From: Selaginella moellendorffii
Taxonomy: Eukaryota > Plantae > Lycopodiophyta
Direction: 5' to 3'
Length of the DNA stretch: 64,000 bases
Assembly (NCBI RefSeq): GCF_000143415.4
Contig: NW_003314377.1
Coordinates: forward strand, 372,001-436,000
Below, piece by piece: positions 1 to 64,000 of this stretch (position 1 is the stretch's first letter; each line of letters begins with the position of its first letter). The translations under genes and the position numbers were made by a program. Below the pieces are notes generated by a model. It was not told the origin of the DNA. It saw only the letters and a list, made by a program, of their open reading frames with translations, and searched no databases.

Positions 1-1883
1 TTTTGTCTATGGCCATGTTTGCCAATACTGCCACTGGATTAAGGCCCGCAAGCCCAACCACCAAGTCCCATTGTCCACTAGGACTTCCTCACGGTGTGAC
101 CATATCCTTGGTCGCCACTCTAGAGGACTACTCCTCTTCCTTTCCACAGTCTACAATTTTGGGACAATATTTCAGAACACCATGGCCCTATGTGACCTGG
201 GTACTCTCCTCGCCTTCCACCTTTGGGTGCTCTAGCCATGGGCTTAGAGCGAGGTTCCGTTGAGCCATGCCAGGTATCCAAGTAGGTAGTGCCACCCACA
301 TTTGGACTGGGAGCATTGACCATTCGATCTCCCGGGGGAACTAGAGCCGGCTCTTGAACACTTCACCAAGCTACCCCACTTGTCAGTCCATATTGACTTT
401 AGCCTTGGACTTCCCAGTGGTCATCCCATCAACCAACAGATGGGTATGGCATTCCTGGGCCAAACTGCCCTTTCTTGGCCAAACTGGCTCCACTAGGATC
501 CAACCCCCACACTCTCCCTACCCCTGCAGCCCCCCCCCCACCCTCTGGGGGATGATTGCTTTGGGCTTTCACCCAATAGCCTATATTAGTATTCAGACTC
601 AAACTCGGACTCGAAATCGGACTCGGACTCGGAATCGGACTCAGACTCGGACTTGGACTCGGTCTCGGTCTCAGTCTCGGTCTCGGACTCGGACTTGGTC
701 TTGGTCTCGGTCCCAATTCCATCTCAGACTCCATCTCAAGTCCATCTCAAGTCCATCTCAAACTCCATCTTGGACTCCATCTTGGGTCCATCTCGGACTC
801 CATCTCAGGTCCATCTCGGATCCATCTCGGACTCCATCTCGGACTCCATCTCAGACTCTATCTCGGGTCTCCATCTCGGACTCCATCTCGGGTCCATCTC
901 AGATCCATCTCGGACTCCATCTCGGACTCCATCTCAGGTCCATCTCGGACTCCATCTCGGGTCCATCTCAAGTCCATCTTAGACTCCATCTTGGACTCCA
1001 TCTCAGACTCCATCTCGGGTCCATCTTGGACTCCATCTCAGGTCCATCTCTGATCCATCTCAGACTCCATCTTGGACTCCATCTCGGGTCCATCTCAGGT
1101 CCATCTCGGACTCCATCTCGGGTCCATCTCGGATCCATCTCGGACTCCATCTCAGGTCTATCTCTGATCCATCTCAGACTCCATCTCGGACTCCATCTCG
1201 GGTCCATCTCAGGTCCATCTCGGACTCCATCTGGGACTCCATCTCGGGTCCATCTCGGATCCATCTCGGACTCCATCTCGGGTCCATCTCGGACTCCATC
1301 TTGGACTCCATCTCGGGTCCATCTCAAACTCCATCTCAAGTCCATCTCAAACTCCATCTCGGACTCCATCTTGGGTCCATCTCAAGTCCATCTTGGACTC
1401 CATCTCAGGTCCATCTCTGGTCCATCTCAAACTCCATCTCGGACTCCATCTCGAGTCCATCTCAAACTCCATCTCGGACTCCATCTTGGGTCCATCTCAA
1501 GTCCATCTCGGACTCCATCTCAGGTCCATCTCTGGTCCATCTCAAACTCCATCTCGGACTCCATCTCGAGTCTATCTCAGGTCCATCTCAGACTCTATCT
1601 CGGACTCCATCTCAGGTCCATCTCGGGTCCATCTCGGACTCCATCTTGAACTCTATCTCGGGTCTATCTCGGGTCCTCTTGTGTCCCCTTTTTTAGAGAC
1701 TCACTCATGGCTCGCTTCGTGCTTGTTCCTTGAGCCCTTCATTGGAGTTCCACTCCCCTTCTCGACTTTTCAAGTTAAAGCTTTTAGTCCAAACGAGTTA
1801 TGCTCATTTAGCTTTCACTTTGGCCACTACCACGTGGCACCCTTTCGGCTCCACTTTGGGGCCTAGGGATTTTATGTCTCACA
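1..1883 (-). mobile_element. LTR of large-LTR retrotransposon family X (partial, runs off the window edge)
   Basis: Near-identical to 43897-45708 and 61363-62988 and ends ...GTCTCACA at 1883. Orientation is taken from the PBS next to the copy ending at 60937. Confidence 0.85.
595..1675. repeat. Minisatellite inside the LTR: (GGACTC/GGTCTC)n then ~11-12 bp (GGACTCCATCTC/GGGTCCATCTC)n
   Basis: Tandem array seen directly; it produces the spurious low-complexity ORFs here. Confidence 0.95.
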
Positions 1884-1889
1884 GTAGAG

Positions 1890-1972
1890 TGTAACAAACT
1901 AAAGAAAACAACTTGAAAGCCAATTCATAGAGTTTAAATATAAAGGGAAAAAGCCTATATATCAGAGTGCAC
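1890..1972 (+). mobile_element. First ~80 bp of a degenerate Cassandra LTR, interrupted; it resumes near 11101
   Basis: TGTAACAAACTAAAGAAAACAAC...GAGTGCAC aligns by eye with the reverse complement of the intact Cassandra LTR at 12645-12839. Confidence 0.65.
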
Positions 1973-2552
1973 GGGAAAGTATGGCTCTGATAGCGTAGTC
2001 GGATGCATCAACTTGAACTATAAATTCATGTTTCCAATTCGGTCGAGCGAGTATGGGTGCTCGAACTAAATGATTTTTCAGCGTCTGAAATGCTGTGTCA
2101 CACTCAGAAGTCCACTTGAATGGATTTTGCTTCTTCAACAAGTCAGTTATCGGCCTGCTGATCCGAGCATAATCTCGGATGAATCGTCGGTGATATCCCA
2201 TCTTTCCTAGAAATTTTTGGACACCTGAGACTTCTGTTGGCAGTTTCATATTGAGAATGATTTCTGTCTTTGCCTTGTCTATCAGTATTCCTTGTTTGCA
2301 GACTACATGTCCGAGTAGAACTCTTGATTTGACGAAAAAGGTGCATTTCTCTGGATTCAGAGCGATGTTGTTTTCCTTGCATTTGTTGAAGAAGTTTTGA
2401 AGGCATTCCAAGTGCCTTGCTTGATTTTTAAAGACGCTAAAGTCATCCATGAAGACTTGCATGAAGTTGGTCAGGTATTCCTAAAAAGTCTCAGTTATGA
2501 TTCTATGGAAGGTGAACGGGGCGTTTGTTAGGCCGAATGGCATGCATAAATA
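1962..2552 (-). pseudogene. Ty3/Gypsy (non-chromovirus, Tat/Athila-like) pol fragment: C-terminal half of RT plus start of RNase H
   Basis: [12 protein letters not shown]...VFMDDFSVF (YxDD motif), LNPEKC, FLGKMGYHRRFI, VDASDYAI; one in-frame stop near 2481. Confidence 0.9.
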
Positions 2553-3984
2553 AGCTCATTGGTATGCAGGATCAAACAGGTTAGTCAATGGAAGATATAC
2601 AAATAATCTTCCACTGTGATGTAGCCGAGGTGCGAGGATGAAGGTTTCCATTGCTTCATCGTCGTGGAAGCGGAGAAAATAAAAACGGGAACCACAAGAT
2701 GCCGCTATCGCTACTAGCCCAGTGCGAATGATCAAATCTTCCACATCGTCATTGTTTCCGAAGCTTGTTGGACCACGGACGATGAGCGATGTTGCGAAGG
2801 TACGAACCTGAACTAGAAGTCATTCCACCCGAGACGGACCTGCTTGATCAGGCTGGGGTGGGGCAGGGTCGTTAGGCTCCTCATTACCCGCATCATGCTC
2901 CCTGGGGGTACAACTGCCCCAGAGCTAATAACCTCAAGAAGAATGCAGAACAAATATAGACGCAGCCCCATGCCGAATGTAGTGCAAGTATTCCATATGC
3001 AAGATTCAACCACGATATATACAAGGCCGAGCAGTAATTGATGTCAGGAAATTATGCATTAATTACTAAAGTGTTAAAAAATGCAAGATTAAAACGTACC
3101 GTTTTCAGCGTCAAAGAAAAAATGCTCAAAAATTCAGACAAATGTCAATAAGCTTCATGCAGCAAATCCGATGCAGCCAAGCAACTTACCTGGGGCTATG
3201 GCGGAGAGTTGTGATGACAGGGGAGATGTTCAGGACGAGGAACCTAAGACCGCTCCATCCCAGGACCTAATCGGAAACAGACCCATCTGATGAAACCACT
3301 TCCACTGAGAGGATCATACTTACAACGTCAAGCTTTGGCCTTGGTCCAGCCGTGGACGTTTGGATGGTTCGGAAGTGTGTCGGTCCTCTTTGAGATGTAG
3401 GTCCTCTTTGAGATGTACTCTGGTTGGCGGGCTAACTTTGGGGCTGAAACAAAGAAAACCAATGTGGTCTCCCTGTTTAATCTTGAGGTCTTTGTGAAGA
3501 TTATTCATGACTTCTATCTTGATAGGTGCTGTGGTTGAAAAGTGCGTGATCAATGGAGGCGTTGGAGCTCCTTTACGTCCGAAGATGAAGCACAAAAAAT
3601 TCATCAAATGCGAACTCGGACAGTACGGCCAGTGCTGATTTAAATTTCGTTGCTTGAGAAAAGTTCCCAGCAGTTGCGGATCATTGCTATTCAAGTCTGT
3701 GCCTGGAACCAGAGATACCTTTGCTCCCGGGCTATGTACTCTTCATCTGCGTACGGAATGTAATGGTTGAGCAACTGCGACATGGATCAAGGAATAACAG
3801 AGGCCTATTGCAGATCTATGAAGCTGGTGCCTTGCGCCTTGCGCCTTAGGGTTCATCCCTCCCCTCCGTGTAAAAATTCTTACCTCTAAAACTAAAGCTA
3901 AATTAAATACTAATCCAAAAAAAGCCCCTCCGTCAAATATACAAAACTTAATTATTATATTTGGCCCTAATGTTGCTTGAGTTG

Positions 3985-4290
3985 GTTTGTATACCTTGTG
4001 CTCACAGCTATATTATGAAGAAAATAGTGTATTCAAACTTATGAAGAAAATAGTGTATTCAAACTTATGTTCATAAATGCTATATGCTGGACTCTTTTTG
4101 CAAGGCATATGCTGGAGTGATTTATCCCGTAGACGTTCAACAACTCAAAAAAAATGACATGCTACCTTCAAAGACTCCACGACCTCCAGGACTACCCAAG
4201 AAAAAGCGGATTCGTTCGGAAGATGAAGGAGTGAGTTTTATTGTGGTCGTTGTGGGCAATGTGGTCATAGTCGTCGTACGTGCACTGTTT
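3985..4290 (+). pseudogene. MuDR/Mutator transposase C-terminal fragment (end of SWIM region plus CCHC knuckle)
   Basis: HKCYMLDSFCKAYAGVIYPV...RPPGLPKKKRIRSEDE, then frameshifted CGRCGQCGHSRRTC, which is typical of plant MULE transposase C-termini. Confidence 0.75.
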
Positions 4291-4562
4291 GATTATTATT
4301 ATAATTATGTACGTCGGACAAATACAATTATATATGAACAGATTAATAATGTAGGGAGCACGACCAAGAAAAATAATTTTAAATTTCCTAACATAATATA
4401 AATTACATCGATCGCAGATAAAGCTTCCGACTATTGACAAACAATAGATTGATTGTCGAACGCGTTTCAGAAACTACCCGAACGGTGTACGGACTGCTGA
4501 CCAAGGACCTCGCGGGGACACAACGTGAGACTTAGTCTAAAGCTGAGAGCACTGTCAATGAA

Positions 4563-5712
4563 ATGGATGCTCATCTGGGCCTGGTGACCAATGCGATTTC
4601 TGCGGTGCAAGCGATTCTCAAGGCGAGGGAGGAAATACAGGCTGCGCCAATCAAAATTGTGGACTTAGTAGAGCAGGTGCAGAATGCGGGTAGGCTACTT
4701 TCGAGGGTTCAAGGGCTTCTAGAGCAGGTGTCTGATCCTCAGACACTAGAATCACTGCTTCCTCCTCTGCAGCAACTTGGGCAGGAGCTGAACATTGCCA
4801 AGATTAAAGTGGAAGAGTACAAGTTCAAGGCTACTGGATCGACATCTGTAGTATCTGGAATCAAGACGGTGCTCGGCTATGGTGTTGCAACGCGCAACCG
4901 CAAAGTCGAAGACATCTCCAAGCGCATCCAAAATGCCTTGGTGCAGCTAGACCAAGCGTTGGGTGCGGAGGTCTTTGGGAAGTTCTTTGTCACACCTGCT
5001 TCTGCTGCTGCTGCTGCTGGTGACTCTACTCCCGAGTTAATTTCACAGCTGGACAAACTCAGCATAGAGTCGCTAGACTCTGAAGAGTTCAGTGTATCAG
5101 TGGAGATTGGGGGGATTGAGGGGAGTGAGTTCCATCCGCCCGAACCTGGATTGGAGGTGAAGGTTCAAGGAGACGAGGAAAATCGAGTTGCACGAGATGG
5201 CGGATATGAGCTGCAGAGTTCTAGCAAGCTAAGGTTTGAAATCGCTGTAGAAGATGATGGGTTCTTTTACATCATCACGTATGATCCCGAAGAAGGTGCA
5301 CCTCTGCTTTACTATCCGAAGGTCTCATCAGCCAACAACAGCCTTCGATGGTATGCTTTGAGACTGTGTGTCTTGTCTATGTAATTTGGGTGTTGTGCTG
5401 TGCAGCAAGTTCAATCGCGTCTTCCCAGACAGTAGCAGGCATAAGCATGATCCAAAAAGCTTTCGAGTTGAAAAGAGTGGCCTGAAACGTGTAGGACAGC
5501 AAGCCGTTTACTTCGTCCTCTCTCAAACCAAGTTGCACCAAGGTAAGATTGTTTATCTCGAAGCAAATTCAAACTATTGTTTAGTATGATGACATTTGGT
5601 TCCAGATACACCTTCTAGAAAGCTCGAAATTGAAGAGGTCCAACAAGAGCTACAAGACGACTCCCACCAGATTTATGTTCGGAAGTTTGACTTCGACATC
5701 CTTGGTTCGTGA
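4563..5712 (+). CDS. 343-aa protein: N-terminal MLKL/RPW8/HeLo-like four-helix bundle, Ala-rich/acidic linker, DUF4384-like C-terminal domain. Exons 4563-5350, 5406-5542, 5606-5712
   Basis: Two GT-AG introns (55 and 63 bp) join in frame to TGA at 5710-5712. The first ~140 aa are amphipathic helices. The C-terminus LRFEIAVEDDGFFYIITYDPEEGAPLLYYP...RVFP...FRV...GQQAVYFVLSQTKL fits the DUF4384 pattern by eye. Confidence 0.8.
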
Positions 5713-5756
5713 AGCCATCTTCTCAAATTAGGCGACACAAAGTAGATTACATCCAT

Positions 5757-8700
5757 ATGGCTATGGAACAAAAGCAAGTAGAGCGTGAGATACAAAGCCG
5801 CATTAGTACAGGTATGACGCTGTTCTCAACCGATGTCCAAGCCTCAGCACGCGAGCTTCAGTTGGGCATTAGTTTGGCAGATGAGAAGCTTGACCAAGGC
5901 AGCCACATGTGGAGCACACTAGTGGCTGGGGGAAAATGCATGCTAGGCCAGATCCTGTACATCACCAAGGATTACCCAAGTGCAGTCAAGTACTTGAAGC
6001 AGGGAATAAGTCTAGGGGACTGCCGAGCTTCGTCGTACTATTATCTTGGCAGATCATATGCTCGCGTGGGAGCACTGGACGAGGCATTGGAACAGCTACA
6101 TAGATGCATCGGTTTGGACGGGATAGAGTGGCTGGCCTGCATTGCCAGTTCCGAAGTTCAGCAGGAGTTGAAAAACTATGTGGAGGCAAGTCGAATGGCT
6201 GCAGAAGCAGCACAACGCGCACACAATGCTGGTAGCTTCGCGGATTCTAGCAACTACTGGGCAGTTGCCGGTTCGATAGAGGTTTTGCACACAGGTGATT
6301 ACAAGACTGCGGCAGCCCATCTGGTTTCTTCCATGGAGGCGGCTCTCCTGGTGGAGGACCCTGAACTACAGCTCAGTCGGCTGAGTGATGCAAGTCCGTT
6401 TTTAGTTGATTGCATAGACACTTACAAAGGCTCCTCGCTTGAAAATCTAGAGACTGAAACAGCTGAGCCCAGGGATCATCTAGAGACTGAAACAGCTGAG
6501 CCCAGGATCCCGCATGCGCAGAAGGTAGAAAGATCCTTGAAGCTAAAAAGAGCAGAAGCATATGCACATATGGGAATGGCGCAACTTGTACTGCTCAATT
6601 TAGTCGACAAGGCTTGCAAATGTCTCCATGCTGGTGCTGAATTGCTGCTAAGCGAACATGGATCTTCCGAAGATGCACAAGTAAGAGGAGTGCTGTTCAT
6701 GTTACAGTACACACTTGCCGGGGTTCGCCTTGAGTATGGTACACCCGAGGAAGCTTTGGGGCTGTACGCGCAATGCAAGCTTTTGGCTCCAACACCAAGA
6801 CTCGAGCTCAAGTGCGATGTTCACCTGGCTCACTGTGTCAAGCGCCAAGGTCATTTCCGGGAGGCCACCCAGATGCTGACCAGGCTTTTGACAAACAAGC
6901 AAGGTTTGTTGGCCGAGGAGCGTGATGTCAACGCTCAACTTCTGTTTGAGCTTGGGCAGAGTCTGCTTGGGACTGAGAACACAATCCAAGCCGTTATCAA
7001 CCTTGAGGCCGCAAGAAGACTCTGGGAGGAAGTGGCAGACACTTCAGGCTGCCTGCAGTGGTGCTGGTGCGTTCTTTTCCAAGCTTATATGTTGCTCCAG
7101 CGGTTCTCAGATGCATTGGATCTTGCTAAGCTGATATCAAGTAACTTGGAGAAACTGGCACCAGGCGCAGAGCAGCTCTGGTACTTGATCAATGGGGGTA
7201 ACTTTGCTTTTTTCGAAGATCACGAGTTTGTACGGGACAAGCTTACAGCATGCCTCGACACTGGCAGCCAGGAACACGATTGGCTGGAAAAAACCAGCAT
7301 ACTCCTCAATCTGGGGAACGCTTACCGGCAACTTGGGGACTCGGATGCAGCTTTGGAGAAATATGAGGAAGTGTTTGCCTGCATTTCTAGGCTTTCGATA
7401 CAGGAGGAGGCTCTAGTCCAGGACACTCTGGCATGCGTGCACCTCAACCGCTCCGTGGTTTACAGGAACCAGGCGCTAGAGGAAAACCAGAGCAGGTGGA
7501 TCGAATTAAGCAACAAGCAACTGACTGAGGCACAAGCAGCAGTGACAATATATCAGCAAGCTGGTCAAGCCCCTTCAGAGCTGGGATTCGCGTACCTTTC
7601 ACAAGCAGCTGCTCTCATCAACCTAAAGAGCTATAGAGATGCTGAAGCATGTCTAGACAGGGCTGAAGCTCTAACTAGCGGCAGCGAGCTTAAAACTGCC
7701 AAGGTCATGCTCGTGCGAGCTGGACTCCTAGAGGGCAAAGATGAACTCGAGAGAGCACAAGTCTCTGCACACAAGGCACTCTTACTGCTAATGGAGATGC
7801 AGAGTAGGTTAAGAGGCCTGGAACATGCATGGGTGACTTTACTTGCTGGAGACATGAGGAAGGCCTTCTATTTTATGCAGAAGCTGCTTATTGCAAGCAA
7901 TAGGTACATGGACGCTCTCTTATGGGCCGAGAGGAGCAGGATGCGGCTATATTTCTACAACATCAACCAACGAACTGTGTAATGAGATTACCACGTTTGT
8001 TCACAATCTTGATTTCTTTTAACTCTGAAACAGGCAAGATGGAGAAGAGGGGGGCCTCTTGCGCTTCGACAGGGATGACCAGTACGCCATTGATTGCATC
8101 CGCGAGGCCGTGACAAGCTGTCCTCCAGGATCGGCGGTGGTGGAGTACACGTGTCCAACAAGTACGGAGGACGTCTTATACATATACGTCGTTCAGCAGG
8201 AGCAGTGTGCAGTTCATGTGCGGCAGGTACGCGTCTGTCGAGTTGTATGCTCTACTCAACCTATCATCTCAGGTGGACTTGAAGAATTTTTTCAGCAGCA
8301 AGCCGAACAAGAGGCTAGGCAAACGCTTGGACGCTCTTGTGAAGCGAACTCGGACAGCCATTGCCAAGGACACAGCTGAAGTTAAGGTCGGCCTGGGGAT
8401 CCTTCACGAGTTACTCATCGTCCCAGTTCAGGAACTCCTGGCGAGCTGCAGCAGCGTAATCTTTGCTCCCCATGACGTCCTGTCACTGGTGCCATTTGCT
8501 GCACTGTACGATGGAAACGAGTTCCTTGTGAAAAACAAGGCAGTGGGGACGGTACCATCACTTCGAGCTCTGGGCCGCTGCCTCATCCGGCAGGAGGAGT
8601 TTGCCAAGAGAGACAGAGCAACAGCTTTCGTGGCCGGAAATCCAGAGCCGATGGGCCTGGGTCTACCCCAGCTCAAAGGAGCAGCTCAAGAGGCGGGTGA

Positions 8701-9362
8701 AGTTGGACAACAGCTTGGTGTGGACGCTGTTATAGGCTCCGGAATGACGAAGGCACAGGTGATGAGCAATATGAGCAAGGCCAGCGTCGTCGTGCTCGTC
8801 ACTCACGGGCTTTTGGACCGCTACTTTCAGCATGGGGCTCTAGTCATGCAAGCGGGCTCCACAGCGAGTGTTGCTGGGATGCGAGAAGCTGCGAGCAGTG
8901 CTCTAGTCATGCAATCGGCGGCTGCGAGTGCTGAAGCTGCAAAGTGCAGAACTGATGAGGTGATCACAGCCAAGGAGATCGAGACACTCGAAGTTCAAGC
9001 AGGCTTGGTGGTTCTCAGTGCTTGCCACGCTGGTGAAGGTCAAGTCTCAAGCGAAGGCTTGCTTGGACTGGGGCGTGCTGTGCTTCAAGCAGGTGCTGTT
9101 TGTGTTCTGGTCACGCTGTGGAAAGTGAACGACGCTGCAACTCCAGAGCTGGTAACAGGTACGCCAAAGCCAGGCCCAGCTTCTGTCTCATTTTTGTGCT
9201 TCTGTTTTATCAGGATTTTTTGACGAACTCCTTAGAGGACGACGTAATGTTCACGACGCTCTCAGAGCAGCAATGCTCAGAATGCTACACTTAGACATGC
9301 CAGTTCGTATATGGGCACCTATGGTGGCCTTTGGTTCGCCAGGACTGATGTTAAATTGGTGA
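5757..9362 (+). CDS. ~1149-aa TPR-repeat plus CHAT (caspase HetF associated with TPRs) protease. Exons 5757-7978, 8034-8226, 8273-9158, 9214-9362
   Basis: Three GT-AG introns (55, 46, 55 bp) restore one open frame. TPR motifs (YYYLGRSYARVG, LNLGNAYRQLGDSDAALEKY), ALLWAERSR, IFAPHDVLSLVPFAAL, catalytic VTHG (His codon 8804) and LVVLSAC (Cys codon 9023), TLWKVND, and C-terminal ALRAAML...WAPMVAFG. Confidence 0.92.
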
Positions 9363-9449
9363 GGTTGTGGCTGAAGTGTTGTGTGATTGATTGTGGTGTT
9401 CGTATCAATGTATGTTAATTTATAAATATTCAGTCATTCATAACACCTT

Positions 9450-9678
9450 TCAATATGTTTCTTCATTGTCACAATCCTGTTCAACCTCTGTATAGTCTTT
9501 TTCTAGGGCTGCCAAGTCTTCTCTGGCAATGGAGAGCTCTCCCTCTTCCATACCTTCACCAACATACCAATGCACAAAAGCCCATTTAGCAAACATAAGA
9601 TCGAATTTGTGACTTATGTGAGAAAAAACTTCTGCAACAGCAGTGTTGTTGCTAATCATGCACACTGCCCTCTTGACA
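9450..9678 (-). pseudogene. TUA: Alpha-tubulin C-terminal fragment (captured)
   Basis: [62 protein letters not shown] is clearly alpha-tubulin; it is 5'-truncated and has substitutions at conserved residues. Confidence 0.93.
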
Positions 9679-9682
9679 CTAG

Positions 9683-11100
9683 TGCGTACACTCCCCATGG
9701 GCTGATGAATGCTGTTTTTTGTTGATCTTCTTTTGCAATGTGTACTTGATTGAATTCGCTGAATTCATCTAGGAATGAATACATCTTGTGTCCGGCTACC
9801 GAATCCAGTATTTCATCCATAAATAAAATTGGAAATGTGTCTGTGGTTGTGCTCTCGTTCAACTTTTTGTAGTTCACACATATTCGCAGTTTGCCATTTT
9901 TCTTGGGCACTATAACTAGTGGCGACAGCCATCTAGCATTCTGTATCAGCCTGATGAATTGAGCTTCAATTATCTTATCGAGTTCGGCTTTAACTCTCTC
10001 CTGGAAGTTCGGGTTCATTCGGTATGCTCTTTGTTTCTTCAGTGTTCCTCCTGAAATGAGTTGAATTCGGTGTGTATAGAGATCAGGAGGTATGCCCCAT
10101 AACTCTTTGTATGACCATGCGAAAACATCCTGATTAAGTCGCAAAAGGTCGATAACTTGTTGTCTGAAGTCGGAATCGAGTTCCTGAGCTATGAGAACAT
10201 TTCGGGGCTTTTCGCTGGTCCCAATGTTTACTGTATCAAGGTCTTCACTGACTTTGATCTTTTTTTGGAGAGTGTCTTCTCCTTCAACTAGTGCAGGAGT
10301 CTCGTTGAGGTCCATCTTTCTTTGGCTGTAATTCCTTGGGTTTGATATCCGGAGCTTCACGTTGATTGATCTTTGGCCATGTTTTGGCTTCTTGAGCAGT
10401 AGTCAGCTTTGCAAGTGGGCTGCTGATGAAGGGGAATTGATATCCTCTCAATGATGATGCTCCAAATTGATTAACTCCAGGAACTTGAGAACTCGGTGTC
10501 CGTCTGTCAGGACTAAATTCCCGGGTCTTGGGTATCGGATTTGGAGTCTGAGTCTGACTGTCTTGTTGCCCGAACTTAGTGAATATTCGTTTGAGAATGT
10601 TATTGCGTTGTTGTTGGAGTTGTGATTTTCTGGCAGATCTATCTTTACCTTCTGTTTCTTTCTGCTGCTTTAATCGGGTCACCTTTAGCGAATGTTATTG
10701 AACTCATTCGACTGCATGCTTTGGACTGGGGTTCCTGAATCAAAGACAGTGTATTTGTATTGTTGATTGGTGTAGATCAGTACAAGTTTCTGAGGATCTA
10801 CCACCATAATCACATCGTAAAGAGCTTTCTCAAGCTGTTCGAATGACAAATTTGGAGCTGCTAACCAGCTGAGATCAATATCTGGTGTACAGATCAGTCC
10901 TATCCTCCTGATGACGTTTATACGTTTCAGTCGAGAATAGAGATATTGTGGTCTCAGTATAGGGGGACGTTGTGATGGAATGGGACAAACAATGATTGTC
11001 AGAGTGTCCCAATCAATGTTGATATTTGCTAAGGGAGAGTTGATGATCTCCTGTGTGATCAAAAGTCGGAGAGGGCTGACGATCACTTGATACTCAATTG
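9683..11100 (-). pseudogene. Ty3/Gypsy pol fragment: N-terminal half of RT and upstream region, same element as 1962-2552
   Basis: [60 protein letters not shown], which continues exactly into YLCMPFG at 2552. Confidence 0.88.
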
Positions 11101-11594
11101 CGCACAAGGTGATATTTGTGATTTGAATATTTGTGATTAAGCATCTATGGGTTTAAATAGTATTAGGTTAAATAACCTCTTAGGAAGTTCGAATTTAGGA
11201 GTTCATGGTATTCAAAAGTTCTTGGATTTGACATTATTGATTAGTTAAAAAGTCATGCCATATATTGTGATTGACATTGGAAGGTTTAGTTTGCCTCTGG
11301 TTGGGCTCAACTCGAAAGGCAAGGTGTCAAAAGAGCTAGGCTCTCAAGAGAGCTATGGCTCTCAACTTCCATTTACAAGGGCGTGATTTGCAAAGAAGTG
11401 TAATGAATTATAACTAACCAAAGAAAACAACTTCAAAGATGATCCATCGGGTATAAATATAAAAGGAAAGGGCTTATAAATAAAAATGCACCCCCTTTCC
11501 CAATATCTTAGGATATTTAAAGTGAAATATCCATGGGTTTAAATAATACTGAGATGGGTGACCTCTTAGAAACTCCAAACTCAGGAGTTTATAT
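11101..11594 (+). mobile_element. Degenerate Cassandra TRIM (rest of 5' LTR, PBS-like TGGTATT, internal region, 3' LTR)
   Basis: AT-eroded match to the reverse complement of 12245-12839, including the 5S-like TAATACTGAGATGGGTGACCTC. Confidence 0.7.
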
Positions 11595-12039
11595 AAAGTT
11601 ATATTTCACTAATAGTTTTTAGTGGATTTATTATAGAAATTCAAATTACAATATCTCTCATATATTAGAAATTATAAATAAAAAGGTTGTTAGACAATCA
11701 TATTTCATAAAAATTTACTAAATGGATTTATAGATATTTAATATAAAGACCTGCTAACTTTTTGTCCTCCCTCAAAGGATGGCTTTCTCCTTATCCTCAG
11801 AATCACATCTAAAATCTAGAGTATTGATAAATTGAAAAAAAATCACAAAGCTTTATAAAAAGAAAAATAATTTTGTGCTAATGTAGTAGGAGGAAATAAC
11901 CATAGTCTCATTTCTCAATTGTGTCATGGTCAATGTATTTAAGAGAATCAGATCTAAAATTGTTATGCTCAATATATTTAAGAGAACTAAATTTAAAATC
12001 ATGCTATATAGATGAGTGAGAAATATACCATTTTTTGAA

Positions 12040-12990
12040 TTTAGATTTTTTGAGAGGCCACCCAGCCTAGTATTACTCAAACGTAAGGAGACTTAACCCC
12101 CAAATATCCCAATACTTAAACCTAACACGTTTTAACCCAAACTAATTGGAAAAAAGGGTGTACTTTTGTTATTTCCCTCTATATTTGAATTATAGATTGT
12201 CTCTCAATTCGTTCTTTTTAATTACTTAGAATTTACTATACTTCTGTAAGGTCCTGAGTTTGGACTTCTCGGGAGGTCATCCAGCCCAGTACTATTCAAA
12301 CCCAAGGACGCTTAACTCCAACTATCCCAAGACCCTTGACCGATTGGAAAAGGGGGTGCACTCTTGTTCATGAGCCCTTTCCCTCTATATTTGAACCCCT
12401 ATGGATCGTCTTTCGAGTCGTTCTCTTTGGTTGCTTACAATCCACCACGCTTCCCTGCAAGTTCACACCCTCGTGAACGAAAGTTGAGAGCCGCAGCTCT
12501 CCCGAGAGCCTCGCTCTCTTGACACCCTACCCCTTGGGTCGAGCCCAGCAGGAGCAAACTGGACCAGCCAGATGTCAATCAACATATGGTGTGATTCCCT
12601 TAGCCAACCAACAGAGTCGGACCCGAGACCTCTCTGATACCAAATGTAAGGTCCTGAGTTTGGACTTCCCGGGAGGTCACCCAACCCAGTACTATTCAAA
12701 CCCAAGGACGCTTAACTTCAACTATCCCAAGACCCTTGACCGATTGGAAAACAGGGTGCACTCTTGTTCATGGGCCCTTTCCCTCTATATTTGAACCCCT
12801 ATGGACCGTCTCTCGAGTCGTTCTCTTTGGTTGCTTACAACTTCCTTACAAGTTCATGCTCGTAAATGGAAATTGAAAGCCACAACTTTCCCAAGAGCTT
12901 TGCTCTTTTGACACCCTACTATTTATGTTGAACTTAATTGAAAGCAAATTAAATTTACTAAATGTCAATTTTAACATGTAGTGTAATTCT
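12040..12990 (-). mobile_element. Older degenerate Cassandra copy that hosts the intact element
   Basis: LTR-like sequence at ~12040-12235 and internal-like sequence at ~12845-12990 flank the young copy. Confidence 0.6.
12245..12839 (-). mobile_element. Intact Cassandra TRIM with 5S-rRNA-derived LTRs
   Basis: 195-bp TG...CA LTRs at 12245-12439 and 12645-12839; 5-bp TSD ACTTC; Met-tRNA PBS (TGGTATCAGAG on minus strand, 12632-12642); PPT. The LTR contains AGTTAAGCGT...TAGTACTGGG..GGGTGACCTCCCGGGAAGTCC, matching the 5S internal promoter region. Confidence 0.95.
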
Positions 12991-13819
12991 TTGTCATGTA
13001 ATTCTCAACATATGATGTAATTCTCTGTCATGTAATTCTCAATATATAATATAATTCTGTTATCTTTGATTACTTACAACTACCTAGTCTCTAGAGGGTG
13101 GTACAATGAGAATTGTTATTTGTTCTATTTGATGCTAAATTTAATAAATCTTTATAATACATCCTAACATATTAAAATGTCAAAGCCACAAAAGTGTGCA
13201 ATATTCCTGCCCAATAGTTAAAAGATAAATTACCCCATATAGAAAAAGAAATAGAATCACTTTGCAAAAACAGAAAAAATGTGTGTGTTAAGAGGGCTAA
13301 AATCACATTGCATTTAGTGTTAGAGCATTGTAAGAAAATTCAAAACTTATTTGCTAATGGGCTCTTTGGTTTTAAATATATGAGAATGGTAAGCAAAATT
13401 CCCAACTTCACTAAGGGCATTCCTAGTTATAATAAATTTTCTTATTATTTAGTAATATCTTTTCAGGCTACTATCAATTTTACTAAGAGGTTCTGATCTC
13501 TTTTGTGGTTAAAAGACTTGAATCAATTCATTATGAAATTTTTGCATAGACTATGCAATTCATTCTTTTATTTTCCTTCACCTTGCTGTAAATAATGTTC
13601 ACATTGAGCATGTCCAGTAACTATGACAATTCAAATGATCACCTTTATTTTATAGCACATGCTGTCAAACACATTGTATGCATCCCTGCATTTTCCATAA
13701 ATTTTCCACTTAAAGAGAAAAATCCAACCCATAACCGACTACAACTTATAAATGTGATTATCAGTTCAAAGAACTTCAAGAGAAAAACAAGCATCTAAAG
13801 CCATGAGAAGGTGATCTTT

Positions 13820-16800
13820 TTTTATCTTAGGCCTGCATTTTGCTCTATCAGAAATGCATATTGCAACTTTCCATGCCAAGTATATGTGCTAAATGACAAT
13901 CGTCCAAGGCTCACACTAAAACATAATTGCACTTCAAGACTATTGCTCAACTAATAAGAACCCTTCCAGACACAAGTATGCATAGAGGTGGATTGCTTGC
14001 TTACCACACTCATGCGACACATAGACAGTGATCATCGTGTTTCATCCCGCTCAATCAAATGCATCTCAATAAGCCCACACTTTCCATACATATAAACTCA
14101 ACTACTAGAAAGAATTCAAGCACAGATTTACTTGCCCTTGGAGAGAATCTCCCAGCACAGTGCAAACACCCATGGCCTTCAGAAGAGTGATCTCATTGCC
14201 CTCCATGCCTCCAAGGGTGCGAACTCTTACTCCAAGTACGTTTCTCAGTGGTCAAGGCTTTTGAGAGGTAAAATCGAACCCTATCCTACTTTTGCCCTTT
14301 CTTTTGTCGATCTTCCAGCTCGTAAGTCCTCAAATCCCGAAACGATGATGAAAGAATCGCTTGGAACAGGTCCGGAAGTTTTGAATCAAAGAAATGGCAA
14401 GGGCGATGGAACAACGAGCGCTGGGGCGTGGGCGATCCGATCGCGCAGCTCGCCGCCAAGCCCGCTTGCAACTACAAGTAGTGTCTATCTGGAGCTGGAG
14501 GAGAGCTTGGCGAAGCACTTGGCTGGAGATCTCAGCGAAGAAACAGGCATCAACTTCGCGGACAGTCGTGTTTTCAGTCTCAGCCCTGCTCCAAGTCGGG
14601 TGTTCGCGTCCTCCTCAGGCTCTCTTTTGCTGGCACACACAGCGAGCTTGATCTCGGCATCACTTGGACAGCCCCGGTGGATTGGTCTCCGGCTCGGGCT
14701 CAGTTCTACACAAGCTGGTACTTGGCTGGCAGCGGGAATGCAAGGGGATCCATCGTGATTTCGTTTCGGGCAAATGATGGTTCTTCCCGGGACTGTTGCT
14801 CTCCAGGCATCGAGGCAGCCGAGGATGATACCGAGGTATGTTCGTTTGAATGGCCACACGCTACAGGTTTCGTTGGATTGCCAAAACGTGGAGTTTTGGG
14901 ACTGATGAGATTCACACCAGCAGAAGATCGCAAAGCTCCTGCGGCTGTGGAGATTTCTCAGCGAGTTTCTATTGCAACCCAGGCCATAACTCTTGACGAT
15001 CTATTACCACGATGATCGATTCACAACCCAAGAGGGGGCTTTGCCAAGGACGAAACGCCGAGCAGCACGAATGCGGGGGATAATCTCGTCTGGTGGGCGA
15101 TCTAACAAAAACGCCATGGATTTCGCAAAGACCCCTGTCATATGGTTCAAGTACATGGTATGATTTTTTTATTACGGGAACCCGGTTGCCGAGATGATGG
15201 CTATCAGGTAAGTGTAGAGGTAAACCGTTGTAGAAGACCCGGGTTCGATGCCGAAGGGTCCACTCAACAAGGACTTTTATGCAAAAATTTTCCTAAATAA
15301 GGAGCCATTATTCTGGTTCGCCGGCTCACAAAAACAGCTTAGACCAGTCATTTAGGACATCGGTCTCCCAAAACAAACGTTTCGGGTTCGATTCTCTTCC
15401 CGATATTTGTAAATACCAAATACTGAATCATCGTCGATCATCAATGCGGATGCTCTGGCATCGCGACGCTGGAGTTGCGCAGATTGACGTGGGCAAGCTG
15501 GAGACTGCGGCGGCTGTGATAATCCATTTCCTGGCCTATCGGCGCAGCGGCGGCTCCAGCCCTGGCAGCTGATTCTCTTGTCTCGTCTGATTCCATTGAC
15601 AAGACATGATCGATCGCAGGCGCTCCTCCTCCTCCTCGCAGTGTAGCTTTCTCGACGCTGACCTTGTGTTTGGCGCCCTGGCGGCGGGATACGTTTTCAG
15701 GGACCAAGGTTGAGAGGTATGAACTTCCAGAGAAGTAGACTTTGTAAGCTTTCGGTGTGATCTTTCCAGGTTCAGGGCTGTGCTTGGAGCATCGACGCCA
15801 CACATTCACCATCCATTCCTGTCACGAACAGGCAATTCCATCCTCAGGCAGCTCAAGTGGACGAAGTTCTCCATGTGCCTGGTGGGTTTGGGGGAATCAA
15901 ACAAGCCCGCTTTTTCTCGGAGAGACTGCCGTCCTGCCCGAGCTTGATACTCCTCCCGATTTTAGCACCCAAAAATCACCCCGATTCTTGAGACGCATCA
16001 AGGATATTTACTAGCCAGACTTCCATGGTGTCTACATGAAAGGTTTATGCGAAGGAGGACGCCACCCTCACTGTCAGAGCGTGGTCGAGGCTTTTGACAA
16101 GCGCCAAAGGGGTGATTACAGTTCCCCCGCATTGATCTGCCACAGGAAAACTAAATCTCTCGTGCCTCTTGATTATTGCTAGATGGTGCAGAACTACCAC
16201 TTTCTGTTCTGTCTGGAAGCGTCCCAGTTGTCACCGCACCAAATGCCACGAACTTTCAATTGCTATCTAGGGTATAAAATGAGTAACTATCACAAATATT
16301 CTTTTGCATAGCTCGAACCAAGGCACCACTGGACTACTGATCTTTCATAACATTATTAAGAAAGGAAGGCTTTAATGTGAAAAAAGCCTGATCTTGTCCA
16401 TAACCAATAAGAGGGGATAGAGGATCAGCAAGCAATCCCAAAGTGTATGCGACATTTCTACTTCCATATTTTTTATGCTAGAACCAGTGCATCTTAGATT
16501 CTTTGACAAGGAGAGGCACTAAAATAGCATCAAACTTGTAAATAGGTACTGTGCATCACCTTGACCACATCAAAATAAAAAGTAATACTGTGTTCATTTC
16601 CGGAAATTGAAGAGTAGTATAAATAAATTGCTACGTGTTGCATGTAGCAACGCTTGGTTTGCTTAATACTAGTTTTATTATTACTTATTAATCCAATTGA
16701 TCAAATAAAGTTTATAATTATAAGCATGTTTGTAATTTATATATACAAGATTAATTTTATTGCATATCAACCATTAGATGGTAGAATAAAAAAGAATATA

Positions 16801-17350
16801 CTAGAAAAGGTTTAAGAAAGTTTATAAATTATAAACATGTTTATAAATTATAAATACAAGATTAATCTAAATGAATAACAACCGTTGGATGGTAGAATAT
16901 CCTAGAATATCCAAGCATATCCTAAGTATATTCACTACCATCCCAGTCCCCCTATAGGTTTGCTTAAGCAAACCAAAAGGGCTTTTCATAGATAACAAAT
17001 TTTCTTGCATTTCTGGGACATGCGTATAGTGCCATTTGTTAAGCTCAATGAGAATAGAACCAACACCTTTAGCCTCATAGAATTTTGCATTGGTGACTCC
17101 ACAATGGGTACTGGTGTAGGCAAGTCTACCAATTGAACAAAATTTACTTAATTTCTTGACATTCAAAATTATTGAATACATTGTCCTTTTGAAGGGTGAG
17201 CCAATAAATATATACTTCTAGATGGTGTAAGCCTTAATCAAGTATATGTTATTAATTTTAATATTTGTGAATTTGAGATTTTATGGCTTAACTCTTTCTA
17301 GATTATACCATTTAAGGAGGTTTATTTATCCTATGCAAAGATTCATCCTA
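13820..17350 (+). repeat. Arm 1 of a ~3.5 kb inverted duplication (partner 38170-41880)
   Basis: ORFs 15441-15812, 15536-15805 and 15757-16014 recur as near-identical reverse complements at 39158-39731. Boundaries are approximate. Confidence 0.9.
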
Positions 17351-20300
17351 TTTAGCAAGTAGTTTGACTTTGTTGTTTACAACAATGTCATTGCAATTGT
17401 CTTCTAAGACAATTGACTTTGTTGTAGTTGTTAAACTAGAAACTCTATATATTTACTCATTTTCTATTTTAGATTACAATTAATTTAAAAAGTTAGAATA
17501 AGGATTAACTATTATATTCATTTCAAAAGGAACTTTTATATATATTTATTTGAATTTTATAATTTATTTTTGCTTTAGATAATTGTAAACATAACAATTA
17601 TATCATAAATTTATTTATTTTATATAATAAATTTAAAGTTTATAAAATTTTATTTAGGTACTCCAATGAAGTTTTAATGGTGTGGCATTTAGAAAAAGCA
17701 GTAAAAATATATCAATTTTTACTCTTTAGTGAAATTTCATAAACACTGAAAACATATATTGTGTTATAACATTACAAAGATAGAATAACTTCTTATTCTA
17801 CTGTTGAAAAACCACTCAAATATGCTAACAATATCATAAATTTTATCACAACAATATAAACATTTAATAATATAAGCATTCAAGATTATTTTTTAATTTA
17901 TGCATATCTTCAATTGAGAAAGAGTTTATTAAAAATTTATATATATACATTCAATATTAGATATATAAATATAATTCTTGTATATATTGTTATTAAGTTA
18001 AAATTTAATATTAAATATTTTTTGTGAGGGCCAAGTATATGGCTATGATGCTATATAAAAATATTAGCATAGTAGGATTTTGGTAGCTGTTAGATTGATT
18101 TCAATCCAGATCACTCGCTCTTGTATATAAACTAGGGTTTATGGGTTAATTGATATGTACATTTTTTATATTCTTTTTCATATTCCATGCACTCACATTG
18201 GTGGAGGTGATATGCACTTTAGATTATCCCTGAGGATTGTTTGGATTTGGGATTTTGGTTTACATCTAGGTTTTTCCATTTGTTTTTTCCCTTTAGGATT
18301 TTGGTTTAGATTTAGCTTTTTGCATTATCTAGATCTTCATTTCCTTCTAGCTTTTGTCATTCCTCTTCTTTCACTCTTTCTTTTTTGTTCATCTTCATAG
18401 CAAATCAGCAATCTCCTCCTTTGACTCTAGAGCAGCAGTTGGTACAATTGCTTGATGCTATGTGCTTACAATTGAACAACCAAACTCAGTTGATAGCGGC
18501 ATTCATGGCATGTGGTACAACTTCTCCTGCTCTTGGTGCCAATCCTCGCATTCAGCTGGAGTTTTTTCGTGGGAATCCTGGGGATGATGTGTACTATTGG
18601 TTCAATCACTTCACAGTGATTGCCACATATCATTCTTGGGATGATAATCGACATTTGCATGAGTTTCCCACATGTCTCCAAGGGACGGTGTTGTAGTGGT
18701 ACAATGGTTTGAGTGCAGCCACTTGTAGGGATTGGAGTGTTCTCCCAGACGTCTTCAAACGCATATTTGGACATGCCGACGATTGTGATGATGCCTTCCA
18801 ACAATTACATCATCTTCGCCAAGGGCCATCTGAGTCGGTGATGCAATTTAGCTTTCGTTTCCGAAGTCTTTTGCTTTGTGTGGAGCCAAATATGTCGGAG
18901 CGGATTAAGCTAGGAATGTTGTGGCCAGCACTTCATCAAGATCTTGTCGGACTTATGCATGCACTTGCTCCAGCAACTCTTGACAATGTTTTTTGCTTGG
19001 CACAACATTATGAGATGTCACCTCGTCCACTTCTTGCTGCCCATCCTTTTGCTCCTCTTCCTGTAGGCGATGGTTCTGTTCCAATGGAGGTTGGTGCTGC
19101 TGCTGCTCGAGTCCAAGGACAAGGGCAAGGACGTGGTTGTGGCCATGACGTTTGTTGTTGGGCATGTGATGAAGTTGGGCATACCTATTGGCATTGTTGG
19201 CGTTTTTCGGATTGGCAACCTCCATTTCCTGGGTGGGGACTTTGGCATCAACAACATCCCGTTGGTGTTGCTGTAATGGAAGGTTTAGACACTACAATGC
19301 ATCCGGGAAACGAAAAGTTGCGCGAGTAATGGAGGGACCTTGTGTGAATAATTCAATGACCCCTCCATCTTTCTTTCGGGAGTATCATCAAGGGGTTCAC
19401 TCGGCATCGGTTCATTCAGTGTTTATTTTCCAAACTCGTTTTTATAACAAGAGGTTTCCTATTATTCTCTCTATATTGGTTGATACAGATTTGAGTTTAT
19501 TTTCTATTGCTCAACCTATTGGCACAAGTTGCCGTTTACACTTGCGTCATGCGGTATAACCAGTTTTCATTCTTTATGGCAATAGCCGTACACATGCATG
19601 TGCACGGGATGAGGCGGACCTGGTTGTGCGTGTGGGTGATCTTGAGCTTGAGTTGCAATCCTTGCGGGTGGTGCCGAGTTAAGCTTCTGACCTCATCCTT
19701 GGTATGAATTGGTTGCAACACAATCATGCTAAATGTGACTTTGAGGCTTCTTCCCCTTGTCTCATACTTCTTTATGGTTCATCCATTCCTCTCACTTTTG
19801 TACCTCTTCGTCCCTCTATTTCTACTTCTGCTTCCATTACTTTTGTTCCCCTATTATTTCCTCCTATGTTTCCGTCTTGTTCTTCTCTTCCCTTTTCCAG
19901 TCCCTTCAACAATCTTTGTGTTGCAGTGGTTGACCAGCTTATGAAGGAGTATTCTGATCTCTTTGACTTTGACAAATCGTCTGGGGCCAAGATTGCCACA
20001 TGTCATCCGATTCCAAATGGGGATGCTCGTTTAATCAAGGTTCCTGTTCGTTGTCGGTCACCCAAAGAGATCAAGATTTTACGCGCAAATGTTAAAGAAA
20101 TGTTAGAGAAGGGTGTTATTCGGAAGTCGCAATGTCCTTGGGTATGTGAACCTTATCTTGTGACGAAGCCTGATGGGAGTATTTGTTTATGCATCAACTA
20201 TCATCCGTTAAACGAAGTGACGATCCCAGATGTGTACCCTCTTCTTCACACTGTTAATCTTTTGGATTGTCTAAGGCGAAGTCATTGGTTCACCAAGCTA

Positions 20301-21564
20301 GATCTTGCTTCTGGGTACTGGCAAGTACCAATAGCCGAAGAAGATATTCCTTAGACTGCTTTTCGTATACCATTTAGATTGTATGAGTTCTTGGTGATGC
20401 CGTTTGGTTTGAACAATGCTCCAGCAACTTTCCAACGGATGATGGACGAAGTCCTTTGCGATATGCTAGAGGTGACTGCTGACTTCATTGATGATGTCTT
20501 GATCCATTCGGAGGGGATGTGGGAGGAGCATGTTCATGATGTTCGTAAAGTGTTGGATTGGCTACGGGACGTTGGTTTAAAGCTGAAGTGGTCAAAGTGC
20601 GTGTTTCGTTCCAAGGACACAACTTATCTTGGGTACTATATTTCTCCTGAGGGTTTGCAAATTGATCTTGACAAACTTGTGGCTATTCTAAAGTTCCCTA
20701 CTCTGAAGTGTGTAAATGATGTGTAGTGCTTTTTGGGCAAGGTGCAGTATCTCGGTCGCTTTGTGGATCATCTTTTTGATCGCACTGCACCATTGCAAGC
20801 GTTGCTGAAGTCATCAACATCATCTTTCATCTGGTCTCCGGATTGTCAGCAGGCATTCATGGATCTCAAAGAGCTATTGACGACTCCTCCAGTTTTGGCA
20901 TATCCTGACTATACTCGACCTTTTATTTTGCGCGTGGATGCTTTTGACATTGGTGTTGGAGGAGTGTTGATGCAAGAAAGCTTGAGTGTGCCTTGTCAGT
21001 GCCATCCCATTGTGTATATAAGCCATACATTACAACCAGCGGAGATGAACTACTCCACGATAGAGGAGTGTTTAGCAACACTCTGGGGTTTTGAGAAACT
21101 TCAGACATATCTACATGGTTCTTGGACATTACTTAAAGGTGACCATGCTGCCGTCACTTTATTAGTGAAATGGAAGAACTTCGTTAGTCGTACTACTAGG
21201 TGGGCATATGGGACATCATTGTGTAACTGAGAAGCTGCACAGGTTTTCTATTGGCCGAAGATGCGACGTGATGTTATCCGGTATGTGCATAGCTGCGTTT
21301 GGTGCCAAACTCGTAATATTCCCCCTCGTGTCGTGGAAGGACGGTTGGCATCAATTACAATTTCCCGTCCATTTGAGTTGGTGGAATTTGATCTTATAGG
21401 ACCTTTTCCATGGTCGATTGCTGGCAATGAGTATGTTATTATTGTTTTTGACTACTCGACTCGTTGGGTGGAAGTTGATGCTCTTGCTAGCATCTTTGCA
21501 ACTGTTGTTGGATACTTCCTCCTCAATCAAGTAGTGTTCCAGCATTCTTGTCTAGAGTAGATTC

Positions 21565-24500
21565 TGTCAGGAATCCCCCAATTCTTGCCACATTCCTAAC
21601 TCTCGCCAGATTCCTGACCTACAGACCACATTCCTGACTCTCGAGACACTTCCCTATTCCTGACTCTCGAGACACTTCCCTATTTCTGACTCTCGAGACA
21701 CTTCCCGATTCCTGAGTCTCGAGCCATATTCCTGATGATGATGTGGTGCCTCCTCGACCTCAGCTATATTTTGGCTGTCCTCGATCCAAGAGTGGTGGAG
21801 CTTCATCAACCTATAGTATATATAGGTTAGCCTTGTTCCATTTCTCCACAATCTGAATCAATGCCAGTGTAAGGCCTCTTCTTTGTTTCCACTAGCTTTT
21901 TCTCTTTGTCTTTTTGCATTTTCCAGTCTTGATCTTGTCGGGGGTCTTGACAGTTTGATTCAGATTGTGTTTTTTTGTTTTTTGATTTAGCTTGTTTTGA
22001 TTGTTTGATTACCTTTGCCTTTTTTCCCCCTTTTTTCTTTCTTCTTGCCGATGGAGTCTCCAAGTCATCCTGATTTCTTTGCTGAAGTCCTTGCAAAAAT
22101 CCAGTCTGAGAATACCCAGGTGAAGGCGACCCTTCTTCGCATGCAGCAGGAGCTTGCTTCACTTTCGGCTCAAGGATCCAGCAAAGTTCCTGAACCGAAG
22201 GTGAGTTTCCCAGTGAAATTTTCAGGCAAGCGTTCGGAGCTTCGCGGATTCCTGAACCAGATGGAGTTGATCTTCGCACTTCAACATCGGCGGTACCCCA
22301 CTCCCGAGTCTCAAATCGGCGCGATTGGGACGTTGCTTGAAGGTGCAGCCTTGTCATGGTTTTCTCCTCTTCTGGAGAAGAGCATGAAAGGGGTCATGGT
22401 TCCGGAGCTGATGGATCTTCAATTGTTCAAAGAGAAGCTCGAAGCATGTTTTGGCGAGACGGATCGGGTTCGGGCTGCTACCACAAAGATGAGACGTCTC
22501 TCTCAGGGGTCTCGTCCTGCCGTGATCTACGCTGCAGAGTTCCAACTCCTTGCTTTGGACACTCAATGGGATGAGCGGGCCCTGATTGACCAATTTTGTT
22601 TCGGCCTCAACAACGGTGTCAAGGATTTGTTGCTCACCATGGAGGATCCCAAGGACCTATCGGATGCCATCAACAAAGCTGTTCGATATGACAATCATCT
22701 CTTTGAACGTCGTCAGGAAAGTCGCCGCGCCGCTGTTTTTCCGTCCCAGACTTAGGAATCCCAGCTTGAGTCTTCGGGGCATACTCCTGAACCTACTGCT
22801 CCGGTTCCAATGGATATTTCTGGTACTCCCCGACTCATTAGAGGGAAGTTGAGTCTTGCTGAGAAGCAACATCGAATATCTCATAATCTTTGCCTCTATT
22901 GTGCTGATCCTAATCACAAAGCAGCTGTATGTCCCAAGAAGCCTCCCCGACTGCTCGAGTTCACTCTGCCTCAAAGTCCACCTCTATTGCAGTCGGGAAA
23001 CGACCCTGTCCAAACAGAGTAGGAGCTGTCTGTTTGGACTCCCTGAATAAAAATCACTTTTCTTCTTTATCAAGCTCCTCACCACCTTTCATCAAAGCCA
23101 CCACCAATTCCTGCAACTTCTGCGTCCCATGTCTCCTTTCTTTCACCGGACAATCAGGACTCAAGGCTCTGGCGCTACTGGACTCGGGTGCAACTTCCTG
23201 CTTCATGGACACGGACTTTGCTGCCCGACATCACGTTCCTCTTTCTCCTACCATACGGGATTTGAGGGTTGAAGGCATCGGCGGGCATTTTGTGTCTCCA
23301 TCTTCTGGACTTAGGGAAATGTTGCCCGTTCGAGTACACATCGGGTCCACCGTCACCGATATCGCCTTCAACATCATCAACAGCAAGTCCTCCTTTGTGG
23401 TGCTCGGTCTTCCTTGGTTCCAACTACATCAGCCTCAGATCTGTTGGAAGGAATTACAGCTCATCTCTCCCACGGCTTCCCCTGCTGTTCATCGAGTCCG
23501 AATCAGGAATCAGGGTTCTGTTCCTGACTCTACAAAGTTTTCACCATCTTCTTTTTCCTCTCTTCCATCTTACACTGGACCGTATCCTCGTCTCATCATT
23601 CCATTTAGTCATACGCCTCCTCCTATCTCCACAATCACTATGAAAGAACTCCTCCATGAAGAACCTCTTTTCCTTTTTGCTTTGCATGTTTCTCCTGTCA
23701 GTCTTCCTGAGAAGTATCATGATTTTGGGGATGTGTTTGACAAGAAAAAAGCTAGTGTATTGCCTGTTCATCGGCCTTATGATTGTCCCATTGATTTACA
23801 GGAAGGAGCATCACCTCCGTGGGGGCCTATCTACGGGTTATCCCTGTCCGAGCTTAAGGCCCTCAAAGAGTATGTGGATGAGAACCTTGCCTCAGGCTAC
23901 ATTCAGCATTTGCAGTCCCCAGCTAGAGCGCCTGTCTTCTTTGTCAAGAAGAAGGATGGGAGCTTGCGGCTAGTCATCAATTACCGAGGTTTGAACAAGG
24001 TGACTATTCGGAACTGTTATCCGCTGCCCCTGATCTCGGACCTATTGGAACGCCTCGGCGGTGCCCGCTTATTCACCAAGATCGACCTCCGTGGAGCATA
24101 CAACCTGATCCGGATCCGGCCTGGTGATGAATGGAAGACTACGTTCCAAACCCGCTATGGCCACTTCGAGTACCATTTGGTTTGACAAATGCTCCAGCAG
24201 TTTTCCAACACATGGTGAACGGTCTTTCGGGAGTTTCTTGATCAGATGGTGATCATTTACCTTGATGACATCTTCATCTACTCAAAAACTCAGGAGGAGC
24301 ACGACGAACATGTACGCAAGGTGCTAGCGAAGCTGCGAGAACACGGCCTATATGCGAAGCTTGAGAAATGCTCGTTTGATAAGCAGTCTGTGGAGTTCCT
24401 TGGGTACATTGTCACTCCTGAGGGTATCACGATGGATCTTGCCAAAGTCAAGACTATTCTCGAATGGGAGCCTCCACAATCACTGTCGGACGTTCAGGTT

Positions 24501-27117
24501 TTCCTTGGCTTCGCCAACTTCTACTGCAAATTCATTGATCACTACTCTGACATTGTCCTTCCTCTCACGCATCTCACTCGCAAGGATGTTCCCTTCTCTT
24601 GGTCTGCTACTGCCCAGCAGGCCTTCGACACACTCAAGACGGCCTTCAGTTCTGCTCCCGTCTTGATCCATGCTGATTCCTCACAACCTTTCTTCATCGA
24701 GGCTAACGCCTCCGACTTTGCCATTGGTGTTGTGCTGTCTCAACTCGGAGCGGATCACGAACTTCATCCGGTCGCTTTCCATTCTCGGAAATTCCAGCCT
24801 GCAGAGATCAATTATGAAATCCACAACAAGGAGCTTCTTGCCATCGTGGATTCCTTTGGAGAGTGGCGCCGTTTCTTGGAGGGGGCGGACCATTAAACAA
24901 TAGTCTGGACGGATCACAAAAATCTCGAGTACTTTGCCACTTCCCGAGTTTTGAGCCGTCGTCAAGCAAGGTGGGCACAATTCCTGAGTTGGTTTGACTT
25001 TGTTATCAAGTACAGACCTGGAAAGCTTCAAGGCCTTCCTGATGCTCTTTCAAGGCGCTCCTATCTCAGTCTTAGGCCTGGTAATCCTGCCTTCGATCAA
25101 CAGGATCAAGTTATCCTCGGTCCTGATCGGCTTCAATTTATGGCAATTTCCCTGGCCCCTCAGGACTCCTCCTTGATGGATGCGATCAGAAATGATCTCC
25201 AATCCGATGACCTCGCCAGTGATATTTTCACCCATCTTCAGGCTGGACACCCAGTGACCCCCGACTGCCGGCGATTTGACGAGTTCGAGTTCTTAGATGG
25301 CTTATTGTACCGTGGGGAGCAGCTTTACGTTCCTGAAGGTGATGCTCGAAGGTTGGTCCTGATGGCGTGCCACGATAGCCCGACTGCTGGTCACTTCAGC
25401 ATTGCGAAAACCTATGAGCTAGTTGCACGGGACTTTTGGTGGCCTCACATGGATGACTACATCAAAGCTTTTGTTACCCCCTGTGACACTTGTGCCCGGA
25501 ATAAGGTACCTCGCCACCTTCCTTCATGTTTGCTTCATTCCCTCCCGGTCCCTTCAGGTCCTTGGGAATCCATCTCCATGGATTTCTTGAGTGATCTTCC
25601 GAGTTCTTGAGGCTTCAACAGTATTTTAGTCGTGGTGGATCACTTCACAAAGATGGCACACTTCTTGCCATGTACCAAGGACTTTTCGGGAGAGGACATG
25701 GCAAAACTGGTATTCAGGGAAATTTTCCGACTTCATGGGATTCCTACAGATGTGGTTTCGGATTGGGGGCCTCAATTCATCTCTCATTTCTGGCAACGGT
25801 TTTTGCAGCTGCTTGGAGTGAAGGCCAACCTCTCTTTGGCATATCATCCTCAAACTGATGGACAGTCCGAGGGAACGATTCAGACGCTAGAACAATTCTT
25901 GAGGTGCTTCATCAACTATCATCAGGATAACTGGTTCGATATCCTTCCCCTTGTTGAGTTCTCCTATAACAACTCTGTTCACTCCTCTCTTCGAGTTTCC
26001 CCCTTCTTTGTGAACTCTGGCCGAAATCCCCGATTCAATCTCTCACTTCTCCATCTGAATCCTCTCGTTCAAATCCCCGCTCTGAGGCATTTATCTCCAA
26101 CCTCCAGGAAATCCACAACTCTATCTCCTTCCACCTCCATCGTGCTCAGGAATCTCACAAAACATTTGCCAATGTCCATCGTCAGGATTGTCCCCTTACA
26201 ATATCGGGCTTAAAGTCTGGCTCCTCAGGCGAAATATCTCCACCACCAGGCCCTGTCCAAAACTCGATTTCAAACGCCTCGGTCCTTTTCCTATCAGTGC
26301 CATCATTAATCCCGTCACTTATCGCCTTGCACTTCCCTCCTCATATCAAATTCACCCCGTTTTTCACTCCTCTCTCCTTGAGCCTTATATTCCCAGTTCT
26401 ATTCCAAATCGGGTCATTCCTCCGCCTCCACCAGTGCAGCTCGAGGATGGGTCTGAGTACGAGGTTCAAGACATCCTTGATTCCAAGATTTCATGGTCTA
26501 AACTCTACTATCTGGTCGACTGGAAGGGTTACGGACCTGAGGAACGCACTTGAGAACCTGCGGACAACCTGATTCATTCTCCTGACCTTGTTAAGGACTT
26601 CCACCGGCGCTATCCTTCTCGTCCCAGTCCTCATTCTTTTTCTCCATCTCCCATCCCTCGCCACTCATCTCACCCTCCTCTTCGTTCTCGTTCACATCCT
26701 CGTTCCACTCGTTCTTGAGGAGGGGGTGCTATCAGGAATCCCCCAATTCTTGCCACATTCCTGACTCTCACCGGATTCCTGACCTGCAGACCACATTCCT
26801 GACTCTCGAGACACTTCCCTATTCCTGACTCTCGAGACACTTCCCTATTCCTGACTCTCGAGACACTTCCCGATTCCTGAGTCTCGAGCCATATTCCTAA
26901 TGATGATGTGGCGCCTCCTCGACCTCAGCTATATTTAGGCCGTCCTCGATCCAAGAGTGGTGGAGCTTCATCAACCTATAGTATATATAGGTTAGCCTTG
27001 TTCCATTTCTCCACAATCTGAATCAACGCCAGTCTAAGGCCTCTTCTTTGTTTCCACTAGCTTTTTCTCTTTGTCTTTTTGCATTTTCCAGTCTTGATCT
27101 TGTCGGGGGTCTTGACA
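21565..27117 (+). mobile_element. Full-length chromovirus (Tcn1/Tf1-like Ty3/Gypsy) element B nested in element A
   Basis: 388-bp LTRs at 21565-21952 and 26730-27117; TSD GATTC; PPT GAGGAGGGGG; gag, LLDSGA protease, YLDD RT, RNase H, HHCC and DDE integrase, chromodomain EYEVQDILDS...YLVDWKGYGPEE. Confidence 0.96.
22051..26620 (+). pseudogene. gag-pol of element B, with a few stops and frameshifts
   Basis: ORF series 22015-22755, 22810-23022, 22929-24185, 24246-24896, 24951-25610, 25632-26213 and 26188-26553. Confidence 0.9.
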
Positions 27118-28139
27118 GATTCTTTCGGATAATGGTTGCACATTTATAGTTGAGGCATTTCATGTTCTGACGTCTCGATTGGGGATATGTCACACTTTCA
27201 CGAGTGCTTATCATCCATAATCAGACGGTTTAGAGGAACGGCTTGTTTGGACATTCAAAAGGATGATTGCAAAGTATATGAACTTTTAGCATTCGGATTA
27301 GGATGGTTATTTGCCGTGTCTTCGGTATACATATGTCACAGGGGTGCAGAGTTCTATTGGTGCTTCACCATATAAACTCTTATATGGTCATGATCTAATA
27401 TTACCAATGGAGCTGGGTTTACTGTCGCAATTGCCACGAGCTACCGATGCTAGGTCGTGGGATTAGTATTTGATAAGCATTCTTCCACTTGTCTGAGTAG
27501 AGTTTGCTGAACACTTAGGCCGCATACAAGTGGGACAATAACAGCGCTACAACTCCCATCATTGTCCACTTGTGGAGTACAAAGTGGATGATTTGGTGTT
27601 AATTTGTTTTCCCCATCTTACGGTACGTGGTTTATCTAAGGGGCTCCTTGCACAGTGGAAAGGACCGTATCGGGTGTTGTGGCAAGTTGAAGCACAAGTT
27701 TATGAGGTTCGGCATGACATCTAGCAAGTTGATCCTCTAGAGATTATACATGTGCAGCGGTTGAAACACTTTATACAAAGAGATCAGGAGCAGTTAATAC
27801 CATCTATAGATCTGCCAATGCCTCCTCCTAATGTTCCTCTAGATCCCAGCCCGTCTACAAGAGAACCCTAATGGTCTTCCATTATTCTAAGAGGAGGGGA
27901 TGATGTGAGGGCCAAGTGTATGGCTATGATGCCATATACTAATATTAGCGTAGTGGGATTTTGGTAGCCGTCAGATTGGTTTCAATTCGGACCACTCGCT
28001 CTTGTATATAAGTTAGGGTTTTTGGGTTAATTGATATGCATATTTTCTGTATTCTCTTTCCATATTTCATGCACTCACAATTTAGCAACTTTATTATTAT
28101 TAAAATGTTTATAAATGATAAGTGATAACTGCGGAAGGC

Positions 28140-28890
28140 AGATCAAATCCACGGTTTGCATCTAGAGGATGATCGTCGATGTGAAGAAATCCCTGCATGA
28201 ATGGAACAGCATCATCAATATCCCTTCCAAAGCAACCAGCAATATCACAAACCTTGTCAAAGTTACAGCCTGGGTTGCAATAGAAACTTGCAAAGGAATC
28301 TCCACAGCAGTAGGAGCTTTGTGATCTTCTGCGGGTGTGAATCTCATCAGTCTAGCCATGGACCAAAACTCCACATTTCGGCCATCCAACAAAGCCTTTA
28401 GCGCGTGGCCATACAAATGAACAAACCATGGTATTATCTGGAGGATCATAATGTCAACGTAGTCGACTGCCTTGATACCTAAAGAGTAACAGTTTCGAGA
28501 AGAACCATCATTTGCTCGAAACGAAATGATGATGGATCCCCTTGCATTCCCGCTGCCAGCCAAATACCGGCTTGTGTAGAACCGAGACCAATCCACCCGG
28601 GCTCTCCAAGTGACTACAAGATCAAGCTCGCTGTTCATGCCAGCTTCATACTCAAGTAAAAGAGAGCCTGAAGAGGAGGCAAGCACCTGACTTGGAGCAG
28701 AGCTGACTATTGTCCATGAAGTTGATGCCTATTTCTTCACTGAGATCTCTAGCCAAGTGCTTCGCCAAGCTCTCCTCCAGCTCTAGATAGACACTACTTG
28801 TAGTTGCAAGCGGGCACTTGCCTTCCAGCTTTGAGCCAAACATCCTGGAGAGTGTCCAGCCTTGCAGCTTGGATGACAGATCTTCTGAAA
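28140..28890 (-). repeat. Third, more diverged partial copy of the duplicated segment
   Basis: Shares YLAGSGNARGSI and ATTSSVYLELEESLAKHLA translations with 14460-15015 and 40157-40760. Confidence 0.85.
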
Positions 28891-28959
28891 CTGCTAGCTT
28901 TTGCAAAACAACTGTCAAGGTTAACATCCAATTTTGAATATTAAGGCTATTGGGATGAA

Positions 28960-31340
28960 AAAAAATTTAATCAACTTATACAAAAATAACAAGATCGTTA
29001 GTATTACTACATTTTTATAGTATCCATTGCAATGACAAAAATCCATAGTTCATACCTATCACTATATATCATTAGTATTAGCTATGATTTGTATTTGATT
29101 CATTTATTTTTTAAAATTACACCTTATAAATCTTTATCATTTATATGTATTTTCTTAACAATGTAGGTATCATGCATAGTGAAATCATTGTAGAGAAATA
29201 GTTTATGTTTTTCTTAGAAAAACTTGCAAGGTGGTGAGTGACTTTACCTAATGTAATCTATAAATCATGTAATTTTATTTTGAAATCACAACTTTGGGAA
29301 TATTGTCTCATATGCAAGTTTGTCTTCAAATCAAAGTAACTAATGCAGTAGCAAAACATTAGCACATTAGATGAGTTGCAATGATTGGCTACTATAGTTT
29401 TCACTTCTAGTTCTATCATTACCTAATCACTAAAGGATTAGAATTTCTTTACCACAAATTAGGCCATCATGAAAAGCACTCTAAAGAAAGTGTTATACAT
29501 TGTCATATTCCTTTAGCTGGTTTTTGTAATACAAACATAGAAATGTACAACAAATTTAATAAAGATTTTATATGTGCTACAATGACACAAGATATGAATC
29601 TTCCCTTTTCCTTTGAGACCATTGATAAGTTTCATATGCTACTAAGTTATTTCTCATAAAAGCAAGAACAACAATATGGTTAAAGTTTTCAAAGTTTCTT
29701 CTTCTGTTAGTTATTTTGAATTTAGTGCTGAGAATTCCATAGAATATATATATGGATGTACTAGTTATTAATTTACAAGGATTAAGTTCAAAGCAAAGGG
29801 AGTCTTTGGCTACAAAATACACTAGCAATGCAAAGGTGTGCAATCTTAAAGTAGTGGCACAAATTCCACATTTGCAATTATAAGGATGAACACAATCCTA
29901 ATGAAACACTTGCAAGGTGTGGAGATTCTAGAACTCTATTGTCTCCATTAAAAATTTAAATTTTTTGTACCAACTAACAAAGAATAATATATACTAAGCA
30001 AATGTATCTACCACCTTGTTAATAAAGATAAAATAGAACTAGGCTATGTGAGTTTTCTAGGAAAAGTGATTCCATATCAAGGATTGTGCCAAATTCCTAA
30101 AATTTGCTGCCTTTGTTTTTAAAGTGCTAATCCTTTGTTCTAACTTTTTAAATTAATTATAATGAACAAAACATTTATTACATGGATTGCCCATGGAAAT
30201 GCATAATTTTATATTGGGACTAGAGTTATATTTCACCAATGAGCATGATGAGATCCAAATTGCAATATCCCTTGTGTATTGAAAATTACAAATGAAAGGT
30301 TTAACTTACCTCGATTGCAATTTAGTGGGTGCTAGTTGAAACTAGCAAGGATCTGAGCTCTACTAAGAAAAGTAGAATTGCAAAGTTTTAGATGATATTT
30401 ATTTAGGTTATATGATATTAATACTATTGAAAGTTAAATAGTAAATGGAAACTGTAAGTCAGTTTTTATGAAAATGGAGCAATGCATAATTGAATTGTAT
30501 CATAGAAAGTATCTGTAAGAGAAATAAATTCACCAATTATGAATATGGAATCTGTTGGTAAAGAAAGAAATTTTAATCAACTTATGGAACAATAAAAAGA
30601 TCCTGTTATTATTACTACATGTTTTATACTATTCATTGCAATGACAAAAATCCATAGTTTATAATTATTAGCTATGATTAGTATTTGATTAAAAAATTTG
30701 AAAAATCACATCTTATAAATCTTTATCATTTCTACATATTTTTTTTAACAATGTAGATATCTAATATAGTGAAATTATCCTAGAGAAATAATTTATGTTT
30801 TTCTTAGAAAAATTTGCAAGCTGGTGAGTGATTTTACCTATGTAATTTATATATCATGTCATCTTATTTTGAAAGCCAATTTGTCTGAAATATTGTCTCA
30901 TATGTGATAAACTTGTCTTTAAATCAAAGTAAACTAATGCACTAGCAAAACATTTGGATGAGTTTCAATCATTGGATAATGTAGTCTTCACTTCCAGTTC
31001 TACTGTTATCTAATCACCAAATTAGAATTTATTGATCACAAATCAGGCCATCACTACTAAAAACACTTTAAAGAAAGCATTATAAATTATCATCTTCTTT
31101 TTGCAATACAAACATAGGAATATAAAATAAATGCAATAAAGATTTTATATGTGCTACAAGGATATAAGATATAGTTGTTCTCTTTTCTTTTGACAGTATT
31201 TATAAATGTGCTACTAAATTGTTTCTAAAATAGGTAAGAACAACTACATGCTTAAAGTTTTCAAAGTTTCTCTTGCTATTAGCTATCTTATTTTAGTGTT
31301 GAGAAGTCCATAAAATATATCCATATATACTAGTTATGGG
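28960..31340 (+). repeat. Old direct duplication of ~800 bp AT-rich DNA (~28960-29770 and ~30570-31340)
   Basis: Colinear shared blocks, e.g. CATTGCAATGACAAAAATCCATAGTT and CTTAGAAAAA..TTGCAAG.TGGTGAGTG. Confidence 0.8.
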
Positions 31341-33731
31341 GATGGTCCAAAGTTGAGTTGAGCTCAATTCAACACAAGTCAACTCAAGTCAACATAATCA
31401 ATTAGAAGTCTTACAAAGGAAATATAAATTGAACAAATGAAAGTTCTAACAAACTTTAAAATATTTAAATACGTAAATATTTGAGTTAAAAGTTTCTATA
31501 AGATTGAATTGTTTAAAAAAAAAAAAGTTCACAAGAATCTATCTTTTATAAAGCTATATTATTTTATTATGACTATTGTTACAGTTGTTATATTTTGATT
31601 TGACTACTTAATATTTTGAATATTTTTATAGTTGTAGATACTATTCCTTCATTCAAAAGATTTTTGAGGGTTCTTGAGAAGATGGGAAGCAAGGAAAATA
31701 CAAGATGTGTGAGTAACAATTGTAGTGCAAAAGAATGTGAGAATGCTAATTTTGTTTCATTACCACAATCTCCATATTACACTCCTATTCGTTTTTACGT
31801 TTTTATTACCCATTTGAAAATGTGGAGACCACTATCATGGTTGATAAAAATGCTTCTGTTACTTTTGAAACAACAGTTCAGAGTAAATGAAATGAAGAAA
31901 TGAACAGCACGGTGGAAAGCACCAAGAAATCTACTCCATAACACTTTCCATGACATTTGTAATTTAAAAATTAATTCATATTAAAAACTGTGTTTCCTGC
32001 TTATATCACAATCCTCTCATATGATAAGACCAAGATATATTTTTGTAGTGAATCCTCATTAAAAGTTTTCGCAAGTTTTTTGTGAATAATAATAAAAGAA
32101 ATTGAAATCTTTCGAAAGACTCAAAAGTAATATCACATCAAAGAATCAACTTTATCTACATTTCCAAGACTGAAAAGCAATCTCACATAAGGGAATGGTA
32201 GCGTGCCAATGTGCTCTGCCACTATAATGTGTTCTATATTTCCCTACAGTCTATTTCTCTAAACATTTGGCATGCATAGAAAAGAATATATGTGTAGTAA
32301 AGTAGGATTTCATTATAATGATAAAGCATGTGTATATATGATAATCTAAAATTCTAGAAGCTCTTATATTTATAAGCAAGCTATGATTATGAAGCCCCAT
32401 TTCCAAAACTGACATTTAAAGAATCTGAGTATCGTCAGTGTTATAATAAATAAACCTTATTCCCGAGACTAAAACTTAGTATATAAACTATCTAGAAAAG
32501 TTATAGTCATTATAGTTTTTTTTGTTCTCCTTGAGCTCCTTGGAAGTTTGTATTGAAATGGCTCAAAGGAAAGTCACTGCTACTTGTACTTAGCCCCCCA
32601 ACATTTTATATTAATCTCCACCTCCATCCCCAAGTTCTACCAACATTCTACCTTCACCTCCATATAATAATCCTTTTTCTACTGAGGGCTTTAGTGAAGT
32701 TGAACTAGAGCTCCTTATATATGAAATTCTGAATCTTATTATTAGATAGGGATTGCCTCCAATGCTTCAAAAGCAATGCTACATGTTCTTGCTCCTGACA
32801 TAGCGGGACTACTTGAAAGCACAAAACATTATTACATTCGGTGTCTAATATGCTACTTTTTCTTAGACAAGTGGCTTTATGGGTTTACAAACTTTTCTTG
32901 AGCACTGTAAGAATTGCCCAATGGCGGGTTTGGAAAATGTGCATGTGTGGATGTACAATAGATTCAAGAATGAGTTACAGACATATATATTTTCTCACCT
33001 TCACTTATAGTTTCCATGATGTAGATAGCCCTTCTCATCATGTTCTCAAATAATTCTGGTAGTCCTTTCTCTTTGTTCATCAAGCAGACATTAAGGAAAT
33101 CCAGAGTTTCTATCTGTCGCTTATACGAAAGCTTCAATTTTGCGATATTATAAATTATATCATCTGGAGTTTTGTTCACTACAAAAGTAAATATGCATAA
33201 TTGAGAAAAATGAAGTGTGATAAAAAAACTTACATTCATGAGAAGAAATTTCAGCTATAGTCTCTAGCCACTCCTTCGGCCTACGATTGTCTGCAATGTA
33301 TCTTAGTTTCTTCAACTTTGAAAAATTTGCATGCTGAATTTTATGCTCAATTTGTACGAACTCAGTTGAGAGCTCTTCCCGACTCTTCTCCCGATATACA
33401 AGTTCATAAGCATCTTATTTGACCTTCACCAAAGGTTAAAAACCAAAACAATTAAAAGAAGCCCTTATAAAATGAAAGGGAAAGACATACTTTGCACTAT
33501 ATAGTGAGCATAAAACTAATTGAGTTGTTGAACAAAGTTGTACCGTCATTTCAAGTGCGTGAGTGATGAACAAGTGTTGCAAGATCATCATCATAATGTT
33601 CGCAGATGTCATCCTCACTCAAGTCTGCTAAAAATTGAAGTTGCTCGATGTCATGGATAAAGTTTTATTTTTGAACAGCAAACTGCCCAAGCCTGGATTT
33701 AAACACAACAAAACAAGTTAAAGTGGAGTTA

Positions 33732-34898
33732 TGTTAAACATAAAATCCTTAGGCCCCAAAGTGGGTGCCATGTGGTAGTGGCCGAAATGAAAGCCAAATG
33801 AGCGTAACATGTTTGGACTAAAAGCTCCGACTTGAAAAGTTGAGAGCGAGAGTGGAACTCCTAAACAAAGGGCTCGAGGAACGAGCACGAAGCAAGCAGT
33901 AAGTGAGTCTCTAGAGAAGGGACACAAAAGGACCAACACATGATATATGGAAGACTCGAGACAGAGTCTAAGATGGAGTTCGAAATGGACTTGAGATGGA
34001 GTCCAAGATGGAGTCTGAGATGGACCTGAGATGGAGTCTGAGATGGAACCGAGACCGAGACCGAGACCGAGTCCAAGTCTAAGTCCGAGATTGAGACCGA
34101 GTCCGAGTTCAAGTCCGAGTTCAAGTCCCAGTCCGAGTCCAAATACTAATATAGGTTGTTGGGTGAAAGCCCAAAGCGATTGTCCCCTAGGGGGGGGGGG
34201 CTACAAGGAGAGTGTGGGGGTTAAACCCTAGTGGAGCCAGTTTGGCTAGGAAAGGTTAATTTGGCCCAGGAAGGCTGTACCCAAGTATTGGGTGATGAGA
34301 TAACCATTGGGAAGTCCAAGGCTAAAGTGAATATGAACTAACAAGCGAGGTAGCTTGGTGAAGTATTCAAAAGTCGACTCTAGTTTCCCCGAGAGATCGA
34401 ATGGTCAATGCTCCCAATCCAAGTATGGGTGGCATTACCTACTTGGATACCTAGCGTGGCTCAATGAAACCTCGCTCTAAACCCATGGCTAAAACACCCA
34501 AAGGCTGTAAAAGGGATATTGGGAAGGCTATTCCCCATGTTTGTGGGCATTCTAAGGATGCTGAATCTAAGATGATCACTCATGGATGGATGCCCCAGTC
34601 TTTGAGAGACAGGACTGTGATGTAGGTGGTGTTGGACCACTGGTGTCACCAAGGTGAATGGGTATGGCCTTAGAGTAATGGGTTGATATGTCAATGATAC
34701 TTTGGGGCGTCGGTCATGGGATCAGACACATGGAGCACTTGGACCCAGTGCAATGGTTGAGTGGCATAGATGCCATTCTCGGGGCTAGCAAGCCCCACAT
34801 CCTAAATTGGACTTATAGAGGTTGTGAATGAGACTCCTCCAAGTGGTCAGAGGTGTGGTTAAGTGACTAAAGTAGAATAAAAAAATTAGTCATTTACA
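33732..34898 (+). mobile_element. Solo LTR of family X (older, internally deleted)
   Basis: Reverse-complement match to the other copies; TG...CA ends; near-TSD AGTTA/AGTTG. Confidence 0.85.
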
Positions 34899-34929
34899 AG
34901 TTGGAGGTAAAATTATAAAACTTACGCAT

Positions 34930-35902
34930 TGATCTTTTGGTAGGACAAGATAAATCTGTTGACATCCAAAGGTCCCCTTGCATAGACATGCCGACTGGAA
35001 CGTTGATATGGTAGATGGGATCATTGAGAAAATGATCTTTGATACACTTCATCCAAGCCTTATATTAGTGGTTACTATCAATAGTTTGGAATATTGTCCT
35101 CACAAGTTGTTGAGCCTTAGGATGTCTGATAAGCATGTTATCAAATTTCAGGGATTTCCTCCTCTAAATAGGATCCTAGCTATTCACAATCTAACTGTGT
35201 GATAGTAATGATCTCCATTGTTCCTAACTTGCAAATCGAGACTAGAAACATACTGATATTTATCGCATGGCCATTCTGTTTGAACAAACTGTATATATTC
35301 GAATTGACATACTTTGATGTAGTGCGAACAAAGTTCGTCTGCTGCAAACGACAAAGGGGGATCTCTTTGATCAAGTCACAAGGGCCTAGCCACTTGAGCG
35401 CCTCAAGTATTTGGTGAACTGCTTTTTCCCTTGTTTGCATAACAATCTCTTGGAAGTGCTTGTCCACCACGTTGTTAGGAAGGTCTACAACTCTTTCAGC
35501 TCCAAGTTGTACTTTAGGTTCCCTATTGTGAACACCACTAGATTGCCCAACTTCAGGGATTTGTGCTGGTGGTGGGCTAGTGAGGAGTAAAGTGGAGGTA
35601 GTAATGGTGATGGTGGGGGTTGGTGGTGGTGGTGGTGGAGGTGGAGGCAATAGTGGCAGTGGTGGTAACAATGGCGATGATGGAGGTGGTGATGGTGGTG
35701 GTGGAAGTGGCAATGGCGATGGTGGAGGTGGTGATGGTGGAGGTGATGGTGGTGGAGGCGGTGGATCTCTAAGTAAATGTGTTTTCATTAATGTGCCAAT
35801 AGATATGTCGATCGTGATGTTGTCAGCAGTGTTGAATTGAACTTTTCGTGTCTTCTTGGCTCCAACAACCTTTTTGTGTGGTACAATTTTTCTTTTTTGC
35901 AA
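34930..35902 (-). pseudogene. Decayed DNA-transposon accessory ORF with a Pro-rich tract
   Basis: ORF 35180-35902 with a poly-Pro microsatellite; no confident domain. Confidence 0.3.
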
Positions 35903-35994
35903 GAGGAAAAATTTTGTTAGTCAAACTAAATTAAGATAATAAGAAATTCAAATAGTCAAAGAGAAAAAAAAACTCAAGTGGGCCCAAACCTCAC

Positions 35995-36410
35995 CTCAAG
36001 CACTTTGGCCACCCGAGGTGGCCGGCCTGGGCTCATCCTCAAGCACTTTGGCTGCCCAAGGGGCTGAGGTTGTTTGAATAACCTTAGCCCCTTGGGCAAC
36101 CAAAGTGCCCAAAGTGGCTAGCTTGGGGTTGACCTCAGGCACTTTGGCTGCTCGACAGGCCGAGGTTATTTGAATAACCTTAGCCCCTTGGGCAGCCAAA
36201 GTGCCCGAAGTGGCCAACCTGGGCTTGACCTCAGGCACTTTGGCTGCTTGACAGGCCGAGGTTATTTGAATAACCTCAGCCCCTCGGGCAGCCAAAGTGC
36301 CCGAGGTGGCTGGCCCAGGCTCAACCTCAAGCACTTTGGTTGTCCGAGGGGCTAAGGTAATTCAAATAACCTCGGCCCCTCGGGTGACCAAAGTGCTCGA
36401 GGTGGCTGGC
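35995..36410. repeat. Tandem array of 96-bp units, each containing a ~66-bp palindrome
   Basis: Units start GCACTTTGG at 36043, 36139, 36235 and 36331; the arms GCACTTTGGCTGCCC..GGGGCTGAGGTT and AACCT.AGCCCCT.GGGCAGCCAAAGTGC are complementary. Confidence 0.9.
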
Positions 36411-38169
36411 CCTGAAGAAACAATCAAGAAAGAAGCAAAAATAAAGAAATAGAAGTGAAAGCAATCAAATCAAAACTCACCCTTGGTGGCATCTTTCCCT
36501 CCCGATATCTCGATCATGCTAGATTTCTCACACTCTCTCACTCTCAATCTCAACTCGTGTTCATACTGGTGCGCTCCATCTCTTGCACTCTCCCGCACTC
36601 AATCTCTCGCACTCGTGCGCTCCACGCTCAATCTCTCAATCTCCTGTGTGCTCAATCACTCGATCTATTGCATGCTCAATCCCTCGATCTCCTTCCCACT
36701 CAATCCCTCGATCTCTTGTGCGCTCCACTTATGGTGCAATGGCAGCTACCCTAATCCTAATCATGATAGCTGCCCTAACCCTAACCAATCTTTCATCCCA
36801 GCTGTTCATTCCAAATAACCTAAATCTCAACCATCACAATATCTTCGATCTTATTTTATCTTATCATTATTATTATATGTGAATTATGCTTTTTTATTTT
36901 GTATATTTTAATGATGATATAACTAGCACCTATCAACATTTCTATTATTAGAGATATGATTTTTTTTTACAAATTATCTACAAAGGATGCATTCTCATCA
37001 ATATTTTGTACATATTTTGGAATCGTTACAAGAACTTTAAAGAGTATAAATAAGGCACATTAAAATATGTTGTACGATATCCATCTATGAATGGATGAAT
37101 CCTCATCCAGAAATTTATTTTATGTTGTATTAGATCCTAAACAATAGGCACGTGCTTTAAATGTCATTGAGTAGTGTTCACAATTATGGATAAAACTTGA
37201 GTTGTACTACGAATCAAATCTGTCATTGAAAAATAAGATTTAACAAGATTTATTATCATCTACCACTTAAAATTTGACAACTTGACATATCATGTATACT
37301 GACAGTCAAATTAGATCTCTTGGTTTGACATGCTATAGCAAAATATCATGACTAGTATCATTATTAACTATCAAACTTCACGTCTTGAAAATCCTTCCTT
37401 GGATCTATGTGTATAACATGCATCAGATATCATAATAGATAACAGTAATATTAATATTGTCACACTTGCACATGTTAAATTTGCTATAGAATTTAAATTC
37501 ATTTTGTACATTGTTGATATTTTTCTTATTGCTTTATTTAAATTTCAATTATGTTTCACTATAGATTTTTACAAGTAGCATAAAGAGAGAAAACTCTAAA
37601 ATCTATTAAAAAGGATGGAGAGGTTTCTTCTTCATTTTCGAGATCACCCACCTCTTTCATTCTCTTAGAATATTATTTCTAAAAGTTTGTTATGTCAACA
37701 TTTTAATCTTTGTCTTGGCTCTATTTCTTTAAAGGTTGTGATTCACAATAGCACCAGTATAGTTGCATATTCAGAGTTTCTTCTTTTGGGTGTAAGTAAG
37801 GGTGGATAACAATAGGATTTACAGAATTCTAAGTTAAAGGAGATTCAAATTTTTGGATCTTCAATCAAAGTGCCCAAATGTGCTCTAGCTAAAGTGAATG
37901 TGAAGCAAAAGTTAGTCATTATTCTCTCGTCCTCTTTTAGTTCAAGTGGAGAAGTCATGTTAGTGTCAGCGCCGAATTCACTTGACGTGCACTTATTTTT
38001 GTATAGGCTTGTGAGCGAATTTCTATCCTTCTATAACAATATTTTCTTCGCGCTACCACCTCTTGTCAACAGCACCGGCTCCAAATGGAAGGGGATAGAA
38101 ACCAAATAGTATATCCACAATTGGTGCAATATCAAGACCACACATTTTCAACATTTTGAAGGCACAATG

Positions 38170-41100
38170 TTTACTTGCCAAATAAGAGGAATCTTTGCAT
38201 AGGATCAATAAACCTCCTTAAATGGAATGATCTAAAAAGAAACAGTTGAATTAGGCTATAAAATCTCAAATTCACAAATACTAAAACTAACAACATATAT
38301 TTGACTAAGACGTACACCATCTATAAGTATATATTTCTTGGCTCACCTTTTAATAGGACAATGTACTCAACAATTTTGAATGCTAAGAAATTTTGTAAAT
38401 TTTGTTCAATTGATAAACTTGCCTATACTAGTACCAAAATTCTATGAGGCTAAAGGTGTTAATTCTATTCTCATTGAGCTTAATAAATGGCACTATACAC
38501 ATGTCCCAGAAATACAAGAACTATGAGAAGCCTTGCTGATACTAGTGTTCAATTTTCTGGAGATCAACACAATATTACTTTTTATCTTGATGTGGTCAAA
38601 GTGATGCCCATGCTATTTTAGTGCCTCTCCTTGTCAAAGAATCTAAGATGCACTGGTTCTAGCATAAAAAATATGGAAGTAGAAATGTCGCATACACTTT
38701 GAGATTGCTTGCTGATCCTCTATCCCACCTCTTATTGGTTATGGACAAGATCAGGCTTTTTTCACATTAAAGCCTTCCTTTCTTAATAATGTTATGAAAG
38801 ATCAGTAGTCCAGTGGTGCCTTGGTTCGAGCTATGCAAAAGAATATTTGTGATAGTTACTCATTTTATACCCTAGATAGCAATTGAAAGTTCGTGGCATT
38901 TGGTGCGGTGACAACTGGGACGCTTCCAGACAGAACAGAAAGTGGTAGTTCTGCACCATCAAGCTCCTGCTGCTCTCACTAGCAATAATCAAGAGGCACG
39001 AGAGATTTAGTTCTCCTGTGGCAGATCAATGCGGGGGTGATCCTAGGGAACTGTAATCACCCCTTTGGCGCTTGTCAAAAGCCTCGACCACGCTCTGACA
39101 GTGAGGGTGGCGTCCTCCTTCGCATAAACCTTTCATGTAGACACCATGGAAGTCTGGCTAGTAAATATCCTTGATGCGTCTCAAGAATCGGGGTGATTTT
39201 TGGGTGCTAAAATCGGGAGGAGTATCAAGCTCGGGCAGGACGGCAGTCTCTCCGAGAAAAAGCGGGCTTGTTTGATTCCCCCAAACCCACCAGGCACATG
39301 GAGAACTTCGTCCACTTGAGCTGCCTGAGGATGGAATTGCCTGTTCGTGACAGGAATGGATGGTGAATGTGTGGCGTCGATGCTCCAAGCACAGCCCTGA
39401 ACCTGGAAAGATCACACCGAAAGCTTACAAAGTCTACTTCTCTGGAAGTTCATACCTCTCAACCTTGGTCCCTGAAAACGTATCCCGCCGCCAGGGCGCC
39501 AAACACAAGGTCAGCGTCGAGAAAGCTACACTGCGAGGAGGAGGAGGAGCGACTGCGATCGATCATGTCTTGTCAATGGAATCAGACGAGACAAGAGAAT
39601 CAGCTGCCAGGGCTGGAGCCGCCGCTGCGCCGATAGGCCAGGAAATGGATTATCACAGCCGCCGCAGTCTCCAGCTTGCCCACGTCAATCTGCGCAACTC
39701 CAGCGTCGCGATGCCAGAGCATCCGCATTGATGATCGACGATGATTCAGTATTTGGTATTTACAAATATCGGGAAGAGAATCGAACCCGAAACGTTTGTT
39801 TTGGGAGACCGATGTCCTAAATGACTGGTCTAAGCTGTTTTTGTGAGCCGGCGAACCAGAATAATGGCTCCTTATTTAGGAAAATTTTTGCATAAAAGTC
39901 CTTGTTGAGTGGACCCTTCGGCATCGAACCCGGGTCTTCTACAACGGTTTACCTCTACACTTACCTGATAGCCATCATCTCGGCAACCGGGTTCCCGTAA
40001 TAATAAAATCATACCATGTACTTGAACCATATGACAGGGGTCTTTGCGAAATCCATGGCGTTTTTGTTAGATCGCCCACCAGACGAGATTATTCCCCGCA
40101 TTCGTGCTGCTCGGCGTTTCGTCCTTGGCAAAGCCCCCTCTTGGGTTCTGAATCGATCATCGTGGTAATGGATCGTCAAGAGTTATGGCCTGGGTTGCAA
40201 TAGAAACTCGCAGAGCAATCTCCACAGCCGCAGGAGCTTTGCGATCTTCTGCTGGTGTGAATCTCATCAGTCCCAAAACTCCACGTTTCGGCAATCCAAC
40301 GAAACCTGTAGCGTGTGGCCATTCAAACGAGCATACCTCGGTATCATCCTCGGCTGCCTCGATGCCTGGAGAGTAACAGTCCCGGGAAGAACCATCATTT
40401 GCCCGAAACGAAATCACGATGGATCCCCTTGCATTCCCGCTGCCAGCCAAGTACCAGCTTGTGTAGAACTGAGCCCGAGCCGGAGACCAATCCACCGGGG
40501 CTGTCCAAGTGATGCCGAGATCAAGCTCGCTGTGTGTGCCAGCAAAAGAGAGCCTGAGGAGGACACAAACACCCGACTTGGAGCAGGGCTGAGACTGAAA
40601 ACACGACTGTCCGCGAAGTTGATGCCTGTTTCTTCGCTGAGATCTCCAGCCAAGTGCTTCGCCAAGCTCTCCTCCAGCTCCAGATAGACACTACTTGTAG
40701 TTGCAAGCGGGCACTTGCCTACCAGCTTTGAGCCAAACATGCTGGAGAGTCTCCAGTCTTGCAGCTTTCGGAAAACAACCTGCTCCAATGTCGTGCCTTC
40801 TTCGTCCCGATCGAAGTCACCGGAAGTGATAAGCAGCCTCTGGGAATGGTACATACCACTGTAAATCGTCTGCCTGTCCAGGAGCGTCGTGAGCCCAGCC
40901 TTGTCTCTACATGGGAGAAGCGTGAGCCATGGCGTGAGCCGTGGCGTTCTACAGAGTGCTTCTCTCGGGAGTGCTCGCTCTTGCTCCATTTCTTTCCTTT
41001 CACCACCCTCTTCATGCCAGGAGCGTCGAAAGCTCCTCCTCCTCCTGTCCGGTTTGCCTCGGGCCTCGACGAGAACCAATTCGAGGAAGTTGATCGATGC

Positions 41101-41880
41101 GCAAAAGAGGCCCGAGAGAGCAGCTCGCCGCCAAGCCAGTGGGAGTGGAGCTCACGGCATTTCCAGAGGTGGACGTCGACGTCCAGCCAACGACGTGGGC
41201 TGCGCGATCGGATCGCCCACGCCCCAGCGCTCGTTGTTCCATCGCCCTTGCCATTTCTTTGATTCGAAACTTCCGGACCTGTTCCAAGCGATTCTTTCAT
41301 CATCGTTTCGGGATTTGAGGACTTACGAGCTGGAAGATCGACAAAAGAAAGGGCAAAAGGAGGATAGGGTTCGATTTTACCTCTCAAAAGCTTGGAGTAA
41401 GAGTTCGCACCCTTGGAGGCATGGAGGGCAATGAGATCACTCTTCTGAAGGCCATGGGTGTTTGCACTGTGCTGGGAGATTCTCTCCAAGGGCAAGTAAA
41501 TCTGTGCTTGAATTCTTTCTAGTAGTTGAGTTTATATGTATGGAAAGTGTGGGCTCATTGAGATGCATTTGATTGAGCAGGATGAAACACGATGATCAGT
41601 GTGTACGTGTTGCATGAGTGTGGTAAGCAAGCAATCCACCTCTATGCATACTTATGTCTAGAAGGGACAAAATGGGTTGATGTTTTGCCAGGTAGCAATT
41701 TTGTCTCTACCCAGGTTGTTCTTATTAGCATGTATATTGAGTGCAATAGTCTTGAAGTTCAAGTATCTTTTAGTGGAGTTTTGAGCCTTGGACAATTGTC
41801 ATTTAGCACATATAGTTGGCATGGAAAGTTGCAATATACATTTGTGATAGAGCAAAATGCACTAGGAAGGCTTGAGATAA
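38170..41880 (-). repeat. Arm 2 of the inverted duplication (the longer, undeleted version)
   Basis: Reverse complement of 13820-17350 plus ~480 bp (about 40712-41195) missing from arm 1. Confidence 0.9.
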
Positions 41881-42949
41881 AAATGTGATGAATGATGGGA
41901 TAAAGTGAAAGTGATAGATCCAGAAAACAATTGAGAACTCACCAAGAAATCATAAAAGCTCATATATGAAAAAAGTTGATGCAACCTTGTGGCTGAAATC
42001 CAAGCTGGAACCCATGCACCAAGGTAGTAAAACCTGAAGACAAAAGAGAAGAGGTGAAAGAAAATGGGGAAAAAAGAAAAAAAAAAAAAAAGTCATTACA
42101 TAGTGGCGATGATTATGAGCATGTGGAAGCTCATGGCCAATTTTATTGGCGAGCACATATGAACCACCCTCCACTTAGCACTAGATGAAGTAGAGGCTAA
42201 GCCACTGTGAAGAAAATTTGGAGGACAAAGTGAACTTTTTGAGAAGAACAAGTTGTTCAGGAGAAAAGATGATTAAACTAGGAACTTTGGAGTCAATGTC
42301 TGCCTTGGTTTGCTCAATTGAAGCCCTACATTGCTCGTCAAGGGCAAGGATCTTCATGTCACGAGCATGAAGCTTGTCCATGTTGGAAAGTTGGAAGTTT
42401 GTAGTATGGCACAAAGATAGCGCAAGCAATAATACTTGGAAATCTATGAAAGTACAAGTAGTCTAATCAAATAAAGAGGCTGGGCTACTCTCACTCATAA
42501 TTGTTGTTCCCACTCCAAAGGTCACGGACACCATAGAATGCACGTGCTTCATTGGAGTACCATGATGAAGGCTCTAAGACTAAGCTGCAATTGAGAGGAG
42601 ATCCTCCACATAAGGTCCACGCTTGAAAAGAAATGATGTCATCAGAAGAGCCTCTACTAGGAAGATTGGCGACTCTTGAAGTTGGCCATCACTCTGATCA
42701 AACTAATTGTGAAAGCCTGTGTAAATAGTATTGCACTGGAACATGTTGAACTCAGGCTGTGATGGATCTTCGATCAACTCAAGAAAGATAACAATCAGCG
42801 AGTGGGGAAAAGGTGTCAAGGAAGATAATATTGGCTCGAAGGATATTGATTGGCTTTGAGATAGTCCTGGAGGCTATTCTTGAAGCTTTCCCAACAAAGA
42901 GTGTCCACAAGCATTATAGAAACAAGAAGTTCAGTGATTGTCGCTAATC

Positions 42950-43500
42950 TCTATTATGCCGAGTGACCAATTTGTGATGCCTCAAACCTAATCATGCCAA
43001 ACTTGTCCAATGATGAGGGAGTCCTTCAAAGGTGTGGAGCTGAACTTTTGGTAGTTTACCACCACAAAGTTCAAAAAAGATTCCACCCCATTAATGTAAA
43101 CTCGAACACTACATCAAATGCCCGTGGGGATAACAATGTAGTTTGCAAACATCTTTAGGATCAGAGTTGTGCTTCTAGAGACTTGAAAACCTGCTCTTGT
43201 GGCTGAAGTGATCACATTGCTCCCAAATCCAAAATTGACAAAAGCATTGATGATGGGAGAACTATCGCCAAAGCCTATAGGTGCAAAAATTGCATCTAGA
43301 TTAGAAGAGGAGGCTATGTCAATGATGTGCACATCCAATAGGAAAGAGGCTATGGCGTTAGTAGACCTTGTAAAGTCTTTTAGATGCTATCTAAAGCTAG
43401 GAATCATACATGAAAGCTCACACCACAAAAAGGTGACAAATGTTTCCATCAATTGTTGAAGTGCACACTCCAAGTCCCTACCAAAGAAAGGTGCAAGATA
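42950..43500 (-). pseudogene. Highly decayed retrotransposon aspartic-protease-like remnant
   Basis: INAFVNFGFGSNVI resembles the ALVDSGSxxNxI motif and is followed by FVVV...LIIG..W. Confidence 0.35.
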
Positions 43501-43896
43501 TCTGGGAAGGAGAGGCGTGAATGGGAGTTTGCATGCCACCTTTAGTGTTGGATTAGTGATTGCTGAAGGAGTTGGATTGCCATCAATTTTCTCTTGATTA
43601 GTTGTTTTCTTCTTTTGTGCTCATGTGGCTATTGTCTTTGCAAACTCTTCCTTGGGATCCTGATTGCATTGAGTTGTCCCATTAGAGATTTTCCTTTGTT
43701 GGAAGATGACGAAGGTACATCCTCGATTGCATGCTGCTCAAGCTGTTGTTAGTAGTGATCCTTCACTTGTGTTATAGTGCTATTATCAGTGAATGGTTGC
43801 TCTTGGACACATTGAAAACGTGGTTGTCACAACTCTAGATAAAGCTTCCAACACCTCTCTATAGTGTGAGTTGTGATGTTGCAATGGGAGCAATAC

Positions 43897-45708
43897 TGTA
43901 AGCGACTAAGGTTTCCATTTTACTTTAGTCATTTAACCGCACCTCCGACCACTTGGAGGAGTCTCATTCACAACCTCCATAAGTCCCAGTTAGGACTTGG
44001 GGCTTGCTAGCCCCGAGAATAGCATCCATGCCACTTAACCTTTGCACTTGGTCCAAGTGCTCCACGTGTCTGATCAGGCACCACCGACATGTCGGCCTGT
44101 TACATTAAGGCCATGCCCATTCACCTTGGTCACACCGGTGGTCTAATGCCACTTGCATTATAGTCCCGTCTCTCAAAGACTGGGCCATCCGTCCGTGAGT
44201 GATCATCCCAGATTTACTCCTTAACATCCTTAGGATGCCCGCAGACATGGGGAATAGCCTTCCCCGACAACTCTTTTCCAGTCCCCACCAAGTCCCTTTC
44301 TGTCCATGGCCATGTTCGCCATTGAGGAAGGGCAGAATGAGTAGAGTATAGACCTTTGATCAAACGATCATAAGCTAGAGCTTTCTCCAGGAAGAAGGTC
44401 AAAGGTCAAAGCGATCAGTCCTTATGAACACTGCCACTAGATCAAGGCTCGCAGGCTCGACCTCTAAATCCCACTATCCTTTGGGATTTCTTCACCATGT
44501 GACCGTATCCTTGGTCACTGCACTAGAGGACTGCTCCTCTTCCCTTTCACCGTTTGGGACTTTGGGACAACATTTCGGAACACCGTGGCCTTACGCAAGC
44601 CTCATGGGTACTCTCCCTACCTTTCGCCTTTAAGTGCTCTAGCCATGGGCTTAGAGTTAGGTTCCGTTGAGCCACGCTAGGTATCCAAGTAGGTAGTGCC
44701 ACCCACACTTGGATTGGGAGCATCGGCCAGTCGATCTCCCGGGGGAACTATAGCTGGCTCTTGAACACTTCACCAAGCTACCCCACTTATCGGTCTGCGT
44801 TCACTCTAGTCTTGGACTTCCCAGTGGGCAGCTCATCACCCAACACTGGGTATAGCCTTCCTGGGCCAAATTGGCCTTTCCTAGCCCAACTGGCTCCACT
44901 GCAGTCCTCCCCCTTAATATACTTTTGGAGCTCACCAAACCCCCCAGGGTCTGGGAGACGAACACTTTGGGCTTTCACCCTCTCAGACTCGAACTCGGAC
45001 TTGGACTCGGACTTGGACTTGGAGTTAGACTTGGACTCAAACTCAGACTCGGGCTCGGGCTCGGTCTCGGCCTCTGTCTCGGTCTCGGTCCCGATCTCGG
45101 TCTTGGTCTTGGTCCCGGTCTCGGTCTCGACTTCAGACTCCATCTCGGGTCCATCTCGGACTCCATCTCGGGTCCATCTCGGACTCCATCTCGGGTCCAT
45201 CTCGGACTCCATCTCGGGTCCATCTCGGACTCCATCTCGGATCCATCTCGGACTCCATCTCGGATCCATCTCGGACTCCATCTCGAACTCCATCTCGGGT
45301 CCATCTCGGACTCCACCTCGGACTCCATCTCGGACTCCATCTCGGGTCCATCTCGGACTCCATCTCGGGTCCATCTCATACTCCATCTCGGACTCCATCT
45401 GGGACTCCATCTCGGACTCCATCTCGAACTCCATCTCGGGTCCATCTCGGACTCCATGTCGTGTCCATCTCGGACTCTTCCACGTGTCATGTTTTGGTCC
45501 TCTTGTGTCTCCTTTTCTAGAGACTCACTCATGGCTCGCCTTGTGCTTTTTCCTCGAGCACTTCGTTGGGAGTTCCACTCCCGCTCTTGACTTTTCAAGT
45601 CGGAGCTTTTGGTCCAAACATGTTATGCTTGTTTGGCTTTCGCTTCGGCCACTACCATGTGGCACCCTTTCGGCTCCACTTTGGGGCCTATGGATTTTGT
45701 GTCTCACA
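43897..45708 (-). mobile_element. LTR of family X, probably the 3' LTR of a truncated minus-strand element
   Basis: TGTAAGCGAC...GTCTCACA; no TSD; purine-rich GGGTGGTGGAGT (PPT-like) abuts it on the minus strand. Confidence 0.88.
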
Positions 45709-47932
45709 ACTCCACCACCCATAGACGAAGTTTGATGTCCTCATTGAACGATGAACCAATTGATAAAGTAATACCAACATGTATTACCCTTCCCATCCTT
45801 GGCACCTAGCTAATATTTGTCTATGGTTTGACACCAAAGGCTCACCATGCCTTGTCCATCCTCTAAGGGGCATAGCCTTTCCAACTTAGAGGTTCATTCA
45901 ACCATTTGTGGTGGTTCTCTCCTTTTATTGGTTTAGTTCTCGCTAAACCTGTTAGAGACACCTTTTCTAACTCAATCCCACTACTCATTCTCGAGTGGTC
46001 TCACTTTCCATCGATATAACCCTTGCACTTTGGAACTTTTAATTCTGACTTCTCGAAGTCAATTTCTTAGGTGTCTCCGACACTTTGCATTGCACATATT
46101 GTGCAACTCCACTTCCCCATCCTAGGAAGTTCTCTACTTGAGGGCAACATCATCCTCTCTTCGATTTTTTGCCACCTTTGGCACTAGGTTTCAGTTATCG
46201 TAATTCGTGCTATGGTTGTCCATGGCCCTATCATTTGGCTACTTTACCACTCCATCCCTTGGAGCTTCCACCTTCACCAAATCGGAGCAATTGGGAACCT
46301 ATCTTTGATGCTCTATTTCGTTAAAGTGGGATTTATTCAGTAAAATGGGACTAGGTACAAATTTTCAAGTATTTGAAAATGACGTGAAATTATATGTTTT
46401 TTGTCCAGGGGCTAGACATATCTGGGGCATGGTGACTAGCGCGGTGACTTTATGTCCAGACTGAGTCCATCTGGTTGTATAATAAATCTCATTGTCAAGG
46501 TGAACAAGCCGAATCTGAAGCTAAAGAAGAGCGATGGCATGCGCGCACACACTATTTGTTTGTTCATTGAGCGTGTGGTGAGCTTTCCAAGATGAACGTC
46601 ATTCCTATTAGCCAGACATATAACTTAATGGTAAGAACATTTAGATATTATTCAATGTTATCTTTTTCTAACGAATCTAATTGTGAAGGTGTAGCAAGAG
46701 GCATTGCTAGTCTGGAGAAGTCATTTAACTCATTTGACCCTTAGTGTATTTTCATGAAACTAAATAACATTCATATTATTAAGGAATTTCTCTAGTACCT
46801 TTTTTTTACGACATAGAGGCTTGCATTTCTTTCAAAGGTGATTTAGTAAAAGGCCTGAGGGCACATGCCATTCTATTTCTCAGACCGGTATTAAAATATA
46901 CTAGTGCAAAGGGAAAAAGGTATTTGGTGATCAAGTAAATGGCATGAGGGCACACGCCATTATAAGCCTAAGCGCTAGTGGACACCTCCTTTTTGGTACT
47001 CTCAGCGGTACTATCATCCTTCTCCGGGTCAGTTGTTTTGCTTTGGATTGTTGTCTCTGACATTACTGGGGCGTTCACGATAGTTGTTAATGTTGCCGTT
47101 TGTTCAGAAAAATGATCACCTGGAGTATAGTACGGGGAGTTTGGAAGACTTATATATTCTACATCTTCACCTATCTCCTTCTCTGTCTCCTTTTCTGCCT
47201 CACTTACAGATTTGTGCTTGCCATGAGAACGCTCTTCACCCTAAAATATGGAGTTCGTTGTGTTATAAAAGGAAACCAACACACACGCTGCAAGGGAATG
47301 ATGGTACATAAAGCATGTAAGCCCACAATATGGGTTTATGTGCCATTAATATGGGCCACACGCCATATTATTAGATTTATGCACGTGTGATTGGTAAATG
47401 CATATGTCACATCATCTTTGTTTTACCTCACACACTATATCAGGCCTAATGAACCATATCACATGTGCGCACATGCTATATATATGGAGAAGTATTATGC
47501 AAGGATATAAATTCAATGCATGATTGTGGAGAGCAATGGCATGAAGCCACATGCTAAATAACATTTTAGAGAAAGAATTAAAATAGAAACATGCAAACAG
47601 TACTGAGTGGACCAAGACTTAGAAGTGCACAATTGAATGAGGTATTTCTAATAAATATTTCACTCATCACTCACCTCATATAGGAATGGCTACCACTCTC
47701 AAATGGCGTATCGCCTCATGCCATCACCTCGCAATTTGTTATAACAATCCGATGAATTCATATTCGGCTTGTTCACCTTGAACTTTAAGTAAGATTTGCT
47801 AGAACAACTAAGAATTTATACTTGTTATTTGTATCATCTCACCATAAGGCCACATGCCATCACGCCTCCTCTGATTCAGATTCGGATTGTTCACCTTGAA
47901 ATAAAATACATTAGAAACTTAGTAAAGGAATA

Positions 47933-64000: not shown

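What the first reader, a model, noticed from the sequence alone, without database searches (positions are those of the whole stretch)
4563..5712. Gene 1 architecture: helical bundle, exposed linker, DUF4384-like beta domain
Seen: ~140 aa of amphipathic helices, then TPASAAAAAGDSTPELISQLDKLSIESLDSEEF, then a beta-rich domain. The C-terminal half of that domain only appears after two introns are spliced, so the ORF track misses it. Inference: the linker is the cleavage zone, and the DUF4384-like part is an autoinhibitory or protease-docking domain. A DUF4384-like domain in a plant gene would point to bacterial ancestry.
Basis: partly seen in the sequence, partly recalled or inferred. Interest (0 to 1): 0.75.

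Follow-up and report, generated by a model that had tools for sequence, protein, structure and literature searches.

The report
MLKL-like plant protein beside CHAT protease
A spikemoss gene joins a four-helix bundle, like the membrane-attacking head of cell-death proteins, to a bacterial-type beta domain. It lies 45 bases upstream of a caspase-like protease gene, which suggests but does not prove a protease-triggered death switch in early land plants.

Summary
Exons 4563-5350, 5406-5542 and 5606-5712 (GT..AG introns of 55 and 63 nt) encode 343 aa. The three exon translations occur letter for letter in the public Selaginella moellendorffii protein XP_002991257.1 (P0028, "uncharacterized").

- **Architecture:** four helices (residues 1-141), a linker of variable length, a conserved helix with an acidic patch, then a beta sandwich that needs exons 2 and 3.
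- **Beta domain:** DUF4384 is its only meaningful Pfam match, but below threshold (E 0.003, 18 bits against a cut-off of 27). Language-model neighbours are all bacterial DUF4384 clusters.
- **Helical half:** in a modelled paralogue it superposes on the MLKL N-terminal domain (Z 11, 22-24% identity). The window protein itself gives no MLKL_N Pfam match.
- **Family:** small, and every named member is a lycophyte, moss or liverwort.
- **Neighbour:** an intact TPR-CHAT protease gene starts 45 bp downstream. A second, metagenomic locus pairs the two families again.

Cleavage, autoinhibition and bacterial ancestry remain inference.

This scan had already found paralogues of this module elsewhere in the same genome. 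My verdict is a new variant of protease-coupled executioner modules, with function untested.

The parts
4563..5350 (+). Exon 1 of gene 1 (residues 1-262 plus two bases of codon 263)
   Evidence: ATG at 4563, donor G|GTATGC at 5350/5351. Its translation is identical to residues 1-262 of the public protein P0028.
4563..4991 (+). Four-helix bundle, MLKL/HeLo-like (residues 1-143)
   Evidence: Four helices predicted. The paralogue model superposes on the MLKL N-terminal domain: 6ux8_A Z 11.2, rmsd 2.7, 120 aa, 22% identity; 4btf_A Z 11.0, 24% identity. It also matches AtMLKL3 (Z 10.7) and NRG1.1 CC-R (Z 9.6). Homologues give sub-threshold MLKL_N and PigL_N hits.
4992..5030 (+). Variable linker (residues 144-156, Ala-rich)
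   Evidence: The length between conserved anchors ranges from 15 to 65 residues in the family. The equivalent stretch of the paralogue model has pLDDT below 50.
5031..5090 (+).
   Evidence: Family consensus is V..L..LA....DDE, with L163 invariant. It is a helix at pLDDT about 79-84 in the paralogue model.
5091..5712 (+). Beta-sandwich domain (residues 177-343), interrupted by two introns
   Evidence: Strands run from 173 to 334 of the paralogue model at pLDDT 80-94. Solved structures give only generic beta-sandwich matches, Z 6-7.
5223..5526 (+). DUF4384-like core (residues 221-303), spanning intron 1
   Evidence: PF14326 at E 0.0032, 18.0 bits (cut-off 27), profile positions 6-79 of 81 on P0028. 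ESM-Atlas neighbours are DUF4384 clusters.
5351..5405 (+). Intron 1 (55 nt, GT..AG)
   Evidence: Many ORF-based predictions of homologues stop within about 10 residues of this point, which suggests a conserved intron position.
5406..5542 (+). Exon 2 (residues 263-308 plus the first base of codon 309)
   Evidence: Exact at residue 264 of P0028. Aligns to homologues and contains invariant R267, F269, P270, D278 and P279.
5543..5605 (+). Intron 2 (63 nt, GT..AG), with an alternative acceptor after the AG at 5583-5584
   Evidence: Using 5585 as exon start gives ...LHQV-stop, which is the C-terminus of RefSeq isoform X2 (P0029, 309 aa) (the splice site is my inference).
5606..5712 (+). Exon 3 (residues 309-343 and the TGA stop)
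   Evidence: Exact at residue 310 of P0028. Contains invariant V333, F338 and D339. It forms a helix and the last strand in the paralogue model.
5757..9362 (+). Gene 2: TPR-CHAT protease (RefSeq LOC112340437, 1149 aa), starting 45 bp after the stop of gene 1
   Evidence: TPR families. CHAT PF12770 at E 2.9e-39. 100% identical to P0027. The THG His (8804-8806) and LSAC Cys (9023-9025) are conserved with the L001 homologue.

Best explanation
Gene 1 is a real, already annotated but uncharacterised Selaginella moellendorffii gene. It belongs to a small family seen so far only in lycophytes, mosses and liverworts.

Its product has four parts:
- an MLKL/HeLo-type four-helix bundle;
- a disordered linker of variable length;
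- a conserved helix with an acidic patch;
- a roughly 165-residue beta sandwich whose core resembles the mostly bacterial DUF4384 domain.

It is genetically coupled to a TPR-CHAT (caspase-like, clan CD) protease. The most likely working model is inferred, not shown. The TPR-CHAT protein senses a signal and binds the DUF4384-like module. It then cuts between the bundle and the beta domain. The freed helical bundle oligomerises on membranes and kills or signals. This is analogous to gasdermins paired with CHAT proteases, and to MLKL being released from its regulatory domain.

The architecture part is near certain. The confidence given is for the whole statement including the mechanism.
For: Shown:
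- The gene model equals public protein P0028.
- The family has 15 relatives among 1.84 billion representatives. Every named one comes from Selaginella, Diphasiastrum, Ceratodon or Riccia.
- AF2 model of the 40%-identical paralogue: pLDDT 76.9, a four-helix domain, low-confidence linkers and a beta domain.
- The bundle matches human and mouse MLKL N-terminal domains at Z 11, with 22-24% identity against 5-10% for most other helical hits. It also matches plant MLKL3 and NRG1 CC-R.
- Sub-threshold Pfam hits in homologues: MLKL_N (P0008, E 4.6e-5) and PigL_N (P0010, 27.0 bits against 27.2; P0015, 26.1 bits).
- DUF4384 is the only or top Pfam hit in P0028, P0029, P0001, P0020 and P0002, and second after MLKL_N in P0008. 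It is also the nearest language-model neighbour.
- The protease gene lies 45 bp downstream with its catalytic His and Cys motifs intact.
- Locus L001 pairs a 30%-identical gene 1 homologue with a TPR-CHAT ORF 2.8 kb away on the other strand.

From the literature:
- A fungal gasdermin is activated by a clustered TPR-CHAT protease (PMC12881547).
- DUF4384 is fused to caspase-like proteases in bacteria (PMC7475262).
- DUF4384 forms the C-terminal domain of some Csx30 proteins, the substrate of the TPR-CHAT protease Csx29 (bioRxiv 10.1101/2022.08.17.504292).
Against: - There is no experimental or computational evidence of cleavage, binding, membrane activity or cell death.
- The window protein itself gives no MLKL_N hit at E <= 1. 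Its own single-sequence model is poor (pLDDT 41.7), so the fold evidence comes from a paralogue.
- Z about 11 is within the range that unrelated helical bundles can reach (note). Sla2 and IncA score as high.
- DUF4384 scores are below Pfam's threshold everywhere.
- No conserved cleavage motif exists in the variable linker.
- PADLOC and NCBIfam give nothing.
Confidence: 0.45

Rival explanations
1. Partner without cleavage. The DUF4384-like domain is a docking handle that tethers the bundle protein to the TPR-CHAT protein. Activation happens by induced proximity or oligomerisation, as in CC-NLR resistosomes or HET-S/HeLo. The protease acts on other substrates.
For: In bacteria DUF4384 is fused directly to caspase-like proteases and to kinases. 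That fits an interaction or sensor module rather than an inhibitory one. The only conserved element between bundle and sandwich is a structured helix, not a cleavage motif. MLKL itself is not activated by proteolysis (established knowledge).
Against: The catalytic His and Cys of the CHAT domain are retained. Every characterised pairing of an executioner with a CHAT protease works by cleavage. The variable, disordered linker looks like a protease-accessible site.
Confidence: 0.25
2. One gene, not two. The two reading frames are joined by a 107-nt intron (5705-5811) into a single 1447-aa bundle-DUF4384-TPR-CHAT protein, as in the first JGI annotation. DUF4384 would then be an accessory domain of the protease itself.
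For: The public model EFJ07738.1 (P0032) makes exactly this join. The sites G|GTTCGT and ACAG|GT exist. A 45-bp gap between two eukaryotic genes is unusually short. Bacterial DUF4384-protease fusions exist.
Against: RefSeq and the JGI models on the other haplotype scaffold keep two genes of 343 aa plus 932-1149 aa. In L001 the two families lie on opposite strands and cannot be fused. Full-length homologues in four other species end at the same C-terminal F-D-[IV] motif.
Confidence: 0.1
3. No cell-death role. The helices are a generic coiled coil or helical bundle, and the beta sandwich is a generic binding domain. Adjacency to the protease is historical, for example the two genes being copied together into a retroelement.
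For: Helical-bundle Z scores of this size can be non-specific. The beta domain matches only generic sandwiches at Z 6-7. The pair sits inside a split retrotransposon polymerase gene.
Against: Three independent lines point to the same MLKL/HeLo/SesA family group: identity of 22-24% to MLKL in the structural alignment, sub-threshold family hits in several homologues, and ESM-Atlas neighbours. The pairing recurs in a distant homologue in another arrangement.
Confidence: 0.15
4. A decaying copy: a non-functional duplicate carried in transposon-rich DNA.
For: The neighbourhood is rich in retroelements. Related copies in a metagenomic species are frameshifted.
Against: All three exons are open and both splice sites are canonical. 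Family-invariant residues are kept in every exon. The identical protein is recorded on two scaffolds, and RefSeq lists two isoforms.
Confidence: 0.05

Closest known systems
Gasdermin plus clustered protease modules (fungal gasdermin with TPR-CHAT protease in Podospora anserina; bacterial gasdermins with caspase-like proteases)
   Same: Both are two-gene clusters. Each pairs a TPR-CHAT sensor-protease with a small protein that has an N-terminal killing-type domain, a linker and a C-terminal regulatory part (PMC12881547).
   Different: The N-terminal domain here is an all-helical MLKL/HeLo-type bundle, not the gasdermin fold. The C-terminal part is a DUF4384-like sandwich. The host is a land plant. 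Cleavage is not shown.
MLKL and plant MLKLs; fungal HeLo, HELL and SesA domains; plant RPW8/CC-R
   Same: The four-helix bundle fold matches (Z 9.6-11.2; 19-24% identity to MLKL and NRG1.1 CC-R). MLKL_N and PigL_N hits are sub-threshold. ESM-Atlas neighbours carry SesA or PigL_N.
   Different: There is no pseudokinase, NLR or prion-forming partner domain. No member reaches a Pfam threshold. No RPW8 hit was seen. The C-terminal partner domain is new for this fold.
Type III-E CRISPR Craspase: TPR-CHAT protease Csx29 and its substrate Csx30
   Same: A TPR-CHAT protease cuts a two-domain substrate in a flexible linker. One group of Csx30 C-terminal domains is DUF4384 (bioRxiv 10.1101/2022.08.17.504292).
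   Different: There is no CRISPR or Cas7-11 context. The N-terminal domain is unrelated to that of Csx30. This is a eukaryotic gene with introns.
Bacterial orthocaspase-DUF4384 and Ser/Thr kinase-DUF4384 fusions
   Same: DUF4384 recurs with caspase-like proteases (PMC7475262; bioRxiv 10.1101/2025.01.12.632604).
   Different: Here the domain sits on the separate partner protein rather than on the protease, unless the fused model is real. It is also only a sub-threshold relative.

Membership tests
Pfam DUF4384 (PF14326) | Score at or above the curated gathering cut-off (27 bits) | tested here: not met
   P0028 scores 18.0 bits, E 0.0032. The best homologue, P0008, scores 20.6 bits. Single exons give no hit.
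Pfam DUF4384 (PF14326) | The match covers the whole domain profile, at the same place in diverged relatives | tested here: met
   Profile positions 6-79 of 81 match on P0028 and P0029. Positions 5/6 to 63-66 match on P0001, P0002, P0008 and P0020 at equivalent residues. ESM-Atlas gives 10 of 10 best named neighbours as DUF4384, at 0.88-0.89 with 182-185 shared features.
Pfam DUF4384 (PF14326) | Shared three-dimensional fold with a bona fide member | not testable with these tools
   No solved chain labelled DUF4384 surfaced. The paralogue's beta domain matches only generic sandwiches: TRAP, PEBP, RhoGDI and Pycsar AGS-C at Z 6-7.
MLKL N-terminal / HeLo-like four-helix bundle (PF22215 MLKL_N, PF17111 PigL_N, PF17107 SesA) | Sequence match above the family threshold | tested here: not met
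   The window protein has no hit at E <= 1. Homologues come close: P0008 MLKL_N 23.4 bits against 27, P0010 PigL_N 27.0 against 27.2, P0015 26.1. A profile search of the PDB puts MLKL at E 0.1-0.2.
MLKL N-terminal / HeLo-like four-helix bundle | Four-helix bundle that superposes on solved MLKL, plant MLKL or CC-R domains | tested here: inconclusive
   The paralogue model gives 6ux8_A Z 11.2 (rmsd 2.7, 120 aa, 22% identity), 4btf_A Z 11.0, 6ka4_A Z 10.7 and 7l7v_A Z 9.6. Unrelated bundles score alike, and the tool warns that Z below 13 is not decisive for helical proteins. The window protein itself was not modelled with confidence.
MLKL N-terminal / HeLo-like four-helix bundle | Membrane permeabilisation or cell death on release | not testable with these tools
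   Needs an experiment.
Plant MLKL family (HeLo + brace + pseudokinase) | C-terminal (pseudo)kinase domain | tested here: not met
   No kinase family hit in P0028 or any homologue.
Protease-gated executioner two-gene module (gasdermin type) | Adjacent gene for a caspase-like or other protease, conserved in relatives | tested here: met
   In the window the TPR-CHAT gene lies 45 bp downstream. In L001 a TPR-CHAT ORF lies 2.8 kb away, divergently oriented. Only two loci could be examined.
Protease-gated executioner two-gene module (gasdermin type) | Gasdermin fold of the N-terminal domain | tested here: not met
   The domain is all-helical. No gasdermin appears among the fold matches.
Protease-gated executioner two-gene module (gasdermin type) | Cleavage in the inter-domain linker by the neighbouring protease | not testable with these tools
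   Only a variable, low-confidence linker is shown.
Craspase substrate Csx30 | Association with type III-E CRISPR (Cas7-11) and the conserved Csx30 N-terminal domain | tested here: not met
   This is a eukaryotic intron-bearing gene. PADLOC models give no hit.

The most novel reading that the evidence does not exclude
Bryophytes and lycophytes keep a protease-gated MLKL-type executioner. A TPR-CHAT sensor-protease docks on the DUF4384-like sandwich and cuts the linker, freeing a four-helix bundle that permeabilises membranes. This would be a class of proteolytically activated death effector distinct from gasdermins. It would descend from a prokaryotic conflict module and have been lost in seed plants.
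Probability: 0.3. Interest if true: 0.85.

Novelty: new variant of a known kind. Interest (0 to 1): 0.6.

Why it matters
Plant cell-death executioners known so far are helical bundles attached to NLRs (CC, RPW8/CC-R) or to pseudokinases (plant MLKLs). Protease-activated executioners (gasdermins) are known from animals, fungi and bacteria, but not from plants.

A helical-bundle effector wired to a caspase-like CHAT protease in early land plants would link these two themes. It would give a function to plant CHAT proteases and a first functional context for DUF4384 in eukaryotes. It would also be directly testable in Marchantia, Physcomitrium or Nicotiana expression systems.

I found no paper in the held library that combines HeLo with DUF4384. 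The 12 best-ranked results of a search for the CHAT domain with Selaginella, Physcomitrella or Marchantia did not contain "CHAT domain" at all. A search combining the CHAT domain, MLKL and bryophytes returned six papers, whose titles and abstracts do not describe this plant module.

Tried and rejected
- **Pfam on single exons:** nothing useful, only a chance EDD hit on exon 3.
- **Word-index protein searches:** blank or nearly blank for exon 1 and for the family alignment.
- **Why the gene's own record stayed hidden:** the collection files the 343-aa protein in a cluster represented by the 1149-aa neighbour protein.
- **PDB sequence searches:** no significant hit.
- **Foldseek against the PDB:** no match at E <= 0.001.
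- **Single-sequence AF2 of exon 1:** too poor to use.
- **The search for related loci:** A four-sequence alignment worked.
- **Search for a bacterial ancestor operon:** two cyanobacterial TPR-CHAT loci at 25-26% identity have MazG and DUF1980 neighbours and no DUF4384. tblastn of P0028 against plasmids found no match.
- **PADLOC and NCBIfam:** nothing.
- **Plant MLKL proper:** rejected, because there is no kinase domain.
- **Gasdermin:** rejected, because the fold is wrong.
- **Joined spliced model:** I did not build or submit one. Exons were searched by reference one at a time. The full-length analyses used the public protein P0028, which a tool returned and which equals the spliced product.

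Full report
**What is there.** The window is Selaginella moellendorffii. The downstream ORF is 100% identical to RefSeq XP_024520692.1, and the gene's own product is recorded under S. moellendorffii accessions. At 4563 an ATG opens a 273-codon ORF that runs into a stop at 5384. A donor at 5350/5351 and an acceptor at 5405/5406, then a donor at 5542/5543 and an acceptor at 5605/5606, remove introns of 55 and 63 nt. Both are GT..AG. The result is 1032 coding bases, or 343 residues plus the stop.

Each exon was handled by reference. The cluster look-up of the neighbouring protein returned a public 343-aa protein, P0028 (XP_002991257.1 / EFJ07685.1 SELMODRAFT_429611 / LOC9635820 isoform X1). The three exon translations sit in it letter for letter at residues 1, 264 and 310.

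Independent support comes from two sources. Locus L006 holds a homologue with the whole architecture in one uninterrupted 374-codon ORF. Family-invariant residues also lie in all three exons.

**Why searches first looked blank.** Pfam on single exons gave nothing, and the word-index search gave nothing. The collection files the 343-aa protein in a cluster represented by the 1149-aa neighbour. The probable reason is an old 1447-aa fused model (P0032) that bridges the two.

**The family.** HMMER against 1.84 billion representatives, with exon 1 as query, found 15 proteins at E <= 0.001. All the named ones are from S. moellendorffii (paralogues, 40% identity), Diphasiastrum complanatum, Ceratodon purpureus and Riccia fluitans. 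The rest are unnamed assemblies. No bacterial, fungal, algal or seed-plant protein reached the threshold. Many ORF-only predictions of homologues end within about 10 residues of the intron 1 position. That suggests an old, conserved intron.

**N-terminal half.** Secondary-structure prediction gives four long helices over residues 1-141. That model has low confidence, so I modelled the 336-aa paralogue P0001 with a 26-row family alignment. The result was pLDDT 76.9, with helices at 80-88.

A search of 48,161 solved chains that does not depend on Foldseek placed these among the top hits:
- human MLKL N-terminal domain: 6ux8_A, Z 11.2, rmsd 2.7, 120 residues, 22% identity;
- mouse MLKL: 4btf_A, Z 11.0, 24% identity;
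- Arabidopsis MLKL3: 6ka4_A, Z 10.7;
- NRG1.1 CC-R: 7l7v_A, Z 9.6, 19% identity.

Unrelated bundles (Sla2, IncA) score as high, and the tool warns that Z below 13 is not decisive for helical proteins. What lifts MLKL above them is identity of 22-24% against 5-10% for most other helical hits. There is also agreement with sub-threshold family hits in homologues: MLKL_N in P0008 (E 4.6e-5, 23.4 bits against 27) and PigL_N in P0010 (27.0 against 27.2) and P0015 (26.1). The ESM-Atlas neighbours are weak and carry SesA or PigL_N (0.77). The window protein itself has no MLKL_N hit. I read this as "MLKL/HeLo-type bundle: likely; membership: not established".

**Linker.** Only 144-156 (window 4992-5030) fall in a region whose length varies from 15 to 65 residues between fixed anchors. 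The equivalent region in the paralogue model is modelled below pLDDT 50. Residues 157-176 are conserved (consensus V..L..LA....DDE, with L163 invariant) and form a confident helix leading into the first strand. They belong to the C-terminal module and are reminiscent in position of MLKL's brace. A second variable loop (13-57 residues) precedes the family-invariant R208 of the R.AR[ED]GGYE motif.

**C-terminal half.** In the paralogue model, strands run from 173 to 334 at pLDDT 80-94. The part encoded by exon 3 contributes a helix and the last strand.

On the full protein, DUF4384 (PF14326) is the top Pfam hit and the only one below E 0.7: E 0.0032, 18 bits against a cut-off of 27, residues 221-303 on profile positions 6-79 of 81. 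The match therefore crosses the exon 1/2 junction. The same family is top or near-top at the same place in P0001, P0020, P0002 and P0008.

The ESM-Atlas neighbours of residues 165-343 are all bacterial DUF4384 clusters (0.88-0.89, 182-185 shared features). Solved structures give only generic beta sandwiches at Z 6-7. The label "DUF4384-like" is justified. Formal membership is not.

**Context.** Gene 2 starts at 5757, 45 bp after the stop of gene 1. It encodes a 1149-aa TPR-CHAT protein (CHAT E 2.9e-39) with the THG and LSAC catalytic motifs conserved.

On metagenomic locus L001, a gene 1 homologue (30% identical) lies 2.8 kb from a 1420-codon TPR-CHAT ORF on the opposite strand. Its CHAT domain is 49% identical to the window's. 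So the pairing recurs in a different arrangement. Earlier notes of this scan on paralogues in the same genome report the same pairing in other species. I treat those notes as leads.

**Bacterial ancestry.** This is not demonstrated. No bacterial relative was found by sequence. Two cyanobacterial TPR-CHAT loci have no DUF4384 neighbour. The conserved intron and the bryophyte-lycophyte spread mean that any transfer would be ancient. The argument rests only on DUF4384 and TPR-CHAT being mainly prokaryotic, and on their known association with each other.

**Mechanism.** The best-supported reading is a protease-coupled executioner. It rests on analogy with a fungal gasdermin activated by a clustered TPR-CHAT protease. 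It also rests on Csx29 cutting the linker of Csx30, some of whose C-terminal domains are DUF4384. Shown here are the architecture, the family, the fold resemblance, the adjacency and the intact catalytic motifs. Inferred are binding, the cleavage site, autoinhibition and membrane attack. The rivals are docking without cleavage, a single fused gene, a function unrelated to death, and a decaying copy.

**Novelty.** The gene is publicly annotated but uncharacterised. I found no paper in the held library that combines HeLo with DUF4384. The 12 best-ranked results of the CHAT-domain search with these plant names did not contain the term "CHAT domain". The six papers from the search combining the CHAT domain, MLKL and bryophytes do not, by title or abstract, describe this plant module. 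This scan had already flagged paralogues of the module elsewhere in the genome.

Noticed in passing
window 5705-5811 and 5713-5756: Only 45 bp separate the stop of gene 1 from the ATG of gene 2. The first JGI annotation (EFJ07738.1, 1447 aa) fuses the two genes through a putative 107-nt intron. RefSeq and the models on the other haplotype scaffold keep them apart. It is open whether the transcripts are separate, overlapping, bicistronic or occasionally fused.
   Followed up: partly
window 5583-5589: An alternative acceptor inside intron 2 would give the 309-aa RefSeq isoform X2 (ending ...LHQV). That isoform lacks the 34 residues from exon 3, which form the last helix and strand of the beta domain.
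   Followed up: partly
window 1965-2462 (-) and 9659-10360 (-): A minus-strand reverse transcriptase is split around the gene pair. RVT_1 profile positions 1-97 lie at about 9.7-9.9 kb. Positions 150-204 plus RNase H lie at about 2.0-2.5 kb. So the two-gene module sits inside an interrupted retroelement polymerase gene.
   Followed up: partly
L002:528-1391, L003:3847-4653, L004:2-790: In the unnamed metagenomic species, three further copies of the family (87-90% identical to P0003) carry frameshifts and stops in exon 1. The copy on L001, next to the CHAT gene, is intact. This suggests birth-and-death turnover.
   Followed up: partly
window 1-1900, 44400-45700, 61800-63000, 33700-34500: A repeat of about 1-2 kb with internal tandem structure occurs at least four times in the window at 75-85% identity.
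   Followed up: no
window 47933-49186 (-): An ORF with a strong DUF7869 match (E 1.2e-39) lies within a region that other notes call a palindrome-marked transposon.
   Followed up: no
protein collection, cluster of P0027: The 343-aa protein is clustered under the 1149-aa neighbour protein, probably via the fused 1447-aa model. Both homology searches therefore missed the gene's own public record.
   Followed up: yes
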